Translations under genes and position numbers: made by a program
Assembly: GCA_003151815.1 (NCBI GenBank)
Contig: PLYN01000041.1
Coordinates: 9,919-73,918, forward strand
DNA: 64,000 nt
Reading direction: 5' to 3'
Source of the DNA: Bacteroidota bacterium
GTDB lineage: Bacteria > Bacteroidota > Bacteroidia > 2-12-FULL-35-15
The notes under the pieces: model-generated
Seen by the model: only the letters and a program-made list of their open reading frames with translations
Databases searched by the model: none
What the model was told of the DNA's origin: nothing
Part shown: positions 1-64,000 of the stretch, piece by piece
Position numbering within the stretch: the first letter of the stretch is position 1
Layout of the letters: the number at the start of each line of letters is the position of its first letter

Positions 1-193
1 CCACCGCAGTGTCCAACACATTACCGAATCGATCGATACCAATCAGGCGATAATTCACGTGATCATATTCCACTTTTACAAGCTGTCCTGTTTTGCGAAC
101 TTTAATCGTTCCTCTTTTCCCATTACCACCTGTTTGTCCGTATATAGATAAACTGAATACAAAAAAGAATACTATTGTCAAAAATCTTTTCAT
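1..193 (-). CDS. Partial CDS (first ~64 codons; gene runs off the window start): hypothetical protein with signal-peptide-like N-terminus
   Basis: Minus-strand ATG at 193-191, open to position 1. My translation is MKRFLTIVFFFVFSLSIYGQTGGNGKRGTIKVRKTGQLVKVEYDHVNYRLIGIDRFGNVLDTAV. Absent from the ORF track because it is truncated. Confidence 0.4.
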   Translation of the reverse strand, partial: MKRFLTIVFFFVFSLSIYGQTGGNGKRGTIKVRKTGQLVKVEYDHVNYRLIGIDRFGNVLDTAV

Positions 194-280
194 CAATATA
201 TAAGATCAATTAAAATCTATGTTGATTAGCAGCAGATATTTAATCTGTCTATTTGTAAAGCTAATATTATTGTTTGTAAA

Positions 281-320
281 AACAAATAAAAAAACACACA
301 GCAATTTTTATGCTGTGTGT
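281..320 (-). terminator. Rho-independent terminator downstream of mscL
   Basis: Perfect 10-bp stem acacacagca (294-303) / tgctgtgtgt (311-320) with a 7-nt loop. On the minus strand the stem is followed by a T-run (A-run 281-293 on plus). Confidence 0.65.
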
Positions 321-340
321 TGATTTTATAATTGAGAAAA

Positions 341-730
341 TTATTTTTTTAAAAGATCTCTGATTTCAGTAAGTAATTGCTCTTGTGTAGGTCCTATAGG
401 TGATGCCGGCGGATGCGGCAAGGCAGCTTCTTCTAGTTTTTTAGCTGCGTTTATCCCCTTAATGATCAGGAATAAAACAAATGTAACAATAACAAAATTG
501 ATAACAGAGGATAGAAAAACTCCATATTTCACAGAACCAAATGCCGTAAGCTCCTGAAGATTTTTTAAATGAGCTGCATCCATTGCCGGCTGGAGCAATA
601 AAGGTGTAATTACATCTTCAATAAAAGAGCTTACTATTTTACCAAAAGCTCCGCCAATGATAACACCTATTGCTAGATCAATTACATTGCCCTTCATGGC
701 AAATGTTTTAAACTCTGAAATGAATCCCAT
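341..730 (-). CDS. mscL: Large-conductance mechanosensitive channel MscL
   Basis: 129 aa. The N-terminus [35 protein letters not shown] matches the conserved MscL TM1 signature (as I recall E. coli MscL: [29 protein letters not shown]). Confidence 0.93.
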   Translation of the reverse strand: [129 protein letters not shown]

Positions 731-777
731 TTTTTTAATTTTTTAGAAGCAACAACCTGTCAATAAATATGCCAATA

Positions 778-812
778 AAAAATGCGCCCCGATTTTTTCG
801 AAGCGCATTTTT
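778..812 (-). terminator. Rho-independent terminator downstream of icd
   Basis: Stem aaaaatgcgc (778-787) / gcgcattttt (803-812). On the minus strand it runs into tttttattgg. Lies 12 nt after the icd stop. Confidence 0.6.
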
Positions 813-823
813 AAAAAGTATTT

Positions 824-2056
824 TTACTTACCTAATTTTGCTTTTAAATTCTGATCAATAGCATCTAAAAACTCTTCAGTATATAAATAATGTTCGCCAT
901 GATTTACCTTATCACCATGAATACAAACAGCCAGATCTTTTGTCATCTTGCCTGATTCAACAGTTTCAACACATACTTTTTCCAATGTTTGACAGAAATC
1001 AATTAATTCCTGATTCTTATCAATTTGTCCACGAAACTCTAAACCTCTTGTCCATGCAAAAATAGATGCAATTGGATTGGATGAAGTAGGTCTGCCAGCC
1101 TGATGCTCACGATAGTGACGGGTTATAGTGCCATGAGCTGCTTCTGCCTCCATTACTTTTCCGTCAGGAGTGATCAAAACAGATGTCATTAAACCCAGTG
1201 AACCGAAACCTTGCGCGAGCGTATCTGATTGAACATCGCCATCATAATTTTTACATGCCCATATAATATTTCCATGCATTTTTAATACTGAAGCAACCAT
1301 ATCATCTATCAAACGGTGTTCATAAACAATACCGAGAGCTGCAAATTTTGTTTTAAATTTTCTTTGATAGATCTCTTCAAAAATATCTTTAAAACGGCCA
1401 TCGTATTTTTTAAGAATGGTATTTTTAGTTGATAGATACAGTGGCCATTTTTTTTGCAAAGCCCTGTTGAAACATGATTTAGCAAATCCTCGGATACTCT
1501 CATCCGTGTTATACATCGCCATTCCTATACCATCACTTCTGAAATTAAATACCCTGTATGATTCCGGTGGCCTGTTATCGTCAGGCGTAAATGTAACAGT
1601 TAGTGTGCCTTTTCCTTTGGTAATAAAATCAGTGGCAGTGTATTGATCACCGTATGCATGTCTGCCGATACAAATTGGGGCGGACCAGTTAGGCACAAGG
1701 CGGGGTACATTCTGACAAATAATTGGTTCACGAAAAACAGTTCCATCCAAAATGTTGCGAATAGTACCGTTTGGCGATTTCCACATTTGTTTTAAATTAA
1801 ATTCTTTTACGCGTTTTTCGTCCGGAGTAATAGTAGCACATTTAATACCCACACGGTATTTTCTAATTGCCTCTGCTGCGTCCATAGTTACCTGATCATT
1901 AGTAGCATCACGATTTTCAATGCCAAGATCAAAATATTTAATTTTCAAATCAAGATACGGAAGAATTAATTTATCTTTAATAAATTTCCAAATGATACGC
2001 GTCATTTCATCTCCGTCCAATTCAACTACAGATTTTGTTACTATAATTTTACTCAT
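824..2056 (-). CDS. icd: NADP-dependent isocitrate dehydrogenase (eukaryote-like subfamily II, ~410 aa)
   Basis: 410 aa. [33 protein letters not shown] and the overall length are typical of homodimeric type-II NADP-IDH. Confidence 0.93.
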
Positions 2057-2103
2057 GATTAAAAAAAATTTAAATTGTCAATTGCAGATCTTAATTTGAA
2101 TTG

Positions 2104-2111
2104 CAAATATA
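2104..2111 (-). promoter_or_regulatory. Candidate Bacteroidota -7 promoter box (TAnnTTTG) for icd
   Basis: Plus strand caaatata = minus-strand TATATTTG, ~47 nt upstream of the icd ATG (2056). Confidence 0.4.
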
Positions 2112-2511
2112 AGATTTAGATTGAAATAAAATTGTCAAAAATAAAGTATTTGCATACAGTCTTTTATCTTATTGCATTCATTTAATAGTGTGTTCAATAT
2201 CCTATTGAACATATTTACTTCCTTATATTATTATCCAACATATATTTTAGGGACATTTTAATCTTAATTAATAAACCCTTGCATGGAACCTGTTAAAAAA
2301 GCATTTGTATAATGCTGATCAATTGAAATGTCCTAAAACAATTGATATTATTGAATTTATAAGCATTTTTTCTCGAAATTGAGTGTTGGCGTTTTTACGA
2401 ATTGTTAATAAATTACAAAAAAGATTTGAAACTTTTATTTCTATGCATGCGTAACAAGGTACAAAAAAAGAAAGTATCGGAATGTTCCAAATAAATTAAT
2501 ACTTACAAATC

Positions 2512-4764
2512 ATGAAAAAAATCTACACCTCAATTTCGATTGTCTGTCTGGCATCCATGGGTGCCCTTGCGCAAACGGCAGGAAGTCCTACCCCGACACC
2601 ACCTGCTAATTCAAATGTAGCAGTTAAAGGAACATCTACCGCAACTACTTGCGATGGTTCTGCTAGTTTTAATCAGGGAAATGTTACGGCTTGGAAATGG
2701 TATAAAGACACCACTTTATTACAAACAAATGGTGTTCAACTCACTTCATTATGTGATGGTAATTATTATATTAAATATTTAGATTCGGCAGGAGTTAATA
2801 CCATTACCAATCAATTCGCTATCGGGCTTGCTAGTGGTAGTACAACCGGTACAACAAACCCCAACCCGACGCCACCTGCTAATTCAAATGTAGCAGTTAA
2901 AGGAACATCTACCGCAACTACCTGCGATGGTTCTGCTAGTTTTAACCAGGCAAATGTTACGGCTTGGAAATGGTATAAAGACACCACTTTATTACAAACA
3001 AATGGTGTTCAACTCACTTCATTATGTGATGGTAATTATTCTGTTAAATATTTAGATTCGGCAGGCGTTAATACCATTACCAATCAATTCGCTATTGGGC
3101 TTGCCAGTGGTAGTACAACGGGAACAAACCCAGGAACAACAAATACAGGTGGTAACACAGGTGGTGGTGGAACGGGTACTTGTGCAAGCTTTGAAGCACA
3201 TGCTGTAGCAACAAATGTAACAGCTGCCGGTGCATGCGATGGTAAAGCGGAGATTGTTATTGTAAAAGCAGGAACAGCTCCTTATACCTATAAATGGTCT
3301 AATTCAAAATTAACTACTAAAGCTCTTACCGGTCTTTGTGCTGGTAGTTTTCAAATGATTGCAACTGATTCTGCAGGTTGTACCTATACAGATTCTGTTC
3401 AGGTTTTCCCATTTAACGCTACCGACCCTTGTCTTCATTTCAAGGCACATGTTGTACCGCACAATGAAACCTCACCGGGGGCATGTGATGGTACTGCAGA
3501 AGGTGTTGCTGATGGAGGTGCGGCACCATATAGTTATACTTGGAACAATGTTAATGTAACTACTGCAATTAATCCAAACCTTTGCAGTGGTATGGTAATA
3601 GTAACTGCTACAGATGGAAACAAATGTATTGCCAGAGATTCAGCTATTTTGGGAGCACTTGCAACAATTAATAGCAATCCCTGCCAATTTTTTGCAGTAC
3701 GTACAATTGTGATTAATGACACAGCACATACTGCTGCTAATGCTTGTGGAGGATATGTAGAAGCAGTTTGCAAGGGTGGTAGAGGACTATTAACTTTTAT
3801 ATGGTCTGATAATACTGCCAATTCAACTCCATTCCGTCACAATGCCTGTAAAGGAGCATATACAGTAACTGTAAGAGATTCTACAGGTTGTTCTGCAACT
3901 ATTAATACTTTTGTAGGAGCTAATCAACCACCGGTTATGACGCCTCCTGCTCCGGGAGTTATGCCTTTACATATTTTTGTTAAAACGATGGATGTAAGCA
4001 ATGCCGCATTGTGCAATGGTAAGGCTTATGCAAGAGCTGATGGCGGACATGCACCTTACAAATATAGTTTCGGTGCAACTTCAACAACAGGAGCAATCTG
4101 CCCTATGGATTCGCTTTGTGCAGGATTTTATACTGTAAATGTAATGGATGCCGATTCTGCAACTGCGTCTTTCGTATTTGTAATTGGATCTCCGAAAACA
4201 ACGTTTACACCGGCAAGACCTCCTTTTGTTAATCCGATAATCAAGGATACATTAGTTGCAAACGCTATTACAAATTGCGTTATTAACTATGACCTGATCG
4301 ATTCAATTCGTATCACACATTCTAATTTAGTTGGAGCTGATACTCTTAAAGCTGTGTGGACTGTGTTCCAAAGTACAGGTGGAACGCATTTATTTACGCA
4401 AAATTACAAAGTAAATGCAACAGCCGGTATCTTCACTTGCGTTTTAGATCTGTTCTGCACAAACCGTGCGTCAGGAGATGCTAAAGCTCAAGATCAAATA
4501 GATATTGGACTTTTATCTGGAATAAAAACGGTTGAAACAATTAATACAAGCATTTATCCAAATCCATTCGATAATCAATTGAATGTAGTTACTGATAAAA
4601 ATGCAACTGTTAATATTGTTGATATAACAGGTCGTAATGTTTATACAGGAGTAATTAATGCCGGTATCAATACCATAAGTACTGATCAGTTAAACTCAGG
4701 TTTATACATCATTAATATCAGAACTGCACAAAAAATGATTACAAGAAAATTAATTAAACATTAA
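2512..4764 (+). CDS. Secreted Cys-rich repeat adhesin-like protein with T9SS C-terminal sorting domain
   Basis: 750 aa with a signal peptide (…CLASMGALAQ). Contains two near-identical 91-aa N-terminal repeats and four modules of the type C-x-G...(A)PY-x-Y-x-W...C...D-x-x-G-C (SprB-repeat-like). The C-terminus SIYPNPFDNQLNVV...GLYIINIRT resembles the T9SS type-A CTD. Confidence 0.8.
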   Translation: MKKIYTSISIVCLASMGALAQTAGSPTPTPPANSNVAVKGTSTATTCDGSASFNQGNVTAWKWYKDTTLLQTNGVQLTSLCDGNYYIKYLDSAGVNTITNQFAIGLASGSTTGTTNPNPTPPANSNVAVKGTSTATTCDGSASFNQANVTAWKWYKDTTLLQTNGVQLTSLCDGNYSVKYLDSAGVNTITNQFAIGLASGSTTGTNPGTTNTGGNTGGGGTGTCASFEAHAVATNVTAAGACDGKAEIVIVKAGTAPYTYKWSNSKLTTKALTGLCAGSFQMIATDSAGCTYTDSVQVFPFNATDPCLHFKAHVVPHNETSPGACDGTAEGVADGGAAPYSYTWNNVNVTTAINPNLCSGMVIVTATDGNKCIARDSAILGALATINSNPCQFFAVRTIVINDTAHTAANACGGYVEAVCKGGRGLLTFIWSDNTANSTPFRHNACKGAYTVTVRDSTGCSATINTFVGANQPPVMTPPAPGVMPLHIFVKTMDVSNAALCNGKAYARADGGHAPYKYSFGATSTTGAICPMDSLCAGFYTVNVMDADSATASFVFVIGSPKTTFTPARPPFVNPIIKDTLVANAITNCVINYDLIDSIRITHSNLVGADTLKAVWTVFQSTGGTHLFTQNYKVNATAGIFTCVLDLFCTNRASGDAKAQDQIDIGLLSGIKTVETINTSIYPNPFDNQLNVVTDKNATVNIVDITGRNVYTGVINAGINTISTDQLNSGLYIINIRTAQKMITRKLIKH
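2590..3130 (+). repeat. In-frame tandem duplication, period 273 nt (91 aa), 2 copies
   Basis: ccacctgctaattcaaatgtagcagttaaagg... starts at 2599 and again at 2872. By eye there are only ~8 substitutions over ~250 aligned nt. Confidence 0.9.
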
Positions 4765-4779
4765 TTTCTAATTGTTATC

Positions 4780-4819
4780 AAAAAAAACGGCTGCCTCATT
4801 TCGAGGCAGCCGTTTTTTT
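4780..4819. terminator. Bidirectional rho-independent terminator between convergent genes
   Basis: A8 run, then perfect 10-bp GC-rich stem cggctgcctc (4788-4797) / gaggcagccg (4803-4812) with loop atttc, then T7 run. Serves 2512..4764 (+) and 4861..6864 (-). Confidence 0.85.
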
Positions 4820-4860
4820 ATACATGTTGCTGAACGATAATAACAAGCTAACTCAGGTTA

Positions 4861-6864
4861 TTATTTCAATTTGTTTTTCAATTCATTGATATACCCATCA
4901 TCTACTGCATAACCCATACTTTGAGCTTTTAATGCATCTTCCAAAGCATCTTTAAATTTTCCTAATCCTTTATTAATAAAAGAGCGGTTAAAATATGTAA
5001 CACTGTTATTCGGATTCAATTGTATTGAAGTCGTGTTATCCAAAAGTGCTTGAGATAGTTTTTCTAACTTAAAATAGGCAAAACTTCTATAGAAGAAATA
5101 GTCGGAGTTAGTTGGATTTTCCTGAATTAATTCATTCAGATCAGCAATTGCTTTTTCATAATTTCCGATACTAATATATACGCGGCTCCTGTTTTGCTTT
5201 GCTGCCATTAAACCCGGATTCAATGTTAAGGCAGTATTATAATCAATAATGGCTTTATCAAATTGTTTCATCAAACTATATGCTCCTGCGCGATTCAAAA
5301 ATGTTTGGGCATCTGTTTTATCTAACTGGATGGCTCTTGAATAATCATTTAAAGCTAAATCAAACTGACCTTTTAAACCATATATATTTGCCCGGCCGGT
5401 CAATACTTTTGCATTATTAGGATTCAATTTAATGGAATTATTGAAATCTTCAAGTGCTCTGTCGAATTCATTTTCCTCAATATTTTTTTGACCTTTATCA
5501 ATTGCATTTTTGTTTACCAAATAGCTTGCTCTACTCCAGTATGCTTCACTATTCGGATATTTTTTTATAGCGTCTGTCCATAAAGTGTCGCTATTTTTCC
5601 AGATTTTTACACGTTCATAAGTAAGTACCACACAAGTTACAGCACAAAGAATCAAAAAAGGCAAGGAATTTTTTTTCAATAAAATATAATTTTCACCTTC
5701 TTGATTTCTCAACCATTCATAACCCATCCCAATTGGGAAAAGCAGGCCTACATATGAAAGATATGAATACCTGTCGGCCATAATAACCTTGCCGACTGAT
5801 ATAAATTGCAATACCAATGCTATGGTTACACAAAAAAATAAAAAACCAAAAACAAGAATTTTATTTTTTCGAATACTCCGGAAAACGATTGCAAATAATA
5901 CCAAAATTACAATGGGTGAAATGTTAAAAATAATTGGAAGATGACCATTTGCAGGATCCGGATAAGGATAAAAACAAGATAGATTTAAAGGGATAAATAA
6001 ATGGTAAATGTAATTGACCATCCCATAAGATGCGAATTCAAAACGTTGCAACCAGGTAAACGTTTCAAGATCCGCTATGACCGATCCTTTCGATTGTATA
6101 TGGTAAGCCAAAATACCAAACAGGAAAGAAAATATGAAAAAGGGAACTTTTTCCAAAACGGAATATTTTTCAAATTTACGCCCTTCATAATAATCAATTA
6201 ATAATAACACGAATGGTAAAACCACTGCCATGGCTTTGGATAAAATGGATAATAAAAAAAGTAAGATGGTGAAAGCGTAAAGTAGGAATTTATTTTTGCC
6301 TTCAGCGTGAATGTATTTGTAATAACTAATCAATGATGCCATAAAAAAGAAAACATATACTACATCCTTTCTTTCGGCTATCCATGCTACCGATTCGACG
6401 TGCATGGGATGTATCCCAAAAAACAACGCAACGATGGCTGCAACGTAAACTTTTTTGCCGCTTAGTAAAAATATAAACCAAAATACCAGTGCTGTATTTA
6501 GTAAATGAAATAGCAAATTGGTAGCATGATATGTCTTCGGATTGTATTGGGATAGCTTATAATCAATAGCAAACGAAAGGATAGTAATAGGATGATAATT
6601 AAGCGCTACCTGATTATCGGTATTAAATATTTTTTTTACGTTGTCTCCCGAAAGACTAGTAATCAATTTGTTTTCTCCGATATAAATATTGTCATCCCAA
6701 TTGGTAAAACCATTTTTTAATGCCGGGGAAAAAGCAATAAAAGTAAGTATCAAAATACCTGAAAGCCAAAGGATTTTATTTTTATAAATTGTTTCTTTAG
6801 AGAGAATATTTTTTTTTGATATATCTGAATGTTGTTTTGCTCCTCTTTGTTTTTTATTACTCAT
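4861..6864 (-). CDS. Polytopic membrane protein with C-terminal TPR repeats (DUF1736/TMTC-like, putative GT-C-type protein glycosyltransferase)
   Basis: 667 aa. The ~430-aa multi-TM N-domain has GFTNWDDNIYIGEN and HPMHVESVAWIAERKDV, resembling the TMTC/DUF1736 HP-x-H-x-E motif. The C-terminal ~230 aa are TPR repeats (ALEDFNNSIKLNPNNAK...). Confidence 0.7.
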   Translation of the reverse strand: MSNKKQRGAKQHSDISKKNILSKETIYKNKILWLSGILILTFIAFSPALKNGFTNWDDNIYIGENKLITSLSGDNVKKIFNTDNQVALNYHPITILSFAIDYKLSQYNPKTYHATNLLFHLLNTALVFWFIFLLSGKKVYVAAIVALFFGIHPMHVESVAWIAERKDVVYVFFFMASLISYYKYIHAEGKNKFLLYAFTILLFLLSILSKAMAVVLPFVLLLIDYYEGRKFEKYSVLEKVPFFIFSFLFGILAYHIQSKGSVIADLETFTWLQRFEFASYGMVNYIYHLFIPLNLSCFYPYPDPANGHLPIIFNISPIVILVLFAIVFRSIRKNKILVFGFLFFCVTIALVLQFISVGKVIMADRYSYLSYVGLLFPIGMGYEWLRNQEGENYILLKKNSLPFLILCAVTCVVLTYERVKIWKNSDTLWTDAIKKYPNSEAYWSRASYLVNKNAIDKGQKNIEENEFDRALEDFNNSIKLNPNNAKVLTGRANIYGLKGQFDLALNDYSRAIQLDKTDAQTFLNRAGAYSLMKQFDKAIIDYNTALTLNPGLMAAKQNRSRVYISIGNYEKAIADLNELIQENPTNSDYFFYRSFAYFKLEKLSQALLDNTTSIQLNPNNSVTYFNRSFINKGLGKFKDALEDALKAQSMGYAVDDGYINELKNKLK

Positions 6865-6943
6865 TTAGGTTTTTATGTAAATGCTTCATTTAATACGTTC
6901 CTCGCAATGACGCGCTAAATAGGCTTTCTATTGTTTTATTTCT

Positions 6944-8959
6944 TTACTGTATTTTATTTTTCAATTCATTTATGTAATCCGCATTTACTGGATAACCCAA
7001 ACTTTGCGCTTTTAACGCATCATTCAAGGCATCCTTAAATTTACCTGAAGATTTATCAGCGACTGAACGATTAAAATAAGCACCACTATTGCTTGGATTT
7101 AATTGTATAGCCATCGTATTATCTGCTATGGCTGCAGATGCATTCCCGCTGTTAAAATAGGCTACACCTCTGTATAAATAATTATTGGAATTAGAGGGAT
7201 CCAATTTAATTAATTCATTCAAATCTATAATTGCTTTTTCATAATTTCCATTATCCACGTATGCATACGCCCTGCTTTGCTTGGCTGATTTAAAATCCGG
7301 TTTCATCATTAAAGCGGTGCTATAATCTTCTATGGCTTTATCATATTGTTTCATCATACTGTATGTTACCGCTCTGTTAAAAAATGTTTGATCGTCTGTT
7401 TTATCCAATTCAATTGCCTTAGAATAATCAGCTAACGCTAAATCGAAACGACCTTTTAATCCATGAATATTTGCCCGATTGGTAAATACTTTTGCACTGT
7501 TTGGATTTAATTTTATAGAGAAATTAAAATCTTCCAGCGCTCTGTCAATTTCCATTTCTCCTACCTTCTTTTCTCCCAGATCATAAGCCTTTTTATTTAT
7601 CAAATAACTCCCTCTGTTCCGATAGGAAGATTCGCTATCAGGATATTTATTTATCGCATCTGTCCATAATACATCGCTATTTTTCCAGACTTTGGTACGT
7701 TCGAAAGTAAGCCATAAAGTTACCGCAGCAAATGCTATTAATAAAGCCATCGAAAGCTGTTTATACAGATTAAATTTTTTATCCCTTTGCTGATGCAGCC
7801 AATCGTAGCTCATGGCTACTGGAAAAAGTAAACCAACGTATGGAAGATAGGAATACCTATCCGCTACAATTACTTGACCCACAGAAATAAATTGCAATAC
7901 CAGTGCAACGGTGATACTAAAAAATAGAAAACCGAAAGCGAAAATTTTATTTTTCTTCAGGCTAAGAAAAACCAAAACGAAAAAGCCCAATATGATAACA
8001 GGACAAACATAAAATAATAATGGAAGATGATCATCCACTAAATGCGGGTAAGGGTAAAAACAGGAAAGGTGTGTTGGAACAAATAACTTATAAATATAAT
8101 TGACCATTCCGTAAGACGCGAATGTTAATCGTTGTATCCAGGTAAATGTTTCAAACTTAGCAATAGCAGCCCCTTTCGCCTGTATATGCGAAGCCAATAT
8201 TCCAAATAATAAAGACAAAGCAAAAAAAGGAATTTTTTCAAGAATAACATATTTATCAAATTTGCGCCCTTTGTAAAAATCAATTAATAAAAAAATAATG
8301 GGCAATACTACTGCCATAGCTTTTGATAATAAAGACAATAAAAAAAGAAATAAAATAAGGACATACAACAGAATTTTATTTTTTCCTTCATACTCAATAA
8401 ATTTATAATAAGCTACCAACGCCGCCATAAAAAAGAAAACATAAAGCACATCTTTTCGTTCTGAGATCCACGCCACGGACTCGACATGCATGGGATGTAT
8501 CCCAAAAAACAAGGCGACAATTACAGCAACAATTACTTTTTTGTCGCTCAATAAAAATATAAACCAAAATACCAATGCTGTATTAAATAAATGAAAGATC
8601 AAATTAGTAATGTGGTATGTTTTCGGTTGGTATCCAGACAATTTATAATCTATTGCCAATGAAAGAATAGTGATGGGATGATAATTGAGTGATACATGAT
8701 TGTCGGGATTAAACATTTTTTTTATGTTATCTCCCGACAAGCTCTTTATTAAAGTGTTTTCACCGATATACACATTGTCATCCCAATTGGTAAATCCGTT
8801 TTTTAAGGAAGGGGAAAATGCGATATAGGTAAGTAGCATCACACCTGAAAGCCAAAGCAATGTGGCTTTATTAGCTCCTTGCGTAGTTGCCTGAATAACT
8901 TTTTTCGCTGAATCCTGATTTGATTTTTCTTGTTTTTTTCTGCTCATAAGTTGAAACAA
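6944..8959 (-). CDS. Tandem paralog of the TMTC-like membrane/TPR protein
   Basis: 671 aa, colinear with 4861..6864 (same motifs GFTNWDDNVYIGEN, HPMHVESVAWISERKDV, same TPR tail). The track start is TTG. An internal ATG (MSRKKQ, 8947) is an alternative start. Confidence 0.7.
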   Translation of the reverse strand: MFQLMSRKKQEKSNQDSAKKVIQATTQGANKATLLWLSGVMLLTYIAFSPSLKNGFTNWDDNVYIGENTLIKSLSGDNIKKMFNPDNHVSLNYHPITILSLAIDYKLSGYQPKTYHITNLIFHLFNTALVFWFIFLLSDKKVIVAVIVALFFGIHPMHVESVAWISERKDVLYVFFFMAALVAYYKFIEYEGKNKILLYVLILFLFLLSLLSKAMAVVLPIIFLLIDFYKGRKFDKYVILEKIPFFALSLLFGILASHIQAKGAAIAKFETFTWIQRLTFASYGMVNYIYKLFVPTHLSCFYPYPHLVDDHLPLLFYVCPVIILGFFVLVFLSLKKNKIFAFGFLFFSITVALVLQFISVGQVIVADRYSYLPYVGLLFPVAMSYDWLHQQRDKKFNLYKQLSMALLIAFAAVTLWLTFERTKVWKNSDVLWTDAINKYPDSESSYRNRGSYLINKKAYDLGEKKVGEMEIDRALEDFNFSIKLNPNSAKVFTNRANIHGLKGRFDLALADYSKAIELDKTDDQTFFNRAVTYSMMKQYDKAIEDYSTALMMKPDFKSAKQSRAYAYVDNGNYEKAIIDLNELIKLDPSNSNNYLYRGVAYFNSGNASAAIADNTMAIQLNPSNSGAYFNRSVADKSSGKFKDALNDALKAQSLGYPVNADYINELKNKIQ

Positions 8960-9084
8960 AAATAGTAATTCTTAAGAATGTTTGCCGGGCATGATCTTAA
9001 ATTTCGTCACTCTAAAACGAATTTATTATTGGCATTTTTTCAATCTTCAATCTTTCAATTTGTAATCTACAAATCAGCACATCG

Positions 9085-9438
9085 TTAATGTGTAAATGTC
9101 CATGCCCACCAGATCAAAACAATTTGAAGCGGAAGGCGGGCAACAGTACCCCAGAAAAAAGGATTTTTCTTTTGCCAGAAAGTAACCGACATCTGAATGT
9201 TTGCAGGAAACACTGCTATTAACAATGCTATCAGTAGCCAAGCGCCAAGCACTCGCGTACTTTCAGAAATAAGCATTGCACCAAATAGTATCTCGAAAAC
9301 ACCACTGATGTTTACTAAACTCAAATGATGTTTTAAAGGTATGTATGTGGGAACTATTTTTAAAAAGAATCGCGGATTGACAAAATGATAAATTCCTGCT
9401 GCGATGTAGAGGCCCGACATAAAGTAGAGTGATAGCAT
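9085..9438 (-). CDS. Small 4-TM membrane protein, DoxX-like
   Basis: 117 aa with four hydrophobic helices. The VFPANIQM motif is as I recall from the DoxX-like family. Assignment by memory only. Confidence 0.5.
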   Translation of the reverse strand: MLSLYFMSGLYIAAGIYHFVNPRFFLKIVPTYIPLKHHLSLVNISGVFEILFGAMLISESTRVLGAWLLIALLIAVFPANIQMSVTFWQKKNPFFWGTVARLPLQIVLIWWAWTFTH

Positions 9439-9519
9439 ATTTATTTTTTTAAGTTAAAAGATTTGTTCGTCAACAAAACTACTATATATTTTGAAATTTA
9501 TTTGATAGAAAAAGTTTTT

Positions 9520-9653
9520 ACCAAGGAGGCACGGAGAACATAGAGTTACACAGAGAAATATTCTTTTAATTTGTTTTCTTTAAGTTTGTTTTTTCAGGAA
9601 AGAGTTTCTCAGAGTCCTCCGTGTTTTCTTTGTGCTCTCTGTGCCTCCGTGGT
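9520..9653. repeat. Imperfect ~38-nt inverted repeat (cacggaggcac-type) downstream of lhgO
   Basis: Left arm accaaggaggcacggagaacatagagttacacagagaaa (9520-9558). Reverse complement of the right arm (9607-9653) is accacggaggcacagagagcacaaagaaaacacggaggactctgaga. The terminal 17 nt differ at 2 positions. Confidence 0.6.
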
Positions 9654-9663
9654 TTATTTTTAT

Positions 9664-10884
9664 TTATCCCAAATTAAAATGCTCAGTAGCCATTTCCTGA
9701 ATTGCTGTACCTATTGCCAACGATGAGGTTGCAGCCGGTGATGGAGCATTCAACACATGTATTGTATTACCATTCACTTCAATTTTAAAATCGTCAATCA
9801 TTTCTCCTTCGGGTGCTAAAGCCATTGCACGGACTCCGGCTCTGCCTGGTTTCAGATCATCCATTTCTAAGGTTGGAATCAATTTATGCAAACGTTTTAA
9901 AAAATATTTTTTTGAAAATGCGCCACGGTATTCATCCAAACCAAATTTCATATTCTTTGCAAAAAATTTCCAGGTTCCGCCAAATGAAAAAGCTTCAGCA
10001 GTATCTTTTAAAGAAAAATCTGTTTTGCCATACCCTTCGCGTTTAAAAACAAAAACAGCGTTTGGTCCGCATTCTGTTCCACCGTGTATCATCCGGGTAA
10101 AGTGTACACCTAAAAACGGATATTTAGGATTGGGTACCGGATAAATTAAATTACGGACTTTACTCAATCCTTTATCTGTCAGATCAAAATAATCACCCCG
10201 AAAACCAACAATGGCGGTATCTATTTTTGCACCTTCTTTTTTTGAAATTCTATCACTTTGTAAACCTGCACAAGTTATTATATATGTTCCTTTAAATTTT
10301 CCTTTCGGAGTGATGACCTCTGTATAACCTGCATGTTTTTCAAATGCTGTTACTTCATGACCGGTAAGCACTTTACTACCACTGAATTTTCCATGAATCA
10401 ATTCAACGTATTTTCTGGAAACATCAGCATAATCAATAATACCGGTACAACCTACCCACAATCCTGCAATGCCAATACAATACGGTTCAATTTCTTTGAT
10501 GCGTTTTGCATCAATTTTTTCTATGCCTTCAACACCATTGGCGATGCCATTGTTATATACTTTATTCATGTGCGCTAATTCGGATTCTTCGGTAGCAACC
10601 ACAATTTTCCCGCAAATATCATGTGGTATTTTATGTTCTTTTGCAAATGCCACCAACTCCCTTCTTCCATCCACACAGTTCTTTGCTTTGTATGTACCCG
10701 GCTTGTAATATAAGCCCGAATGTATCACTCCCGAATTATGGCCGGTTTGATGGGCAGCTACTACTTCCTCTTTTTCAAGAACCAGTATTTTTTTATTCGG
10801 ATATTTTACATTGATCTTATAGGCTGAAGCTAAGCCCACGATGCCTCCACCTACAATAATAATATCAAATTGATTGTTTTCCAC
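9664..10884 (-). CDS. lhgO: L-2-hydroxyglutarate oxidase/dehydrogenase (FAD-dependent)
   Basis: 406 aa, GTG start. FAD fold DIIIVGGGIVGLA and HQTGHNSGVIHSGLYYKPG closely parallel E. coli LhgO/YgaF (HQTGHNSGVIHAGVYYTPG). Confidence 0.85.
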   Translation of the reverse strand: MENNQFDIIIVGGGIVGLASAYKINVKYPNKKILVLEKEEVVAAHQTGHNSGVIHSGLYYKPGTYKAKNCVDGRRELVAFAKEHKIPHDICGKIVVATEESELAHMNKVYNNGIANGVEGIEKIDAKRIKEIEPYCIGIAGLWVGCTGIIDYADVSRKYVELIHGKFSGSKVLTGHEVTAFEKHAGYTEVITPKGKFKGTYIITCAGLQSDRISKKEGAKIDTAIVGFRGDYFDLTDKGLSKVRNLIYPVPNPKYPFLGVHFTRMIHGGTECGPNAVFVFKREGYGKTDFSLKDTAEAFSFGGTWKFFAKNMKFGLDEYRGAFSKKYFLKRLHKLIPTLEMDDLKPGRAGVRAMALAPEGEMIDDFKIEVNGNTIHVLNAPSPAATSSLAIGTAIQEMATEHFNLG

Positions 10885-10958
10885 GAGATTTAATTTTTCA
10901 CAAAAATACTTTTTATTTTCTACTTGTTATTTTTGTTTAAATATACATTCAAAAAAAC

Positions 10959-11128
10959 GCAGATAACGGTTGGCTGGAAAATGTGCGGACTAAAAAGTAC
11001 TAAACTTTCTTAACCGATACAATTTATAAACACTTCCGTTGTGAATGGCAAACGCCAATACATTTTCTGCCGCTGAAAAAATGCGCTTGCAAATGCAATT
11101 GCTCCGCATATTTTTAAGTGTTAGTTGC
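10959..11128. repeat. Structured repeat E1 (170 bp), attC-like imperfect hairpin 3' of mazF
   Basis: Ends are gcagataac ... gttagttgc. Subterminal pairing is gaaaatgtgcggac (10977-10990) with ctccgcatatttt (11102-11114). The centre is homologous to E2 (ctgaaaaaa..ttgca..tgca). Confidence 0.6.
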
Positions 11129-11139
11129 ATGTGCATGAT

Positions 11140-11463
11140 TCAGTCAACATAGGTTTCTTGTATAGTTGTCTTAACTTTATATATTTCTTTCTCGGTTAGT
11201 TTACCAAGTATTTTAATTATCCGTTTTCTGTCTATGGTGCGTATTTGGTCAACTACTACCCAACCTTTAGTCTTGTTATGTTTTACTTCGACTCTTGTTG
11301 GATAGTGTTTAGAACTGCTTGTCATTGGTGCAATAACAATTGTCTGCAAATATTTATTCATTTCATTAGGGGAAATAATTACACATGGGCGAGTCTTTTT
11401 CATTTCACCGCCAATTGTTGGGTCAAGATTAACCAAAACAATTTCATATTGATTTAATTCCAT
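11140..11463 (-). CDS. mazF: Type II toxin, PemK/MazF family mRNA interferase
   Basis: 107 aa. YEIVLVNLDPTIGGEMKKTRPCVIISPNEMN...VIAPMTS...VVDQIRTIDRKR is the MazF/PemK SH3-like signature. Overlaps the upstream antitoxin gene by 10 nt. Confidence 0.9.
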   Translation of the reverse strand: MELNQYEIVLVNLDPTIGGEMKKTRPCVIISPNEMNKYLQTIVIAPMTSSSKHYPTRVEVKHNKTKGWVVVDQIRTIDRKRIIKILGKLTEKEIYKVKTTIQETYVD

Positions 11464-11699
11464 TCCTCTAAATTTTCGTCTTCAAAAACGTCAGCCATTA
11501 ATGATTTATCGTCACCATTTTCGTGCATTTTCTTAAATGATTTTTCCCAACCCTTTCGTGACGAAGTCTTAGGTTTTAAAATGATATAGCCCTTTTCAAG
11601 AATTAATTCCAGCGTGTCTTGAATGTTATATTTTTCAATTAATGTCTTTGATAATCGAATACCTTTAGAGTTCCCGATAGAGATAAGTGATATGTCCAT
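11454..11699 (-). CDS. mazE: Type II antitoxin, AbrB/MazE/SpoVT-type
   Basis: 81 aa. The N-terminal IGNSKGIRLSKTLIEKYNIQDTLELILEKGYIILKP is a swapped-hairpin AbrB/MazE fold motif, followed by an acidic C-tail. Translationally overlapped with mazF. Confidence 0.85.
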   Translation of the reverse strand: MDISLISIGNSKGIRLSKTLIEKYNIQDTLELILEKGYIILKPKTSSRKGWEKSFKKMHENGDDKSLMADVFEDENLEEWN

Positions 11700-11829
11700 T
11701 TTAAAATTGTGTTATTGATTAATGTTATTACAAAGTTATTACATTAATTTTAAAAGACAAAATTTATATCCAGAGGATTTCGGTTGGTGATTAAAAATAA
11801 TTGTGGATTATAATTCTTTTGATTGCAAT

Positions 11830-12001
11830 GCAACTAACGATGCAAATAGGCGAGGTTGCGATTTACTTGCACTCTCTTAAATTAATCGATAAACTTTAGT
11901 ACTGAACTTGCCGCAAATGTTTAGAAATAAATTTATACTGCTGAAAAAAAACATTTGCACTTGCACAAACTTAGCAACCTGACTTATTTGATGTTAGGTG
12001 C
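11830..12001. repeat. Structured repeat E2 (172 bp), attC-like imperfect hairpin 3' of the 140-aa orphan gene
   Basis: gcaactaacgatgcaaataggcgaggttgc (11830-11859) pairs with gcaacctgacttatttgatgttaggtgc (11974-12001). Ends are GCAACTAAC ... GTTAGGTGC. It is a direct repeat of E1 with nearly identical length. Confidence 0.65.
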
Positions 12002-12045
12002 TTGCTTGCTTTCAAATAGTTTTCGCTCAACTTCGTATTCCTTTT

Positions 12046-12468
12046 TTATTTTTCATTTGATTTTAAAATATAGCGGTCTTTAGCATGCCCACCTTCATAA
12101 TATCCAGTTTTAGTCGTTGGGCAATAAATTATTGTCTCACATAAATATCCAACTGTGTCAGAAAGTTTGTCTTCTAGATTGCAGTCGTAAGGTTCATTGT
12201 CTAAATAGTCTAATAGTGAAACACAATTTTTTGTTGTCCCAAGTTTTTTCAACTTCAAATAGATTTTGTCTGCATACTGCTGATTAGGTTCTATTTCCAG
12301 TATTTTTTGGGTGTCAAATGGATTTGATGTGTGAAATTCATTCTTGATTTTCCACCAATTCTTTTTATTTTTATAGAATTCAAGTATTCTGTCTTGCTTG
12401 TCTTTTGATACGAAGCCTTTGACAAAATTTATAAAAATTTGTTCTATATCTTCTGTTTCTTTGGTCAT
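12046..12468 (-). CDS. Hypothetical protein (orphan, cassette-like)
   Basis: 140 aa ORF with no motif I recognise. Flanked by E3 upstream and E2 downstream. Confidence 0.55.
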   Translation of the reverse strand: MTKETEDIEQIFINFVKGFVSKDKQDRILEFYKNKKNWWKIKNEFHTSNPFDTQKILEIEPNQQYADKIYLKLKKLGTTKNCVSLLDYLDNEPYDCNLEDKLSDTVGYLCETIIYCPTTKTGYYEGGHAKDRYILKSNEK

Positions 12469-12511
12469 GTTTAAATAATTCGTAATTACAATTAGATTGT
12501 CTCACAAGCTT

Positions 12512-12618
12512 GCAACTAACATATTTATATACGTTACTTTATAGTGCTTTTTCACATTTCCCACCACACTTTTTGTTGTTTCATCATTAAGGAAAAGCCG
12601 CATCACCAATAAGTTTGC
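12512..12618. repeat. Structured repeat E3 (shorter/degenerate copy, ~107 bp)
   Basis: Starts with the same tgcaactaac (12511-12520) as E2 and ends aataagtttgc (12608-12618) abutting the stop of 12619..13440. Internal similarity to E1/E2 is weak. Confidence 0.35.
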
Positions 12619-13440
12619 TCAATGTTCTTTACATTTGTCAAGTGCTTTTTTATATCCTAATTCTCCTGCTTTTTTCCAATCCGCACAGGCTCCTGCTTTG
12701 TCTTGCAAATTAGCTTTAACAATACCTCGATTGTAATAAGTTGCTGCATCATTCGGATTTAATTCAATGGCTTTGGTGTAATCAGTTAATGCGCCATTAA
12801 AATTTTGTAAATTAGCCTTTGCCACTGCACGATTGTAATAAGTTGCAGCATCATTCGTATTCAACTCAATAGATTTATTGTAATCTGCCAAAGCACCATT
12901 GTAATCCTGTAAGTCAGCTTTTACTGCACCTCTGTTGTTATAATAGAAAGTGTTATTCGGGTCAATTTTTATCGCATTATTAAAGTCCGCTAAAGCCGCT
13001 GTATTTTCGTTCAATTCGCTTTTAATGATTCCTCTGTTATAAAACGCCTCTGCATTTTGCGGATTCAGTTCAATTGTTTTACTGAAATCTGAAATTGCTC
13101 CTTTCAAGTCTTGTAATTCCTCTTTTGCAAAGGCCCTGGAATAATAGAAAGTTGCATCTTTCGGGTTAATTTTAATTGCGGAATTAAAATCTGCTGCTGC
13201 TCCGTTAAAGTCTTTTAATTCAGCTTTAACAGCGCCACGGATGTAATAGGCTTGAGCATTATTGGGGTTCAGTGCAAGGGATTTGTCAAAGTCTGTTATA
13301 GCACCTTTATAGTCTTGTAACTTAACTTTAGATCGGGCCAGATTATAATAGGTTATATCAGTTTGTCCGTAACAAGTATAAAAAAATATAAAAAAAGTTA
13401 CAGCAAAAAGGATTATTTTTTTCATGATAACTTTAATCAT
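12619..13440 (-). CDS. Secreted TPR-repeat protein
   Basis: 273 aa with a signal peptide (alternative start MKKIILFAV at 13425). Consists of ~7 consecutive 34-aa TPR units (A-x-x-D-F/Y-N/S-K-A-I-E-L/I-N-P-N...). Confidence 0.8.
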   Translation of the reverse strand: MIKVIMKKIILFAVTFFIFFYTCYGQTDITYYNLARSKVKLQDYKGAITDFDKSLALNPNNAQAYYIRGAVKAELKDFNGAAADFNSAIKINPKDATFYYSRAFAKEELQDLKGAISDFSKTIELNPQNAEAFYNRGIIKSELNENTAALADFNNAIKIDPNNTFYYNNRGAVKADLQDYNGALADYNKSIELNTNDAATYYNRAVAKANLQNFNGALTDYTKAIELNPNDAATYYNRGIVKANLQDKAGACADWKKAGELGYKKALDKCKEH

Positions 13441-14431
13441 CTATTTTCTTGTACCCAAGTTCAACAGCCTTATTGCCATCTGAAAAAGCTCCATTCATAT
13501 CCAATATTTTATATTTAACAAGTCCCCTGTAATAAAATGCCTCCGGATATATAGGTTTAATTTCAATTGCTTTATTGAAATTTGCTATTGCAGCTGTATA
13601 GTCTTTTAAATGATCTTTGGCTATTCCTCTGCTATAATAGGCAAGTTCACCATAATTTGGATTATACATTATTGCCATATTATAGTCTTGTATGGCACCT
13701 TTGTAATCATTTAATTCAGCCTTTATAAGTCCACGCATCAGGTAAGCATATTCGTCTTCCTCATTCAAATTTAACGCTTTGCTATAATCAGCTAATGCAC
13801 CTTTAAAGTTTTTTAGTTTATTCTTTAAATTCGCTCTGCTGTAATATCCGTGTTCATCAGTAGGATTAAGTTTAATTGCTTTATCGTAGTCCACAATAGC
13901 GTCCTTGTAATCAAGTAAATTTTCTTTTGATTGCCCCCTATTAAAATAAGCATATCCATCTTTCGGATTTATTTCTATCGCTTTATTATAATCTTCGATA
14001 GCACCCTTGTAATTTTTTTGAAAGTTTTTTAAAAATCCAAGACTATAATAGGCGAAACCGTCTTTTGGATTAATTTCTATTGCTTTAACAAAGTCGTCAA
14101 TTGCGCCGGAATAGTCATTGTTATTTTTTTTACAACTTCCTCTGTTGTAGTAGGCATTTCCATTTTGTGGATTTATCTCAATAACTTTACTGAAATCATC
14201 TATGGCGCCTTTAAAATCATAGATTTCACATTTAACAATTCCCCGATTCAAATAAGCCATTTCGTAAACAGGATTGAGTTCAATCGCTTTATCAAAGTCG
14301 GTTAGAGCGCCTGTGTGATCTTGTAAATCAACCTTAGCCATTCCATTCTTATAAAATTCTTCCGCATTTTGTGCAAACGAAGAGAAAACAAATAGGAGGG
14401 AAGTGAGTATGGATAATAGAGCCTTTTTCAT
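13433..14431 (-). CDS. Secreted TPR-repeat protein
   Basis: 332 aa with a signal peptide (SSFAQN) and ~9 TPR units. Overlaps the next TPR gene by 8 nt. Confidence 0.8.
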   Translation of the reverse strand: MKKALLSILTSLLFVFSSFAQNAEEFYKNGMAKVDLQDHTGALTDFDKAIELNPVYEMAYLNRGIVKCEIYDFKGAIDDFSKVIEINPQNGNAYYNRGSCKKNNNDYSGAIDDFVKAIEINPKDGFAYYSLGFLKNFQKNYKGAIEDYNKAIEINPKDGYAYFNRGQSKENLLDYKDAIVDYDKAIKLNPTDEHGYYSRANLKNKLKNFKGALADYSKALNLNEEDEYAYLMRGLIKAELNDYKGAIQDYNMAIMYNPNYGELAYYSRGIAKDHLKDYTAAIANFNKAIEIKPIYPEAFYYRGLVKYKILDMNGAFSDGNKAVELGYKKIDD

Positions 14432-14563
14432 TAATGCTATTTCTTGTTTTGCGAATCTTTAACTTACTTACAAATATAATTTAAAAAATTTAAATCAAAA
14501 TTTTATTGCGTGGCAAATCATACATATAAATGAAAACTTGTTACAGCCGTAAATTTATAGTAA

Positions 14564-14598
14564 TAAAAAAAAGGGAGACGGTATCTTATACCGATCCC
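14564..14598 (-). terminator. Strong rho-independent terminator ~190 nt downstream of pstB
   Basis: On the minus strand: gggatcggtat-aag-ataccgtctccc followed by T8 (plus strand a8-gggagacggtat ctt ataccgatccc). Confidence 0.6.
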
Positions 14599-14720
14599 TT
14601 CAATTGTTTTATCAGACAAGAATTATTTTGAATGAAAATTTTGCCTCACAAATTTAGGTAACTACATACGTGTTGGGACAAAAGTATGGCGAAAACATAT
14701 TTAAACTGTGGATAAAATTA

Positions 14721-14748
14721 AAAAATAATCCGGAAGATGTGTCGGATT
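14721..14748 (-). terminator. Weak hairpin/T-run immediately after pstB
   Basis: 6-bp stem aatccg (14727-14732) / cggatt (14743-14748). Minus-strand continuation is attttttaatttt. Confidence 0.35.
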
Positions 14749-14788
14749 TAATCGATACTCAAAATTTATATTGAAAAGAAAACAAAAA

Positions 14789-15553
14789 TTAACTAATATA
14801 TCCCTTCACATAATCTTTCGTTAATTTCTCTTTAGGATTCAGCAACACTTCTTCAGTTGTACCAAATTCAATGATCTCGCCCATATAAATAAATACAATA
14901 TAATCTGAAACTCTTCTTGCCTGACGCAAAATATGAGTTACCAAAACCAAAGTGTATTTATCTTTTAATTTAAGAAATAATTCTTCAATGTGTTGTGTTG
15001 AAATGGGGTCAAGTGCTGATGTAGGTTCATCTCCTAAAATAATTTCAGGTTCAACTGCAAGTCCTCTTGCTAAACATAAGCGTTGTTGTTGACCAATGGA
15101 TAAACGCGTTGCCGGATCTTTTAATCTATCCTTCACTTCATCCCATAAACTTACGCCTCGCAAATAATGCTCAACTATTTTATCCAGTTCTTTTTTGTCG
15201 CGTTGACCATGTATTCTTGCTCCATAAGCTACATTATCATAAATATTCATGGGTAATGGAAATGGTCGTTGGGATAATAGTCCCATTTTTTTTCGAATGC
15301 TCGTCACTTCAGTATCCGGAGAGTATAGATCCACACCGTCAACCAACACTTGCCCGGTAATTTCTACATTCCCATTCCTGTCAAGCAATCGGTTAAATGT
15401 TTTCAGCAAGGTAGTTTTTCCGCATCCTGATGGTCCTATAAAAGAGGTTACTTTTTTATCAGGAATATCAATGCTTATATTTTTTAGAATGTGATTTCCG
15501 TCAATGTGAACATTTAAGTTTTTTACACTGATATGAGGTTTTTCAGTTGTCAT
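14789..15553 (-). CDS. pstB: Phosphate ABC transporter ATP-binding protein PstB
   Basis: 254 aa. Walker A GPSGCGKTT, signature LSIGQQQRLCLAR, and a PstB-typical N-terminus. Last gene of the pst cluster. Confidence 0.93.
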   Translation of the reverse strand: MTTEKPHISVKNLNVHIDGNHILKNISIDIPDKKVTSFIGPSGCGKTTLLKTFNRLLDRNGNVEITGQVLVDGVDLYSPDTEVTSIRKKMGLLSQRPFPLPMNIYDNVAYGARIHGQRDKKELDKIVEHYLRGVSLWDEVKDRLKDPATRLSIGQQQRLCLARGLAVEPEIILGDEPTSALDPISTQHIEELFLKLKDKYTLVLVTHILRQARRVSDYIVFIYMGEIIEFGTTEEVLLNPKEKLTKDYVKGYIS

Positions 15554-16392
15554 ATTTTATTTTTAGAAAGTTTTTTACTGAAATATTTTGCAGTAAAACT
15601 GATTACTAATACAATGATGGTAAGAATTAATGCTGCTGCATAAGCACGGTTCTGCACTTCTTCAATAGGACTGCTCAACTGAAAAAATATTGCTAACGGC
15701 AATGTGGCTGTCGGCTGATCAAGGGATGTGGGAATACTATCAGTATAACCCGCGGTAAAAAGTACGCAGGCTGCATCACCAATGGCTCTGCCAAATGAAA
15801 GTAGAATGGCAGTTATTATTCCCGGCACACATTGTCTGATCAATATTTTTGATGTTTCCCATCTTGTTCCTCCTAAAGAATAAACTGCATTACCAATATC
15901 TTCAGGAACTACGCGAAATACTTCATCCATTGCTCTTACCAAAATAGGAATGACTAGTAACGTAACTGTTATTGTTCCGGCTAATAACGAAGTTTTTAAT
16001 CCGAAATAGATCATAATAGTAAACCCAAAAGCTCCATAAACAATAGAAGGCAGGCCAAATAAAATATCAGAAGTTAAACGGGTAGTGGTTGCCAGCCAGG
16101 AATTTTTTTTTGCATAAACGTTGATATATAACACAACAGGAATACTTATAAGTAAACCAAACACTGTTGCTCCAATTGTTATATAAATAGATCCGATGAT
16201 AGCATTTAATATTCCACCGCCTTTACCAATGTAAAAGCCACCCTCCGGAATTTTTGAAACAATGTCCCAGGTAAGTGATCCTGCACCTTTCGAGGTAATT
16301 GTCCAGAGGATCATGATCAATACTCCGCTAATGGACAGCGTACATAAGATCATTAAGAGTTTAAAAAATTGTTCTTCTAATTTTCGTTTCAT
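15550..16392 (-). CDS. pstA: Phosphate ABC transporter permease PstA
   Basis: 280 aa polytopic permease. 4-nt overlap with pstB and 1-nt overlap with pstC. Second permease in pstSCAB order. Confidence 0.85.
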   Translation of the reverse strand: MKRKLEEQFFKLLMILCTLSISGVLIMILWTITSKGAGSLTWDIVSKIPEGGFYIGKGGGILNAIIGSIYITIGATVFGLLISIPVVLYINVYAKKNSWLATTTRLTSDILFGLPSIVYGAFGFTIMIYFGLKTSLLAGTITVTLLVIPILVRAMDEVFRVVPEDIGNAVYSLGGTRWETSKILIRQCVPGIITAILLSFGRAIGDAACVLFTAGYTDSIPTSLDQPTATLPLAIFFQLSSPIEEVQNRAYAAALILTIIVLVISFTAKYFSKKLSKNKI

Positions 16393-17285
16393 TAATTCAT
16401 CCTCCCTTCTAAACGGTATAAAATTATACGTGATATAGTATTGAATAAAAATATAATGACAAATAAAATAAATGCGGCTAACATTAAGGCGGACTCGTAC
16501 ATCGGTACCGACAACATTTCACCATAATTATTGGCAATAAGTGCAGGCAAAGGGTAGCATGGATCAAAAATGGAATGTGGTATTTCAGAAATATTTCCAC
16601 AAACCATCAGCACGGCTATCGTTTCGCCAAACGCTCTTGAAACAGCTAACACAACAGCAGCAAGTATACCTGGAAGTGATTTTTTCAACACCACATGTTT
16701 TATTGTTTCCCATTGTGTAGCACCCACCGAAAGCGATGCTTCACGCAAGCCATCGGGTACGGTATTAAATACTTCTAATAGAATACTGATGATCAATGGA
16801 ATGATCATAATCGCAAGCACAATTCCTCCCGCAAGCGTGCTGTAACCCGATGAAAATTCTACAAAATGTATCGCCAGTTTTTCCTGAACAAATGGTACGA
16901 TGACTAAAACACCCCATACACCATATATTACAGGGGGGATGCCCGATAATAGATCGATTGGTGGCAGAAGTACTTTTTTAACTTTTACATGTGCATATTC
17001 AGAAAGATAAATAGCGGTTAACAATGAAATGGGTAAGGCGATTATAATTGCAATAGCGGTAACCCATAATGTTCCCGCAATGTATGCTAGAAAACCAAAA
17101 GAAGATTTAAAGGGTTTCCATTCCGCCGAAAGCAAAAGACTACTTAAAGAACTGTTTTGTAATATTGGCAATGACTTATAGTATAAGCCCACACCGATAA
17201 GTACAACAGTAACTGTAGACAGTAATGTCAAAACTAAAAAAGAATTTCCGGTGATCTTGTCAATTGTTAATCGTATATTTTTCAT
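16392..17285 (-). CDS. pstC: Phosphate ABC transporter permease PstC
   Basis: 297 aa polytopic permease with the EAA-like loop (LREASLSVGATQWETI). First permease after pstS. Confidence 0.85.
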   Translation of the reverse strand: MKNIRLTIDKITGNSFLVLTLLSTVTVVLIGVGLYYKSLPILQNSSLSSLLLSAEWKPFKSSFGFLAYIAGTLWVTAIAIIIALPISLLTAIYLSEYAHVKVKKVLLPPIDLLSGIPPVIYGVWGVLVIVPFVQEKLAIHFVEFSSGYSTLAGGIVLAIMIIPLIISILLEVFNTVPDGLREASLSVGATQWETIKHVVLKKSLPGILAAVVLAVSRAFGETIAVLMVCGNISEIPHSIFDPCYPLPALIANNYGEMLSVPMYESALMLAAFILFVIIFLFNTISRIILYRLEGRMN

Positions 17286-17336
17286 TTAATTTTTATTCAA
17301 TCAATTATCTAAAAGTTGATAGTCCTTAAATGCCTA

Positions 17337-17393
17337 TCGACTATGCACGAATAGCCACATTAATTAATTAGTGGGCAATTCGAACATAGTCGA
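17337..17393 (-). promoter_or_regulatory. Intercistronic hairpin between pstS and pstC
   Basis: tcgactatgcacgaatagccac (17337-17358) / gtgggcaattcgaacatagtcga (17371-17393) with a 12-nt AT loop. The ~22-bp stem has a few mismatches. No T-run follows. Confidence 0.55.
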
Positions 17394-17443
17394 GAAAAGG
17401 ATTTGCAAAAGTAAACTAATAATGCAAATCGTAAAGAGGTATT

Positions 17444-18406
17444 TTAATTTGCTCCCAATTTTACTTTTTCTGCATTTAATTTTTCGTCCGATAGTTTTAT
17501 ATAACCGGCATCATTAACATATTTCTGTCCTTCAGTCAAAATCCATTTGGTAAATTCAATAACAATTGGATTTGTAGGTTTACCTTTAGTAACAAAGTAT
17601 AGATCACGTGCAGGAGGAGAAGGATATTTGCCTGCAACTATCGCAGCAATTAATTGATCTACATCACCATAAAAATTTTCATCCGCATCAATTTGTCCAT
17701 TTTTGTTTAAATCGATTGGTAATACTACAACTCCATTAGTTGCCTTCTTCGTTTTCGAATCATATATATATACAATATTATTGTAACCAATTCCTGTCGG
17801 ATCTCTTTTTACAGCAGTTGCAAGTCCCGGGTCACCATATACGGCAACACCTTGAAGATCTTCTTGCTTTTTGCCAAAATATTTTGCCCATGTTTCAGCG
17901 GCACCCGCAGCATCCGAACGTGTGTATACGTGTATAGGGGCGGCACCTTTAAAACCTATTTGATTCCAGTATTTGATTTTTCCTGTGATAAAAATATTAT
18001 TTAAAGCTTCCTTTTTTATCCCTTTTGCTTGTAACTCTTTTAAATAAGGATTAGTTGCGCTGATAGTAGGAATAACAGCATCTTTGGTTACTGCAATTGG
18101 AAAAGCACCTTTCTTTATTTCTTCAGGATTCAGGTCGCGGGATACTAATCCAATATCTGTAACTTTAGATAAAACATCCGTAATTCCTTTACCTGCACCC
18201 CCTGCAGAAATATCAATTTTTACATGGGGATGAATTTTTTTAAATTCTTCTGCCCATTTTACGGTTATTGGATACAATGCAAAAGCTCCTGAAATGCTTA
18301 TATTTCCTTGCAAATCAATAGGTGCTGGTTTTCTAATCACTGTTCCTGATGTAAGTATTATAAAGCCTGCTAAGACTCCGATAACTATTTTGAATTTTGT
18401 TTTCAT
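17444..18406 (-). CDS. pstS: Phosphate-binding protein PstS (PBP-like)
   Basis: 320 aa with an N-terminal TM/signal. ISGAFALYPI...ISAGGAGKGITDV is typical of PstS-family periplasmic binding proteins. Position is upstream of pstCAB. Confidence 0.85.
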   Translation of the reverse strand: MKTKFKIVIGVLAGFIILTSGTVIRKPAPIDLQGNISISGAFALYPITVKWAEEFKKIHPHVKIDISAGGAGKGITDVLSKVTDIGLVSRDLNPEEIKKGAFPIAVTKDAVIPTISATNPYLKELQAKGIKKEALNNIFITGKIKYWNQIGFKGAAPIHVYTRSDAAGAAETWAKYFGKKQEDLQGVAVYGDPGLATAVKRDPTGIGYNNIVYIYDSKTKKATNGVVVLPIDLNKNGQIDADENFYGDVDQLIAAIVAGKYPSPPARDLYFVTKGKPTNPIVIEFTKWILTEGQKYVNDAGYIKLSDEKLNAEKVKLGAN

Positions 18407-18443
18407 ATTCTATAAAGTCGATAAAGTTAGTGTATTTATTTTA

Positions 18444-19895
18444 CTATTTAAAACTTGTTTTAAATAATTGTGGTTTCAATGTTACAGAAATGTATGCCCA
18501 GGTGGGTATTGTAAGGTTTTCTCCAGCTTTTTTAATAATCGCCATGGATGCTGAAGGCACTGCATACGAAACACCCAGGTCAATTTTTATGTAGGGTTTA
18601 GGTGTGTAAATAACACCTAAGTCGTTTTCATATCCCAGGTAATTATTGATTGTTTCCGGTATTGTCTTCTTTCCAAACTTAACATTATTAATGAAATTGT
18701 TTTCACTATAAAACAAATGAAAGTCAGATCTGAATTGCACTTTTTTGCCTGCGTTTTTCGTGAAAAAAAGATATGGATTAATTAGTCCGGCATTATTCAG
18801 ATCGCCCGGTTTGTTTATGAAAAATTCCATATTGCCATTAAAGCGGTGGTTAACACCATACAACGGTATAAAGTTATGATCGGTCGTGCTAGTAATTTGT
18901 CCATTATTTCCACTAAATATTTCCGCCCCAAAACGAATGGTTAAATTGTCAGGATTCGTGTATTTAATTTCCGGTTGTATATACCAGGCAGCTAACAGAT
19001 TTCCTGAAGCATCTTTTCCGGATTGGTAATATCCGCTAAACGTCGCATAAATTTTACCTTTTTCAAACTCCAATCTCCCCCCATCTGTAAAACGTTGATA
19101 CGTTCCTTCTCTCGACTTTGGTTCTTGATATCCATCTGCAGAATTAATAGTAGTTAAAGTAAACGCATCCGTAATTTTATATTTCATATAATGCACTGCT
19201 AATGTTTTGTAAGTATTGAAACCTGGATTATAAGTGGTTCCCGATAAGGGTTCACCATTGGGTTGATTTGTAAGTCCGTTGTTACTTGATGTTTGGTTAA
19301 AAGCACCAATCAATTCTGAAGAAAGTTTGTCAGAATTAAATCGGAAATTAACTGCGTCATGAGCTTGTGCGTTCACTCTCCAGTCATTTTCTGAAAATAA
19401 TCGTCCATTATCAAGGACTATTTTTTGTCTTCCAATTTTAACTGAAAATTTTGGATGGATAAAAACTTCCGCATAGGCTTCAAAAAGCTGCAAAGTAGCA
19501 TTGTTTGATTTAGGATCATTTTGCCCCCATACCCTCACATCCTGGATGGAAGTATGAAGGATAAATTTATTTTTTTGTTCGTAGGTTAATAATATCCTGC
19601 TGCGCTGATTGGTAAAAAAAGCCGGGACGGCTGTATCACCGGCAGGCTTTAAAGTTCTGAACCCATTTCTAAATTCAGTTCTTGTTCTTAACTCCGCGCC
19701 AATTGTAAATGTTTTATCTTTTGGGGTTTCCTGTTCTTTTAATGCAGTTTCTGCCCTTAAGGAATCCGCATCTGTCTCAGTAATTGTTTTTTTTTGAACA
19801 AGCAGGTTTAAAATATCATCTGAAGATTGAGCTGAAGAAGATACAATATGATAAGAGAGTGCTATAATTGTTAGAATGTATTTTTTTGTTTTCAT
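18444..19895 (-). CDS. Outer-membrane porin, putatively phosphate-selective (by context)
   Basis: 483 aa with a signal peptide (SSSAQS). Alternating beta-strand pattern ending in ...F. First gene of the pst cluster, 37 nt upstream of pstS. The family assignment is inferred from context. Confidence 0.6.
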   Translation of the reverse strand: MKTKKYILTIIALSYHIVSSSAQSSDDILNLLVQKKTITETDADSLRAETALKEQETPKDKTFTIGAELRTRTEFRNGFRTLKPAGDTAVPAFFTNQRSRILLTYEQKNKFILHTSIQDVRVWGQNDPKSNNATLQLFEAYAEVFIHPKFSVKIGRQKIVLDNGRLFSENDWRVNAQAHDAVNFRFNSDKLSSELIGAFNQTSSNNGLTNQPNGEPLSGTTYNPGFNTYKTLAVHYMKYKITDAFTLTTINSADGYQEPKSREGTYQRFTDGGRLEFEKGKIYATFSGYYQSGKDASGNLLAAWYIQPEIKYTNPDNLTIRFGAEIFSGNNGQITSTTDHNFIPLYGVNHRFNGNMEFFINKPGDLNNAGLINPYLFFTKNAGKKVQFRSDFHLFYSENNFINNVKFGKKTIPETINNYLGYENDLGVIYTPKPYIKIDLGVSYAVPSASMAIIKKAGENLTIPTWAYISVTLKPQLFKTSFK

Positions 19896-20345
19896 GGTTT
19901 TTAATTTATTAAGTTCTTGTTTTTTTACTTTGCTTTTTGATTTCGATAGGGGAAGGACTACTTAAATAAGCAATTTACTCCAAAGAGAGATTAATATGCC
20001 AAAAGGCAAATACAGCAGTAGGTACATGCTGTTAAGATAAAAAATGTTATGGAAGTATTGTTAGCCATTTTATAAATTCGGTACAAATATATACATATTC
20101 TATCGATTTAGTAGAAAATAAAAATATTTTTTTCTATTTTTATTTTTAAATAGCAAATTATAGAAATTTGAAAATTATTTTTATTGTGAAAACAAAAAAT
20201 TATTTCTTACTGAAGGGATCTCGAAATATGATGTCGAACATCAAATTATAAGAAACTGAAATCGAATTATAGTTATATCGGAAAAATAATATCTGCGGTA
20301 GTTTAAAAAAATTGTTAAGAAAGATAATTATTCAAATTAATTTTA

Positions 20346-20353
20346 TACTTTTG
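20346..20353 (+). promoter_or_regulatory. Candidate -7 box TACTTTTG upstream of the efflux cluster
   Basis: TAnnTTTG match ending 6 nt before the ATG at 20359. Confidence 0.3.
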
Positions 20354-20358
20354 GCTTC

Positions 20359-20766
20359 ATGGGGTTCAAGAATATTCATATAATTTTGTTAATATGTTTT
20401 GCAATTATCCTCAAATTGTTGTTCTTCAGTTTTGCCTTGGTTTTAGTTCAGGATAATGCCAAAATGGATTCTCTTGTTGCTAATGATGCATTTAAGATTC
20501 GTAATAAAAGAAGGCGTATAACCTATTCCCTTTTATGTGCGAAGGAGAATATCAGTAATGAAGAATATATCTTTGCTGAGAAAAAGGAAACGGAAGATTA
20601 CAATAAATTATTCATAAGATTCAAATTACCAATACTATCTTTTTTAACAAATTATCTTTCTGTTAACGTAATGGAATTGAAAACAAATTTATCCGATTTT
20701 TCAGAAACTTGTTTCAATTCTCTTTCTTCAAAAAAACACCTCTCTATTTCAATTTTAAGAATTTGA
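20359..20766 (+). CDS. Hypothetical small membrane protein (weakly supported)
   Basis: 135 aa with one N-terminal TM helix and no recognisable motif. Very AT-rich. May be non-coding leader of the efflux operon. Confidence 0.3.
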   Translation: MGFKNIHIILLICFAIILKLLFFSFALVLVQDNAKMDSLVANDAFKIRNKRRRITYSLLCAKENISNEEYIFAEKKETEDYNKLFIRFKLPILSFLTNYLSVNVMELKTNLSDFSETCFNSLSSKKHLSISILRI

Positions 20767-20814
20767 TAATAAAATTATTTACAGCAGTAAATAATTTTTA
20801 ATCATTTAATAAAA

Positions 20815-22236
20815 TTGAAAAACATGTCATCAAAGTCATTTTTGTGGTTTTTAGTATTGTATTTTATACATACTACAGAAGTCTTTTCCCAAAAAGACGA
20901 AATGCTTAGTTTAGTTAAAGCTATCGAAATGGCGAAAGAAAACTATCCTTCCATCAAAGCAAAGGCTGCCGGAAAAGATGCGTCAAACACAGAATTATCA
21001 ATAGCCCGATCAAACTATCTTCCAAATTTCATTGTTCAGGCACAGGCACTAAACTCTACATCTAATCAAGTAAGAGGAACTTATTTTGCAAATGGAGGAA
21101 TAGCTATTCCTATTTCCGGTGGTACCAAAACCGATGGAACTAACTCGAATGATATGACATGGTCGAGTTTTGCTACGGCTTTTGTAAACTGGGATATATT
21201 TACTTTCGGAAAAGTAAAATCAAAAGTTGATTTGGCGAAGGCGGAAATTTCAACATCGCAATCTGATTATGAAAACGAAGTTTTTCAACAGCAAGTAAAA
21301 GTATGTGATGTGTATGTAATGGCAATTCTGTTAGATGGAATAGTAAAAGCACAACAATCAAATTTAAACAGAGTTGGTGCTTTAAAAAAAGTAACCGTAG
21401 CTTTCACCGAATCAGGCTTGAAATCAGGTGTTGACAGTTCGTTGGTGAACGCTGAATATTCCAAAGCATATTTGTTATTGTTGGAAAGTAAAAGAATAGC
21501 GCAAGAGCAAAAACTTATTCTTAAACAAATGTTAGGCATTTCAGGTGAAATTAATTTTATTTTAGATACTTCATTTTTCGTATCAAAAACTCCACAAAAT
21601 ATTTCTTTAGATAATAAAATTTCACAAAGCCCGATTCTAAATTATTATCAAACACTTGTTGATTTCAACCGTTCAAAAATTACTGCTGTTAAACGAAGTG
21701 GCTTACCATCCATTTCATTACTAGGAGCTACGTTTGGGCGTGGTTCCGGTATTGCTGATAAACTAACCAGTGATGGTGGTTTTACCTATAATAAATCTCT
21801 TTCCGGAGGACTTTCATTTCGCGCATATGATTATATGGTTGGTGTGTCAACTATTTGGAATATTACTAATTCTTATAGGAATCAAACTGAAGGACGTAAA
21901 CAATATTTTATTACTAAAGAAATGGAAGAAATTTATAATGAAAAAAAATTACAACTGGAAGGAGAATTGGAGCGATCTAATTTGCGTTATTCCGCTGCAC
22001 AAGAAATAGCCAAACAAACTCCTGTTCAATTAAAAGCTGCTTCCGATGCGTATAATCAATCCAAAGCACGCTATGATAATGGGTTAAATACTATCATCGA
22101 ACTTACCCAAACGTATGCAATACTTAATCGTTCTGAGGTTGATTTAACTGTGGCGAATGGCAATACATGGCGCGCTCTGCTTTCAATAGCTGCCGCTTCA
22201 GGGAATTTAGATTTATTCATTCAAAATATTAAATAG
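20815..22236 (+). CDS. TolC-family outer-membrane efflux protein
   Basis: 473 aa with a signal peptide (the ATG at 20824 is the likelier start). Two-repeat coiled-coil/beta-barrel organisation. Lies 2 nt upstream of the RND pump. Confidence 0.8.
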   Translation: MKNMSSKSFLWFLVLYFIHTTEVFSQKDEMLSLVKAIEMAKENYPSIKAKAAGKDASNTELSIARSNYLPNFIVQAQALNSTSNQVRGTYFANGGIAIPISGGTKTDGTNSNDMTWSSFATAFVNWDIFTFGKVKSKVDLAKAEISTSQSDYENEVFQQQVKVCDVYVMAILLDGIVKAQQSNLNRVGALKKVTVAFTESGLKSGVDSSLVNAEYSKAYLLLLESKRIAQEQKLILKQMLGISGEINFILDTSFFVSKTPQNISLDNKISQSPILNYYQTLVDFNRSKITAVKRSGLPSISLLGATFGRGSGIADKLTSDGGFTYNKSLSGGLSFRAYDYMVGVSTIWNITNSYRNQTEGRKQYFITKEMEEIYNEKKLQLEGELERSNLRYSAAQEIAKQTPVQLKAASDAYNQSKARYDNGLNTIIELTQTYAILNRSEVDLTVANGNTWRALLSIAAASGNLDLFIQNIK

Positions 22237-22238
22237 TC

Positions 22239-25200
22239 ATGATAAAATTCGCATTAAGAAACCCTATTACTATAATAGTTGGAATACTTGGAGTAGTTGT
22301 ATTTTCCATACTTGCTTTGCTTAATATTCCAATAGATATTTTTCCGAAATTAAATCTACCTACTATATATATCGCTCAACCGTACGGTGGCATGGCTCCT
22401 GATCAAATGGAAGGATTTATTGCTACTCGTTACCAAAACCAACTTCTGTATGTAACAGGTATTAAAGATATAGAGGTTAAAAACATTCAAGGTCTTTGTT
22501 TAGTTAAGTGTACATTTTATGAGAGTGTAAATATGGCACAGGTATCAGGCGAGGTTGCTAATCAAGTAAATCGCGTTATGAGTTATATGCCTCCCGGAAC
22601 TGTACCGCCAACGGTAGTTAGATTTGACGCTTCCAGCTTACCTGTGGGGCAGTTGGTATTTAGTAGTCAAAAGGCATCACTCAATGAAATGCAGGATATG
22701 GCTTCAACCCGTATAAGGCCTTTGTTTTCACAAATTCCAGGTGCTTCAGCACCTCCGCCATTTGGGGGAAATGAACGTACTATAATCGTAAAGGTGAACC
22801 CCGATCTAATGGCAAGTTATGAATTAACTCCTGATGATATTGTAAAATCAGTGGTTGAAAATAATCAAATATCACCAGCGGGAAATGTTCGTATTGGTGA
22901 CTATAATGTAATGACACCCAATAATACCGTGATAAAAAATCCGGAAGACTTTTTGGATATACCATTAAAAAAAGGTTCGGGTCCTTCAGTTTATTTACGT
23001 GATGTTGCAACAGTAGAAGATGGAGCAGATGTTACGGTTGGTTATGCCTTGGTAAATGGTAAACGTTCAGTATATATTCCGGTTACAAAAACTGCGGATG
23101 CCTCAACTATGGATGTAGTTAATGCTTTAAAGGCAAAGATACCCGAAATGCAATCTTTATTACCTGATTATATAGAGCTCAAATACGAGTTTGATCAGTC
23201 TGTTTATGTAATTGAAGCCGTCAAAAGCCTTGCATCGGAAGGGATATTAGGAGCTTTGCTTACTGGTTTAATGGTTTTTTTGTTCCTGCAGGATTTACGT
23301 AGCTCTTTGGTTGTTATTTGCACAATTCCTATTTCAATTTTAGCTGCTATTTTATTATTAAATCTTTTCGGGCAAACCATTAACATAATGACTTTATCCG
23401 GTCTCGCACTTGCTATAGGTATTTTAGTGGATCAGTCAACAGTTGCAATTGAAAATATCCATCAGCATTTAGAAATGGGAAAAACAAAGTCCAGAGCAAT
23501 ATATGATGCGTCAAAGGAGGTTTCATTCCCGTTATTGCTAATTACTTTTTGTATCCTAGCCGTATTTGCTCCAGCCTTTTTAATGACTGGTGTGCCGAAA
23601 GGAATGTTCATGCCTTTATCTCTATCGGTAGGTTTTTCAATTATAGTTTCTTTTATATTGTCACAAACATTTGTTCCCGTTGTTTCAAACTGGTGGTTAA
23701 AACATCATGAACATCCTGCAAAGCATGAAACAGAAATTGCAAAAGATTTAACAAGTCAAAAAGAAACATTGGTTGAAAATTATGGACTCGTTCATCCTGA
23801 AAAGGTTTCGGGTTTCGAAAGGTTTAAACTTCGTTATCTTAAGTTGTTAGATAAACTCATGGCAAAAAGAGCTCGTTCAATTACCATTTATCTGATAGCT
23901 GCATTTGGAACTATAATTGTTTGCTTTTTACTTATCGGTAAAGATATTTTACCCAAAGTAGAGCACTCAAGACAATTTCAGTTAAGATTGATTGGTCCCG
24001 AAGGTTTAAGAATTGAAAGAACAGAAGATGCTGTTAAAAAAACCATAAGTATTATTAAAAAAATTGTTGGTGAAGAAAATGTTGATATAACTTCCGCATT
24101 TGTGGGGATGACACCATCCAGTTATGGTACCAATGCACTTTATATTTTTAATAGTGGACCACAGGAAGCTATTTTACAGGTGAATTTGGATGAAGGATAT
24201 GAAGTTAAATCATTAGATGAATTAAAAGATAAAATTCGTAATGAGGTAAAAATAAAATTATCCAACATGAAAATTTCGTTTGAGCCTATTGAATTAACTG
24301 ATAAAATAATGAGTCAGGGTGCAAATACACCAATTGAAGTAATTGTTGCTTCAAAAAATTTGCAGGAAGCAAATGTCTATGCTAAAAAATTAGAAGCAGA
24401 ACTCCACAATATTTCTTTTTTGCGTGATATCAGGATCAATCAACCACTTAATTATCCTTCTCTTTCCATTGAGATCAACCGCGAAAAAGCTGCTCAGTTC
24501 GGACTTAACGTCAATGAAATATCTAAATCATTGGTAGCAGCCACATCATCAAGTCGTTTCACTGCAAAAAACTTGTGGTTGGATACTAAAAAAGGATTTG
24601 CTTATCAAGTACAGGTTCAGTTACCCGAATACCAAATGAAATCGGTTCAGGATATTGAAAATATCCCTTTGGTTAAAGGACAATTGAGACCAACAATAGG
24701 CGATGTTGCTACAATTACTAAAAAATATATACCTGCTGAATATGATCGTATTGGACCACGTAGGATTGTAACAGTTTCAGCTAATATTTTTAAGAAAGAT
24801 TTAGGCAGTGCAACCACACTTGTAAATAAGGCTATCAAATCTATTGGGGAGCCTCCAAAAGGTGCAAAGGTTGAAGTAAAAGGTTTGGCGAAATTGCTTG
24901 AAGAAACATTGAACAGTTTGCAGTCGGGTTTGCTTTTAGCAATTGTTGTAATACTACTCTTACTTGCTGCTAATTACCAATCGTTTAAAGTGGCATTTGT
25001 AGTATTAGTAACTATTCCTGCTGTTCTTGCCGGCTCTATGCTATTATTGCTTATCACCGGCGGAACACTTAATCTGCAATCTTATATGGGTATTATTATG
25101 TCGGTAGGGGTATCCGTTGCCAATGCCGTTTTATTGGTTACAAATGCAGAAATCTTAAGAATTGACTATAAAGATGCCACTAAGGCGGCACGTGTTTCTG

Positions 25201-25487
25201 GAGCTGTGCGTTTACGTCCAATATTAATGACTTCAATTGCAATGGTGGCAGGAATGATCCCGATGGCAAGTGGCTTAAGCGAAGGAGGTGAACAAACTGC
25301 ACCTTTAGGACGAGCAGTTATAGGCGGGTTAATTGCTTCTACATTTGCAGCACTTCTTATTTTACCTGTTGTATTTGCAAGCGTTCAGGGTAAAAGTTCT
25401 GTAAAATCGGTTTCATTAGATCCGGAAGATGATAACAGTGAATTTTATGATAGTGGAGAACCCCAAAATTTAGGTTTAAAAATATAA
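22239..25487 (+). CDS. RND efflux transporter permease (AcrB/CzcA superfamily)
   Basis: 1082 aa. N-terminus MIKFALRNPITIIVGILGVVVFSILAL..IPIDIFP, 12-TM/two-large-loop architecture, and conserved GLALAIGILVD. Confidence 0.92.
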   Translation: MIKFALRNPITIIVGILGVVVFSILALLNIPIDIFPKLNLPTIYIAQPYGGMAPDQMEGFIATRYQNQLLYVTGIKDIEVKNIQGLCLVKCTFYESVNMAQVSGEVANQVNRVMSYMPPGTVPPTVVRFDASSLPVGQLVFSSQKASLNEMQDMASTRIRPLFSQIPGASAPPPFGGNERTIIVKVNPDLMASYELTPDDIVKSVVENNQISPAGNVRIGDYNVMTPNNTVIKNPEDFLDIPLKKGSGPSVYLRDVATVEDGADVTVGYALVNGKRSVYIPVTKTADASTMDVVNALKAKIPEMQSLLPDYIELKYEFDQSVYVIEAVKSLASEGILGALLTGLMVFLFLQDLRSSLVVICTIPISILAAILLLNLFGQTINIMTLSGLALAIGILVDQSTVAIENIHQHLEMGKTKSRAIYDASKEVSFPLLLITFCILAVFAPAFLMTGVPKGMFMPLSLSVGFSIIVSFILSQTFVPVVSNWWLKHHEHPAKHETEIAKDLTSQKETLVENYGLVHPEKVSGFERFKLRYLKLLDKLMAKRARSITIYLIAAFGTIIVCFLLIGKDILPKVEHSRQFQLRLIGPEGLRIERTEDAVKKTISIIKKIVGEENVDITSAFVGMTPSSYGTNALYIFNSGPQEAILQVNLDEGYEVKSLDELKDKIRNEVKIKLSNMKISFEPIELTDKIMSQGANTPIEVIVASKNLQEANVYAKKLEAELHNISFLRDIRINQPLNYPSLSIEINREKAAQFGLNVNEISKSLVAATSSSRFTAKNLWLDTKKGFAYQVQVQLPEYQMKSVQDIENIPLVKGQLRPTIGDVATITKKYIPAEYDRIGPRRIVTVSANIFKKDLGSATTLVNKAIKSIGEPPKGAKVEVKGLAKLLEETLNSLQSGLLLAIVVILLLLAANYQSFKVAFVVLVTIPAVLAGSMLLLLITGGTLNLQSYMGIIMSVGVSVANAVLLVTNAEILRIDYKDATKAARVSGAVRLRPILMTSIAMVAGMIPMASGLSEGGEQTAPLGRAVIGGLIASTFAALLILPVVFASVQGKSSVKSVSLDPEDDNSEFYDSGEPQNLGLKI

Positions 25488-25511
25488 GAATCATATTAAA
25501 TAAAAAAACAA

Positions 25512-26603
25512 ATGATAACATCCATAAAAATAATGCTGCCTGTTGTGGCAATTGTAATACTCAATTCGTGCAGTAACGAAACGAGTAAAAAAGAAAAAAA
25601 AGAAGAGTTGGTATATGCAACCATAAAAGCAGAAGAAGGGCAACCTTCTACAAAGATTTCATTGCCGGGTGAACTCATGGGTTATTACGAAACAGATATT
25701 TACCCGAAAGTAAACAGTTACGTTAAAACACTTCTTGTAGATATTGGCGATAAAGTTACTAAAGGACAGCTTTTGGCTGAATTGGAAGCTCCTGAGTTGA
25801 GTAGCAAATTAAATGAAGGATATTCCAAATCTAAAGCGGCAGAATCAATTTTTCTTAATACAAAAGCAAAATATAACCGTTTATTACAAACCAGCAAAAC
25901 CGCGGGAGCTGTTTCTCCTTACGATCTGGATCTGACAAAAACAAATGTTATATCCGATAGTCTTGGTTTTATAGCTGCTGAAGCTAATTATCGATCTTTA
26001 GGGGAATTGGTTAGCTACTTAAAAATTACAGCTCCTTTTGACGGAATAATTACAGAACGAAATATCTCTCCGGGTGCATTTGTCGGACCATCCGAAAAAA
26101 ATGCTCAAGCCATGCTTGTTATAAAAAATGAATCCAAGTTAAGATTGAGAGTTTCTGTTCCCGAAAAGCATATTGCGGAAATAAAAAATGCTCAGGAAGT
26201 TACTTTTACTGTGAGTGGGTATCCGGATAAGAAGTTCAAAGGTAAGGTAACCAGAGGATCTTCAAATATCAATACTCAGTTAAGGTCGGAGGCAATTGAA
26301 ATGGAAATTGAAAATAGTCAAGGTATTTTATTACCTGGAATGTTTGCTAAAGTTGAATTACCTCTGACAAGAAATGAAAAAACAATAATTGTTCCTGAAT
26401 CTTCTGTAGCAATAAATATGGAGCGTTGTTTTGTTATAAAAGTGATTGGTAAAAAAGCTAAATTGATTGATGTTCAAAAAGGAAATTCATTTGATAGAAA
26501 AGTGGAAATATTTGGAGATGTAAATGCGGGTGATATTATTCTAAAAGAGGCCAATGATGAAATAAAAGAAGGCGAAATACTAAAAATAAATTTAAAACCA
26601 TGA
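25512..26603 (+). CDS. RND efflux periplasmic adaptor (MFP/HlyD family) lipoprotein
   Basis: 363 aa. Lipobox LNSC and lipoyl-like hairpin motif GDKVTKGQLLAELEAPEL...ITAPFDGIITE. Confidence 0.88.
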   Translation: MITSIKIMLPVVAIVILNSCSNETSKKEKKEELVYATIKAEEGQPSTKISLPGELMGYYETDIYPKVNSYVKTLLVDIGDKVTKGQLLAELEAPELSSKLNEGYSKSKAAESIFLNTKAKYNRLLQTSKTAGAVSPYDLDLTKTNVISDSLGFIAAEANYRSLGELVSYLKITAPFDGIITERNISPGAFVGPSEKNAQAMLVIKNESKLRLRVSVPEKHIAEIKNAQEVTFTVSGYPDKKFKGKVTRGSSNINTQLRSEAIEMEIENSQGILLPGMFAKVELPLTRNEKTIIVPESSVAINMERCFVIKVIGKKAKLIDVQKGNSFDRKVEIFGDVNAGDIILKEANDEIKEGEILKINLKP

Positions 26604-26888
26604 TAGAAAAAACTTTCCGCTAAACCATTTCAAAAGAAATGCTCACAGAACTGTTGTAAAACATTAACTTACGAAAAGGGTATCCTAATTCTAAATTTTG
26701 TATCCGTTTATTTGTTTATAGGACAAGTAAACAGAGCATTGGATATTATGATCATTAGCAACATTTAAAATCAGATTCGAGAATGTGTGAATGATATAAT
26801 TATTTTATAGAATTGCGTAACACTTATCTTTTAAAGAATACTCAATTTTGTAGGGTAATAATTCAGTTACAAATAAAAATTAAAAATT

Positions 26889-27110
26889 ATGTTCTACGAT
26901 GGTTATCACTTTTGGGGAATGCACCTTATATGGTGGTTCGTTTGGTTAAGTTTGCTTTTTTGGATATTCGCAATACCTTATGATATACCCGGTCAGCGAA
27001 GAAGTGATTCTCCTTTTGATATTTTGCGTAAGCGATTCGCTTCGGGGCAAATGACGAACGAAGAATATCAGGAAAAGAAAAAAATCCTCGAAAAGGATTT
27101 AGCAAAATAG
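26889..27110 (+). CDS. Small membrane protein with C-terminal SHOCT domain
   Basis: 73 aa. One or two TM helices followed by DILRKRFASGQMTNEEYQEKKKILE, the SHOCT (short C-terminal) motif. Confidence 0.7.
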   Translation: MFYDGYHFWGMHLIWWFVWLSLLFWIFAIPYDIPGQRRSDSPFDILRKRFASGQMTNEEYQEKKKILEKDLAK

Positions 27111-27333
27111 AGCTAAATCACTTCAGAAGGTAAAGAATGAATGAGCCTGTTCCATTGGTATTGTGGAATAGGCGCTTCATTTTTTTTAAAATTGTAGTGA
27201 TGTATAGAATAGTTGTTCATTAATAAATGTCATGTCTTTAAGATAATTGAATAGATATATTTGACAAAAAAATAATCGCCAAAAAACTGAAAGATGAACA
27301 CAAAATTGGATAAAAACGGAAAAGATAAAAAAC

Positions 27334-28233
27334 ATGAATAAGAATGTAACAAAAAGCGAATTGCTCAAATGCACCGTAAAGCCTAACAAAAATATTAATC
27401 TCTCAAAGATTGATACAAACTCCGGTATAAAGAAACCTGATAAAAGGGACTTTAAAAATAAACTGTTAAACGATATAGAAGAAATATCGAAATTTCAGAA
27501 TAAATTATTTGCGGAGAACCGTCAATCCTTATTAATTATACTACAAGGGATGGATAGTGCGGGTAAAGACGGAACCATTAAGCATATCATGAGCGGAGTA
27601 AATCCTCAGGGAGTATTAGTACATAGTTTTAAACATCCCTCCGCATTAGAGTTAGAGCATGATTATTTATGGCGTCATGCTCAAAAATTACCTGAACATG
27701 GTCAAATAACTATTTTCAACCGTTCGCATTATGAAAACGTGCTTATTTCAAAAGTTCATCCTGAACTTGTTTTAGCCGAACGCTTACCCGGCATAGATAG
27801 TGTCGATAAAATTGACAAGGATTTTTGGAACCTTCGTTATAAGCAAATCAATTATTTTGAAAAAAACACAATCCAGAACGGCACACACATTTTAAAATTC
27901 TTTCTTCATTTATCTAAAAATGAACAACGCAATCGGTTTTTAGAAAGGGTTGAAAATAAAGAAAAGCACTGGAAATTTTCCTCTGCCGATATTACCGAGC
28001 GTGAATTTTGGTCAGATTATCAACATGCTTATGAACAGGCTTTAGAACATACCAGTACAAAAATTGCCCCTTGGTATATTATACCGGCTGATGACAAATT
28101 ACACGCTCATCTGCTTATAGGTAAACTGATTTTAGAAAAATTTAAAAAAATGCATCCTTCTTTTCCTCCGGTAGATAAAAAGGAAAGAGAGTTAATGAAA
28201 CTGGCGAAAGAAAAATTGAAAAAAGAAAGTTAA
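27334..28233 (+). CDS. ppk2: Polyphosphate kinase 2 family protein
   Basis: 299 aa. LLIILQGMDSAGKDGTIKHIMSGVNPQG (PPK2 Walker A), YLWRH, FNRSHYE. Confidence 0.9.
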   Translation: MNKNVTKSELLKCTVKPNKNINLSKIDTNSGIKKPDKRDFKNKLLNDIEEISKFQNKLFAENRQSLLIILQGMDSAGKDGTIKHIMSGVNPQGVLVHSFKHPSALELEHDYLWRHAQKLPEHGQITIFNRSHYENVLISKVHPELVLAERLPGIDSVDKIDKDFWNLRYKQINYFEKNTIQNGTHILKFFLHLSKNEQRNRFLERVENKEKHWKFSSADITEREFWSDYQHAYEQALEHTSTKIAPWYIIPADDKLHAHLLIGKLILEKFKKMHPSFPPVDKKERELMKLAKEKLKKES

Positions 28234-28336
28234 GAGTAATTACAAAGGTGCTTTTTTCGCTAAAATTTAGCCACTGAGTTTTAGCAAAAAATTCCAAACG
28301 CATCTATAAACTTAATTGATCCTTGAAAAATAAAAA

Positions 28337-31282
28337 ATGAATGCAGAAAACAATACAAAACAGTTTGATACCGATCCCGCTAAAGGTTTAAATCAAAGCG
28401 AAGTTGAAAGTAATCGTAAAGAGTATGGTTACAACGAAGTTTTGGAAAAAAAAGCAAATCCAATATTTTTATTTCTAAAGAAATTTTGGGGACTTAGTGC
28501 ATGGATGTTGGAAGTGATAATTATTCTTTCGTGGTTTTTGCACAAATACTCAGACGCTTATATTGTTTTGGGATTACTTGTGTTTAATGCGATAATAGGT
28601 TTTATTCAGGAATACAATGCTGCCAATGCAGTTGAAGCATTGAAGAAAAAATTACAGATAAATGTAAAACTACTACGAGATGCTATTTGGAAAACATTCC
28701 CTGCACGGGAATTAATCCCCGGTGATATAATCCGAATCCGAATCGGAGATTTTGTTCCGGCTGACGTAAAAATTATTCAAGGTGAAATAAGTATAGACCA
28801 ATCCGCTCTGACAGGAGAATCACTCGAAATAGAAAAAAAGTCTCAGGATATTATTTTTTCTGGTTCAATAGTTACTAAAGGAGAAGCTACGGGAATGGTA
28901 ACCGTAACCGGAGCCAATACCAAATTCGGTAAAACAATTGAACTAGTAAAAACAGCTAAACCAAAATCACATATTAATGAGATCATCGCCAAAGTTGTAA
29001 AATGGCTTTTACTGATAGTTGGCGCTTTATTATCGGTAGCGGTAATTGTTTCTTTTATAAAAGGAATTAATTTATTGGAAATTCTGCCTTTGATGTTGGT
29101 GTTATTGCTTGGAGCTATTCCGGTTGCACTAACTGCTATGTTCACGGTTTGTATGGCATTAGGATCAAAAGAATTAGTCAAGCAAGGAGTGTTGGTAACA
29201 CGATTAAATGCTCCTGATGATGCGGCAAGCATGGATATTTTATACGTGGATAAAACGGGTACACTTACCATGAACAAATTATCCGTAGCAAAGTTGCAGG
29301 CTGGTAAAGATTATAAAGAAGATGATGTGTTGCTTTATGGCGCATTGGCTTCTCAGGAAGCAAATCACGATTCAATAGATATGGCTTTCATAAATGAAGC
29401 AAAAAGGAAAAATATTTTAAACGATACATTCATACAGAAAACTTTTATTCCGTTTGATCCAAAAAACAGAAAAACAGAAGCTGTAATAAAAAACGGGAAC
29501 GAAGAATTTAAAGTGATGAAAGGTTCATTTAATGTCATCGCTGAGGTTTGTGGTTTGGATGAAAAATCTAAAACTGATTTTGGAGCAAGCATAAATGAGT
29601 TTGCGAAACAGGGATACAGAACATTGGCTGTTGCTAAAACAATTGGGAATAATAAGCCGGGCTTTGTCGGATTAGTGGCGTTGCATGATCCACCAAGAAC
29701 CGATTCTAAAGAACTAATCCATGAAATTGAAAAGTTGGGAGTAACTGTTAAAATGCTCACAGGCGATGCACTTCCTATAGCTATTGAAATTGCAAAAGCG
29801 GTGGACTTGAAAGGTACAATAATAAATGCTGCTGAATTAAAAAAAACAGATAAAGAAAATCTTATTGCATTATTGGAAAAAAGTAGCGGAGTTGCAGAAG
29901 TTTATCCGGAAGATAAATATAATATTGTAAAAGCGTTTCAGGCAAAGGGACATATTGTTGGTATGACTGGAGATGGTGTAAATGATGCCCCTGCATTAAA
30001 ACAAGCTGAGGTAGGAATAGCAGTGAGTAACGCTACTGATGTTGCTAAAGGTGCTGCGAGTATTGTATTAACCCAAGAAGGGTTAGCAAACATTCTCAGC
30101 CCTATTAAAATTGGGAGAATGATGTTTGAACGTATCAATACATGGATACTGAATAAAATCGCAAGAACAATTCTGAAAACGTGTTTTGTTGTTATTGCCT
30201 TCCTGATACTTGGAAAATATGTTATTTCCGCTACGGCAATGTTGATCATGATTTTTATGACTGATTTTGTGAAAATATCTTTGTCCACTGATAATGTAAC
30301 ACCTTCCGCAAAACCGGCAAAATGGAACATCACAGGTTTAGCGAAAATAGGAACAGTGATAGGTTTGATTATGACCATAGAAGCGTTTGGGCTTTTATAC
30401 ATTGGTTTAAATTATTTCCATTTGAATACCGATAATGAAGCGCTCAATACGTTTTGCTTTGAGCTATTACTCTTCTTCGCATTGTTTTCAATATTTGTTG
30501 TCAGGGAAAAAAAACATTTTTGGAAATCCGCACCGAGCAAAACACTTTTGTTCCTTTTAATTGCCGATATGATTTTAGGAATCATTCTTTCGACATTCGG
30601 ACTGTTGGGTTTTAAAGCAATTCCATTGACGCAAACAATTGTTATATTTGGTTATACATTAATTTTTTCCTTTGCGCTAAACGATTTTATCAAGGTTGTT
30701 CTATTGAGAAAATGGCATGAAAGTATTCCTGATCCAGTAAAAATTACAGACAAAGAAGCTGATGCCAAAGAACCGCCGAAACCTGCTGTGAATGATGCTG
30801 ATGCTAAAGAAGAGATAAAACCTGAAACCAAAGACGCATCGAAGCCTATAGAAAAACCTGTAGAAACAACAGACAAAGAACCTGATACCAAAGAAGTGCC
30901 GAAGCCTACTGTGAATGACGCTGATGCTAGGGGAAAGACAAAACCTGAAACCAAAGGTGCATCGAAGCCTATAGTAAAACCTGTAGAAACAACAGACAAA
31001 GAACCTGATACCAAAGAAGTGCCGAAGCCTACTGTAAATGACGTTGATGCTAAGGAAGAGACAAAAACTGAAACCAAAGGTGCATCGAAGCCTATAGCAA
31101 AACCTGTAGAAAAAACAGACAAGGAAGTTGATGCCAAAGAAGTGCCGTCATCTGATTTCACATCTCAGATTGTTAAGCGAGTCCATAAACTATACGAGGA
31201 GCTTGGGCGTGCAGATGTCAAAGCGGTTGAGGACATGGAGAATGCAGAGCGGGAGAAGAAGAAAGATGAACCAAAAAAATAA
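28337..31282 (+). CDS. P-type ATPase, type IIIA (plasma-membrane H+-ATPase-like) with a repeat-rich ~190-aa C-terminal extension
   Basis: 981 aa. DKTGTLT phosphorylation motif (YVDKTGTLTMNKL), TGES, MLTGD, MTGDGVNDAPALKQAEVGIAV. The N-terminus GLNQSEVESNRKEYGYNEV is H+-ATPase-like. After TM10 there is a K/E/P/T-rich tail with 41-aa repeats. Confidence 0.9.
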   Translation: MNAENNTKQFDTDPAKGLNQSEVESNRKEYGYNEVLEKKANPIFLFLKKFWGLSAWMLEVIIILSWFLHKYSDAYIVLGLLVFNAIIGFIQEYNAANAVEALKKKLQINVKLLRDAIWKTFPARELIPGDIIRIRIGDFVPADVKIIQGEISIDQSALTGESLEIEKKSQDIIFSGSIVTKGEATGMVTVTGANTKFGKTIELVKTAKPKSHINEIIAKVVKWLLLIVGALLSVAVIVSFIKGINLLEILPLMLVLLLGAIPVALTAMFTVCMALGSKELVKQGVLVTRLNAPDDAASMDILYVDKTGTLTMNKLSVAKLQAGKDYKEDDVLLYGALASQEANHDSIDMAFINEAKRKNILNDTFIQKTFIPFDPKNRKTEAVIKNGNEEFKVMKGSFNVIAEVCGLDEKSKTDFGASINEFAKQGYRTLAVAKTIGNNKPGFVGLVALHDPPRTDSKELIHEIEKLGVTVKMLTGDALPIAIEIAKAVDLKGTIINAAELKKTDKENLIALLEKSSGVAEVYPEDKYNIVKAFQAKGHIVGMTGDGVNDAPALKQAEVGIAVSNATDVAKGAASIVLTQEGLANILSPIKIGRMMFERINTWILNKIARTILKTCFVVIAFLILGKYVISATAMLIMIFMTDFVKISLSTDNVTPSAKPAKWNITGLAKIGTVIGLIMTIEAFGLLYIGLNYFHLNTDNEALNTFCFELLLFFALFSIFVVREKKHFWKSAPSKTLLFLLIADMILGIILSTFGLLGFKAIPLTQTIVIFGYTLIFSFALNDFIKVVLLRKWHESIPDPVKITDKEADAKEPPKPAVNDADAKEEIKPETKDASKPIEKPVETTDKEPDTKEVPKPTVNDADARGKTKPETKGASKPIVKPVETTDKEPDTKEVPKPTVNDVDAKEETKTETKGASKPIAKPVEKTDKEVDAKEVPSSDFTSQIVKRVHKLYEELGRADVKAVEDMENAEREKKKDEPKK
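30734..31150 (+). repeat. In-frame tandem repeat, period 123 nt (41 aa), ~3.4 copies
   Basis: Unit starts at 30734, 30857, 30980 and 31103 (cctgtagaaacaacagacaaagaacctgataccaaagaagtgccgaagcctactgt...). Encodes PVETTDKEPDTKEVPKPTVNDADAxxxxKPETKGASKPIxK. Confidence 0.9.
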
Positions 31283-31342
31283 ATAACAGAATATTTATAA
31301 TAATACAACCAATATGGAACATCTCCCAAACTTCAATGGCAC

Positions 31343-31445
31343 TTGGTTATACATTATTTTCTCCTTTGTAATAAATGATTTTATCAAGGTTATTCTATTG
31401 AAAAAGTGGACTTTGGAAACTCCATTACAACACTGTGGAATATGA
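31343..31445 (+). pseudogene. Frameshifted relic of an alternative P-type ATPase 3' end
   Basis: 31343-31409 is ~88% identical to 30648-30715 (end of TM10, GYTLIFSFALNDFIKVVLLRKW) with a 1-nt deletion. Past the indel it reads FVINDFIKVILLKKWTLETPLQHCGI-stop (stop at 31443-31445). Confidence 0.65.
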
Positions 31446-31640
31446 AAATATGTGAATGATAAAAAAATGATAAAAAACATATTATAAACTGATTATTGTC
31501 ATAAAAGTATATTTAGTTATAATTTATTTTTGTTCGAGTGATAAAATATAAATATTCGGTAATCACTCCTGCTAAAATTTTTTAAAAGGTTATCGCAGAA
31601 CCTAGAAATCTGCACAATTTTAAATAAAACAAAAACACTT

Positions 31641-32105
31641 ATGAAAACAATTAAATCACTTCTACTTGTGCTCATTATAGGAGCAACAACATGTTCAATG
31701 ACATTTGCTCAAAACTACAAAGCACCCAAAATAGATGCTTCTGGTAAAGTTACGGATGAAGAAGGCGCCTTCATTGGTACTGTTACCAAAGAAGGTGTTA
31801 TCACAGACGCAAAAGGAGAAAAGATAGGTCATATAGATGCTGCCGGAATGTTGGTGGACAACAAAGGGAAAATTATTGGTAAGCCTGAAAAAAATGGAAA
31901 TTTCGTTCCTTATTTTCATGAAACTCCCGATAAAGCTACATGGTCTACAACAACTCCTGAAAACGGTACTTGCCTTGTAAAAAACACGAAAGGGGAAGTT
32001 ATTGCTGTAGTACATGAAAATTATAAAATGTATGGAGCATGTGCTATCCATTGCCTTCAAAATCACATGAAACATGGTGAAGTGTTGGATAAATCCAAAA
32101 AATAA
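31641..32105 (+). CDS. Secreted hypothetical protein with G-x-V-x-D-x-x-G-x-x-IG repeats
   Basis: 154 aa with a signal peptide (MTFAQN). Three repeats: GKVTDEEGAFIGTV / GVITDAKGEKIGHI / GMLVDNKGKIIGKP. Cys/His-containing C-terminus. Preferred over the antisense ORF 31695..32114. Confidence 0.6.
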   Translation: MKTIKSLLLVLIIGATTCSMTFAQNYKAPKIDASGKVTDEEGAFIGTVTKEGVITDAKGEKIGHIDAAGMLVDNKGKIIGKPEKNGNFVPYFHETPDKATWSTTTPENGTCLVKNTKGEVIAVVHENYKMYGACAIHCLQNHMKHGEVLDKSKK

Positions 32106-32148
32106 GCAAGGCATTTATTTTAGAAGTAAATTTTTATTTTTTACAATT

Positions 32149-32181
32149 AGCCGGTACAGAAATGTATCGGCTTTTTATTTT
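32149..32181 (+). terminator. Rho-independent terminator after 31641..32105
   Basis: Stem agccggtac (32149-32157) / gtatcggct (32164-32172, one G-T pair) followed by tttttattttt. Confidence 0.6.
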
Positions 32182-32384
32182 TCAATTTTTCTCATCTCCA
32201 AGAAATTTATTCCGCTTCCCTTCTTCAAATGGAGAAGGTGCCCGACCGCATACCGCCTTTAGCTTTAGCGGTGGCGCAAGGGCGGATGAGGCAGAGAAGT
32301 GGATTGAGGGTAAAATAGATGAGGAGGGTAGGTTTCGATATAAACCAACCAATTAATTTGTATTTTCGCAAATCTTTAAAAGAG

Positions 32385-32392
32385 TACTTTTG
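32385..32392 (+). promoter_or_regulatory. Candidate -7 box TACTTTTG for gldF
   Basis: TAnnTTTG match 9 nt upstream of the ATG at 32402. It lies inside the track's TTG-extended ORF, which argues for the ATG start. Confidence 0.45.
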
Positions 32393-32401
32393 CACTTGAA
32401 T

Positions 32402-33133
32402 ATGTTTACACTTCTAAAAAAAGAAATACGTAGTTTTTTAAGTTCACTGATCGGATACATTACCATCACCGTTTTTTTATTGGTGATTGGTTTATTCATG
32501 TGGGTATTAAAAACCGATTCCAACATATTGGATAACGGTTACGCCAATATCGACACACTTTTTTTTATTGCTCCCTGGGTATTTTTATTTTTGATCCCTG
32601 CCATTACCATGCGCTCTTTTGCAGATGAAAAAAGAGCAGGTACCATCGAATTATTGTTGACGCGCCCTCTGACAGATCTGCAAATTATTTTAGCTAAATA
32701 TTTTGCCGGATTTGCCTTGGTTTTATTTTCATTGCTGCCCACTTTAATTTATTATTACTCGGTTTATAAATTAGGTAACCCTGTCGGAAATATTGATACG
32801 GGAGGAATGTGGGGTTCTTATATCGGTTTGCTTTTCTTAGGTGCTGCATTTGTTTCCATTGGTATTTTTGCTTCTGCCATTACAGATAATCAAGTGGTCT
32901 CTTTTATTCTGGCATTATTTCTTTGTCTTTTTATTTATAGAGGTTTTGATTTGATGAGCGCCTTTCCGCTATTTGGTAAAATAGATAATGTAATTTTAGC
33001 TTTAGGAATTGATAGTCATTATGCTTCCATGAGCCGCGGAGTGATTGATACTCGCGATGTGATTTATTTTATAAGTTTAATAGCAATATTTATTTTTAGT
33101 ACACGCACCGTTCTTGAAAGCAGGAAATGGTAA
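32402..33133 (+). CDS. gldF: Gliding-motility ABC transporter permease GldF
   Basis: MFTLLKKEIRSFLSSLIGYITITVFLLVIGLFMW is the typical GldF/ABC-2 permease N-terminus, with 6 TM helices. Followed by gldG. Track ORF 32390..33133 trimmed to the ATG. Confidence 0.85.
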   Translation: MFTLLKKEIRSFLSSLIGYITITVFLLVIGLFMWVLKTDSNILDNGYANIDTLFFIAPWVFLFLIPAITMRSFADEKRAGTIELLLTRPLTDLQIILAKYFAGFALVLFSLLPTLIYYYSVYKLGNPVGNIDTGGMWGSYIGLLFLGAAFVSIGIFASAITDNQVVSFILALFLCLFIYRGFDLMSAFPLFGKIDNVILALGIDSHYASMSRGVIDTRDVIYFISLIAIFIFSTRTVLESRKW

Positions 33134-33223
33134 ATTAATTTGAAAATTTGAGAATTGAAAAATTTGCAAATGAAATAGTTAGATAGGTAACAATAAAAAC
33201 TTTAAACTTTCAAACTTTAAACT

Positions 33224-34915
33224 TTGAACTCAAATAAAAAACGAGATCTGACTTCACTTGGTTTAGCTATCATAATATTGATATTGCTGAACTTTGTCGG
33301 CTCGTTTGTGTTTCATCGTTTCGATCTGACTTCCGAAAAAAGATATACGTTATCCGAAGCCACAAAAAAATTATTAAGCAATCTGAATGATGTAGTTTAT
33401 GTAAAAGTATACATGGGGAAAGATGAAGATTTTCCTGCAGGCTTCAAACATTTGCGCAACGAAACTCAGGAAATGCTGGATGAGTTCAGAGCGTATGCGG
33501 ATGATAATATTGAATATGAATTTATCAATCCTTCCGAAAGTACTGATAAAAAACAGCAGGAAGAAATTTTTAAACAGTTATACGATAAAGGACTTCAACC
33601 TACCAATCTGGAAGTAAAGGACGAAAATGGAAGCTCACAAAAAATTATTTGGCCCGCCGCTCTTGTCTCTTATCATGGTCATGAAGTGCCCTGGCAATTA
33701 TTAAAAACTCAAATCGGTTCTTCATCCGAAATGCAATTGAATAATTCCATTCAGGCATTGGAATATGAGTTTGCCAGTTGCATCCGTAATTTAAGCACCG
33801 ATATTCGTCCGCAAATAGGCTTTATGGAAGGGCATGGCGAATTAGACTCATTGGCCGTTGATGATATTGAAAATTCTTTAAGCGAATTTTATTCTTTAAA
33901 ACGAATTAAAATAAATGAGTCTTTAAATGCCTTGAAAGGTCTAAAAGCAATCATCATTGCAAAGCCTGATACTTCTTTTTCCGAAAAGGATAAATATATT
34001 ATCGATCAGTATGTTATGAATGGAGGTAAAGTGTTATGGGTGATAGACCCTTTAAATACCAGCGTTGACAGCCTTCGTAAGTCAGGTGGGACAATTGCGA
34101 CACCTTATTTATTGAATTTAGATAATCTGTTTTTTAAATACGGTGTGCGCATCAATCCTAATTTAATAGTGGATATGCAATCCTCTGCAATACCTGTAAA
34201 TAAAGCATTTGTTGGTCAGGAGCCTCGCTTTGAATTAATGCCCTGGTTATTTTCTCCACTGATAATGCCCACTAGCGCTCATCCGATTGTGAAGAATTTA
34301 GATGTTATCAAAATTGATTTCGGTTCCAGTATCGATACTGTGGCTGCAAAAGGAATTAAAAAAACAATTTTATTACACACTTCAAAATATTCGAAAATTC
34401 TAAACGCCCCTGTACGTATCGATTTAAGAATGGCAAACATGCGCCCCGATGAAAATCAGTTTACAAATCCTTACCAACCGGTGGCTGTTTTATTGGAAGG
34501 TGAATTTGAATCGGTATTTAAAAACCGTATGCATCCTAAATTTATAACTGGTACATCTATTCCTTTCAAGGAAAAAGGTGTAAATACCCAAATGATCATG
34601 ATTTCGGATGGTGATATCATCAGGAATGAAGTTCAATATTCAACACAAAAACCCTATGCCTTGGGCTATGATAAATATACCAATCAAACGTATGGCAATA
34701 AAAATTTTATTTTGAATTGTATCAATTATCTCTGTGATGATTCAGGATTGATAAGTGTTCGAGCGCGTGAATTAACTCTCCGTTTACTTGATAAGAAAAA
34801 AGTGCTGAATGAACGGTTAAAATGGCAATTAATAAATGTATTATTACCTTTGCTGACTATTCTCGTATTTGGAATTATACATCACATTATTCGTAAACGG
34901 AAATATGCTAAGTAA
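33224..34915 (+). CDS. gldG: Gliding-motility-associated ABC transporter accessory protein GldG
   Basis: 563 aa, TTG start. N-terminal TM, then RFDLTSEKRYTLSEATKKLL (GldG signature), and a C-terminal TM anchor. Position is after gldF. Confidence 0.85.
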   Translation: MNSNKKRDLTSLGLAIIILILLNFVGSFVFHRFDLTSEKRYTLSEATKKLLSNLNDVVYVKVYMGKDEDFPAGFKHLRNETQEMLDEFRAYADDNIEYEFINPSESTDKKQQEEIFKQLYDKGLQPTNLEVKDENGSSQKIIWPAALVSYHGHEVPWQLLKTQIGSSSEMQLNNSIQALEYEFASCIRNLSTDIRPQIGFMEGHGELDSLAVDDIENSLSEFYSLKRIKINESLNALKGLKAIIIAKPDTSFSEKDKYIIDQYVMNGGKVLWVIDPLNTSVDSLRKSGGTIATPYLLNLDNLFFKYGVRINPNLIVDMQSSAIPVNKAFVGQEPRFELMPWLFSPLIMPTSAHPIVKNLDVIKIDFGSSIDTVAAKGIKKTILLHTSKYSKILNAPVRIDLRMANMRPDENQFTNPYQPVAVLLEGEFESVFKNRMHPKFITGTSIPFKEKGVNTQMIMISDGDIIRNEVQYSTQKPYALGYDKYTNQTYGNKNFILNCINYLCDDSGLISVRARELTLRLLDKKKVLNERLKWQLINVLLPLLTILVFGIIHHIIRKRKYAK

Positions 34916-34966
34916 AAATCAGGACGGATGACCGAAAGAATAGAGTTAATAAATAGAAAAAGATAA

Positions 34967-35293
34967 TTGAATAAAATGAAAGATAAAAATCAAAAAACAA
35001 TAGTAATTAAGAATTCTAAGTTTAGAAAAATATCCTTTTTAAATGATTATTTAGAAATTGTTGAAAGTATATTTTCTTCAAAATATGAGGTTCCTTATGA
35101 AAAAGTTACCAAATTGGTGTTCGAAAAATTTATTTATAGCCAATACATCGATGATTGTATGACAATAGATTATATTCATATCGATGGCAAAAAGAAAAAA
35201 ATTGTTATTGAAGTAACTGAGAAAGATTTTCTAAGAATTGTAGAATTGATAAAAGATAAAAATATTACCATTGAAAAAAATGGTAATGATTAG
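34967..35293 (+). CDS. Hypothetical protein (orphan between gldG and the DUF4340 gene)
   Basis: 108 aa, Lys/Ile-rich, with no signal peptide and no motif recognised. Confidence 0.45.
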   Translation: MNKMKDKNQKTIVIKNSKFRKISFLNDYLEIVESIFSSKYEVPYEKVTKLVFEKFIYSQYIDDCMTIDYIHIDGKKKKIVIEVTEKDFLRIVELIKDKNITIEKNGND

Positions 35294-35310
35294 GCAATAC
35301 ATTTAAATTC

Positions 35311-36333
35311 TTGAAACGGAACAAATTCGCAATAATAACTGCAATTCTTCTTGGTTCAATTGCAGCGTGGTTTTATATCAATAATGGCAAAGGAACCATC
35401 AATCAATCCTTCCGCAATTTTGCTGTGGAAGACCCTACATCTGTTGATAAAATAATTCTAAAAAAAAGTAAGATTACTATTTTTTTAGAGAAACAAACTT
35501 CCGGTAGTTGGACTGTGAATGGAAAATATCCTGCCAATAATAATTCATTAAAATCCCTGCTGTATACGCTGAAAAACATTGATATCAAGGAACCCATCGG
35601 AAAAAGCGAACAAGATAGCATAATAAAAGAGTTGCTTGAAAAAGGAACTATATGCGAAATTTACCAGAATCACGAACTTACAAAAGCATATTATGTTGGA
35701 AAAGAAATATCAGATCATAGTGGTACCTATATGGTTTTAATTGATCTCAAAACGATGCAACCCTCAGCAAAATCTTTTGTAACTTATATTCCTGGCGTTG
35801 AAGGCAATTTAGCAGCCAATTATTTTATTGAAGAAAAGGCTTGGAGAGACCATACCGTTTTCCATTACCATTCCACTGATATTAAATCGGTTAAAATGGA
35901 AGTACCCTTATATCCCGAAGCCGGTTATGAACTTGAGTTGAAGGGAAACAATAATTATCAGATTACCATACTACCTACCAAACAAGTATTAAACAATTTG
36001 GATACATCGGCTGTGAAGCAGTATTTGTCGTACTTTGAACAATTAAATTTTGAAAATTTCGAATCCGATTTAACATCAACTCAAATAAATTTACTTGTAA
36101 AATCATCACCTTTAAACATACTAACTGTTACTGATAATGAGGGTATAGTAAATAAAGTATGCTTTTATCCTCTCAAAAATCTTCATAACATACTTGATAA
36201 AAATGGCAAGCCTTTAAAATTTGATCCCGAACGCATGCTGGCTCTCCTCAGCAATGGGAAAGATGTTGTAGTCGTGAAATTTTACGAGTTCGGTAAAATA
36301 ATGCCTCCCGCAAGTTATTTTCAAAGAAAATGA
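35311..36333 (+). CDS. DUF4340-like protein commonly linked to gldFG
   Basis: 340 aa with an N-terminal TM anchor. Size and position after gldG match the DUF4340 partner as I recall. No catalytic motif. Confidence 0.55.
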   Translation: MKRNKFAIITAILLGSIAAWFYINNGKGTINQSFRNFAVEDPTSVDKIILKKSKITIFLEKQTSGSWTVNGKYPANNNSLKSLLYTLKNIDIKEPIGKSEQDSIIKELLEKGTICEIYQNHELTKAYYVGKEISDHSGTYMVLIDLKTMQPSAKSFVTYIPGVEGNLAANYFIEEKAWRDHTVFHYHSTDIKSVKMEVPLYPEAGYELELKGNNNYQITILPTKQVLNNLDTSAVKQYLSYFEQLNFENFESDLTSTQINLLVKSSPLNILTVTDNEGIVNKVCFYPLKNLHNILDKNGKPLKFDPERMLALLSNGKDVVVVKFYEFGKIMPPASYFQRK

Positions 36334-36356
36334 TTAAGGCATCTGACTAGTTTGTT

Positions 36357-36476
36357 ATCCTGAACCCTTCGCCAAGCTCAGGACAGACTCCCTGAAGGAT
36401 CTTATAAACAGAACACATCATTTTAAAATGGATGTTTCATTTAAGCCTGTCCTGAGCGTTAGTCGAAGGATTCAAC
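36357..36476. repeat. Pair of inverted CTGAGC...CGAAGG-type intergenic repeat modules
   Basis: ccttcgccaagctcaggacag (36366-36386) versus the reverse complement of ctgtcctgagcgttagtcgaagg (36447-36469) = ccttcgactaacgctcaggacag. Spacer ~60 nt. Same module type as at 57164-57200. Confidence 0.7.
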
Positions 36477-36572
36477 ATGACAAGAGGAACAGATGCTTCA
36501 CTTTACTATGAATTTTGTTAAAAAGTAATGGAAACTAAAATAAAACAATCGTTTTTAAATCTGTAAAAATTC

Positions 36573-36580
36573 TATATTTG
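36573..36580 (+). promoter_or_regulatory. Candidate -7 box TATATTTG for dnaN
   Basis: TAnnTTTG match 48 nt upstream of the dnaN ATG (36629). Confidence 0.45.
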
Positions 36581-36628
36581 TCCTTTGATTTTTTGATTTT
36601 AAATAAACCAACATTAAGATAATTAGAT

Positions 36629-37750
36629 ATGAAATTTATTGTTTCCAGTTCATCATTATTAAAACAATTGCAGGCTATAAGTGGCGTGCTTAATTCGAAT
36701 AATACCTTACCTATCTTAGATAATTTTTTATTTGAAATAGATAAAACCCAATTAAAAGTTTCTGCTTCTGATTTGGAAACTACCATGACCACGGTTATCA
36801 ATATCGAGTCGAAAGACGAAGGAAACATTGCTGTTCCTGCAAAATTATTATTAGAAACATTAAAAACATTTGCTGATCAGCCTCTAACATTTAGTGTGGA
36901 TACAAAAAAGTTTGGCATCGAAATAATTTCCGATTATGGTAAATATAAGTTAACAGGCCATAATGGCGATGAGTTTCCAAAACTACCCAGTATCGAATCT
37001 GCATCATCACTGGATTTAGACGCAAGCGTATTGGCATCAGCAATTAATAAAACAATATTTGCAGCAGGCAATGATGAGTTGCGTCCGGTAATGTCTGGTG
37101 TATTTTGTCAATTATCTGAGGACGACATTACATTTGTAGCTACAGATGCTCATAAACTGGTACGTTACCGCAGAACCGATGCGAAGGCTCAATCCGCATC
37201 ATCATTTATCATTCCTAAAAAACCTTTGAATCTTTTAAAAACTACATTGGCAAGCGTAAGTGGAAATGTTAAAATTGAATACAATAAAACCAATGCTTTT
37301 TTCTCTTTCGAAAACACAAATTTAATTTGTCGTTTGATTGATGGAAAATACCCTAACTACGAAGCTGTAATTCCAAAAGAAAATCCCAATAAACTGACTG
37401 TTGATCGCGTGTCGTTTTTAAATTCTATTCGTCGCGTTTCTATTTTCTCTAACAAAACAACACATCAGGTACGTTTAAAAATTACAGGAAGTGAATTAAG
37501 TATTTCTGCTGAAGACCTTGATTTTGCTAATGAAGCAAGCGAGCGTTTAACTTGTCAATATGCAGGTGAAGATATGGAGATTGGTTTCAATTCAAAATTT
37601 TTGGCGGAGATGTTAGGCAATTTGAATTGCGAAAATGTAAACCTTGAAATGAGTGCACCCAACCGTGCCGGAATTTTATTGCCTACCGAAAAAGAAAATC
37701 CTAATGAAGATATTTTGATGTTGGTAATGCCGGTGATGTTGAATAGCTAA
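36629..37750 (+). CDS. dnaN: DNA polymerase III beta subunit (sliding clamp)
   Basis: 373 aa. MKFIVSSSSLLKQLQAISGVLNSNNTLPILDNFLFE..., three-domain length, and C-terminal MPVMLN. Confidence 0.93.
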   Translation: MKFIVSSSSLLKQLQAISGVLNSNNTLPILDNFLFEIDKTQLKVSASDLETTMTTVINIESKDEGNIAVPAKLLLETLKTFADQPLTFSVDTKKFGIEIISDYGKYKLTGHNGDEFPKLPSIESASSLDLDASVLASAINKTIFAAGNDELRPVMSGVFCQLSEDDITFVATDAHKLVRYRRTDAKAQSASSFIIPKKPLNLLKTTLASVSGNVKIEYNKTNAFFSFENTNLICRLIDGKYPNYEAVIPKENPNKLTVDRVSFLNSIRRVSIFSNKTTHQVRLKITGSELSISAEDLDFANEASERLTCQYAGEDMEIGFNSKFLAEMLGNLNCENVNLEMSAPNRAGILLPTEKENPNEDILMLVMPVMLNS

Positions 37751-37782
37751 GGGATTGGCTTAGAAAACAATCTTTTTAAAAA

Positions 37783-37809
37783 CGTCATTCCTTGTTTGCA
37801 AGGAAAACG
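37783..37809. terminator. Hairpin between convergent dnaN and lipoprotein genes
   Basis: ttccttg (37788-37794) / caaggaa (37799-37805) plus an outer cgt/acg pair. Flanking T/A runs are modest. Confidence 0.35.
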
Positions 37810-37816
37810 AAAATAC

Positions 37817-38644
37817 TTAATAATACTCTATCTCTCTCTCTGTTATCTGGAGAGGTTTGTCGTTAAGATATTTACTTTTTACTATCCAATTCCCCTTTTT
37901 ATCAAATTTATAACTAAACTTAGAGATAGATTTTTTACGTCCTGTTTCAAAATAAATATTCTCAATTAAAATTCCTTCCGCGTTATATTTATTGGAGCTG
38001 GTAAGCCATAAAGTATTTGCAGGATTATAAAAATTGCTTTCAATCTCTTTTCCTTTATCATCGTATTTGGTGATTGTTTTACTAATCAAACTGTCACTTG
38101 AATTATAGCAATTTATCTCCACATTTTTCCCATCCTCTTGATAATTATAAACCATTTTTTCATCTAAACTTCCATCTGAATAATAATTGTATTTCTCAAT
38201 TACTTTACCACCCTCATTATACTTAAAAATACATTTATTATCTAAACTACTATCATTATTATAATCGCTCCTCTCTGTTACCTTACCTTGCTCGTTATAC
38301 TTAAAAATAAATTTATGAGCCAAACTGCCATCTAAATTATATCGGTTACTCTCAATGGCATTACCTTCATCATCGTATTCATAGGTCATTTTTGACATTA
38401 TATTTTCATCTGAATCGTAGCTGTTTTCTTCTATTTCGTTACCTTTCTCGTCATACTTATAGGTTATCTTAAACAATAAACTATCCTTGGTTATTTCTCC
38501 GAACTTTTCCTTTGCATCATAATCTACCTCTGAAATAAATTTCACTTTTCCTTCAATTCCTTCTTCTGTCAATAAGTTATTTACTTTCCCTTGGTTACAA
38601 GAGAATAAAAAAAGGCTTATCAATATTAAAACTATGGATTTCAT
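37817..38644 (-). CDS. Lipoprotein built of ~25-aa YD-like beta-hairpin repeats
   Basis: 275 aa with lipobox LFSC. About 8 repeats of the form [FY]-x-Y-[DN]-[ED]-x-G-[KN]-x-[IV]-E-x-x-x-Y-x-x-D-[GS]-S-L. Confidence 0.7.
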   Translation of the reverse strand: MKSIVLILISLFLFSCNQGKVNNLLTEEGIEGKVKFISEVDYDAKEKFGEITKDSLLFKITYKYDEKGNEIEENSYDSDENIMSKMTYEYDDEGNAIESNRYNLDGSLAHKFIFKYNEQGKVTERSDYNNDSSLDNKCIFKYNEGGKVIEKYNYYSDGSLDEKMVYNYQEDGKNVEINCYNSSDSLISKTITKYDDKGKEIESNFYNPANTLWLTSSNKYNAEGILIENIYFETGRKKSISKFSYKFDKKGNWIVKSKYLNDKPLQITEREIEYY

Positions 38645-38804
38645 CGTAAATTTTTATTATTTCGCTAAACAAAAGTAATCTATTTTCAATAAAGTCAATG
38701 ATAAAATTAATTTCAAATAGTGCGTAATTGTTTAATTTTTTAAAATTAATTTTATTATTAAGATTCTTCAAGCATTCAAAATAACGGAGTGTGTGCAAGG
38801 TATT

Positions 38805-38837
38805 GTCATATTGAGCAAAGCGAAATATCTGTGTGAT
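38805..38837 (+). repeat. GTCAT...GAAATATC intergenic repeat module
   Basis: gtcatattgagcaaagcgaaatatctgtgtgat. Its reverse complement is identical over 33-35 nt to 56208-56240 and 57221-57251. Confidence 0.8.
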
Positions 38838-38873
38838 GGCTTACCCGTAAATAATTTGAATAAAATTTAAACT

Positions 38874-39584
38874 TTACTTATTTTTATCAAAGCCTTGCTT
38901 ATTCATTAGCTCATCAGCTAACCTAGGAAGTCCAATACTCGCTTTTTCTTTTATAATAATAAGGTTGAGTATACCATTCACTTTTACATCACTTGGATCG
39001 ATAAGGTATTTGGGAATGTTGGGTTTGGTGTAATCAATTAATCCCGCTGCAGGATACACCACCATTGATGTTCCTATTACCATAAAAATATCTGCCTTTG
39101 CTGCTATTTCATAAGCTGTTTCCATTTCCGGAACCTGTTCGCCAAACCATACAATGTGTGGCCGGAGTTGGGAACCACGTTTACATCTATCTCCAATATT
39201 CAATTCTGTTCCTTTTATTTTATATATAAGTGAAGAATCGGTTGTACTTCGGCTTTTAATTATTTCGCCATGAAGATGAAGCACTTTTTTGGAGCCAGCG
39301 CGCTCATGCAGGTCATCAATATTTTGTGTAATAATATGAACGTCGTATTTTTTTTCCAAATCAACCAACGCAACATGGGCTTTATTGGGTTTGGCTTCCA
39401 AAACCTGCTTGCGCCTTTTGTTATAAAAATCCAATACCAAGGAATTGTTCTTTTCCCAACCCTGAGGAGTGGCAACTTCGTTAATATTATATTCTTCCCA
39501 TAGACCATCGCTATCGCGAAAGGTTTTTATGCCACTTTCGGCACTTATTCCGGCACCGGTAAATACAACTAATTTAGTTTTCAT
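38874..39584 (-). CDS. cobB: NAD-dependent protein deacylase, Sir2 family
   Basis: 236 aa. VVFTGAGISAESGIKTFRDSDGLWEEY, ITQNIDDLHERAG, HLHGE. Confidence 0.92.
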   Translation of the reverse strand: MKTKLVVFTGAGISAESGIKTFRDSDGLWEEYNINEVATPQGWEKNNSLVLDFYNKRRKQVLEAKPNKAHVALVDLEKKYDVHIITQNIDDLHERAGSKKVLHLHGEIIKSRSTTDSSLIYKIKGTELNIGDRCKRGSQLRPHIVWFGEQVPEMETAYEIAAKADIFMVIGTSMVVYPAAGLIDYTKPNIPKYLIDPSDVKVNGILNLIIIKEKASIGLPRLADELMNKQGFDKNK

Positions 39585-39769
39585 AGCAAAGCAAAGGTAT
39601 GAAAAAGTAGTAGAAAGATACTGTATTTTGCCCGCTTAATCAACCGGTAAAAAGTAATGTAAATTATTTAAAATCAATATTTTAAATATTGTCAATGGAT
39701 ATTCTTAGTGCAAAAAAAATCATAATTCGGGGTAAATTGTTATCTTCGCACCTTATAAAAATTTGAAAG

Positions 39770-42040
39770 ATGTCAAAATTCAGAAAGCAAGAAGCATTAG
39801 ATTACCATTCGCAAGGCAGACCGGGTAAAATTGAGGTAGTGCCTACCAAGCCCCATAGTTCTCAACGTGACCTCTCATTAGCATATTCGCCCGGTGTTGC
39901 AGAGCCTTGTCTTGAAATTGAAAAAAATCCTGAAGATGTTTATAAATATACTGCTAAAGGGAATTTAGTTGCCGTAATTTCAAATGGTACTGCTGTATTA
40001 GGACTTGGAAACATTGGTGCTTTGGCATCAAAACCGGTAATGGAAGGTAAAGGTTTGTTGTTTAAAATATTTGCTGATATAGATGTGTTTGATATTGAAG
40101 TGGACGCAACAGATGTGGATCTGTTTGTAAATACTGTTAAAGCAATCGCTCCGACATTTGGAGGGATCAACCTGGAAGATATTAAAGCTCCGGAATGTTT
40201 TGAGATCGAGCGCCGTTTAAAAGAAGAATTAAATATTCCTTTGATGCACGATGATCAGCATGGAACAGCCATTATTTCATCAGCTGCTTTATTGAATGCA
40301 TGTGAAGTAGCAAAGAAAAATATAAGCGAAGTGAGGATCGTTGTGAATGGTGCAGGTGCATCAGCCATATCATGTACTAAACTTTACATTTCTGTCGGAG
40401 CAAAAAAAGAAAACATTGTAATGGTTGATAGTAAAGGGGTTTTGACTGTTGATCGCGATGATCTGGATGAACAGAAAAGATTTTTTGCCACAACCATTAA
40501 AAATGTAAAAACTCTGGAAGAAGCGATGAGAGGTGCTGATGTATTTGTTGGTCTTTCAAAAGGAAATATTGTAAGTCAGCAAATGGTTCAATCCATGGCC
40601 AACCAGCCGATAGTATTTGCATTGGCAAACCCGAATCCTGAAATACCTTACGAAGATGCAATAGCTGCGCGCCCCGATATCATTATGGCTACCGGCAGAA
40701 GCGATCATCCTAACCAGGTGAACAATGTACTTGGTTTTCCATTTATTTTTCGTGGAGCATTAGATATTCGTGCTACTCAAATCAATGAAGCCATGAAACT
40801 GGCTGCTGTATACGCCATTGCACAACTTGCCAAAGAACCTGTTCCTGATGCTGTTAATTTAGCTTACGACCGCAAGAATATTACATTTGGACCTGAATAC
40901 ATTATTCCTAAACCAATTGATCTACGTTTGATTTATACAGTAGCGCCCGCCGTTGCAAAAGCTGCAATCGAGTCTGGTGTTGCTCAGCATAAGATCACCG
41001 ATTGGGAAGCATACCGTCAGGAGTTGATAAACCGTGTTGGACTTGATAGTAAATTGATGAGAAATCTTACTATTAAAGCAAAACGGAATCCGAAACGTGT
41101 TGTATTTGCAGAAGCTGACAATTATAAAATTTTAAAAGCAGCTCAACAGGTTGCCGATGAAGGTATTGCAAAACCAATACTATTGGGAGATGTTGAGAAA
41201 ATCAATAGAATGATCGCCGAAAATAATCTGGAGATGGGGGATATTCCAATCATTGATCCGATGAGTCCATCTGAAGCGGATAAAAGAGAAGCCTTTGGAG
41301 ATATTTTCTTTAAAAATCATAAACGCAGAGGATTTACCCTATATGAATCACGCAAATTGATGCGCGAGCGTAACCATTTTGGTGCTATGATGGTGGATAC
41401 CGGCGAAGCGGATGCCATTATATCAGGTCTTTCCCGTAAGTATGCCGATCCTATCCGCACGGCATTACAAATTATCGGAGTGCGTGAAAGTGCAAAACGT
41501 GTTGCAGGAATGTACATACTGAACACCAAGCAAGGTCCTTTCTTTTTTGCAGATACAACAATGAATAAAAATCCAACTGTTCAGGAAATAGTTGATATAA
41601 CTGTATTAACAGCCAATAGCGTGAAAGAATTTAACATTGTGCCACGCATTGCTTTGTTGTCCTATTCCAACTTTGGCTCTGCAGAGGGCGCCGTGCCTTG
41701 TAAAATGCGTGAAGCGGTAGAAATACTTCATAGAGATTACCCCGGAATGATCGTGGATGGCGAAATGCAAGCCAATTTTGCGATAAACAATGAATTACTG
41801 AAAGAGCAATTTTCGTTTTCTGATCTGGTAGGAAAAAAAGTAAATACCCTTATTTTTCCAAATTTGGAATCCGGCAATATTGCTTACAAATTAATGCAGG
41901 AACTTGGTGGTGCTGAAGCGATAGGGCCAATATTAATAGGTATGAAAAAACCTGTTCACGTATTGCAATACGGAAGCAGTGTTCAGGAAATTTTAAACAT
42001 GGTCGTGATCTCTGTTGTAGATGCACAAGCCAATAGATAA
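39770..42040 (+). CDS. maeB: NADP-dependent malic enzyme with C-terminal phosphotransacetylase-like domain
   Basis: 756 aa. [43 protein letters not shown] and the ~330-aa PTA-like C-domain match MaeB. Confidence 0.93.
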
Positions 42041-42044
42041 AATA

Positions 42045-42196
42045 GTTGTAAGTGATTAGTGGTTAGTTGTTAGTGCCGACTCATCACAAATCACTACATT
42101 ATTTAAAATGATCTATCACATTGAAGAAAAATTAGTAGAAAAAAAGACTAATTGCTGGTGTATCTGACTAATCACTAACAACTAATAACTGACCAC
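42045..42196. repeat. Inverted gttgttagtgattagt-type modules bracketing the ruvA 5' decoy
   Basis: tagttgttagtg (42064-42075) is the perfect reverse complement of cactaacaacta (42173-42184). The surrounding 30 nt on each side are built from the same tagt/gttag units. Confidence 0.65.
42105..42167 (+). other. Duplicated ruvA 5' end forming a 19-codon upstream ORF
   Basis: aaaatgatctatcacattgaagaaaaattagtagaaaaaa (42105-42144) versus the genuine aaaatggtatatcatattgaaggaaaattagtggaaaaaa (42202-42241): 35/40 identical, offset 97 nt. The uORF is MIYHIEEKLVEKKTNCWCI-stop (42108-42167). Confidence 0.7.
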
Positions 42197-42204
42197 TATA
42201 AAAA

Positions 42205-42792
42205 ATGGTATATCATATTGAAGGAAAATTAGTGGAAAAAACACCTACTTATGCTGTAATTGATGCAGCAGGGGTAGGGTATATCATGCAGATATCACTA
42301 AATACCTATACAAAGATCGGGGATGTTGAGAAATGTAAATTGTTTACGGAGCAAGTATATGTCCGTGATGATATGCCCCGTTTTTTTGGTTTTGCCGATG
42401 TTTCTGAACGTGATCTTTTTCGTCAATTAGTTTCTGTGTCAGGTGTAGGAGGAACAAGTGCATTGTTAATGCTTTCCTCGTTAAGTGCCACAGAAATACA
42501 AAATGCAATTGTAACAGGCAATGTAGCATTGCTTAAAAGTGTGAAAGGAATAGGAGAAAAAACGGCTCAACGTATTATTGTGGATTTGAAGGATAAGATG
42601 GGTAAAGGAGGGGTATCAACTGACTTTATTGTGTCCCCAAACAATATTTTGAAGATAGAAGCGTTATCAGCCCTCGTGATGCTGGGCTTCAATAAAGTTG
42701 CGGCAGACAAGGCGCTTGAAAAAATTATCAGAACAGAAGGGACAGGTCAAACTGTTGAGCAGCTAATAAAATCGGCTTTAAAAAGCCTCTAA
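42205..42792 (+). CDS. ruvA: Holliday junction DNA helicase subunit RuvA
   Basis: 195 aa. MVYHIEGKLVEKTPTYAVIDAAGVGY...LFRQLVSVSGVGGTSALLMLS...VKGIGEKTAQRIIVDLKDK (HhH motifs). Confidence 0.92.
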   Translation: MVYHIEGKLVEKTPTYAVIDAAGVGYIMQISLNTYTKIGDVEKCKLFTEQVYVRDDMPRFFGFADVSERDLFRQLVSVSGVGGTSALLMLSSLSATEIQNAIVTGNVALLKSVKGIGEKTAQRIIVDLKDKMGKGGVSTDFIVSPNNILKIEALSALVMLGFNKVAADKALEKIIRTEGTGQTVEQLIKSALKSL

Positions 42793-42794
42793 AC

Positions 42795-42857
42795 AGTTGT
42801 TAGTTATTAGTGGTAGTTGTAAAATAGCAAACCTAACAACTAATCACTAACAACTAA
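42795..42857. repeat. Inverted gttgttagt-type modules after ruvA (terminator-like hairpin)
   Basis: agttgttagttattagtggtagttgt (42795-42820) versus the reverse complement of ctaacaactaatcactaacaactaa (42833-42857) = ttagttgttagtgattagttgttag. Confidence 0.55.
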
Positions 42858-43020
42858 AAATTACAGTTAAATTTTAGTACAAACTTTATTTTAAACTATG
42901 GTGCATTTTTACTATTAATTGTCATTATCGAAATTCAATTAAAAATAGTTTTTTCTGGTGGTATTTGTCAGGAAAGACTTAACGGTATTGCAAAAAATAA
43001 ATAAAATAGTAGTTTAAAGT

Positions 43021-46000
43021 TTGGCTAATACAATTACAAAATATATTGTTGTTGCGGGTGTTTCCTTGTCATTGCTATCATTAATTGTTAGCTCTGATGC
43101 GAAGGTTAGCACTTTTAATCATGCTGCAATTGTTGAGGCTAAACAAAAAGCTTTCATAGCAATAGATACGCCTAAAACACCAAAAGAAGAGCCGCCCCCC
43201 AAACTGCATTATCAATTTAAAGACCAACCAACAGACAATCCTATTACAAGCCCTAATACCGGAGGATTAATGCTTAATAATCCGGCAAACGTCAATACGA
43301 AGGTTGATTATGACCCTGCCAGCGGGAACTACAATATCAATCAAACAATGGGTGGCCAAAATTTTCGTCCACCAACCTATCTGGAAAGTAAAGAGTATCA
43401 GGATTACATGTTCAAGAAACAAGTAAGAGACTACTGGAATGCTCGCTCTCATGCCGATTCACCGAACTCTCAAAATAAACCAATAATCCCTAAGTTACAA
43501 GTAGGCGGTGAAATTTTTGACCGGATTTTCGGTGGTAATACAGTAGATATAAAACCTACAGGATCTGCAGAATTGATTTTTGCATACAACGGCACCAAAA
43601 CCGAAAACCCTGCTATACCTCAAAAAAATCGTAAAATAAATACGTTTAATTTCGATGAAAAAATTCAAATGAATGTGGTTGGAAAAATTGGCGATAAATT
43701 AAAATTAACTACCAGTTATAATACCGAAGCTACTTTCGATTTTGAAAATCAAATGAAATTAGGCTTTACAGGTTACGATGATGATATTATCAAATCGATT
43801 GATGCAGGTAATGTGAGTATGCCTGCTGTGGGTTCTTTGATTACAGGTAGTCAAACGCTATTTGGAGTCAAAGCCAAATTGCAGTTTGGAAGATTAATGG
43901 TAACCACTGTAATAGCACAAGAAAAAGGAAAAAAATCAGAAATAGAAACTTCCGGTGGTACTCAATTAAGTACGTTTGCAATTTCAGGAGATGCTTACGA
44001 AACCAATAAACACTTTTTTCTTGCGCACTATTTTCGTGATCAATTTAATACAGCTTTAGCACATTTACCTTTTATTAATTCCACTATAAATGTTAATCGT
44101 ATTGAGGTTTGGGTTTCCAATACCAATACGTCTACCACTGATATTAGAAGTGTTGTTGCTTTGTCTGAATTGGGCGAATCTAAAAACTATGTACAGAATC
44201 CCTTGCAATCTTTATTAACCTATAGTACAAAATCGGTTTTACCTTCTAATAATCAAAACGATTTAGATACCATCTTGAAGCAAAACCCTTCTATCAGAGC
44301 CATAAATACAACCGTTTCTGGAATGTCAACTATTTTAAATAACAAACTTATACAACAAACAAATTTCGAATTGGTAGGGAGTGCCAGAAAACTTCAACCT
44401 ACGGAATATACATTAAATACAAAGTTGGGCTATATTTCATTGAGCCGGCAATTAAACCCTGACCAGGTTCTTTCAGTAGCTTATCAGTATACTATTAATG
44501 GTCAGGTTTTTCAGGTTGGTGAATTTTCTACTGATGGTATAAGTGCTCCTCAAGCATTGTATACAAAAATGTTGAAAAGCTCTATCATTAATCCTCAGCA
44601 ACCAATGTGGAATTTGATGATGAAAAATATATATTCAATAGGTGCATATTCAATTAATCCCGATGGTTTTAAACTGGACATCTTTTACACGAATAAACAA
44701 ACAGGTACTGATATTAATTATTTGCCTGTTTCAGATTGTCAAACTAATATTAAATCAAGACCATTAATACAAGTATTGGCTTTGGATAGGTTGAATCAAC
44801 AGAATGAACCGGTAGGCGATGGGATTTTCGATTTTATAGACGGAGTCACCATTAATGCAAATAGTGGCCTTGTGATATTTCCTGTTATTGATCCATTTGG
44901 CGCATATCTGAATTCAAAATTTACTCCGGAATGTTCTGCAACTGAAGCTGCCGGTTATTTGTTTAGCCAATTATATGATTCAACAAAGATTATAGCACAG
45001 CAGTATTTTCCTCAATTTAATCGCTTTAAATTTAAAGGCACTTATCAATCCTCCAACAGTTCAGAAATAATGTTAGGTGCTCCCAATGTCCCTCAGGGTT
45101 CAGTTACAGTAACAGCCGGTGGGGTTAAACTTACCGAGAATGTTGATTATACTGTAGATTATGCATTAGGACGTGTTAAGATCATTAATAATGGTATTTT
45201 AAACTCTGGCACTCCAATTAAAATTTCATTAGAAAGTAACTCTTTGTTTGCAATTCAACAGAAACGATTATTTGCTACCCACCTTGATTACAGGATCAAT
45301 AAAGATTTTACTCTTGGTGGTACTGTAATGAATTTAACAGAACGGCCTGTAACTAAAAAAGTAAACGTTGGGGATGAGCCTGTTTCAAATACAGTATTTG
45401 GCTTGAACGGAGATTATAAAACAGAAGCACCTTTCCTTACCCGTTTGGTTGATAAAATTCCGTTCATTGATACCAAAGAAATGAGTTCCTTAACAGCCGG
45501 CGGGGAAGCAGCTTACCTTGTTCCCGGACATAGTAAAGCGATTGGTAAGAATGGTAATTCTTATGTCGATGACTTTGAAGGAAGCCAATCGACCATTGAT
45601 ATGCGATCGCAAAACTCCTGGGTACTTGCAAGCACTCCTCAAGGGCAGCCGTCATTATTTCCGGAAGGTATTTATGCCGATAGTTTAATTAATGGTTACA
45701 ACCGTTCAAAATTAGCATGGTATACTATTTCTCCTGAATTGTTACGTCAAACTTCCGGTATTACTCCTGCTAATATGACAAACGCGGAAATGTCGAATAA
45801 CTTTGTTCGTGAGGTGCTTAATACGGAACTTTTTCCCAATCAACAATTAGCTAACGGTGTGCCAACTAATATTTCAACGTTCGATTTGTCCTATTACCCA
45901 GGTGAACGCGGACCTTATAATTATGATGCATCTCCAACGAGTATTTCCCATGGCTTAAAAAATGATGGAACTTTAAATAACCCCAATACGCGTTGGGCTG

Positions 46001-49000
46001 GTATTATGCGTGCCCTTCAAACAACTGATTTCGAGACAGCCAATATTAGTTATATTCAATTCTGGATGATGGATCCTTTTAATGTGGATAATGCTAATCC
46101 AAACACATCAGGTGAATTGTATTTTAATTTGGGAAATGTTTCGGAAGATATTTTAAGAGATGGAAATAAAAGTTCTGAAAATGGATTGCCTACTCCTACG
46201 GTTTCTCAACCAACGGCACCATCCATCTGGGGGCAAGTGCCTGCTGTGCAGCCATTGTTGAATGTTTTTAGCAGTACTCCTTCGGACCGGCCATACCAGG
46301 ATGTTGGTTTTGACGGATTAGCAAATAGCAGCTTCACCTCACAAACAGAGCAAGGTTTTTTTAAAAATTACCTGACTGCCGTGCAAACAATTGTTACACC
46401 AGCTGCTTTTGCCGAAATTAATGCCGATCCGTCCAATGACGATTTTCATTATTTCAGAGGAGGGGATTACGATAATGCCAACGGTGGTTTAGGTCTTACA
46501 ACTTTGGAGCGTTATAAAAAATTCAATGGGATGGAAAATAACTCGCGAACAACGGAGCAATCTCCGGAAAGTTATCCTACCGCATCTTCATTGGTACCTA
46601 ATGTGGAAGATATTAATCAGGATAATAATTTGAGTACTGTTGAAAGTTATTATCAATATCACATTAGTTTAAACTCAAATCCAAGTAATTGGAGCGTCGG
46701 TAATAATTATATTACCAATGTATATCAAACTACAGGACAAAACATAAAAGATGGCACTACAAAACCAATCACATGGTATCAATTTAAAATTCCGATCAGA
46801 AGCCCTGAATCAAAAGTTGGATCGATTGACAATTATCAATCCATTCGTTTTTTTCGAATGTTTTTAAAGCATGTTGATAACCCTATTGTTATGCGTTTTG
46901 CTAAATTGGAGCTGGTGCGTGGCGAATGGCGGAAATACGATTTCGATTTATTACAACCCGGAATTTATAATCCCAATGACGATGCTTCCACGGAATTTGA
47001 TATTGCTGCTGTAAATCTTTTTGAAAACGGAAGCAAAACCCCGGTAAATTATGTGATGCCTCCCGGCGTTACTCAGCAAATAAATGCTTCATCAGCCAGT
47101 TTGATCTCATTAAATGAGCAAGCATTGTCACTTTCTGTTTGTAATCTTCTTGATGGGCAGTCGCGTGCAGCATTTAAAAATACTTCTTTGGACGTACGTT
47201 CCTATAAAAAATTACAGATGTATATACATGCCGAAGCTTCGGCAGATAAAAAAGAAATATTACATAACAATGATTTGCATGCATTTATTAGATTGGGTAC
47301 CGATTATACCGATAATTATTATGAGTATGATGTTCCTTTAGCATTAACCGCTCCAGGTTATTATAATGGCACAAATACAGATGACCAATACAAAGTTTGG
47401 CCTGAATCCAATGATATGATTGTAGAATTTGCGAAATTGGAGTCTGCCAAACTTCAACGAAACAGTACGATTGGTAAAGGTTCAGCTACTGAATACACGG
47501 TAATGGATGGGAACAGGACCATAACAATAAAGGGAAATCCGAATCTAAGTGCTGTTAAAACGATAATGCTCGGAGTAAGAAACCCTAAAAAATCAGGGAC
47601 AGATAATACCGACGATGGATTGGCGAAATGCGGACAGGTATGGGTGAATGAATTAAGGCTGACTGACTTTACTGAAAATGGGGGAGGGGCAGCAATGGCA
47701 CACGTTACAGCCAAGTTAGCCGATTTTGGCGCAATATCTTTGTCGGGTAATATGTACACTCCGGGTTGGGGAAGCATTGAAGACAAGCTAAGTGCGCGTA
47801 AGCGTGCAACGTTGAAACAATATGATATCACTTCCAATTTTGAACTTGGAAAATTTTTACCGCTGGCATCTAATATAAACATACCAGTGTTTGCAGCACT
47901 GTCAGAAATTTATATTACCCCGCAATATAATCCTTTGGATCCGGATATGTTATTAGCCAATGAAATGAAAGATCCTACTTTAAATGCAGCAGGCAGAAGT
48001 GCATTAAAAAAGGAAACAGATGATTTTACCCAGAATAAGAGTTTGAATTTTATCAATGTTAAAAAAAATAAAGGAAAAAATTCTACCAAAGGTCATATAT
48101 ACGATATTGAAAATTTATCTACATCTTTCTCGTATAGTGCTTTATTCAAGCGCAATGTGAATGTAGAATATAATTCAACAAAAAACTACAAAGGAGGATT
48201 AATGTATAGCTTTGTACCTACTCCGAAAAATTATACACCATTTGCTAAAATAGGGTTTTTGCAATCGAAATATTTTACATTGGTCAGGGATGTAAATTTT
48301 TCCCTTTTTCCTAATAAACTCGGATTTTCAACAAATGTGGAAAGATACTTTAATACTGCTAAATACAGGGATGTAACAGGTGATATGATAATTATTCCAA
48401 CTTTCAATAAAAAAATCACGTGGGTGCGTAATTACGATTTAGCCTATGCGATTACTAAATCTTTTAAGATCGATTTTACTGCAATAAATAATGCGCGTGT
48501 TTTGGAGCCCGATGGTTTAATTACAACGAAAGCTCAGAAAGATACCATAAAACAAAATTTTCGTGACTTAGGAGTAACAACTCTGTATAATCATTCAATA
48601 AATGCAAACTTTATTATTCCTATTAATAAACTGCCTTTACTTGATTTTACAAAAGCATCAGTGAAATACACCGGCACATATAATTGGACACGCTCACCTG
48701 TTTTAGTTACTAAAGATGCCAATGGTGTGCCTATTGCGGATACATTGGGGAACACTATTCAAAATTCACGTGTAATTGCCTGGACCGGTGAAATGAATAT
48801 GCTAACCTTGTATAATAAAATCCCTTATTTTAAAAGGATTAATCAAAATACTATGCATAAAACTCCTGATAAAATAAAGAAACCTCCTCCACTTCCTTTT
48901 GGGGGAAAAGATATAAAAGTTAAAGGCAAAAAGGCAGTAAAAGATACGACTAAAAAAGTGAAAAATTTTTCTCTTCCAATAGAGTATTTGGCAAGAGTTA

Positions 49001-50337
49001 TCATGAGCGTAAAAAATGTTAGTGGATCGTATTCAGTGAATGATGGAACCATATTAACAGGTTATAAGCAAGGAACGAATATGATGGGGATGGATAATCA
49101 ATTTTCCGGACCTACGGTTGGATTTATTTTGGGGAGTCAAAAAGATATCAGAGATAAAGCAATAGCGGATGATTGGTTAGTAAAGCGAGAGTCTTTAAAT
49201 ACACCTTATATAAATACCCATAGTGAAAGCTTAAATTTAAAAGCCAACATAGAACCGATACCAAACTTGAAAATTGAGGTTTCAGCTTTACGCACCCAAT
49301 CAAAGAGCGCAAGTGAATTTTTTAGATGGAATAGAGATTCCGCACATTTTGTACATGACTCCCCTATGGAAACAGGGACTTTCAGCATGTCGTTTATTTC
49401 CTACCGTACTTCATTTAGAAATGGAGATGCCAATTTTCAGAATTTTTTAGGAACACGTTCAGTAATATCCACACGTTTAGGTCAACAAAATACCAATTCA
49501 CATGGTACTGTTGCCGGCTATGCCGATGGGTATAATAGTACTTCTCAGGATGTTTTGATTCCTGCATTTTTGGCGGCTTATTCAGGTCAAAATCCTGGAA
49601 AGTCAGGTTTAAGTGCTTTTCCTGCAATTCCATTGCCGAACTGGCGTATTACCTATGATGGATTATCGAAGTTAGATCTTGTTAAAAAGTATTTCAAAAC
49701 TGTTACACTAAGCCATGCATACAAATCTACCTATAATGTTGGTAGTTATGCCACCAATATGTTTTATAGTCCAAGCGCTTCTGTTAGACAAGATACTTCA
49801 AGTTCAAGTATTACAAATAATCCTAATTTTTTATCGAAAAACATTATTTCATCAGCTACAATCACAGAGTCATGGAGTCCGTTAATGAAGGTGGATGTAG
49901 TTCTTCATAATAGTGTATTAGTAACTGTCGAATTCAAAAAGGATAGAAATTTATCTCTCGGTTCAACCAGTCTGACAATCACAGAAGTGGCAGGTCAGGA
50001 AATTGTTACCGGTACAGGTTATAAGATTAAAAATGTAAGTTTAGGTAAAAAAATTATGATAAAAGGTAAACCGATAAAAAGTGATTTGAATTTAAAAGCG
50101 GATTTGTCATTCCGTAAAAATGCCACAACAGTCAGGCGTATTGATGAAGAAGTTAGTCAGTTAACAGGTGGTTCAAATATTATATCCATTAAGCTTTCAG
50201 CGGATTATATAATCAATGATAAAATGAACATTCGTTTATTCTACGATCGGATAATAAACAAACCGGTAACGTCTAACTCATTCGCTACAACCAATACCAA
50301 TGCCGGTTTGAGTTTGCGTTTGTCACTGACTCCTTAA
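43021..50337 (+). CDS. sprA: Cell-surface protein SprA (T9SS outer-membrane translocon)
   Basis: 2438 aa, TTG start, N-terminal signal/anchor. The size, beta-rich composition and C-terminal beta-barrel end (...AGLSLRLSLTP) fit SprA/Sov of Bacteroidota. Confidence 0.85.
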   Translation: MANTITKYIVVAGVSLSLLSLIVSSDAKVSTFNHAAIVEAKQKAFIAIDTPKTPKEEPPPKLHYQFKDQPTDNPITSPNTGGLMLNNPANVNTKVDYDPASGNYNINQTMGGQNFRPPTYLESKEYQDYMFKKQVRDYWNARSHADSPNSQNKPIIPKLQVGGEIFDRIFGGNTVDIKPTGSAELIFAYNGTKTENPAIPQKNRKINTFNFDEKIQMNVVGKIGDKLKLTTSYNTEATFDFENQMKLGFTGYDDDIIKSIDAGNVSMPAVGSLITGSQTLFGVKAKLQFGRLMVTTVIAQEKGKKSEIETSGGTQLSTFAISGDAYETNKHFFLAHYFRDQFNTALAHLPFINSTINVNRIEVWVSNTNTSTTDIRSVVALSELGESKNYVQNPLQSLLTYSTKSVLPSNNQNDLDTILKQNPSIRAINTTVSGMSTILNNKLIQQTNFELVGSARKLQPTEYTLNTKLGYISLSRQLNPDQVLSVAYQYTINGQVFQVGEFSTDGISAPQALYTKMLKSSIINPQQPMWNLMMKNIYSIGAYSINPDGFKLDIFYTNKQTGTDINYLPVSDCQTNIKSRPLIQVLALDRLNQQNEPVGDGIFDFIDGVTINANSGLVIFPVIDPFGAYLNSKFTPECSATEAAGYLFSQLYDSTKIIAQQYFPQFNRFKFKGTYQSSNSSEIMLGAPNVPQGSVTVTAGGVKLTENVDYTVDYALGRVKIINNGILNSGTPIKISLESNSLFAIQQKRLFATHLDYRINKDFTLGGTVMNLTERPVTKKVNVGDEPVSNTVFGLNGDYKTEAPFLTRLVDKIPFIDTKEMSSLTAGGEAAYLVPGHSKAIGKNGNSYVDDFEGSQSTIDMRSQNSWVLASTPQGQPSLFPEGIYADSLINGYNRSKLAWYTISPELLRQTSGITPANMTNAEMSNNFVREVLNTELFPNQQLANGVPTNISTFDLSYYPGERGPYNYDASPTSISHGLKNDGTLNNPNTRWAGIMRALQTTDFETANISYIQFWMMDPFNVDNANPNTSGELYFNLGNVSEDILRDGNKSSENGLPTPTVSQPTAPSIWGQVPAVQPLLNVFSSTPSDRPYQDVGFDGLANSSFTSQTEQGFFKNYLTAVQTIVTPAAFAEINADPSNDDFHYFRGGDYDNANGGLGLTTLERYKKFNGMENNSRTTEQSPESYPTASSLVPNVEDINQDNNLSTVESYYQYHISLNSNPSNWSVGNNYITNVYQTTGQNIKDGTTKPITWYQFKIPIRSPESKVGSIDNYQSIRFFRMFLKHVDNPIVMRFAKLELVRGEWRKYDFDLLQPGIYNPNDDASTEFDIAAVNLFENGSKTPVNYVMPPGVTQQINASSASLISLNEQALSLSVCNLLDGQSRAAFKNTSLDVRSYKKLQMYIHAEASADKKEILHNNDLHAFIRLGTDYTDNYYEYDVPLALTAPGYYNGTNTDDQYKVWPESNDMIVEFAKLESAKLQRNSTIGKGSATEYTVMDGNRTITIKGNPNLSAVKTIMLGVRNPKKSGTDNTDDGLAKCGQVWVNELRLTDFTENGGGAAMAHVTAKLADFGAISLSGNMYTPGWGSIEDKLSARKRATLKQYDITSNFELGKFLPLASNINIPVFAALSEIYITPQYNPLDPDMLLANEMKDPTLNAAGRSALKKETDDFTQNKSLNFINVKKNKGKNSTKGHIYDIENLSTSFSYSALFKRNVNVEYNSTKNYKGGLMYSFVPTPKNYTPFAKIGFLQSKYFTLVRDVNFSLFPNKLGFSTNVERYFNTAKYRDVTGDMIIIPTFNKKITWVRNYDLAYAITKSFKIDFTAINNARVLEPDGLITTKAQKDTIKQNFRDLGVTTLYNHSINANFIIPINKLPLLDFTKASVKYTGTYNWTRSPVLVTKDANGVPIADTLGNTIQNSRVIAWTGEMNMLTLYNKIPYFKRINQNTMHKTPDKIKKPPPLPFGGKDIKVKGKKAVKDTTKKVKNFSLPIEYLARVIMSVKNVSGSYSVNDGTILTGYKQGTNMMGMDNQFSGPTVGFILGSQKDIRDKAIADDWLVKRESLNTPYINTHSESLNLKANIEPIPNLKIEVSALRTQSKSASEFFRWNRDSAHFVHDSPMETGTFSMSFISYRTSFRNGDANFQNFLGTRSVISTRLGQQNTNSHGTVAGYADGYNSTSQDVLIPAFLAAYSGQNPGKSGLSAFPAIPLPNWRITYDGLSKLDLVKKYFKTVTLSHAYKSTYNVGSYATNMFYSPSASVRQDTSSSSITNNPNFLSKNIISSATITESWSPLMKVDVVLHNSVLVTVEFKKDRNLSLGSTSLTITEVAGQEIVTGTGYKIKNVSLGKKIMIKGKPIKSDLNLKADLSFRKNATTVRRIDEEVSQLTGGSNIISIKLSADYIINDKMNIRLFYDRIINKPVTSNSFATTNTNAGLSLRLSLTP

Positions 50338-50348
50338 GAAGATTATTG

Positions 50349-50408
50349 ATTGCGAATTTTTGTTTGCAGATTGCTGATCCGAAATTTTGGCAATCCGCAA
50401 TTCGCAAT
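50349..50408 (+). terminator. Long imperfect hairpin after sprA
   Basis: attgcgaatt (50349-50358) / aattcgcaat (50399-50408) is perfect. The inner pair tgcagattgc (50365-50374) / gcaatccgca (50390-50399) has one mismatch. Confidence 0.5.
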
Positions 50409-50452
50409 TTATTGTTAAATTCGCATTCGATAAAAATCAAAACAATCATAAA

Positions 50453-50833
50453 ATGAACTTTCCTGAAAATTTAAAGTACACTAAAGATCACGAATGGGTA
50501 CGTGTAGAAGGTGATGTTGCTTTCATAGGCATAACTGATTTTGCTCAAGGCGAATTAGGTGATATTGTTTATGTGGAGATTGAAACTGTTGGCGATGAAC
50601 TTGCTCACGAAGAAATATTCGGAACTGTAGAAGCAGTTAAAACAGTATCTGATTTATTTATGCCTGTTTCTGGGAAAGTGCTGGAGGTGAACCCTTCTTT
50701 ACAATCAAATCCTGAAGCTGTTAATAAAGATCCGTATGGACAAGGTTGGATGATTAAAGTAGCTATAAAAGATGCTGCTGAATTAACTAACTTATTAAGT
50801 GCAGCTGATTATAAAACATTGGTTGGGCATTAA
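50453..50833 (+). CDS. gcvH: Glycine cleavage system H protein
   Basis: 126 aa from the ATG at 50453 ([21 protein letters not shown]...). Lipoyl-lysine motif VEAVKTVSD. The track's TTG start at 50387 lies in the upstream hairpin and is rejected. Confidence 0.92.
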
Positions 50834-50844
50834 GCAAAAAACAG

Positions 50845-51240
50845 ATGTTTTTAAAACATACTAAATGGGCAATGCTATGGGCTTTGCTAATTCTTGTTTT
50901 GTGCGGAATACCCGGAAGGGACATTCCGCATATTTCATTTTTAGAGTTGCTGAGTTTTGATAAATTTGTTCACGCAGGTATTTTCTTTGTCTTGATTTTA
51001 TTGACTGTGAGAGGTTTTTTATTACAGACTACTTTTTTAAAATTGCAACAAAATCCAAAATTAATCGCATTTATAATATGTGTTATTTATGGTGGTTTAC
51101 TTGAAATAATGCAAGGAACCTTATTCGAACAACGTACTGCCAGTGTATTTGATTTTATCGCGAATAGTTTTGGCGCTTCTGTTGGATTATTGTTCTATAA
51201 CCAAATAGAGAAAACTTTTTTAATTCGTATCATAAAATAG
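50845..51240 (+). CDS. VanZ-like family membrane protein
   Basis: 131 aa with 4 TM helices. FDKFVHAGIFFVL...GGLLEIMQ...DFIANSFG resemble VanZ-like motifs. Confidence 0.6.
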   Translation: MFLKHTKWAMLWALLILVLCGIPGRDIPHISFLELLSFDKFVHAGIFFVLILLTVRGFLLQTTFLKLQQNPKLIAFIICVIYGGLLEIMQGTLFEQRTASVFDFIANSFGASVGLLFYNQIEKTFLIRIIK

Positions 51241-51341
51241 AAATTCATGGCAGATACATTGCCATGTATGCAATTTTTAATGGAATTTTATTATCTTTAA
51301 TTTTTATTATTTATCTTAAGAAAACAGAAAAAAACAATAGA

Positions 51342-52334
51342 ATGAAGCAACGTTACATATTATTCGCATTGGTTGTGATGCTGTTTGATTTATCGGCTCA
51401 AAACAAAACTCAAGTTCAGCCGTTTCCATTCTTAATGGAAAATCAGGCACCACAAATAAAGTTTGACAATGAAAAGGCTGCAGGAGATACTTTGTTTTTA
51501 TTTGACGGATATTATTTTTCCGGAATAGGTTTCAGTTTATCAGGTGCTACACCGTTCCATTATTCTTTACAAGACTTGGATCAACTTACCTTAAGTTCAC
51601 GTTATACAGGTGCCGGTTATCCCGCAAAAGCTGCTTTTCTGATAGATCATCAAGTAATTGCACCAGCTGATACCAACTTTTTTTTGGAAGGAATATCTGA
51701 CTTTACACCTCCCGGTACAGCCAATGATTGGATGTCGTTCGGACCGATAAAAATACCTGCTGCGGGTGCTACTTTATCATGGAAACATAATTATCCCGAC
51801 AGTGATTTTCGTGATGGGTATAAAGTGTATGTTAATACTGTTGGTTTAGGAGCAGCAAACTTTACTGTAACTCCAGTTTATACGGTTGCCGACAATGACG
51901 TTTCAACAAAATCAGATACATTAAATTCTCCTTTGTTTGTTTTCTATCCGAGATCGACTAGTTTATCAGCCTATGCAGGCCAGTCTATTTATCTTGGCAT
52001 TCAACATTCATCCGTTAATCAGGACAGGGTTTTAATTGATGATATTCTAATAAAAGAATATTCGCCTACCGGTATAGAAGTAAATAATACAAATGAAACA
52101 ATTACAATTTATCCTAATCCTTCCACCGGTCTATTTACTATTAATATGGGTGCAACATCTAAAACTCATATTGAGGTGTATGATGTGATGGGTGAAATAG
52201 TTTATTCAAAAGATAATATAGCAACAACAACTTCTATTGATTTAACAGACTTAAGTGCCGGTGTTTATTCATTGAAAGTGATTTCTGCCGATAATAAAAT
52301 TGCAGTAAAAGAAGTGCTTATCACTAAACAATAA
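51342..52334 (+). CDS. Secreted protein with T9SS C-terminal sorting domain
   Basis: Start set to MKQRYILFALVVMLFDLSAQ (signal peptide); the track start 51264 adds 26 unlikely residues. The C-terminus ITIYPNPSTGLFTINM...GVYSLKVIS is a type-A CTD. The central domain (DWMSFGPIKIPAAGATLSWKH...GYKVYVNT) may be choice-of-anchor-J-like (recollection). Confidence 0.75.
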   Translation: MKQRYILFALVVMLFDLSAQNKTQVQPFPFLMENQAPQIKFDNEKAAGDTLFLFDGYYFSGIGFSLSGATPFHYSLQDLDQLTLSSRYTGAGYPAKAAFLIDHQVIAPADTNFFLEGISDFTPPGTANDWMSFGPIKIPAAGATLSWKHNYPDSDFRDGYKVYVNTVGLGAANFTVTPVYTVADNDVSTKSDTLNSPLFVFYPRSTSLSAYAGQSIYLGIQHSSVNQDRVLIDDILIKEYSPTGIEVNNTNETITIYPNPSTGLFTINMGATSKTHIEVYDVMGEIVYSKDNIATTTSIDLTDLSAGVYSLKVISADNKIAVKEVLITKQ

Positions 52335-52387
52335 AATTTTCAGACTGATTCATCTTGAATAATTACCCAAAAATATAAAACCAAAAA

Positions 52388-53476
52388 ATGAGTAAAGTAG
52401 CATTAATTACAGGAGTTACAGGACAGGATGGCGCATATCTGGCCGAATTATTATTGAGCAAAGGTTATACTGTTCATGGATTGAAGCGCAGAAGCTCAAT
52501 GTTTAATACAGGACGAATTGATCATCTCTATAAAGATCAGCATGAAACAAAAGTGAAATTCTTTTTACATCATGGAGATCTAACCGATTCTACTAATCTT
52601 ATCCGTATAATTCAGGAAACACAACCCGATGAAATTTATAATCTGGCAGCACAATCACATGTAAAAGTATCTTTTGATTCACCTGAATATACGGCCAATG
52701 CTGATGCTGTAGGACCTTTGAGGATTTTGGAAGCTATTCGTATTTTGAAATTGGAGAAAAAAACACGTTTCTATCAGGCCTCTACATCCGAGATGTATGG
52801 CTATGTTCAGGAAATTCCTCAAAAAGAAACAACTCCTTTTTATCCTCGTTCACCTTACGGAGTTGCTAAAGTTTATGCCTTTTGGATTACTAAAAATTAT
52901 CGTGAAGCATATAATATTTTCGCATGTAATGGTATTTTGTTTAATCACGAAAGTCCGATACGCGGTGAAACGTTCGTTACCCGTAAAATAACACGCGCAG
53001 TTGCTAAGATTCACTTGAAAATGCAGGAGAAGCTGTTTTTAGGTAACCTTGATTCAGAGCGCGATTGGGGGCATGCAAAAGATTACGTAGAAGGAATGTG
53101 GATGATGATGCAGCAAAAAACTGCCGATGATTATGTATTGGCAACAGGTAAAAAAATTACTGTTCGTAAGTTCGTTGAGTTAGCATTTGCTGAAGTTGCT
53201 ATAGCTATCATTTGGGAAGGAAAAGGGGTTAACGAGAAAGGAATTAATAAGGCAACAGGAAAGGTAATAATAGAAATTGATCCCCGCTATTTTCGTCCTA
53301 CGGAAGTTGAATTATTAATTGGAGATGCATCAAAAGCAAAAAAAGATTTCGGATGGGAGCCTAAATATACGCTGGAGCAATTGGTATCAGAGATGGTAAT
53401 AAGTGATGTGAAATTGTTTGAAAGAGATAAATATTTATTGGATGGCGGACATGATGTGATGAATTTCCACGAGTAA
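52388..53476 (+). CDS. gmd: GDP-mannose 4,6-dehydratase
   Basis: 362 aa. [37 protein letters not shown] is nearly identical in pattern to E. coli Gmd. Confidence 0.95.
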
Positions 53477-53478
53477 AA

Positions 53479-54423
53479 ATGTTCTTCCTAATGAATATGA
53501 ATAAAACTTCAAAAATATATGTGGCCGGACATCGCGGAATGGTGGGCTCTGCAATTGTCCGAAAACTTCAACAAGAAGGATTTACAAATATTGTAATGCG
53601 TACATCTAAAGAATTGAATTTAATGAATCAGCAAGCTGTTGCTGATTTTTTTGCCACTCAAAAACCTGATCTTGTTTTTTTAGCTGCTGCTAAAGTAGGA
53701 GGTATTGTTGCTAATAATACGTATCGTGCCGAATTTATTTATGAGAATTTAATGATCCAGAATAACGTAATTCATCATTCTTATTTGAATGGCGTTAAAA
53801 AATTATTGTTCCTTGGTTCATCCTGTATTTATCCTAAAATGGCACCGCAGCCATTGAAAGAAGAATATTTGCTGACCGGTGTTTTAGAGCCAACCAACGA
53901 ACCATACGCAATTGCAAAAATTGCAGGGATTAAAATGTGCGATGCGTATAGAAGTCAGTTTGGATGCAATTATATTTCTGTAATGCCAACTAATTTATAC
54001 GGACCAAATGATAATTACGATTTTAATAATTCTCATGTGTTACCGGCATTGATTAGAAAATTCCACACTGCTAAAATTTTAAATTTACCAAGTGTTGAAA
54101 TATGGGGTACAGGTTTACCCATGCGTGAATTTTTACATGTTAACGATCTGGCTGATGCTTGTTTTTATTTGATGCAAAATTATAATGAACCGGGATTAAT
54201 TAATATTGGTGTTGGCGAAGATATAAGCATAAAAGACCTTGCATTACTCATTAAGCGCATCGTTGGTTATGAAGGCGAATTAAAGTTTGATTCAGGTAAA
54301 CCTGATGGAACACCTCGAAAATTAATGGATGTAAGTAAGATACATTCTTTCGGTTGGAAGCATAAAATTAATTTGGAAGAAGGCATTAAAAGTGTGTATG
54401 ATGAGGTGAAAGGTCAATTTTAA
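53479..54423 (+). CDS. fcl: GDP-L-fucose synthase
   Basis: 314 aa; the true start is possibly at MNMNK (53491). [53 protein letters not shown] parallel E. coli Fcl. Confidence 0.93.
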
Positions 54424-54426
54424 TTC

Positions 54427-56169
54427 ATGAGAATAAAGAATACAGAATCAAAAATCTTTCTGATAAAAAGTACGATCTTGAAAAATAGCAAACCGATTAC
54501 CTTCTACCTTCTACCTTTTATCTTCTATCTCCTATTTTTTTTCTTCTTTCTAAATCAGACCTCTGCCCAACAAAATTTTCCTCTGAATAGAGAGTGGGGA
54601 TTAAATCGTGAAAGAAGTAACGCCAATATTCCTTCCCAACTTCTCATAGATTCTATAAAAAATGGAGTTAATGCAAATCCTAACTATGCCAGTCCCGATA
54701 ATTCTTGTTTCAAACCCTTCATCGTTACGCCATCTCATCAGGTAGCTGACAAATCAAAACCTTTATTATATAGAAAATACAGGAAGGAAAGCCTTTTCAT
54801 CGTTAACGATACAGCCGATAAATTTTATCTGACCTTAGATCCTTTATTTAATTTTGAAGCAGGAGTGGATGCTGCTGATAGCAGTGGAGAAAAACTGTAT
54901 AAAAATACCCGTGGTTTTTTATTGCGCGGTGATTTCGGTAAAAAATTATCTTTCGAATCGTCGTTTTACGAAACTCAATCAGCCTTTCCTCAGTATATTG
55001 ATAATTATATAGCAAGCACAGGTAGCGTAAATCTAGGAACAGCTATTGTTCCCGGACAAGGTCGTCCAAAATTATACAGGACAAATGCTTATGATTATTC
55101 GATGTCTTCGGGCTATATTTCTTATTCACCCTCTTCATTTATTAATATTCAATTAGGACATGGCAAGCATTTTATTGGCGATGGTTATCGCTCTTTGTTA
55201 TTGTCGGACAATTCATTTAATTACCCGTATGCCAGGATAACTACCAATTACAAAAATTTTCAATATACTAATTTGTATACCTCCTTCATGAATATAACGA
55301 GTGGCGGAGTGGCTACTCCTCCAAATATTGAAGTGTTATATCAAAAAAAGATCGGTAATTTTCAAATGCTGACGGCAAATTTTTTCAGACGTTTGACTTT
55401 GGGTTTATTTCAAGGAATGATCTGGGAGGCTTCAGATTCTACCAATCGCCAACATGTTAATTTTAATACGTTCGATCCTTTGATTGGCGTTAATACTGCG
55501 GTGTATGGTTTGCATAATAAAAACAATATTTTGCTTGGATCAACATTCAAATTAAAAATCACTAATTCTATTTCTTTTTATGGTCAATATATGCTTGACG
55601 ATATTTATTCAAAAGGCAACAATATTAAACTACAATTGAAAGACGGCTACCAGGTTGGTTTCAAATATTTTGATGTGTTTAATGTTAAAAATTTGCACGT
55701 GCAGGCTGAATATAATATGGTTGGTCCGTATGCATACGCTGCTCAAAATCCATCACAAAGTTACACACATTATGATCAGCCTTTGGCGCACCCTTTGGGG
55801 GCAAATTTTTATGAGATGATAGGTTTTGTTAATTATCGTTTGAAGCGATTTTTTGTAGAGTTAAAACTCAATTATGCTGTGAAAGGTATTGATAGCAGTG
55901 CTTTTAATTATGGAAGCAATGTGTTTAAGTCAGATAATATTTTTCCTGCCAATCAAAATTCGAATTCAATTACAACAACGCAAGGTGTAAAAACTACCAC
56001 CATGTATCAGGATTTTCATATGGGTTGGTTAGTAAATCCTTCAACAAATTTTAATATCATGTTTGGGGTTTCCAACCGGATTTTTGTGGAAGATAAAATA
56101 ACAAGTTATACCCGGTATATATATATTGGGATTCGCACTTCTCTGACAAATTTTTATTATGATTTTTAG
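54427..56169 (+). CDS. Outer-membrane beta-barrel protein of unknown function (possibly capsule-assembly Wzi-like; context gmd-fcl)
   Basis: 580 aa with a signal peptide (QTSAQQ), alternating-strand composition and aromatic C-terminus ...NFYYDF. The CDS is confident. The functional label is a guess from context and a vague family recollection. Confidence 0.5.
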   Translation: MRIKNTESKIFLIKSTILKNSKPITFYLLPFIFYLLFFFFFLNQTSAQQNFPLNREWGLNRERSNANIPSQLLIDSIKNGVNANPNYASPDNSCFKPFIVTPSHQVADKSKPLLYRKYRKESLFIVNDTADKFYLTLDPLFNFEAGVDAADSSGEKLYKNTRGFLLRGDFGKKLSFESSFYETQSAFPQYIDNYIASTGSVNLGTAIVPGQGRPKLYRTNAYDYSMSSGYISYSPSSFINIQLGHGKHFIGDGYRSLLLSDNSFNYPYARITTNYKNFQYTNLYTSFMNITSGGVATPPNIEVLYQKKIGNFQMLTANFFRRLTLGLFQGMIWEASDSTNRQHVNFNTFDPLIGVNTAVYGLHNKNNILLGSTFKLKITNSISFYGQYMLDDIYSKGNNIKLQLKDGYQVGFKYFDVFNVKNLHVQAEYNMVGPYAYAAQNPSQSYTHYDQPLAHPLGANFYEMIGFVNYRLKRFFVELKLNYAVKGIDSSAFNYGSNVFKSDNIFPANQNSNSITTTQGVKTTTMYQDFHMGWLVNPSTNFNIMFGVSNRIFVEDKITSYTRYIYIGIRTSLTNFYYDF

Positions 56170-56286
56170 AGGCTGTTTAATTTTTTTTAATTATTTACAG
56201 GTATGCAATCACACAGATATTTCGCTTTGCTCAATATGACAAAATCCGACACACGCTTTGTCATTCTGAATGTAATGAAGAATCTC
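56167..56286. repeat. Composite intergenic repeat starting at the TAG stop of 54427..56169
   Basis: tagaggctgtttaattt (56167-), aggtatgcaatcacacagatatttcgctttgctcaatatgac (56199-56240), gtcattctgaatgtaatgaagaatctc (56260-56286). Confidence 0.8.
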
Positions 56287-56371
56287 ATAACAAAATAAAA
56301 TTGAATATTGAACAGCGCGCGACCTGAAGTTCGTGGTAATTTAATCTTATAAATCTTTATAGAAGCCCAAA

Positions 56372-57133
56372 ATGTTTTTCCTATTTTCCAAACTTCTTCA
56401 ATTTGTTATAACCCCTTTGTTGTGGATTGTTGTTTTATTGTTTTTTTCTCTTTTAACTAAAGATGACAAATTCAAAAAAAAATGTTTGCGTTTGGCCTTT
56501 GGTTTACTTTTGTTTTTTTCAAATGCGTTCATATTTGACGAATGTGCCAGAGCTTGGGAAATACCTGCAACACCCTATAAATCGCTAAAAAAGTATGATG
56601 CCGGAATTGTTTTAGGAGGAATGATGAGATATGATAAAAAATTTGATCGACTTCAATTTTATAGAGGGGCAGACCGTTTGCTGCAAGCTATAGAATTATA
56701 TAAAAGAGGGATAATAAAAAAAATTATTTTTAGTGGTGGTTCAGGCAGTGTTCTTCATCCTGAAAATAAGGAAGGCTTCTTAGTAGAGCGATATTTATTG
56801 ACATTGGGAGTTCCGAAAAAAGATTTTTTAATTGAGAACGAATCAAAAAATACCCATGAAAATGCCACATTTACAAAAGCTTTATTGGATAAAGAAAATT
56901 TGAAAGGCAATTTTTTATTAATTACTTCGGCATTTCATATGCGTAGAAGTATAGATTGTTTCAAAAAAGCCGGTCTTGTCGCAGAGCCCTATAGCACTGA
57001 TAGGTATGCAGGTCCGCGTAGTTTTGAATTTGATCATTTGTTGATTCCTGATGTTTCCGCTATCTATGACTTTAGCAATTTAGTACATGAAATAGTTGGT
57101 TTTATAACGTATAAAATTGTTGGATATGCATAG
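56372..57133 (+). CDS. YdcF/ElyC (DUF218) family protein
   Basis: 253 aa with N-terminal TM helices. GIVLGG...IIFSGG...NTHENA...LLITSAFHMRRS is the DUF218 pattern. Confidence 0.75.
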   Translation: MFFLFSKLLQFVITPLLWIVVLLFFSLLTKDDKFKKKCLRLAFGLLLFFSNAFIFDECARAWEIPATPYKSLKKYDAGIVLGGMMRYDKKFDRLQFYRGADRLLQAIELYKRGIIKKIIFSGGSGSVLHPENKEGFLVERYLLTLGVPKKDFLIENESKNTHENATFTKALLDKENLKGNFLLITSAFHMRRSIDCFKKAGLVAEPYSTDRYAGPRSFEFDHLLIPDVSAIYDFSNLVHEIVGFITYKIVGYA

Positions 57134-57251
57134 AGCCTGTTTAATTTATTTGAAAATTTTGTTATTGCCGACGCAATGCCTTCGACAAGCTCAGGCTGAC
57201 ATCCTGCTTTAGAGGTATGCAATCACACAGATATTTCGCTTTGCTCAATAT
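57131..57251. repeat. Composite intergenic repeat starting at the TAG stop of 56372..57133
   Basis: tagagcctgtttaattt (57131-), attgccgacgcaatgccttcgacaagctcaggctgac (57164-57200), aggtatgcaatcacacagatatttcgctttgctcaatat (57213-57251). Confidence 0.8.
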
Positions 57252-57282
57252 TACTCTTTAATCGAACACAGATATTTATTTA

Positions 57283-57290
57283 TACTTTTG
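57283..57290 (+). promoter_or_regulatory. Candidate -7 box TACTTTTG for the methyltransferase gene
   Basis: TAnnTTTG match 16 nt upstream of the ATG at 57307. Confidence 0.45.
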
Positions 57291-57306
57291 AACAAATCTC
57301 TTAAAA

Positions 57307-58068
57307 ATGCCTGACAATAAAGATAAACAATGGTTTGAGAATTGGTTTAATTCACCCTACTACCATATTTTATATAAAGAGCGTAATGATACCGAAGCCG
57401 AATTATTTATTGATACCTTAATTGAATTTTTGAAGCCTAAAAAAAATGCCCGGTTCCTTGATTTGGGATGTGGAAAAGGTCGACATTCGGTTTACCTGAA
57501 TAAAAAAGGATTTTCTATTGTTGGTGTTGATTTGTCGCCTGAAAGTATAGCATTTGCTTCCCAATTTGCAAAAGAAAGTTCCAAAGAAAAAAACGGAAGT
57601 TTGGATTTTTATGTTCAGGATATGCGTAAAACAGGACGCATAAATTATTACGATTATATACTTAACCTTTATACCAGTTTCGGATATTTTGAAAATGATC
57701 GTGATGATTATTCAACCATTCACTCTGTTAGCAAGGCTCTTAAGCCGGGAGGGATTTTCGTCCTCGATTTTATGAACGCTCAAAAAGTGATCGCTAATTT
57801 AATTCCTTACGAAACAAAGATCTGCGAAGGCATTGAATTTAAAATCACCCGGAGTGTTTCAAATAATTTTATTGTAAAACAAATACAATTTTCAGACAGA
57901 GGAAAGGAATATAATTTTCATGAACAAGTTAAAGCATTGACTGTTCTTGACTTCGAGAAATATTTTGCAGCCAATAAACTTAAAATACTACATTTGCTGG
58001 GCAATTACCGGTTGGAAGAATTTAATCCGGATACTTCGGATAGGCTGATAATTGTGGGACAAAAATAA
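57307..58068 (+). CDS. Class I SAM-dependent methyltransferase
   Basis: 253 aa. Motif I FLDLGCGKGRHSVYL and post-I VGVDLS, plus GGIFVLDF. Confidence 0.8.
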   Translation: MPDNKDKQWFENWFNSPYYHILYKERNDTEAELFIDTLIEFLKPKKNARFLDLGCGKGRHSVYLNKKGFSIVGVDLSPESIAFASQFAKESSKEKNGSLDFYVQDMRKTGRINYYDYILNLYTSFGYFENDRDDYSTIHSVSKALKPGGIFVLDFMNAQKVIANLIPYETKICEGIEFKITRSVSNNFIVKQIQFSDRGKEYNFHEQVKALTVLDFEKYFAANKLKILHLLGNYRLEEFNPDTSDRLIIVGQK

Positions 58069-58161
58069 GCCCCCAACCCCTAAAGGGGAGAGGTGATAAT
58101 TTCAAAAAGAGTAAATTAATAATAAAACAATTCTTCTTCTCCCCTTTAGGGGCGGGGGCTT
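58067..58161. repeat. Near-perfect 24-bp inverted repeat filling the methyltransferase-ZIP intergenic gap
   Basis: aagcccccaacccctaaaggggag (58067-58090) versus the reverse complement of 58139-58161 = aagcccccgcccctaaaggggag (1 mismatch plus a 1-nt bulge; arms 24 and 23 nt). ~48-nt AT-rich loop. The left arm overlaps the TAA stop, and the right arm ends 5 nt before the ZIP ATG. Confidence 0.85.
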
Positions 58162-58165
58162 AAAA

Positions 58166-58882
58166 ATGAACTACTGGATGTATATTTTACTTTTTTTATC
58201 TGTTATCATCAGCGGATTGAGCGTGCTGTATGTAAACATAAGCGGTAAAAATTTAAAATTGATACTTTCGTTCAGTGGCTCCTTTTTATTTGCGATCTGT
58301 GCTTTACACCTCATCCCCGAAATATATTTAAGCGGTACACCCAACATCGGGGTTTTTATATTGATAGGTTTTTTCATTCAGATTTTATTGGAATTTTTCT
58401 CGGAAGGTATAGAACACGGACACATCCATATTCACAATCATGGGCGTAAAGACAATGCTTTTCCGTATGCGGTAATGATAGGGCTTTCCATACATTCTTT
58501 TTTAGAAGGGATGCCTCTTGCCAACATTGGCACACATTCGCATAACTCCTTATTGACTGGCATTGTAATGCATAACATACCCATTGCAATGGCATTGATG
58601 ACGATGCTTTTGAAATCTCATATCTCCAAACGAACTGCAATAATGTGGCTAATAGTTTTTGCATTAATTACACCATTAGGCACTTTTACAAGTTATGCCA
58701 TCGACACCAATATCATTGGAAACCTTTCCTCTTATTTTGACAGGATAATGGCGGTGGTAGTTGGTATTTTTCTTCATATTTCCACGACCATTCTTTTCGA
58801 ATCGAGCGAAAACCACCGTTTTAATCTCATTAAATTTGTGGTGATCTTATTAGGCGCCGGCTTTGCTGTAATGAGTTTATAG
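58166..58882 (+). CDS. ZIP-family divalent metal transporter
   Basis: 238 aa with ~8 TM helices. His-rich loop EHGHIHIHNHG, HNIPIAMAL and GIFLHISTTILFE are ZupT/ZIP-like. Confidence 0.75.
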   Translation: MNYWMYILLFLSVIISGLSVLYVNISGKNLKLILSFSGSFLFAICALHLIPEIYLSGTPNIGVFILIGFFIQILLEFFSEGIEHGHIHIHNHGRKDNAFPYAVMIGLSIHSFLEGMPLANIGTHSHNSLLTGIVMHNIPIAMALMTMLLKSHISKRTAIMWLIVFALITPLGTFTSYAIDTNIIGNLSSYFDRIMAVVVGIFLHISTTILFESSENHRFNLIKFVVILLGAGFAVMSL

Positions 58883-58910
58883 AAAACTCTATATCATACA
58901 ATTTAATTAG

Positions 58911-58918
58911 TAAATTTG
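58911..58918 (+). promoter_or_regulatory. Candidate -7 box TAAATTTG
   Basis: TAnnTTTG match 21 nt upstream of the ATG at 58940. Confidence 0.4.
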
Positions 58919-58939
58919 TATTAAATAATCATTCCACAA

Positions 58940-59176
58940 ATGACAAAAACAGCCATAAAAAAGGAATTACACAAAGCCATTGATATTGTTGAGAGCGAAC
59001 AACTATTAAAAGCTATCTATATGATTTTGAACGAAGAGCTAAAAAACACAAAGCAAGCAATTAAACCTTTTACTTTGGATGAGTTTTATGCCCGTAATAC
59101 TCAATCGCAAAAAGAAATCAAACAAGGCAAACTCATAGAGCATAAAAGTGTAAGAATAAAATACGGTACAAAATAA
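58940..59176 (+). CDS. Small hypothetical protein, antitoxin-like by size and gene overlap
   Basis: 78 aa, helical/charged. Its TAA overlaps the next ATG (TAATG), a typical toxin-antitoxin junction. No motif recognised. Confidence 0.45.
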   Translation: MTKTAIKKELHKAIDIVESEQLLKAIYMILNEELKNTKQAIKPFTLDEFYARNTQSQKEIKQGKLIEHKSVRIKYGTK

Positions 59177-59385
59177 TGAAGAAGGTAAAAATATATGTAA
59201 CTACAAACATATTAGGCATAAGGCGGCTGAAAGAAAAATACTCATATATAAAGCCGACTGTCTTTTCAACATTTGACTATTTAGCTCAAATTAGCTTCTT
59301 TTTTCTCCACTCAAAATTGTATATTTGGTCGATTAAAAAAAATGGAAAGAGAACGGGCGAAAGTCATTATACAGAATTTAGTTGA
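59176..59385 (+). pseudogene. Possible relic of a truncated toxin gene (or a non-coding ORF)
   Basis: 69-aa ORF with a protein-unlike sequence after the first ~10 codons. It contains the candidate promoter of the RM gene and overlaps the RM start by 44 nt. Confidence 0.25.
59320..59327 (+). promoter_or_regulatory. Candidate -7 box TATATTTG for the type IIG RM operon
   Basis: TAnnTTTG match 14 nt upstream of the ATG at 59342, followed by an A8 tract. Confidence 0.5.
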
Positions 59386-62179
59386 TCGCTTTGCGGAACA
59401 CCGCAAGGATTATCATTTGCCCGAATATAATGAGCAAAAGACAAGACAAGATTTTATAAATCCTTTTTTTAAAGCACTTGGTTGGGACATCGACAATGAA
59501 AAAGGAGCATCCGAAGCATATCGTGAAGTAATATACGAAGACAAAGTTATCGTTCGTGGAAAATCAAAAGCGCCTGATTATGGTTTTCGTTTGTCGGGGA
59601 GCGCAAAGAAAAGATTATTTTTTGTAGAAGCGAAAAAACCTTCCGTTCCTCTTAAAACCAATAGAGAAGCCGCATACCAATTAAGACGCTATGGAAGTAG
59701 CGCACAAGCGTTTGTTTCTATCCTCACGAATTTCGAAGACTTTATTATTTACGACTGTACAAAAGTTCCTAATCTGAATGATAGTACAACCGTTGCGCGT
59801 TTGAAACATATTTCTTTTGAAGATTACATAAAGGAATTTGATTTTATTTACGACACTTTTTCACACGAAGGAGTTACCAAAGGGCGTTTCGACAATTTTG
59901 TTAAAAGTATAGCAACAAAAAAAGGAACGGACACCCTTGATAAACGTTTCGTTAAAAGCCTTGATGAATGGCGATTGTATCTTGCAAAAAGTATTGCATA
60001 TAACAACAGAAAAATAAATGATGAAGAATTAAACTTTGCGGTTCAACAAACAATCGACCGCTTAATTTTTCTACGCTTTTGTGAAGACCGCGCAGTAGAA
60101 CCCGAAAATCAATTACAAAAAGCTGTTTCAAAAGGCGATTCATATAAAAACCTAATCGACCTTTTTAAACAAGCCGATGATAAATACAATTCCGGACTAT
60201 TCGATTTTGAGAAAGATGTAATCACACCAAATCTTAAAATTGACAGCAAGGTTTTAAAAATTGTTATCAATGAACTCTATTACCCACTTTGCAATTTCGA
60301 TTTCCGTGTTATGCCCGTGGAAGTGCTGGGCAATGCGTATGAGCAGTTTCTTGGAAAAGTAATACGAATTACGCCTGCACGAAGTGTAAAAATTGAAGAG
60401 AAACCCGAAGTCCGTAAAGCAGGTGGAGTATTTTATACACCTCAATATATTGTTGAATACATTGTAAAAAATACAGTTGGTAAACTCATTGATGGAAAAA
60501 CTCCAAAAGAAATTGAAACGATAACAATCGTTGATCCCGCTTGCGGAAGCGGTTCGTTTTTGGTAGGCGCATTTGAATATATACTTAATCATCATATCAA
60601 CTGGTATCACCAAAAAGGATATGCTACAAAAAAGGGCAAAGACAATCCATTCACGCCACAAGGCACATTAACAACACACGAAAAAAAACGCATCTTAACC
60701 AATAATATTTTTGGTGTTGATTTGGATTCCAACGCCGTTGAAGTAACAAAATTAAGTTTGCTTTTAAAATGTATGGAAGGCGAAACAGAAGCATCTATCA
60801 AACAACAAATAAGCTTATTTCACGAAAGAGTTTTACCTAATCTTGACGATAATATAAAAAGCGGCAACAGTTTAATTGACACTGATATTTATGATAGCGA
60901 CATTGATTTAGGTTATGAGCAAAAAATAAAACCTTTCTCTTGGAAAAAAGGATTTCCACAAGTATTTAAACAAGGAGGATTTGATGTTGTAATTGGAAAT
61001 CCGCCTTATGGTGCAGCATTTTCAAAAGATGAAACGAAATATTTTATAGAGCGATACAAACTCCAAAATTACCAACTTGATAGTTATTTTCTTTTCATTG
61101 AAAAATCACTTAATATTTTACAACCTAAAGCACTATTAGGCTTTATCATTCCAAACACTTGGTTATTAAATTTAAAAACAGCAAAAATCCGACAATACCT
61201 TTTTTCAAAAACTGAAATTATAAATATTGTTCATTACCAAAATCCAGTTTTTGAACAAGCTGTTGTTGACACAGAAATAATGATATTCAGAAATACTTCT
61301 CCAAACAAAACACACAATATTGAAGTTGAAATATTTGATAAGAAAAATGAAAAAAGTGAAAGAAAAATAAGACAACAAAATTGGATTGATGCAAATGGTG
61401 AATCCGTAAATATTCTTGATACTGAAAAAACCCGTTCAATAAAAAGCAAATTTTCTAAACTCCCTATATTAGATGTTCTCTGCAAAATAACACAGGGAAC
61501 TAAACCATTTCAAGTTGGAAAGGGAATTCCTAAACAGACACAAAAAATTGTTGATGACAAAACTTTTGTTTCAGAAAAAAAAATTGACAAATTTTTCAAA
61601 CCTCTTTTGCGAGGAAGTTTAATGAATCGTTATCGAATAAATTGGAATAATAATTACTATATAAAGTTTGGAGATTGGCTTGCCGAACCACGTTATTCTG
61701 CGAATTATGATGCAGAAGAAAAAATAATTATTAGACAAACAGGAGACCATCTGAATGCAACTCTTGATACAAAACAATTTATTGTTCGGGATAATCTTTA
61801 TACAATTACTTCTACTGATAAAGAAATTAATTTGCGTTACATTCTTGGTTTAATAAATTCTAAATTTTTTAATTGGTACTATCAAAATATTATCAATCCT
61901 GAAAAGGGGGAAGCCCTTGCTCAGGTAAAACGTGGGCATATAGCACAACTGCCAATCAAAATAACTGCTAAAAAGGAAATAACCGTTCAATCCGAGATTA
62001 TAAAACACGTTGATTTACTTTTAAAATTGAACGAAGAAATAAAAGAAGAAAAACTTCAAACTAAAGTTGATCAAATAAAACAACGCATTGAACATAGCGA
62101 AGAAAAAATAAATCAACTGGTTTATGAGTTGTATGAGTTAACACCGGAGGAAATTAAAATTGTGGAGGGGGAAAATTAA
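59342..62179 (+). CDS. Type IIG restriction-modification enzyme (fused PD-(D/E)xK nuclease + gamma-class N6-adenine methyltransferase + TaqI-like specificity domain; Eco57I-like family)
   Basis: 945 aa. N-terminal FINPFFKALGWD...KAPDYGFRL...FFVEAKKPS (D...E-x-K nuclease). Methyltransferase motif I VDPACGSGSFLVGA and motif IV VVIGNPPYGAAF. C-terminal ...YILGLINSKFFNWYYQ is typical of the TaqI-like TRD. Confidence 0.85.
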   Translation: MERERAKVIIQNLVDRFAEHRKDYHLPEYNEQKTRQDFINPFFKALGWDIDNEKGASEAYREVIYEDKVIVRGKSKAPDYGFRLSGSAKKRLFFVEAKKPSVPLKTNREAAYQLRRYGSSAQAFVSILTNFEDFIIYDCTKVPNLNDSTTVARLKHISFEDYIKEFDFIYDTFSHEGVTKGRFDNFVKSIATKKGTDTLDKRFVKSLDEWRLYLAKSIAYNNRKINDEELNFAVQQTIDRLIFLRFCEDRAVEPENQLQKAVSKGDSYKNLIDLFKQADDKYNSGLFDFEKDVITPNLKIDSKVLKIVINELYYPLCNFDFRVMPVEVLGNAYEQFLGKVIRITPARSVKIEEKPEVRKAGGVFYTPQYIVEYIVKNTVGKLIDGKTPKEIETITIVDPACGSGSFLVGAFEYILNHHINWYHQKGYATKKGKDNPFTPQGTLTTHEKKRILTNNIFGVDLDSNAVEVTKLSLLLKCMEGETEASIKQQISLFHERVLPNLDDNIKSGNSLIDTDIYDSDIDLGYEQKIKPFSWKKGFPQVFKQGGFDVVIGNPPYGAAFSKDETKYFIERYKLQNYQLDSYFLFIEKSLNILQPKALLGFIIPNTWLLNLKTAKIRQYLFSKTEIINIVHYQNPVFEQAVVDTEIMIFRNTSPNKTHNIEVEIFDKKNEKSERKIRQQNWIDANGESVNILDTEKTRSIKSKFSKLPILDVLCKITQGTKPFQVGKGIPKQTQKIVDDKTFVSEKKIDKFFKPLLRGSLMNRYRINWNNNYYIKFGDWLAEPRYSANYDAEEKIIIRQTGDHLNATLDTKQFIVRDNLYTITSTDKEINLRYILGLINSKFFNWYYQNIINPEKGEALAQVKRGHIAQLPIKITAKKEITVQSEIIKHVDLLLKLNEEIKEEKLQTKVDQIKQRIEHSEEKINQLVYELYELTPEEIKIVEGEN

Positions 62180-63454
62180 GTGATGGATGGATTAACAATC
62201 AACCCTTGGGACGAACATAATATGAAACGTTTAAAAGCTATTTCAGAAATAGACAAAGGAATAGATGAAATTTTAAAAATCGAAAACTTGGATATAATTA
62301 GTTATGAAGATTTGACTGCTCTTTTTTTTAATCTTTTCGAGATGTTTCCAATGAATACTATTTCTTTAAAAAAAGAATTTTACAAAGATTTTAAAGTGTA
62401 TCGTGTAAGACCATTTGATGAAGAATTTGAAATTACTAATCCGAATATTTTTAGTTGTCCTCCTTGGAATGAGGATATAGGTATTGGCAGAGCGAATTGG
62501 AGAAAGAGAAATGTATTGTATGGAAGTGATTCGCCTCATACCGCTTTAAAAGAAATTAAAGAAACTTCTGTAGGAAAAGATTTCTATATTTCAAAATGGG
62601 GAATTGATTATAGTAAACTTAATGTGGATAAAATTAATATAGCAACATTACTATTTAAAAATATTCCAGAAAATAATAATTGGGACTTATGGAATGAAGA
62701 CTATAATAAAACCATTAAAGAATTAAACTCACAAATTGGAATTGAGGCAAGTGAAAAGTTAATTCATTTACATAAAAAAATCAACAATTTGTTTGTTGAA
62801 AAAGATAAGAATAAATATCCAATCACGGCATTTATAGCAGACCAAATAATTTATTTTAAAAAAAATACTTCCGAAGAAATCTATTTTCCTATACTTATTT
62901 ATCCAAGTGTAGAATCAGAAAATAAAACTGTCAATTTTGCAATACATCCATTCTTTACAGAGAAATATATGCGTCTTGAAAAAGTAATTCATATAAAATT
63001 GAATGAGAAATATCCCAATCATTTTAAAGTTGGTTTTGAAAAAATTGGGTTTTGCAATAAAGAAAACATTGTGGAATGGTATACGTTTTCTCCTGATTTT
63101 TCAAAGACTTTATATGATATTAAATCCTTAAATTGCAATTCATGTGGAAAGAAAATCGACTTGAATGATATTGATAAAATCATTTTTAAAAAAGATAATA
63201 AAGCAATAACTCACGGTGAAATTATTGCAAACTACTTTAAAGAGCAAGATTATTCTGACTTTTATAATCTCGATGATATTGACATTATGAATGATGATGG
63301 AATAGCTGTAGGAATGGATTTGAAATTCTCTGCTATTCCATTAAAAAATATTGTGGCAACGGTGAAAGACGAAGATCATACAAATTTAACTATGGATATA
63401 AATGTTAAACAACCTTATCTATATAAAAATTTCCAAAAAACATCAATAAGCTAA
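62180..63454 (+). CDS. RES-domain-like protein with an uncharacterised ~160-aa C-terminal extension
   Basis: 424 aa. The GTG at 62180 abuts the RM stop (an ATG follows at 62183). YRVRP...GIGRANWRKRNVLYGSDSPHTALKEI (R104, Y114, E125) and ILIYPSVESENKTVNFAIHP (S243) follow the R-E-S / GRxN..vlY..s...A..E / vPS.....N.v..P pattern of RES domains. Judged by eye only. Confidence 0.6.
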   Translation: MMDGLTINPWDEHNMKRLKAISEIDKGIDEILKIENLDIISYEDLTALFFNLFEMFPMNTISLKKEFYKDFKVYRVRPFDEEFEITNPNIFSCPPWNEDIGIGRANWRKRNVLYGSDSPHTALKEIKETSVGKDFYISKWGIDYSKLNVDKINIATLLFKNIPENNNWDLWNEDYNKTIKELNSQIGIEASEKLIHLHKKINNLFVEKDKNKYPITAFIADQIIYFKKNTSEEIYFPILIYPSVESENKTVNFAIHPFFTEKYMRLEKVIHIKLNEKYPNHFKVGFEKIGFCNKENIVEWYTFSPDFSKTLYDIKSLNCNSCGKKIDLNDIDKIIFKKDNKAITHGEIIANYFKEQDYSDFYNLDDIDIMNDDGIAVGMDLKFSAIPLKNIVATVKDEDHTNLTMDINVKQPYLYKNFQKTSIS

Positions 63455-63841
63455 ATGAGCATAGCACTCCGCATAAAAGATTGTATTGACAACCATGATA
63501 AGTATGTTGCCATTATGGCTACAATGCCTGATAAAAAATTATCAGAAAAATTGGATGTAATTAATATGCAAGCGATAATTGCAGAGAAAACTAAAAATAC
63601 CGGTTCATTGGAATTGCTTGAAGTTTGGTGGCGACAAGTAGTTGAAGCCCGCATTTATAAAGCGGAAAATAAAATTCCCGATGCGCCAAATGAAATTGAA
63701 GAAGCCATTAAGGACATAGAAACTTTTGTAAGCAAAACGGAAGAACGTCAGGAAATATTAACTGAGTTTAACAATCCTGTAAAACAATCTCTCCCAAAAG
63801 TTCAGCAACAAAAGGATGATAGCCAATTATCTTTGTTTTAA
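63455..63841 (+). CDS. Hypothetical 128-aa protein, third gene of the RM/RES operon
   Basis: The ATG directly abuts the RES-gene TAA (63452-63454). Predicted helical with an acidic/Gln-rich tail. No motif recognised. Confidence 0.6.
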   Translation: MSIALRIKDCIDNHDKYVAIMATMPDKKLSEKLDVINMQAIIAEKTKNTGSLELLEVWWRQVVEARIYKAENKIPDAPNEIEEAIKDIETFVSKTEERQEILTEFNNPVKQSLPKVQQQKDDSQLSLF

Positions 63842-63937
63842 CCAAAGCTTCCATAAAAGGTTCATACATCTCATCTGCTCCAAAAGCCAATTGAATTTCA
63901 AAATTTTATCCATACCTGCCCATCAAATTATTATTAT

Positions 63938-63945
63938 TATATTTG
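63938..63945 (+). promoter_or_regulatory. Candidate -7 box TATATTTG for the next gene
   Basis: TAnnTTTG match 33 nt upstream of the ATG at 63979. Confidence 0.4.
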
Positions 63946-63978
63946 CGCCCGCCTTTAAAGGCATTAGAAATAAATAAA

Positions 63979-64000
63979 ATGGATAAAAATTCAATAATTG
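63979..64000 (+). CDS. Start of an unidentified CDS running off the window end
   Basis: atggataaaaattcaataattg (MDKNSII...) follows a promoter-like box. Only 7 codons are visible. Confidence 0.3.

Follow-up and report, generated by a model that had tools for sequence, protein, structure and literature searches.

The array is located on the minus strand of the window, meaning the whole 64-kb stretch of DNA that was analysed, in a genome of an environmental Bacteroidota genus. Read on that strand, a TPR gene is followed by a junction (E3), an orphan ORF of 140 aa (12046-12468), a repeat (E2), mazE (11454-11699), mazF (11140-11463), a second repeat (E1) and the gene of an FAD-dependent oxidoreductase (lhgO-like), which confirms the order given in the earlier note from the orphan gene onward. 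E3 bounds the array on its proximal side, directly 3' of the stop codon of the TPR gene, and E1 forms its distal end, 75 nt upstream of the oxidoreductase start codon. The mazF product matched PemK/MazF (1.6e-31), and mazE gave a weak match only. Profile comparison of the 140-aa orphan returned no confident family match; its homologues (n = 58, 47-85% identity) are scattered over Bacteroidota. The sequence TAACTTTG is located upstream of mazE, in a region that we take to be a Bacteroidota-type promoter, and its surroundings are conserved in three of the four congeners with mazEF homologues. The GC content of the array is 31.9% versus 34.6% for the whole genome.

E1 (10959..11128, minus strand, 170 nt) and E2 (11830..12001, minus strand, 172 nt) are candidate attC-like folded recombination sites. 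Their description as direct repeats was upheld by nhmmer (E values of 5.6e-39 and 3e-28, respectively) and by the covariance model (162.3 bits, E = 2.5e-29, and 140.2 bits, E = 4.5e-25, respectively). On the gene strand, E1 starts with GCAACTAAC and ends with GTTATCTGC (GCAAC-TAAC ... GTTA-TCTGC), and E2 starts with GCACCTAAC and ends with GTTAGTTGC (GCACC-TAAC ... GTTA-GTTGC). The core-like ends reported for E2, ACCTAAC and GTTAGTT, are present in the sequence; the corresponding cores of E1 are AACTAAC and GTTATCT.

In the predicted folds of both repeats, the termini base-pair with each other. The folding energy was not significantly lower than that of shuffled sequence for either E1 or E2 (z = -1.8 and -1.4) and was dropped as proof of structure. 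Since fold energy alone is no better than chance, the structure rests on compensatory changes: among 52 distinct sites, 23 of the 31 pairs vary on both sides, and the covariation score of the stems was reached by none of 500 shuffles. The hairpin proposed earlier stands with respect to its pairing ends and covarying stems but not with respect to energy. A conserved asymmetric internal loop adjoins the TAAC/GTTA helix of the sites, which also show a conserved AAAAC spacer and a C-C mismatch. One helix in the covariance model R1 is off by one column, which makes the model slightly less sensitive and leaves the conclusions unaffected.

The genome contains 15 copies of the site according to nhmmer and 16 according to the covariance model, distributed over 11 contigs. 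The roughly 16 copies measure about 145-190 nt, members of the family span about 52-195 nt, and TAAC and GTTA are nearly invariant. All 15 nhmmer copies are located 3' of a co-directional ORF, and the surrounding ORFs are of toxin-antitoxin and restriction type, as read from the ORF sequences alone. This indicates something other than a REP or terminator family of housekeeping genes, the latter being the outcome that the earlier note had set against its own reading. The site is present in 19 of 24 congeners, often as co-oriented arrays, one of which holds seven sites in 8 kb. A further model hit at 58060-58164 of the window was a weak, unrelated GC-rich palindrome and was discarded.

Box complementarity and cassette boundaries

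The 5-nt box before TAAC perfectly complements the box that follows GTTA in the upstream site at 21 of 32 junctions (permutation p <= 1e-4). The junction from E2 to E1 is one of these, the 3' box of E2 (GTTGC) being the exact complement of the 5' box of E1 (GCAAC). The 5' box of E1 agrees with its own 3' box at three of five positions and with the box of the upstream site at all five. Over the family, the 5' box matches the site's own 3' box in 1 of 50 sites and that of the downstream site in 0 of 32. The box is imperfect at the other 11 of the 32 junctions, partly because the model misses intervening sites. These results show a split of the sites at GTTA: the five bases behind it are part of the cassette that follows and pair with that cassette's own TAAC-proximal box. 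Sedentary integrons, like the sites described here, have their crossover point within the 3' core, which gives each cassette a complementary pair of boxes. Such complementarity (21/32 versus 1/50) is the expectation for attC-type recombination and supports the cassette reading of the locus. In addition, an exact 8-mer consisting of TTA and the box was detected upstream, within 6 kb, for four cassettes of this genome (three solo cassettes and one in an array on contig C11); in three of these four, 18-30 nt separate the 8-mer from the ORF of the cassette downstream.

Cassette 1 (11838..12519, minus strand, 682 nt), whose boundaries were set by the box rule, comprises the orphan ORF and its own site E2, to the G of GTTA. 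Cassette 2 (10967..11837, minus strand, 871 nt) comprises mazE, mazF and their own site E1, again to the G of GTTA. Each of the two is also found as a unit elsewhere. A second copy of the mazEF cassette (87% identity) is located at C19:96444-97336; its boxes are unchanged, and its site is truncated. Homologues of this cassette occur in other contexts in four congeners, in one case between a 144-nt site and a site of ~52 nt. In L166 and L167, the orphan gene is likewise a cassette, which starts with GTTA directly followed by GGTGCAAGCTT and ends with GCACC-TAAC and the local site. In these two genomes, which are from distant Bacteroidota, the boxes of the orphan cassette are GGTGC and GCACC, as predicted, and the local sites joined to them are different. 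Cassette content differs among the genomes compared, in agreement with the cassette-wise variation between strains that had been proposed as a check.

E3 (12508..12618, minus strand) had been listed as a third hairpin element. The region 12469-12618 showed no match to the hairpin repeat by BLAST, nhmmer or the covariance model, and this assignment was rejected; E3 is instead an attI-like insertion junction (TATAAATATGTTAGTTGC). Its core consists of TATAAATATG directly followed by TTAGTTGCAAGC, and it holds GTTAGTTGC at 12520-12512 (minus strand), within TATAAATATGTTAGTTGCAAGC. E3 aligns with the junctions that closely follow the stop codon of the recombinase gene in the genomes G013, G004, G027 and G033, and also with the left junctions of seven solo cassettes in the same genome. 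Its box, GTTGC, is one base off GGTGC, the box that is predicted from E2 and present in the orthologous cassettes. A loose genome-wide pattern for attI-like junctions gave 307 matches, was far too unspecific and was dropped. The array is an attI-like junction (E3), the orphan cassette, E2, the mazEF cassette and E1.

The array-linked recombinase and related systems

The earlier note saw no integrase at the locus. No P0001-like recombinase was found in the 64-kb window or in the assembly (76.6% complete), where the best match to P0001 is an Xer-like protein with 31% identity, and no IntI above the TIGR02249 cut-off was found in 41 genomes (this one and 40 relatives, including 24 congeners). The suggested search for tyrosine recombinases yielded an Xer/XerA-like enzyme beside co-oriented arrays in congeners. 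Its gene reads in the same direction as the cassettes, and in G013, G004, G027 and G033 the order is recombinase, attI-like junction and co-directional cassettes, each with a closing site. The recombinase array of G013 adjoins the same lhgO-like gene. Among the 29 congeners compared, the recombinase is located upstream of this gene only in G005, G013 and probably G063; no empty site was recovered from the region in these genomes because it is not syntenic among congeners. A recombinase hit in G002 (contig C32) was set aside, as the gene stands at the head of another kind of mobile element and the two sites near it are off the usual layout.

The recombinase P0001 scored 231.6 bits against NF040815 (cut-off 220) and 216 bits, in two stretches, against the integron-integrase model TIGR02249 (cut-off 265). 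Opposite the 64 residues 179-242 of VchIntIA, the array-linked recombinase has 21, and it is without the IntI insert. In VchIntIA, this segment bears residues contacting extrahelical bases (PMC3053210). The dedicated recombinase is encoded at the array head and carries an N-terminal extension of roughly 100 aa. Cultured candidate carriers of the recombinase are Flavobacterium frigidarium DSM 17623 and F. daejeonense DSM 17708.

The rAID arrays named in the earlier note proved to be a relevant precedent, since the linked recombinase is homologous to the rAID-type enzyme of Bacteroides ovatus, whose array keeps the box rule (8 of 10 junctions perfect, 2 at 4/5). The B. ovatus rAID-1 recombinase shares 43% identity with P0001 over 267 aa with three gaps, shows the same profile ranking and is likewise without the IntI insert. 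The layout is also common to both: a recombinase gene whose stop codon is followed by a conserved junction, and then co-directional short low-GC genes with repeated intergenic sequences between them. The B. ovatus cluster has box-TAAC...ATTA-box hairpins of 60-80 nt, whereas the sites described here measure 145-190 nt and end with GTTA. As published, rAID-1 is confined to Bacteroidales, with a recombinase identity of at least 44% and immunity-gene cargo, and its repeats are described as "reminiscent of integrons" and no more (10.1101/471110). In contrast, the host of the present array belongs to an environmental genus, the cargo comprises a toxin-antitoxin pair and an orphan of no confident family, where rAID-1 carries orphan immunity genes against contact-dependent toxins, and the window is without a recombinase. 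With regard to the rAID-1 definition, the orphan, mazE and mazF genes (31.9% GC) represent the at least two co-directional downstream genes with GC <= 41%. The definition also calls for a XerD-like recombinase on the 5' side with 44% identity or more to BF9343_RS08045, and neither the locus nor the assembly has a recombinase of this kind. As a proxy, the recombinase of G013 was compared with the B. ovatus rAID-type enzyme in place of BF9343_RS08045, and the two are 43% identical.

The array also resembles integrons. With sedentary chromosomal integrons, such as the Vibrio cholerae superintegron (VCR), and CALINs, it shares mostly promoter-less co-oriented cassettes, imperfect palindromes with AAC...GTT cores, genome-internal homogenisation of sites, toxin-antitoxin cargo, recombinase-less clusters and solo sites. 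A CALIN is defined by at least two neighbouring attC sites and no IntI nearby; the locus has two attC-like sites 871 nt apart, and no recombinase was found in the window or the assembly. A canonical integron remnant, with E1 and E2 as ordinary attC sites of a true IntI that is located elsewhere in the genome or was lost, would account for the cores, which fit RYYYAAC...GTTRRRY, for the box rule and for the toxin-antitoxin pair. This origin is nevertheless very unlikely. Integrons sensu stricto require an IntI that carries an extra domain around patch III; no such enzyme scored above the cut-off in any of the 41 genomes, and the linked recombinase lacks most of the segment with the extrahelical contacts. 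In addition, E1 and E2 keep the TAAC/GTTA cores but exceed the attC range of 57-141 bp, and surveys with IntegronFinder recovered almost no integrons in Bacteroidetes (10.1101/2022.02.28.482270). Unlike sedentary integrons, the system has a co-directional recombinase gene whose product has an N-terminal extension and no IntI-specific domain, sites of up to 195 nt with an unpaired spacer of 1-3 nt in the 5' arm versus 5-6 nt in the 3' arm, and attI-like junctions scattered around the chromosome. A recombinase gene co-directional with the cassette array is also known from the "inverted-integrase" integrons of the Treponema denticola group, but their integrases keep the IntI additional domain (10.1101/2022.02.06.479319).

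A dispersed REP-, MITE- or terminator-like repeat, spread by transposition or acting as a terminator or 3' UTR with no cassette recombination, is highly improbable. A 5' box that complements the box of the upstream site and not its own is unexpected for a transposed or purely structural element, even though the family has the dispersed copies (16, each of them behind a gene), the terminal inverted repeats and the conserved hairpin inside them that would suit one. No target-site duplications were seen at the copies, and the MITE reading was rejected on this ground. Moreover, the arrays are tied to a recombinase, the same gene is found with different local sites in different genomes, and an Rfam scan of the region returned nothing relevant. 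The sites may also have a secondary role as terminators.

Modules moved by host XerC/XerD on short double-stranded flanking dif-like sites, like the pdif modules on plasmids of Acinetobacter, in which a Xer-type recombinase is likewise implicated, small modules are mobilised and toxin-antitoxin pairs are typical cargo, are scarcely credible here despite the Xer-like linked recombinase and the Xer-like genes retained in this genome: pdif modules have 28-bp sites in alternating orientation and neither hairpin sites, a dedicated array-head recombinase nor a split-box rule, whereas the present sites are co-oriented 52-195-nt hairpins with covarying stems, and the recombinase linked to them in relatives is an array-head enzyme with its roughly 100-aa extension.

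Proposed mechanism and significance

In the reading that we favour, with a probability of roughly 0.85, Bacteroidota have an integron-like system of gene capture, and E1 and E2 are two of its attC-like, structure-specific recombination sites, closing one mobile cassette each. On this reading, the capture system is common in Bacteroidota and related to the rAID-1 arrays, and its recombinase is not a classical integron integrase. A recombinase without the IntI insert, the box rule and the co-oriented arrays bear out the suggestion that this is an integrase-less integron-like array, possibly of a distinct system.

According to this gene-capture reading, a cassette would excise as a circle, so that its two boxes are brought back together in a single, complete hairpin. 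In the mazEF circle, ...CCAACCG would adjoin TTAGTTGCATTG, and in the circle of the orphan cassette, ...GCATCG would adjoin TTAGTTGCAAGC; loss of the cassettes would join the E3 junction to the E1 tail. The recombinase would join a folded single strand of a site to the attI-like junction or to another site, near GTTA, and new cassettes would therefore be added at the junction. In this genome, the recombinase gene may have been lost or may lie within the unassembled 23%; the array would therefore be either frozen or served in trans. It is probably stabilised by mazEF.

A broader proposal is more tentative, and we consider it possible but rather doubtful as a whole. It sees a phylum-wide, IntI-independent analogue of integrons, with rAID-1 as its gut branch, in which an Xer/XerA-like enzyme without the domain that reads extrahelical bases would act on folded hairpins. 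The platform would be distributed, with many attI-like landing pads (TATAAAnATGTTAG) that are scattered around the chromosome and hold one or a few cassettes each; a single recombinase gene would serve them all in trans, and where it has been lost they would have none.

Integron surveys are nearly empty in Bacteroidetes because the IntI domain is required, and the present results point to a parallel gene-capture system that is widespread in Bacteroidota. Its cargo includes toxin-antitoxin genes and, judged solely by ORF sequence and homologue annotation, restriction-type and metal-resistance-like genes. Recombinase-less arrays and solo cassettes are recognisable by the box rule alone, as this locus illustrates. 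The results also link the system to the rAID-1 arrays known from Bacteroides of the human gut, and an enzyme able to recombine folded sites although it has no IntI insert would bear on the origin of integrons from Xer-type enzymes.

Gene order and the hairpin site family

On the minus strand, the locus consists of two TPR genes, E3, an orphan ORF, E2, mazE, mazF, E1 and a gene for an FAD-dependent oxidoreductase (9664-10884; lhgO in the earlier note). The orphan ORF (12046-12468) encodes 140 aa, for which profile searches gave no confident family match. MazF (11140-11463) is a clear PemK-family toxin (profile match, 1.6e-31), and the profile match of MazE (11454-11699) is weak. E2 (11830-12001) starts with GCACCTAAC and ends with GTTAGTTGC, and E1 (10959-11128) starts with GCAACTAAC and ends with GTTATCTGC. 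Both ends of each element are paired in the predicted folds and the stems covary, confirming the two hairpin repeats and their place in the gene order, as read earlier from the sequence. The fold energies of E1 and E2 were not significantly lower than those of shuffled sequence (z of -1.8 and -1.4), so that energy alone is no proof of structure.

The genome-wide search for copies that the earlier note had proposed was run in the host genome (2.5 Mb, 61 contigs, 76.6% complete). Iterated nhmmer found 15 copies across 11 contigs, about 10 of them full length, and a covariance model built from ten copies gave 16 matches. All 15 nhmmer copies lie directly downstream of a co-directional ORF; judged from sequence alone, these ORFs resemble toxin-antitoxin, restriction-modification and ATPase genes. 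Compensatory changes altered both sides of 13 of the 31 pairs among the ten copies, and of 23 of the 31 pairs among 52 distinct sites from several genomes. In the 52 sites, 82.8% of all cells were paired, compared with 31-39% when the partners were slid by 1-3 columns, and the observed covariation score was reached by none of 500 shuffles.

Site lengths within arrays are mixed (around 190, around 144 and even 52 nt), and the ends nnCTAAC-A-GCACCTA ... TAGCTGC-AAAAC-GTTA-nnnGC are common to all size classes. The loop beside the TAAC/GTTA helix is asymmetric, with 1-3 nt on the 5' arm and 5-6 nt, often AAAAC, on the 3' arm, and may stand in for extrahelical bases as an orientation mark. The motif GACAGTTTTGTGC is kept in the 3' half of several congener sites of about 144 and 190 nt (about 6 of 17 printed; for example, locus L031:7815-7958), and E1 carries a weaker form, GAAAGTTTAGTAC (window 10985-11010). 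This motif might serve the next cassette as a promoter of Bacteroidota type that faces outward, or might be bound by a protein. A GC-rich palindrome with a perfect stem at window 58060-58164 (AAGCCCCCAACCCCTAAAGGGGAGAGG ... CTCCCCTTTAGGGGCGGGGGCTT), considered as an attC-like member, is unrelated to the family and sits upstream of a restriction/RES operon.

Box complementarity, cassettes and attI-like junctions

Recombination in integron arrays takes place within the 3' core, so that the bases following GTT are part of the next cassette and are complementary to its own 5' core. The 5 nt before TAAC (5' box) and the 5 nt after GTTA (3' box) were compared for every site of 13 arrays. Of 32 junctions, 21 had a 5' box perfectly complementary to the upstream site's 3' box (mean, 4.16 of 5 positions), compared with 1 of 50 sites for the site's own 3' box (mean, 1.94) and 0 of 32 for the downstream site. 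Random box pairs were perfect in 2.4% of cases (permutation test, P <= 1e-4), and several imperfect junctions contain an undetected site between the two compared. In the window, the E2 box GTTGC exactly complements the E1 box GCAAC, while the 3' box of E1 itself is TCTGC. This complementarity fixes the limits of the orphan cassette (12519-11838) and the mazEF cassette (11837-10967), both on the minus strand.

E3, listed earlier alongside the repeats E1 and E2, gave no match to them in an alignment, with BLAST or nhmmer, or with the unfiltered model, and is no third copy of the hairpin. Its sequence, GTATATAAATATGTTAGTTGCAAGCTTG, aligns instead with a junction, GTTATATAAGTAAGTTAGTAGCAAGCTTAAAG, of the congener G013. 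Sequences of the type TATAAA-n-A(A/T)GTTAG-box-GCAAG follow the recombinase stop codon in four relatives (G013, G004, G027 and G033), and the box matches the site of the first cassette in the two checked, G013 and G004. By this alignment, E3 is an attI-like junction. The two TPR-repeat genes adjoining it (273 and 332 aa; window 12619-14431) are made of a 102-nt unit in 8 copies with 61-75% identity; in relatives, a recombinase gene occupies that position.

The same junction type opens seven solo cassettes of the window genome. An exact 8-mer, TTA plus the reverse-complemented box, was found within 6 kb upstream for four cassettes, three of them solo (contigs C34, C52 and C13) and one in an array on contig C11. 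In three of the four, the 8-mer precedes the start of the site-adjoining ORF by 18-30 nt; in the C13 cassette it is about 3 kb upstream, ahead of a four-ORF block. The C11 array (C11:93188-98742, at the contig end) is longer, with at least four cassettes and one site, at about 96700-96870, missed by the model; its first three junctions follow the box rule. Its cargo resembles an AAA-ATPase gene and other defence-like genes on sequence grounds.

Both window cassettes recur elsewhere. For the orphan, 58 homologues (47-85% identity) were found in Lacibacter, Aquiflexum, Saprospiraceae, Lentimicrobium and metagenome bins. In L166 (a 6.5-Mb genome) and L167 (Aquiflexum sp. LQ15W), its cassette starts with GTTA|GGTGCAAGCTT, ends with ...GCCAGCACC-TAAC and is closed by a local-type site about 140 nt long. 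One gene therefore sits on different, genome-specific sites, similar to the attC sites of sedentary integrons. The box GGTGC in these two loci is exactly that predicted from the E2 5' box GCACC, and the window E3 box GTTGC is one substitution from it. A second mazEF copy outside the window (C19:96438-97340) shares 87% identity over its whole length and more within the genes. Ahead of this copy lies a hybrid site, E2-like in its 5' part and E1-like in its 3' part, and after it come just the first ~14 nt of its own site (GCAACTAATACTTA). In four congeners mazEF occurs in other contexts, in one of them between sites of 144 and about 52 nt.

Linkage to a tyrosine recombinase

The model found the site in 19 of 24 same-genus genomes, with weaker matches in other genera of the class. 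Many matches form co-oriented arrays with a spacing of 0.5-2 kb, such as seven sites on an 8-kb contig (G019:C27) and those at the starts of three G013 contigs. In G013, a homologue of the lhgO-like gene is divergent from an adjoining 375-aa tyrosine recombinase, P0001, past which follow groups of co-directional ORFs, each closed by one site; the other intergenic gaps contain sites that the model did not detect. The recombinase-headed layout was also found in G004, G027 and G033, the last from another genus. The recombinase genes are frequently at contig ends, which is attributed to repeated arrays breaking assemblies.

Several layouts differ. L149 (Melioribacteraceae) and L142 (Bacteroidales) show the divergent arrangement of classical integrons, with the sites on the opposite strand and upstream of the recombinase homologue, in contrast to the co-directional layout of the other carriers. 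An atypical case is G002:C32 (L049:7994-11128), where a 359-aa homologue heads an apparent integrative element; small ORFs and a gene for a serine recombinase follow downstream, and two weak sites are located upstream on the opposite strand. In two unrelated carriers (L166:6356-7666 and L085:15747-17063), cassette arrays contain or adjoin reverse-transcriptase genes of group II introns, reminiscent of the group IIC-attC introns known from classical integrons.

P0001 scored above the cut-off of NF040815, 'site-specific tyrosine recombinase/integron integrase' (231.6 versus 220 bits), and below that of the integron-integrase model TIGR02249 (216 versus 265), which it matched in two stretches. 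In an alignment with the solved structure of the Vibrio cholerae integrase VchIntIA (2A3V), P0001 residues 104-272 correspond to 10-178 and 294-371 to 243-320, leaving 21 residues in place of 64. P0001 is also extended at its N terminus by about 100 residues. The VchIntIA residues K209, Y210, W219, P232, H240 and H241 contact extrahelical bases of attC (PMC3053210), and the segment missing from P0001 is where they sit. With this segment absent and the TIGR02249 cut-off missed, P0001 was rejected as an integron integrase. The recombinase search suggested in the earlier note gave no P0001 homologue in the window genome assembly (best match, a 31% identical Xer-like protein), and none of the 41 genomes searched gave an integron-integrase match above the cut-off.

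Relation to rAID-1 and interpretation

Recombinase-associated arrays of orphan immunity genes (rAID-1) have been described in Bacteroidales by Ross et al. (10.1101/471110). A tblastn search of plasmid records yielded an example from Bacteroides ovatus, in which an integrase is followed by SMI1/KNR4, Imm26, PoNe/PoNi and Tdi1 immunity genes. Its recombinase shares 43% identity with P0001 over 267 residues, with three gaps, and has the same profile pattern. The intergenic sequences (60-80 nt) are box-TAAC...ATTA-box hairpins, and among ten junctions compared by eye, from the one after the recombinase, eight perfectly complement the next site and two do so at 4 of 5 positions. The recombinase homology, together with these hairpins and their box complementarity, suggests that rAID-1 and the system of the window belong to one family, of which the published rAID-1 definition would cover only the Bacteroidales branch. 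Relatives of the recombinase (36-58% identity) were found in many Flavobacterium species, Chitinophagaceae, Cytophagales and Bacteroidales, and a few come from outside the phylum. Many of them are followed downstream by sites of about 144 nt that the model recognises, and such sites are also present on a Chryseobacterium plasmid. For Bacteroidetes proper, the IntegronFinder 2.0 paper reported one complete integron, that of Salinibacter ruber, a count that sets aside integrons previously known from Chlorobi and Ignavibacteriae (10.1101/2022.02.28.482270).

The covarying site family, the recombinase linkage, the split-box rule and the recurring cassettes bear out the earlier reading of an integron-cassette-like array. 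Cassettes would pass through circular intermediates, with recombination acting on a folded single strand and the crossover probably next to GTTA; mazEF may have a stabilising role. The integron-like system is represented at this locus by a small array that lacks a recombinase; the array may be a fossil, since the recombinase is absent from the assembly. New here are the tested link to rAID-1, a class of long sites (170-190 nt) and the scattered attI-like junctions.

Follow-up and report, generated by a model that had tools for sequence, protein, structure and literature searches.

This locus raises the question of whether a restriction-modification gene, a gene for a RES-domain protein and a small gene packed behind them act as one defence module. 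It occupies positions 59342-63841 (+ strand) of the window, i.e. the whole stretch of 64,000 nt from a Bacteroidota bacterium (GCA_003151815.1, PLYN01000041.1:9919-73918) that was analysed. In the original prediction, the three genes were read as a candidate undescribed system, in which restriction would be backed by a latent RES toxin and the third gene would serve as antitoxin or regulator.

Organization of the locus

The following features, all on the + strand, are referred to below:

59320..59327, TATATTTG, match to the Bacteroidota -7 promoter element TAnnTTTG, 15 nt 5′ of the gene 1 ATG
59342..62179, gene 1, predicted 945-aa single-chain type IIG restriction-modification enzyme (Pfam, PADLOC, motifs)
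59573-59638, PDYGF/VEAKK (PD...EAK), gene 1 aa 78-99 (motif search)
60533-60559, DPACGSGSF, gene 1 aa 398-406 (motif search)
60998-61012, NPPYG, gene 1 aa 553-557 (motif search)
62183..63454, gene 2, 423/424-aa stand-alone long RES-domain protein (Pfam RES, structure match)
62387..62956, RES catalytic core of gene 2, aa 70-259 (R75, R77, R104, Y114, E125, Y213 and S243 conserved)
63455..63841, gene 3, 128-aa conserved partner of the type IIG subfamily of gene 1 (synteny of relatives)
63824..63838, QLSLF, C-terminal pentapeptide of gene 3 (aa 124-128), candidate beta sliding-clamp (DnaN) binding motif (conservation, consensus)

The three genes are closely packed. The stop codon of gene 1 (TAA, 62177-62179) is directly followed by GTG (62180) and ATG (62183), and that of gene 2 (TAA, 63452-63454) by the ATG of gene 3 (63455). 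An operon entirely free of intergenic space had been described. Its coordinates and tight packing were reproduced, but the gap between genes 1 and 2 is 3 nt and not zero, because both the alignment of homologs and the public gene call (423 aa) favour ATG 62183. Likewise, the proposed promoter box TATATTTG is present at 59320, but it is of no weight as evidence, with 113 matches to TAnnTTTG in the window versus 106 expected by chance from shuffles; only its position makes it plausible. A Shine-Dalgarno role ahead of gene 2, which had been assigned to the run GGAGGGGG (62164-62171), found no specific support. This run codes for the conserved C-terminus of the enzyme (...IVEG(E/G)), and a similar GGAGG-containing string occurs immediately 5′ of gene 3 in loci without cargo, so that it is not specific evidence for gene 2. 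A simple scan detected no terminator-like sites within genes 2 and 3 or 3′ of gene 3, and the few remaining terminator-like and many promoter-like matches between 58800 and 64000 did not exceed the shuffled expectation.

Gene 1 encodes a predicted type IIG enzyme

Judged by its domains, gene 1 is an intact and complete type IIG enzyme, as originally proposed, with all parts in one polypeptide: an N-terminal PD-(D/E)XK nuclease, a gamma-class N6-adenine methyltransferase and a TaqI-like target-recognition domain. Pfam matches comprised HSDR_N, Eco57I (3.5e-40), N6_Mtase and TaqI_C, the three motifs listed above were present, methyltransferase motifs I and IV (NPPY) among them, and the PADLOC model REase_MTase_IIG matched at 2.8e-189. 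No close solved structure was found for gene 1. Homologs with 55-68% identity precede relatives of gene 3 at about 20 loci. Between loci, identity amounts to only 36% from residue 700 to the end, compared with 74% for residues 1-700, i.e. the recognition domain is swappable.

Gene 3 carries a conserved candidate clamp-binding tail

Gene 3 has 219 relatives with roughly 60-80% identity, distributed across Bacteroidia. Its predicted structure consists of a helical bundle (aa 1-72, AF2 pLDDT >90), a further helix (aa 80-105) and a disordered tail (pLDDT <50 for aa 103-128). Profile and structure searches gave no family match for the protein and no informative fold match for its helical domain.

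The tail ends in QLSLF, an unexpected result that had been overlooked in the first reading of the sequence. The same C-terminal pentapeptide was found in 96 of 120 relatives; most of the remaining ones end in QFSLF, QLTLF, QMSLF or similar, with positions 1, 4 and 5 kept. The consensus for clamp binding reads QL[S/D]LF, and PolC itself ends in QLSLF (PMC12309361). In gene 3, the motif stands at the extreme C-terminus after a variable, disordered linker, i.e. it is a QL[S/D]LF (or QxxLF) peptide on an accessible flexible segment, and gene 3 is the only ORF of the window to carry it. A frameshifted relative ending in NQLSIF comes after a type III-like system. The sequence of this tail suggests a candidate replisome tether for the restriction-modification enzyme.

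Many kinds of interaction can be mediated by short hydrophobic peptides at a C-terminus, and the helical domain gives no hint of its own. Possibly, then, QLSLF docks on the type IIG enzyme or another partner, or is a degradation tag, and gene 3 is a regulatory or assembly subunit unconnected to replication. We regard this as a possible but less probable explanation of the tail, against which stand its exact agreement with the consensus and its placement, shared with PolC and other clamp clients, behind a linker that is disordered and variable.

Gene 2 is a divergent RES-domain protein

The protein encoded by gene 2 begins with a helical region, which is followed by the RES core (aa 70-259, containing a helical insert) and by a beta-rich domain at the C-terminus (aa 264-417). 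Pfam RES (PF08808) matched with 24.7 bits (curated cut-off 23.2, E 2.6e-5). The score is thus marginal, at only 1.5 bits over the cut-off. Among 48 diverse relatives, 43 matched the same family (best E 3e-11). A search of the PDB by Foldseek with the AF2 model (pLDDT 80.5) returned a Res toxin, 9r35_A, as top match (probability 0.97, TM 0.59 on the target, with a modest E of 0.04), and no other match had a probability >0.07. Sequence searches against solved RES toxins gave weak matches (E 1.9).

Conservation in the family alignments is consistent with this fold. R75, R104, Y114 and E125 are invariant in both alignments (A1 and A3), where Y213 and S243 are at least 90% conserved, and R77 is invariant in A1; S243 is invariant among close relatives and at least 90% conserved among distant ones. 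In the P. putida Res toxin, the counterparts of R104 and E125 lie in the GRW...LE motif. Furthermore, the core residues align with R182, R184, R215, Y225, E236, Y309 and S334, which are invariant in three sequences of aRES, a stand-alone RES protein; R104, E125 and S243 correspond to R215, E236 and S334. Based on the Pfam match, the structural match to a Res toxin and the invariant Arg, Glu and Ser residues, gene 2 is a genuine but divergent RES-domain protein with a RES/ART-like fold. The predicted RES identity, including the conservation of R104, E125 and S243, was confirmed by profile, structure and alignment.

A full-length ORF with such residues does not necessarily contribute to defence. 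The RES gene could be a selfish or decaying passenger, either inactive or an addiction-type toxin that stabilises a mobile restriction-modification unit. This would fit its low GC content (26.7% vs 34% for the window), its cargo-like placement, the transposases in neighbouring slots (see below) and the marginal RES score. It would also fit the search of defence models suggested with the original prediction, in which PADLOC called gene 1 as type IIG, while neither the PADLOC nor the NCBIfam library matched gene 2; with PADLOC v2, no model matched gene 2 or its 315-aa relative P0158. On the other hand, the ORF is of full length, even distant relatives keep the catalytic residues with little or no change, the family is both large (1932 representative clusters) and conserved, and the AF2 model is confident. 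Moreover, the core is homologous to aRES proteins, for which NAD+ depletion and protection against phage have been reported (Osterman et al., bioRxiv 10.64898/2026.01.28.702374). An addiction toxin would also need an antitoxin, and no conserved neighbour able to serve as one was found in the neighbourhoods of 13 relatives. Altogether, a passenger devoid of a defence role appears improbable.

The enzyme and gene 3 flank a cargo slot

The genomic contexts of gene 2 relatives confirmed a predicted link to restriction, and a strong one. Of 13 informative contexts, a small census in which some may be of common descent, 8 have a restriction-modification system immediately upstream. The enzymes concerned belong to at least two type IIG subfamilies, an MmeI-like type, type I (twice) and EcoRV/Dam. 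No such system lies directly upstream in the other five contexts, so that any functional coupling to restriction is optional. As originally noted, an Xre partner is missing; neither the window nor the 13 neighbourhoods contain an HTH or COG5642 gene next to the RES gene.

Relatives of gene 3 present a different picture. Nearly all of the more than 200 relatives come after a homologous type IIG gene, with the RES gene absent, and most gene 2 relatives occur without gene 3. The role of antitoxin or regulator of gene 2 that had been assigned to gene 3 has to be given up: gene 3 is a conserved partner of the type IIG subfamily of gene 1 and not the antitoxin of gene 2. At about 20 loci where a gene 3 relative follows a gene 1 homolog, no flanking genes are shared, and the type IIG gene is the sole consistent neighbour. 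Pairwise distances of gene 1 and gene 3 also correlate (Mantel r 0.40, 0/5000 permutations).

At three loci (L013, L030 and L032), an intact gene 3 occurs as an orphan with no enzyme gene, which could mean a role independent of the enzyme. Two of these orphans (L013 and L030) seem, by eye against L011, to retain the final ~40 nt of that gene just upstream; such a remnant would indicate deletion of the enzyme gene.

In 18 complete loci from other Bacteroidota, the junction between the two genes was either closed or occupied. Gene 3 abuts the enzyme gene in 11 of them (junction ≤19 nt), and 537-1919 nt of variable cargo separate the genes in the other seven. Cargo includes RhuM, Bro-N, FRG, PDDEXK_3, an IS200-like Y1 transposase, Trypco2, a weak AbiU2 match, unknowns and a RES protein. 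The RhuM, FRG and Bro-N genes match the PADLOC candidates PDC-S05, PDC-S15 and PDC-S13, respectively.

These findings bear on the integrated three-gene module, in which the enzyme would guard the RES protein, a latent toxin, in the way that EcoprrI guards PrrC, and gene 3 would be antitoxin or regulator. In its favour are the tight coupling of the three genes, the missing Xre partner, the frequency with which RES relatives directly follow restriction-modification systems and the recurrence of the gene order at one further locus (L049: enzyme, RES protein, a 70-aa gene and gene 3). Nevertheless, we consider such a module very unlikely, since most loci combine gene 3 and the enzyme without a RES gene, RES relatives follow type I, EcoRV/Dam, MmeI-like and other type IIG enzymes without gene 3, five relatives stand without a restriction-modification gene immediately ahead of them, and the same slot is taken by other, unrelated genes. 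That gene 3 is a core housekeeping gene (e.g. linked to yidC, which comes next in the source contig) beside which the enzyme and RES genes were inserted is hardly credible: many conserved relatives across Bacteroidia and a few orphan copies would agree with it, but it is already contradicted by the unshared flanks, the constant type IIG neighbour, the apparent enzyme remnants upstream of orphans and the correlated distances.

A probable mobile restriction-modification unit with a RES passenger

On balance, we find it fairly probable that the locus is a mobile restriction-modification unit of genes 1 and 3 that carries the RES gene as a passenger and works as follows. Genes 1 and 3 would be inherited together and settle in different chromosomal neighbourhoods in different Bacteroidota. 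The junction between them would be a cargo slot, mostly empty and sometimes filled with one or more accessory genes of the defence-island type. Gene 2 would be such a passenger, gained separately, as its low GC content suggests.

The enzyme would cut unmethylated incoming DNA and methylate its own sites. Gene 3 would serve the enzyme rather than the RES protein. With its helical domain attached to the enzyme and its flexible QLSLF tail docked on the beta sliding clamp, it would direct methylation, or the control of cleavage, to DNA that has just been replicated. Gene 2 would be co-transcribed and translationally coupled with the enzyme. Acting alone, it may be an anti-phage, abortive-infection effector in which infection triggers breakdown of NAD+; phosphorolysis, the reaction of aRES and MbcT/NatT, would be the most likely route. 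RES enzymes may also be ADP-ribosyltransferases (ParT), and therefore NAD+ depletion by gene 2 is not certain. We infer that a separate antitoxin is absent, and that the N- and C-terminal domains of gene 2 probably hold the protein off and sense the trigger.

Comparison with known systems

Among the closest known systems are the aRES proteins, introduced in a January 2026 preprint as stand-alone anti-phage NAD+ phosphorylases (Osterman et al., bioRxiv 10.64898/2026.01.28.702374); their hallmark is phage protection in which NAD+ is turned into ADPR-1''-phosphate. Like gene 2, they are single RES proteins (300-600 aa) without Xre antitoxin that adjoin restriction-modification and other defence genes, and they share a homologous RES core, including the extended Glu-Ser region, with conserved active-site residues. 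Alignment of the gene 2 family to aRES by hhalign (95.7% probability, E 8e-9) covered aa 70-259, i.e. the RES cores only. aRES proteins are defined by an N-terminal HEPN_RES_NTD1 domain (PF18870) with a zinc ribbon, and their genes are described as not operonic (bioRxiv 10.64898/2026.01.28.702374). In contrast, the N-terminal 69 residues of gene 2 are helical and showed no alignment with HEPN_RES_NTD1, the protein has a C-terminal beta domain of its own (~150 aa), its gene lies inside a restriction-modification operon, and its activity is a predicted one. While hmmscan found PF18870 in the aRES of E. coli UC5 (E 3.6e-4), it found none at E ≤1 in gene 2, P0001, P0010, P0012 or P0158. Gene 2 thus appears to be an aRES-like catalytic core without the domain that defines aRES, where the published criterion is PF18870 at an HHsearch probability >80% and gene 2 was judged by hmmscan and hhalign. 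The claim of an undescribed system is weakened accordingly, as stand-alone RES proteins had already been reported.

Xre-RES systems (MbcT/MbcA, P. putida Res/Xre, NatT/NatR and ParT/ParS) have the same RES fold and Arg/Glu/Ser signature. Their toxins measure about 150-230 aa, each with a COG5642/Xre antitoxin as partner (PMC2701414). Unlike them, gene 2 encodes 424 aa with extra N- and C-terminal regions and has no conserved partner in the 13 neighbourhoods; with neither a short toxin nor an adjacent antitoxin, it was rejected as a type II toxin-antitoxin system of this kind.

PrrC is a tRNA anticodon nuclease kept inactive by physical association with EcoprrI in a type Ic locus. The gene 2 locus resembles it in placing a proposed abortive-infection-type effector inside or attached to a restriction-modification operon, and in that relatives of the effector follow several types of restriction-modification system. 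By its sequence, however, gene 2 is a RES enzyme and not a tRNA nuclease. An obligate, PrrC-like dependence, as envisaged originally, has become less tenable: the five contexts without an upstream system give no indication of dependence on the enzyme, and the partner enzymes are of unrelated types.

Like gene 1, the type IIL/IIG enzymes MmeI and DrdV combine PD-(D/E)XK nuclease, gamma-class N6-adenine methyltransferase and target-recognition domain in one polypeptide, with no separate methyltransferase gene. MmeI models match gene 1 more weakly than Eco57I and TaqI_C. According to published descriptions, MmeI and DrdV act alone (PMC2582602; bioRxiv 2021.01.06.425610), whereas the subfamily of gene 1 has a conserved 128-aa partner. 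As for this partner, DnaN clients (PolC, Pol II/IV, MutS, Hda and IS transposases) likewise carry a C-terminal QL[S/D]LF peptide on a flexible tail, and NucS/EndoMS, a clamp-activated PD-(D/E)XK nuclease, illustrates that a restriction-enzyme-like nuclease can be under clamp control (PMC6159515). Gene 3 differs from all of these in lacking a catalytic domain and any homology to them, and its clamp binding is predicted. Our literature searches found no paper tying a restriction-modification system to a clamp-binding subunit.

Finally, PDC-S05 (RhuM), PDC-S13 (Bro-N) and PDC-S15 (FRG) occupy the slot between enzyme and gene 3 in other genomes, as gene 2 does here, although their folds are unrelated to that of gene 2. 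This common slot places gene 2 in the same class, namely accessory cargo embedded in restriction-modification loci.

Organization of the locus and expression signals

The trio comprises genes encoding a type IIG restriction-modification enzyme (gene 1), a long RES-domain protein (gene 2), and a small protein ending in QLSLF (gene 3). The tight same-strand arrangement noted earlier was confirmed by the ORF listing and by direct reading of the sequence, with essentially no spacing:

59342-62179, + strand, gene 1, type IIG enzyme, 945 aa
62180 (GTG) or 62183 (ATG) to 63454, + strand, gene 2, long RES-domain protein, 424 or 423 aa
63455-63841, + strand, gene 3, QLSLF-ending protein, 128 aa

For gene 2, the ATG at 62183 is favored by the alignment of relatives and by the public gene call. 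The promoter box TATATTTG that had been proposed is indeed present at 59320, but TAnnTTTG occurs 113 times in the window compared with a shuffled expectation of 106; being near chance frequency, the box is only positionally suggestive. The run GGAGGGGG, previously read as a Shine-Dalgarno sequence before gene 2, is not specific evidence of a ribosome-binding site: it codes for ...IVEG(E/G), the conserved C-terminus of the enzyme, and a similar GGAGG-containing string was found directly 5′ of gene 3 in three loci without gene 2 (L016, L020, and L024). A simple scan detected no terminator-like sites in genes 2-3 or 3′ of gene 3. Elsewhere in 58800-64000, terminator-like matches were few and promoter-like matches (sigma-70 scan) many, neither above shuffled expectation.

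Just upstream of gene 1 (window 58940-59385) lie small ORFs of 78 aa and 69 aa with an ATGA-type overlap; the second of them, the 69-aa ORF, overlaps the start of gene 1 by 44 nt. They have no family matches and are not kept beside the restriction unit in other loci. They look like a pair of the toxin-antitoxin type, which insertion of the restriction unit may have truncated.

Assignment of gene 1 as a type IIG enzyme was corroborated by Pfam (HSDR_N, Eco57I 3.5e-40, N6_Mtase, and TaqI_C) and PADLOC (REase_MTase_IIG 2.8e-189). The motifs PD...EAK, DPACGSGSF, and NPPYG are all intact, and the locus holds no separate methyltransferase gene. No close solved relative was found, the best PDB matches spanning the methyltransferase part only. 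Across 18 complete loci, mean identity was 74% for residues 1-700 and 36% for the remainder, a contrast consistent with swapping of recognition domains.

Gene 3 accompanies the enzyme gene

Gene 3 has 219 relatives with roughly 60-80% identity. No family annotation was found for it in Pfam, PADLOC, or NCBIfam, the latter two of which also hold no model for gene 2. Because of these many conserved relatives, gene 3 was at one point considered a core gene beside yidC; this idea was rejected after gene neighborhoods had been examined and 185,579 species genomes scanned, together adding 31 loci. All of these lie in Bacteroidota MAGs, save one bin labeled Saccharibacteria.

In about 20 loci, a homolog of gene 1 (55-68% identity) ends just 5′ of gene 3. 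As the flanking genes differ between loci, the pair moves as a unit. Over the 18 complete loci, pairwise identity in gene 1 (residues 1-700) also correlates with that in gene 3 (Mantel r 0.40, 0/5000 permutations). Some copies of gene 3 are orphans (L013, L030, and L032) or decayed (L026, L037, L040, and L041). Judged by eye against L011, the orphans in L013 and L030 apparently keep ~40 nt from the very end of the enzyme gene on their 5′ side, and such a remnant would indicate a deleted enzyme gene. The original prediction had cast gene 3 as the antitoxin or regulator of gene 2 within an obligate three-part module. The locus surveys bear out neither claim; gene 3 is instead the partner of the enzyme.

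One contig carries a type III-like system (L039:4933-10291; HTH controller, N6_N4_Mtase, and ResIII helicase) in which a PDDEXK_3 gene separates mod from res. Downstream of this system comes a frameshifted relative of gene 3 that retains the ending NQLSIF, so the family is not strictly confined to type IIG enzymes.

Profile matches of gene 3 to a replication initiator in PHROGs (E 0.0098, 16.5 bits) and to PbeC in PADLOC (E 0.012) were taken as noise and disregarded, respectively. Foldseek searches against PDB and BFVD returned generic helical bundles only.

The C-terminal tail of gene 3 carries a clamp-type motif

In an alignment of 35 relatives, residues 1 to ~100 of gene 3 are conserved and residues 100 to ~120 variable, followed by the ending (D/N)SQLSLF. 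The exact QLSLF ending was present in 96 of 120 relatives; among the others, QFSLF, QLTLF, QMSLF, or similar endings predominate, and a short extension past the motif occurs in a few. One subgroup (L013:7607-8038; P0038, P0052, P0060, and P0105) continues for 7-8 residues past QLSLF (e.g. ...QLSLFGEVKQNEK), so QLSLF need not be the extreme C-terminus; the L013 member of this subgroup is an orphan without an enzyme gene. AlphaFold2 predicted a helical bundle (pLDDT >90 at 1-72) and a disordered tail (<50 at 103-128).

The bacterial clamp-binding consensus is QL[S/D]LF, with positions 1, 4, and 5 critical, and the conserved C-terminus of PolC is QLSLF (PMC12309361). Among the ORFs of the window, only gene 3 has a clamp-type motif. 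Papers containing the string QLSLF had titles dealing nearly all with the sliding clamp, polymerases, or replication, and none in the literature searched tied a clamp-binding motif to a restriction-modification system. From this motif we infer a link between gene 3 and the beta clamp. NucS/EndoMS provides a precedent for a clamp-controlled restriction-like nuclease (PMC6159515). For single-chain enzymes with one-strand modification, host sites that have just been replicated must be distinguished from foreign DNA (bioRxiv 2021.01.06.425610; PMC2582602), a problem that a clamp tether via the gene 3 tail would address.

A cargo slot between the enzyme gene and gene 3

The junction between the enzyme gene and gene 3 (hereafter the slot) measures at most 19 nt in 11 of the 18 complete loci, and in the remaining seven it holds 537-1919 nt of cargo. 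The contents listed below include four additional, incomplete loci (L014, L017, L023, and L025).

Table. Contents of the slot between the enzyme gene and gene 3
Window: RES protein
L049: RES protein and 70-aa gene
L008 and near-identical loci: 215-aa unknown
L015: IS200-like Y1 transposase, duplicated enzyme C-terminus fragment, RhuM
L017: FRG-domain protein
L019: Bro-N protein
L029: PDDEXK_3, weak AbiU2-like protein, Trypco2
L014: 287-aa membrane protein
L022: two small unknowns
L023, L025: IS200-like transposases

The RhuM, FRG, and Bro-N occupants correspond to the PADLOC candidates PDC-S05, S15, and S13, respectively. In L015:8248-10008, the transposase is followed by a 34-aa duplicate of the enzyme C-terminus (79% identical) and then the RhuM gene. 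This order suggests that cargo may be exchanged by recombination, with homology supplied on one side by the conserved 3′ end of the enzyme gene and on the other by gene 3. A 70-aa family (MQTGKIKL..NWVNYL..GMGYQLV...) lies directly 5′ of gene 3 in two slots (L049:5361-5573 and L023:1609-1821); it had no match in Pfam (L049 copy), PADLOC, or PHROGs. With several occupants lacking annotation, this recurrent slot can be mined for new defense genes.

Gene 3 with its clamp-motif tail and the slot that it bounds are the more novel elements of the locus, with functions that are hypothetical. Possibly, though we rate this a little short of an even chance, gene 3 is an unrecognized accessory subunit whose QLSLF tail tethers type IIG (and occasionally other) restriction-modification systems to the beta sliding clamp, and the junction is a dedicated hotspot for abortive-infection cargo such as the new RES class (putative NAD+-depleting effectors). 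If so, gene 3 would couple protective methylation or cleavage licensing to the replication fork as a bacterial counterpart of PCNA-guided DNMT1, and would offer an answer to an old puzzle, namely how sites left unmethylated by recent replication are protected when the enzyme has only one methyltransferase domain. Docking of gene 3 onto DnaN would be the first link between restriction-modification and the replisome in the literature searched, and an experimental handle on how single-chain enzymes spare newly replicated host DNA.

Gene 2 is a member of a large RES family

The predicted RES fold of gene 2 was upheld by Pfam RES (24.7 bits, cut-off 23.2) and by its AlphaFold2 model (pLDDT 80.5, pTM 0.76), for which Foldseek retrieved the P. 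putida Res toxin 9r35_A as the only credible PDB match (prob 0.97, target TM 0.59, E 0.04). In the model, a helical N-terminal region precedes a mixed alpha/beta core, which carries a three-helix insert (170-224), and a beta-rich C-terminal domain (264-417). Sequence searches of the family against solved structures gave no significant match; its profile recovered the same toxin alone, weakly (E 1.9), aligning GRAN..PVFY.S...TA..E with GRWHQAGRPVVYAATSPPGAMLE.

A word-indexed search found only 13 close relatives; when 1.84 billion representatives were searched with a profile, 1932 clusters were recovered at E ≤0.001 (257 at ≤1e-30), in two length classes, ~400 aa and ~300-320 aa. Pfam RES was matched by 43 of 48 diverse members (best E 3e-11). 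R75, R104, Y114, E125, and W140 are invariant across distant members, and Y213, S243, and N252 reach 90% conservation or more. No tblastn match to gene 2, gene 3, or a 315-aa relative (P0158) was found in 72,556 plasmids, nor were relatives of the 315-aa class found in viral contigs; a metagenome scan gave six loci only. One 976-aa protein (P0221) has a full gene 2-like region at 11-398 fused to ~580 further residues of unassigned nature. The GC content of gene 2 (26.7%) is low compared with gene 1 (32.8%), gene 3 (34.6%), and the window (34.2%), which fits separate acquisition.

The proposed linkage of gene 2 to restriction-modification held: in a small sample, in which some contexts may share ancestry, 8 of the 13 informative contexts have such a system as the immediate upstream neighbor in the same orientation.

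Table. Genomic contexts of gene 2 and its relatives
Type IIG upstream, locus with gene 3: window; P0002 (L049, L050)
More distant type IIG upstream, locus lacking gene 3: P0004 (L042); P0003 (L051)
MmeI-like type IIG upstream: P0158 (L052)
EcoRV-like nuclease and Dam-like methylase upstream: P0007
Type I upstream: P0010 (L005, L047); P0011 (L046)
Not directly preceded by a restriction-modification gene: P0001 (conjugative element beside CBASS), P0005, P0009 (integrative elements), P0006, P0013
Uninformative (contig start): P0012

No recurrent neighboring gene qualified as an antitoxin candidate in the contexts surveyed. The closest relative (66% identity) is located ~4 kb from a four-gene CBASS operon (L002:1424-5631; SMODS, bacterial HORMA, AAA ATPase, and SAVED effector) beside a T4SS coupling protein, and thus in a defense region of a conjugative element. 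Three mobile-element contexts that otherwise differ share a small DnaJ-domain protein no more than ~1 kb from the gene 2 relative (L002:8976-9452, L003:12212-12706, and L005:11469-11846). On the P0007 contigs, a group II intron reverse transcriptase follows the gene 2 relative on the opposite strand.

Comparison with stand-alone anti-phage RES proteins

A January 2026 preprint described aRES, stand-alone RES proteins of 300-600 aa in defense islands that deplete NAD+, yielding nicotinamide and ADPR-1''-phosphate, and confer phage protection; their defining combination is RES with HEPN_RES_NTD1 (PF18870) (bioRxiv 10.64898/2026.01.28.702374). The gene 2-type proteins would add a second, large architectural class (~1900 sequence clusters) to this group, one that lacks the aRES N-terminal domain, is found preferentially at the 3′ end of several types of restriction-modification operon, and is missed by current defense-finder models. 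By hmmscan, E. coli UC5 aRES (first 399 aa; Table S4 of the preprint) contains RES and PF18870, whereas gene 2 and four relatives contain RES only. When the gene 2 family and three aRES sequences were compared profile to profile (95.7% probability, E 8e-9), gene 2 residues 70-259 aligned with aRES residues 177-350. The aligned motifs (gene 2 family/aRES) were YRxR/FRAR, PP/PPP, GRAN/GRMN, and VFYGS/VFYGA, together with the Glu, the Y..T..(I/V)A helix, and YPS/FKS. As the RES cores align but the N-terminal domains do not, gene 2 is a homolog of the aRES catalytic core with a different domain architecture and, judged by sequence, a new architectural variant of a recently known kind of defense protein.

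What the first reader, a model, noticed from the sequence alone, without database searches (positions are those of the whole stretch)
62180..63454. Atypically long RES-like protein with a large insertion in the domain and an unassigned C-terminal half
Residues ~74-125 (YRVRPFD...GIGRANWRKRNVLYGSDSPHTALKEI) and ~236-258 (FPILIYPSVESENKTVNFAIHPF) resemble the N- and C-terminal conserved blocks of RES domains. They are separated by ~110 residues (aa 130-235), which is longer than I expect for the family.

Residues ~265-424 have no recognisable motif apart from a lone C-x2-C (CNSCGKK, aa 319-322) and an acidic stretch.

The extra regions could be sensor or partner-binding modules, for example for the RM enzyme or a phage protein.
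Basis: partly seen in the sequence, partly recalled or inferred. Interest (0 to 1): 0.68.

Follow-up and report, generated by a model that had tools for sequence, protein, structure and literature searches.

The report
RM-linked standalone RES NAD+-degrading defence protein
This is a real gene for a long, antitoxin-less RES-type NAD+-degrading enzyme placed directly behind a restriction-modification gene, most likely a back-up "suicide" anti-phage effector related to, but built differently from, the recently described aRES proteins.

Summary
The ORF is real. It is 424 aa from the GTG at 62180, and more likely 423 aa from the ATG at 62183. It contains a genuine RES domain: Pfam RES scores just above the curated cut-off, the best PDB fold match is the P. 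putida Res toxin, and every catalytic residue known from MbcT is conserved across 136 diverse relatives (R75, R104, Y114 and E125 in 136/136; S243 in 131/136).

The "insertion" exists but is about 45-60 residues relative to TA-type RES toxins, not 110. It is a clade trait shared with aRES, the standalone anti-phage RES NAD+ phosphorylase (Osterman et al. 2026). Profile-profile comparison gives 97.9% probability (E 4.7e-13), restricted to the RES core.

The protein lacks the PF18870 N-terminal domain that defines aRES. It has about 58 N-terminal helical residues and a roughly 160-aa beta-rich C-terminal domain with no Pfam, PDB or aRES counterpart. The CxxC is not conserved.

In 7 of 14 resolvable loci, relatives sit 0-47 bp downstream of RM genes of at least four lineages (type IIG, two type I, type IIP). 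The other loci are mobile-element cargo. No Xre antitoxin is present.

Best reading: an RM-operon-linked abortive-infection NADase, a new variant of a known kind. Trigger and sensing mechanism are inferred, not shown.

The parts
62180..63454 (+). RES-like gene (424 aa from GTG 62180; probable true start ATG 62183, 423 aa; stop TAA 63452-63454)
   Evidence: ORF listing. The exact 423-aa product is a called gene in NCBI/ENA. Homologues begin at the position aligned to M2. A GGAGG-like motif lies about 10 nt upstream.
62180..62353 (+). N-terminal helical region, aa 1-58 (three helices), family-specific
   Evidence: AF2 secondary structure H12-17, H21-33, H42-53. Relatives align from profile position ~7. 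No similarity to the aRES PF18870 N-terminal domain (hhalign probability 0.3%). No PF18870 hit.
62354..62968 (+). RES catalytic domain, aa ~59-263. Catalytic codons: R75 62402-62404, R104 62489-62491, Y114 62519-62521, E125 62552-62554, S243 62906-62908, N252 62933-62935
   Evidence: Pfam RES. Foldseek top PDB hit is 9r35_A, the P. putida Res toxin: probability 0.97, TM 0.59 normalised by target length. hhalign to the aRES family 97.9%, E 4.7e-13, over aa 60-255. Residue conservation. Residue order and spacing match MbcT R27/R47/Y58/E69/S126.
62672..62806 (+). Helical insertion within the RES domain, aa ~165-209 (two helices), followed by the conserved helix aa 210-224
   Evidence: AF2 helices H170-186, H188-206, H210-224. 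E->S spacing is 118 residues versus 57 in MbcT and 98 in aRES. The insertion region aligns with aRES.
62969..63451 (+). C-terminal beta-rich domain, aa ~264-424, unassigned. The first ~50 aa are shared by all family members; the last ~100 aa occur only in 'long' forms
   Evidence: AF2 models. No PDB fold match. No family hit. Tail lengths are bimodal, 40-80 versus 140-180 aa, and 53 of 66 long tails fall in one BLAST cluster. W300 is conserved in 130/136; the CxxC is not conserved.
59342..62179 (+). Type IIG restriction-modification enzyme (945 aa). Its stop codon abuts the start of the RES-like gene
   Evidence: Pfam Eco57I, TaqI_C, N6_Mtase, MmeI_Mtase, HSDR_N. PADLOC REase_MTase_IIG E 2.8e-189. 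No terminator-like site between the genes. Homologous RM-RES pairs occur in L023 (62% identity), L012 (44%) and L025 (34%).
63455..63841 (+). 128-aa ORF of unknown function. Its start abuts the RES gene stop. Part of the closest type IIG cassette only
   Evidence: ORF listing. No family hit. 70.5% identical to the 129-aa ORF downstream of P0002 in L023/L024, and absent from all other RES loci.

Best explanation
The gene encodes a standalone RES-domain enzyme with no antitoxin. It belongs to the same RES sub-clade as the anti-phage aRES proteins.

**Shown**
- A RES fold with all catalytic residues conserved.
- An aRES-type helical insertion in the RES domain.
- No adjacent Xre antitoxin.
- Tight same-strand placement behind RM genes in this window and in many relatives.
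- Low GC and a mobile-element or defence-island setting.

**Inferred**
- The protein is co-transcribed, and probably translationally coupled, with the type IIG RM gene.
- It is kept inactive in uninfected cells.
- When a phage escapes or disables restriction it is switched on and phosphorolyses NAD+ to nicotinamide plus ADP-ribose-1''-phosphate. This arrests the cell before phage release (abortive infection).
- Autoinhibition and trigger recognition are assigned to the family-specific N-terminal helices and/or the C-terminal beta-rich domain. These would replace the PF18870 N-terminal domain of aRES.
For: - **RES identity:** Pfam RES above the gathering score, and 120/136 relatives hit RES. 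The only meaningful PDB fold match is the Res toxin 9r35_A.
- **Active site:** R75, R104, Y114 and E125 are invariant in 136/136 relatives; S243 is in 131/136 and N252 in 133/136. Their order and spacing match MbcT R27/R47/Y58/E69/S126. R27, R47 and Y58 are essential for MbcT toxicity; E69A kept limited toxin activity and S126 was not essential (PMC6436930).
- **Link to aRES:** hhalign of the family against the aRES family gives probability 97.9%, E 4.7e-13, over aa 60-255, including the insertion. aRES is experimentally anti-phage through NAD+ conversion to Nam plus ADPR-1''-P (bioRxiv 10.64898/2026.01.28.702374).
- **No antitoxin:** no HTH, Xre or DUF2384 neighbour. The downstream ORF is not conserved across loci.
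- **RM linkage:** RM genes lie directly upstream on the same strand, 0-47 bp away, in 7 of 14 resolvable loci. The lineages are type IIG (four loci), type I (two loci, HsdM 26% identical to each other), and EcoRV-like plus Dam. The remaining loci are integrase, ICE or CBASS-adjacent islands.
- **Operon structure:** no terminator-like site between the RM and RES genes.
- **Foreign origin:** GC drops to ~27% against ~34% in the surrounding genome.
- **Host-encoded:** not found in phage genomes, viral contigs or plasmids.
Against: - No activity, toxicity or phage data exist for this family.
- It lacks the PF18870 domain that defines aRES, so regulation may differ.
- aRES genes were described as not operonic, whereas this one is.
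- RES domains can also act as protein ADP-ribosyltransferases (ParT; from my own knowledge). Sequence alone does not settle the reaction.
- Half of the resolvable loci have no RM neighbour, so RM coupling is frequent but not obligatory.
- PADLOC has no model that matches it.
- The sensor role of the C-terminal domain has no direct support. About half of the family lacks the last ~100 residues.
Confidence: 0.6

Rival explanations
1. The RES-like protein is the toxin of an addiction (toxin-antitoxin) module, and the abutting 128-aa ORF (63455-63841) is its antitoxin. The pair would stabilise the RM cassette or mobile element rather than sense phage.
For: Characterised RES proteins such as MbcT, Res and NatT are TA toxins. 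The 128-aa ORF starts immediately after the RES stop codon. It is 70.5% identical in the closest type IIG cassette, L023/L024, which is more conserved than the RES gene there (53%).
Against: RES antitoxins are upstream Xre/HTH proteins. This ORF is downstream and matches no HTH or other family. It is absent from every other RES locus, including the two other type IIG-linked loci L012 and L025 and both type I loci. In L023 a 70-aa ORF separates it from the RES gene. The RES core is closer to the antitoxin-less aRES family.
Confidence: 0.14
2. The RES domain works as an ADP-ribosyltransferase on a macromolecule, as ParT does on Prs, rather than depleting NAD+ by phosphorolysis. The target would be a host or phage protein, or nucleic acid. 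The biological role could still be defence.
For: RES is a divergent ART-fold family (PMC9503650). The conserved residues bind NAD+ and do not by themselves determine the acceptor. The extra C-terminal domain could hold a target.
Against: The nearest characterised relatives by profile comparison are the aRES proteins. aRES and MbcT both produce ADPR-1''-P and are not reported to modify proteins. The R/Y/E/S/N set is the phosphorylase-type set.
Confidence: 0.12
3. It is a dedicated accessory subunit or guard of the RM enzyme. It binds the RM protein physically and fires when an anti-restriction protein inactivates that enzyme, in the manner of PrrC with EcoprrI.
For: The gene sits behind RM genes with 0-47 bp spacing in 7 of 14 loci. 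The type IIG-RES pair persists while the RM diverges to 34-62% identity. There is precedent for abortive-infection effectors inside RM operons (PMC3710099; PrrC from my own knowledge).
Against: The upstream RM enzymes are structurally unrelated: type IIG fusion, HsdR, and EcoRV-like REase plus Dam MTase. A conserved direct interface is therefore unlikely. Half of the loci have no RM. No co-varying partner was found.
Confidence: 0.1
4. It is a degenerate or inactive RES remnant, or a mis-called ORF with no function.
For: The Pfam score is only marginally above the cut-off. One relative (L011) carries an in-frame stop codon.
Against: The catalytic residues are invariant across 136 relatives at 20-30% identity. 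The AF2 model is confident, pLDDT 80.5 and pTM 0.76. The family is large.
Confidence: 0.02

Closest known systems
aRES, the anti-phage standalone RES-domain NAD+ phosphorylase (Osterman et al., bioRxiv 10.64898/2026.01.28.702374, January 2026)
   Same: - Standalone RES protein of 300-600 aa with no antitoxin.
- Same RES sub-type, including the helical insertion and the Y-x-I-T-x-x-x-A-D helix (hhalign 97.9%, E 4.7e-13, aa 60-255 against aRES 171-352).
- Same conserved residues. The aligned aRES positions, read off the hhalign alignment and the A4 invariant columns rather than counted directly, are R182, R215, Y225, E236, S334 and N349.
- Located in defence islands.
   Different: - No PF18870 HEPN/RES-NTD1 and no N-terminal zinc ribbon. 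Only ~58 residues precede the RES core, against ~170 in aRES.
- Has a ~160-aa beta-rich C-terminal domain unrelated to the aRES tail.
- Tightly linked to RM genes, whereas aRES was described as non-operonic.
- Whole-protein sequence similarity is marginal (BLASTP E 1e-4 over 87 aa).
RES-Xre type II toxin-antitoxin toxins (MbcT/MbcA, Res/Xre, NatT/NatR, ParT/ParS)
   Same: RES fold: the best PDB match is the P. putida Res toxin 9r35_A. The motif R...Y...E...S plus the upstream Arg is present, with the same R-Y-E spacing as MbcT.
   Different: - No Xre/DUF2384 antitoxin gene.
- 424 aa versus 186 aa for MbcT and 144 aa for the Res chain.
- About 60 extra residues between E and S.
- Extra N- and C-terminal modules.
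- A profile-to-sequence search does not reach the PDB RES toxins.
RM-embedded abortive-infection effectors (PrrC with EcoprrI, RloC; AbiJ and AbiA-CTD solos in RM operons; PMC3710099)
   Same: A toxic effector gene placed inside or directly behind RM operons of varied type. This suggests a second line of defence that acts when restriction fails.
   Different: The effector chemistry is unrelated: an NAD+-processing RES domain rather than an anticodon nuclease or HEPN RNase. There is no ABC ATPase. Physical coupling to the RM enzyme has not been shown and is unlikely to be general.

Membership tests
RES domain (Pfam PF08808; 'RES family NAD+ phosphorylase') | Match to the family HMM at or above the curated threshold | tested here: met
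   24.7 bits against a gathering score of 23.2, E 2.6e-5, aa 100-259. 120 of 136 relatives hit RES at E<=0.01, best 3e-11.
RES domain (Pfam PF08808; 'RES family NAD+ phosphorylase') | Conserved R-E-S motif plus the upstream Arg and the Tyr that are essential in MbcT | tested here: met
   R104, E125, R75 and Y114 are each in 136/136 relatives; S243 in 131/136; N252 in 133/136. The R-Y-E spacing of 10 and 11 residues matches 11 and 11 in MbcT.
RES domain (Pfam PF08808; 'RES family NAD+ phosphorylase') | ART-like RES fold | tested here: met
   AF2 model pLDDT 80.5. The top Foldseek PDB hit is the Res toxin 9r35_A: probability 0.97, TM 0.59 normalised by target length, E 0.04. The next hit is at probability 0.01.
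RES domain (Pfam PF08808; 'RES family NAD+ phosphorylase') | NAD+ phosphorolysis to nicotinamide plus ADPR-1''-phosphate | not testable with these tools
   Requires an enzyme assay or LC-MS.
RES-Xre type II toxin-antitoxin system | Cognate Xre/DUF2384 (HTH) antitoxin gene adjacent, normally upstream | tested here: not met
   The upstream gene is a type IIG RM enzyme. The downstream 128-aa ORF has no HTH or other family hit and is not conserved across loci.
RES-Xre type II toxin-antitoxin system | Small single-domain toxin (~150-190 aa) | tested here: not met
   424 aa with additional N- and C-terminal modules.
aRES (Osterman et al. 2026) | RES domain of the aRES type in a 300-600 aa protein with no antitoxin | tested here: met
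   hhalign of A2 against the aRES alignment A4: probability 97.9%, E 4.7e-13. Length 424 aa.
aRES (Osterman et al. 2026) | PF18870 HEPN/RES N-terminal domain 1 (required by the authors' detection pipeline) | tested here: not met
   No PF18870 hit at E<=1 in the query, and none in 136 relatives at E<=0.01. aRES P0160 does hit it. hhalign of the N-terminal regions gives probability 0.3%. Only ~58 residues precede the RES core, against a 131-position model.
aRES (Osterman et al. 2026) | Located in defence islands | tested here: met
   RM directly upstream in 7 of 14 loci. CBASS is nearby in L001. The other loci have integrase or ICE contexts.
aRES (Osterman et al. 2026) | Not operonically associated with other genes | tested here: not met
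   0-3 nt from the RM stop codon, with no terminator-like site in between. Relatives show 0-47 bp gaps or overlapping stop/start codons.
aRES (Osterman et al. 2026) | Phage protection with infection-dependent NAD+ depletion | not testable with these tools
   Experimental.
PrrC/RloC-type RM-linked anticodon nucleases | ABC-ATPase plus anticodon-nuclease domains | tested here: not met
   Pfam, NCBIfam and PADLOC scans find only RES. The resemblance is in gene placement only.

The most novel reading that the evidence does not exclude
The family is a modular 'restriction-failure' sensor-effector. It would be a RES NADase whose own novel beta-rich C-terminal domain and N-terminal helices detect a generic signature of escape from restriction, for example anti-restriction proteins or unrestricted replicating phage DNA. 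It would have been recruited repeatedly as the last gene of type I, type IIG and type IIP RM operons, forming a two-layer RM-plus-abortive-infection unit that differs in regulation from aRES.
Probability: 0.2. Interest if true: 0.7.

Novelty: new variant of a known kind. Interest (0 to 1): 0.5.

Why it matters
Standalone RES proteins were shown to be anti-phage NAD+ phosphorylases only in 2026, and that family is defined by the PF18870 N-terminal domain. This window carries a second, sizeable family with the same catalytic core but different flanking modules. It comprises at least 257 50%-identity clusters at E<=1e-30, no member seen here carries a functional name (they are unnamed or "hypothetical protein"), and the query matches no PADLOC or NCBIfam model.

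The family has a recurrent position as the terminal gene of RM operons of unrelated types. If it is active, three things follow:
- The set of NAD+-depleting immune effectors would grow.
- Defence-finder tools would gain a new model.
- There would be a tractable case for asking how restriction and abortive infection are coupled, and how a RES domain is held inactive without an antitoxin.

Tried and rejected
- **PDB sequence searches:** the single protein and the 136-sequence profile found no RES toxin, only chance hits. The link to solved RES structures therefore rests on Pfam, Foldseek and residue mapping.
- **C-terminal domain:** a domain-only AF2 model searched against PDB found nothing (best E 0.5). 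The full-length model against viral structures returned only uncharacterised giant-virus and jumbo-phage proteins with low TM scores. The CxxC as a zinc site is rejected because it is not conserved.
- **C-terminal profile search:** the A3 profile against the 5.8-billion-protein database returned nothing, not even the family itself. I treat this as a retrieval quirk, not as evidence.
- **Locus scans:** the genome-contig scan gave only 2 loci and the metagenome-contig scan 6. A2 was too diverse to search with. The context statistics therefore rest on 14 resolvable loci.
- **Conserved partner:** the downstream 128-aa ORF is rejected as a family-wide partner because it occurs only in L023/L024.
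- **Flanking modules versus aRES:** no homology between the N-terminal region or the C-terminal domain and the aRES N-terminal domain or tail (probabilities 0.3-0.7%).
- **Other collections:** no match in plasmids, phage genomes or viral contigs. No tRNA gene in the window to mark an integration site.
- **Source organism:** not determined. The proteins are unnamed in their source records.
Full report
**1. The observation**

The ORF at 62180..63454 (+) exists and encodes 424 aa from a GTG. The second codon is ATG (62183). Homologues start at the position aligned to it. The exact 423-aa product from that ATG is a called but unnamed gene on a 209,655-bp NCBI/ENA contig.

The stop codon of the preceding 945-aa gene (59342..62179) abuts the start, and a GGAGG-like motif lies about 10 nt upstream. 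The next ORF (63455..63841, 128 aa) starts on the base after the stop codon.

No terminator-like site was found on the + strand downstream of 60552, within or after the three genes. GC falls from about 34% in the flanking genome to about 27% in this gene.

**2. It is a RES domain with an intact active site**

- Pfam RES (PF08808) matches aa 100-259 at 24.7 bits, against a gathering score of 23.2. PADLOC, NCBIfam and PHROGs give nothing.
- A first search found only 13 relatives.
- A profile search of 1.84 billion cluster representatives found 1,932 at E<=1e-3, 719 at E<=1e-10 and 257 at E<=1e-30.
- Of 136 diverse relatives (20-30% identical to the query), 120 hit Pfam RES on their own.
- In that alignment R75, R104, Y114, E125, W140 and P242 are present in 136/136 sequences. 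S243 is in 131/136 and N252 in 133/136.
- In MbcT the RES motif is R47-E69-S126. R27, R47 and Y58 are essential for toxicity, whereas E69A kept limited toxin activity and S126 was not essential (PMC6436930). The spacing R27-20-R47-11-Y58-11-E69 compares with R75-29-R104-10-Y114-11-E125 here.
- An AF2 model built from 14 sequences is confident: pLDDT 80.5, pTM 0.76. Its only meaningful PDB match is the P. putida Res toxin 9r35_A, with probability 0.97, TM 0.59 normalised by target length, and E 0.04.
- HMM-to-sequence searches of PDB chains did not reach RES toxins. The domain is therefore divergent.

**3. The 'insertion'**

E125 to S243 is 118 residues, against 57 in MbcT. The Pfam match spans 160 residues over 117 model positions. 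The true excess is therefore about 45-60 residues, not about 110.

The model places three helices here: 170-186, 188-206 and 210-224. The last one (K-Y213-P-I-T-A-F-I-A-D) is highly conserved.

The feature is not peculiar to this protein. It is present across the whole family and in the aRES proteins (see section 4).

**4. Closest known relative: aRES**

A January 2026 preprint (bioRxiv 10.64898/2026.01.28.702374) describes aRES.
- They are standalone RES proteins in defence islands.
- They protect against phages by converting NAD+ to nicotinamide plus ADPR-1''-phosphate.
- They are found in about 4% of genomes overall and 4.7% of Bacteroidota.
- The authors' pipeline defines them by RES plus PF18870 in proteins of 300-600 aa.

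I took the E. coli UC5 aRES sequence from their Table S4 and collected its family. These proteins carry PF08808, many also carry PF18870, and several are named 'RES family NAD+ phosphorylase'. I then compared profiles.
- The query family against the aRES family gives 97.9% probability, E 4.7e-13, over query aa 60-255 and aRES 171-352 (93.7% against the single sequence).
- The aligned region includes the helical insertion.
- Reading the aligned aRES positions off the hhalign alignment and the invariant columns of A4, the correspondences appear to be R75/R182, R104/R215, Y114/Y225, E125/E236, Y213/Y309, S243/S334 and N252/N349. I did not count these directly.

Nothing outside the RES core aligns.
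- Query N-terminal region against the aRES N-terminal domain: probability 0.3%.
- Query C-terminal domain against the aRES tail: 0.6%.
- Query C-terminal domain against the aRES N-terminal domain: 0.4% (all).

PF18870 (131 model positions) is detected in aRES P0160. It is not detected in the query at E<=1, nor in any of 136 relatives. Only about 58 residues precede the RES core here. This protein therefore shares the aRES catalytic module but fails the feature that defines aRES.

**5. The flanking modules**

*N-terminus.* Three short helices (aa 12-53) are conserved across the family, since relatives align from profile position ~7.

*C-terminus.* From about aa 264 the model is beta-rich.
- Tail lengths after aa 262 are bimodal: 40-80 aa in 86 sequences and 140-180 aa in 63.
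- 53 of 66 long tails form one BLAST-linked cluster. The long tail is thus one diverged domain rather than a set of swapped sensors, and roughly half of the family lacks its last ~100 residues.
- The first ~50 residues are common to all members, and W300 is conserved in 130/136.
- A domain-only model (pLDDT 77.5) has no PDB match; best E 0.5, probability 0.06.
- The viral structure library gave only uncharacterised giant-virus and jumbo-phage proteins, aligned with low TM scores.
- C319 and C322 are kept in only 27 and 25 of 55 long forms. The CxxC is therefore not a conserved metal site.
- In one relative (L011) an in-frame TAA splits the gene into 280 + 123 aa near the domain boundary.

**6. 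Genomic context**

The upstream gene is a complete type IIG RM enzyme. It has HSDR_N, N6_Mtase/Eco57I/MmeI_Mtase and TaqI_C domains, and matches PADLOC REase_MTase_IIG at E 2.8e-189.

| Relative (locus) | Immediate upstream context |
|---|---|
| P0002 (L023/L024) | Type IIG RM, 62% identical to the window's; stop and start overlap |
| P0004 (L012) | Type IIG RM, 44% identical; 11 bp gap |
| P0003 (L025) | C-terminus of a type IIG RM, 34% identical |
| P0010 (L002/L003/L017) | hsdM-S-R type I system; ~12 bp gap |
| P0011 (L006-L008, L010, L016) | Different type I system (HsdM 26% identical), with a SLFN/AlbA ATPase gene inside; 47 bp gap |
| P0007 (no DNA held) | EcoRV-like REase plus Dam-type MTase; 30 bp gap |
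| P0001 (L001) | ICE-like region next to a CBASS operon |
| P0005 (L004/L005) | Integrase / AAA_25 island |
| L015 | HTH_17 + DUF3987 |
| L011 | Integrase nearby |
| P0006 (L014) | Small ORFs of unknown function |
| P0018 (L018/L019), P0030 (L020) | ORFs of unknown function |

Three further loci start at contig ends and cannot be resolved.

RM is therefore directly upstream and co-oriented in 7 of 14 resolvable loci, counting the window, and these involve at least four RM lineages. This is far above what a random gene would show. It is nevertheless a small sample and not a formal test.

The 128-aa downstream ORF has a 70.5%-identical counterpart only in L023/L024. There a 70-aa ORF is interposed between it and the RES gene. 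It is absent from all other loci and matches no family. The family was not found in plasmid, phage-genome or viral-contig collections.

**7. Mechanism**

*Shown:* RES fold; invariant catalytic residues; aRES-type core; no Xre antitoxin; tight linkage to RM genes; a mobile-element or defence-island setting.

*Inferred:*
- The protein is expressed with the RM enzyme and held inactive.
- On a phage cue it destroys NAD+, most likely by phosphorolysis as in MbcT and aRES, giving abortive infection.
- The N-terminal helices and/or C-terminal domain would provide autoinhibition and trigger recognition in place of PF18870.

I put this at about 0.6 overall. The components are: RES enzyme ~0.9, defence role ~0.65, phosphorolysis ~0.6, C-terminal sensor role ~0.35.

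*Rivals:*
- A TA or addiction module with the 128-aa ORF as antitoxin (0.14).
- A ParT-like ADP-ribosyltransferase (0.12).
- A physical guard of the RM enzyme (0.10). The unrelated RM partners argue against this.
- A dead remnant (0.02).

**8. Novelty and verdict**

The insertion is smaller than stated and is shared with aRES. The C-terminal half remains unassigned.

The protein is neither a RES-Xre toxin nor, by the published definition, an aRES. It is a new architectural variant of the standalone RES defence effector. No member seen here has a functional name, and the query matches no current PADLOC or NCBIfam model. It recurs as the last gene of RM operons.

It is of moderate interest (0.5). 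It follows naturally from aRES and from earlier RM-linked abortive-infection effectors (PMC3710099). It also offers a concrete, testable case of coupling between restriction and abortive infection, and of antitoxin-free control of a RES domain.

Noticed in passing
L001 6976-7512 (-), L004 10212-10706 (+), L002 9469-9846 (+): Small DnaJ (J-domain) proteins lie within ~1 kb of the RES-like gene in three independent locus groups. L001 and L004 are 46% identical; L002 and L004 are 28% identical. They may be mobile-element backbone genes or a recurrent neighbour. The window ends 546 bp after the RES gene, so whether one follows here cannot be seen.
   Followed up: partly
L011 7823-7828: In a Crocinitomicaceae MAG the RES-like gene is interrupted by an in-frame TAA followed immediately by ATG. 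This gives 280-aa and 123-aa ORFs split near the boundary of the C-terminal extension. It could be a nonsense mutation, a sequencing error or a natural split.
   Followed up: partly
window 63455-63841; L023 5361-5573 and 5574-5963: The 128-aa ORF abutting the RES gene is 70.5% identical to a 129-aa ORF in the closest type IIG cassette. That is more conserved than the RES (53%) and RM (62%) genes there. In L023 an extra 70-aa ORF sits between the RES gene and it. Function is unknown and no family matches.
   Followed up: partly
window 58940-59176 and 59176-59385: Two small ORFs (78 and 69 aa) lie just upstream of the type IIG gene, and the second overlaps its start. Neither matches a family. 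From my own reading, not tested, the 78-aa product looks like a small Bacteroidota antitoxin-type protein.
   Followed up: no
L006 2809-4446: A SLFN/AlbA_2 + HATPase_c_4 gene is inserted between hsdS and hsdR of the type I system that precedes RES relative P0011. This is another accessory gene embedded in an RM operon.
   Followed up: no
L001 1-3631: A complete CBASS operon (SMODS, bacterial HORMA, AAA/TRIP13-like, SAVED effector) lies ~4 kb from RES relative P0001. It sits next to T4SS coupling-protein and leading-region-type genes (DUF3846, KlcB), so this is a defence cluster on a conjugative element.
   Followed up: no
P0101 (976 aa): One relative carries the whole RES-like module at residues 11-398, followed by ~580 further residues with no Pfam hit. 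This may be a fusion to another module.
   Followed up: no
window 61500-63500: GC content falls to 26.5-30% across the 3' end of the RM gene and the RES gene, against ~34% in the flanking housekeeping genes. This is consistent with horizontal acquisition of the cassette. No tRNA gene occurs in the window; integrases were not looked for.
   Followed up: partly
database behaviour: The window's own protein was not returned by the homologue search. Its 90% cluster is represented by a 53-aa fragment, which may be why. The C-terminal-domain profile search also returned nothing, not even known family members. Absence in those searches should not be read as rarity.
   Followed up: partly
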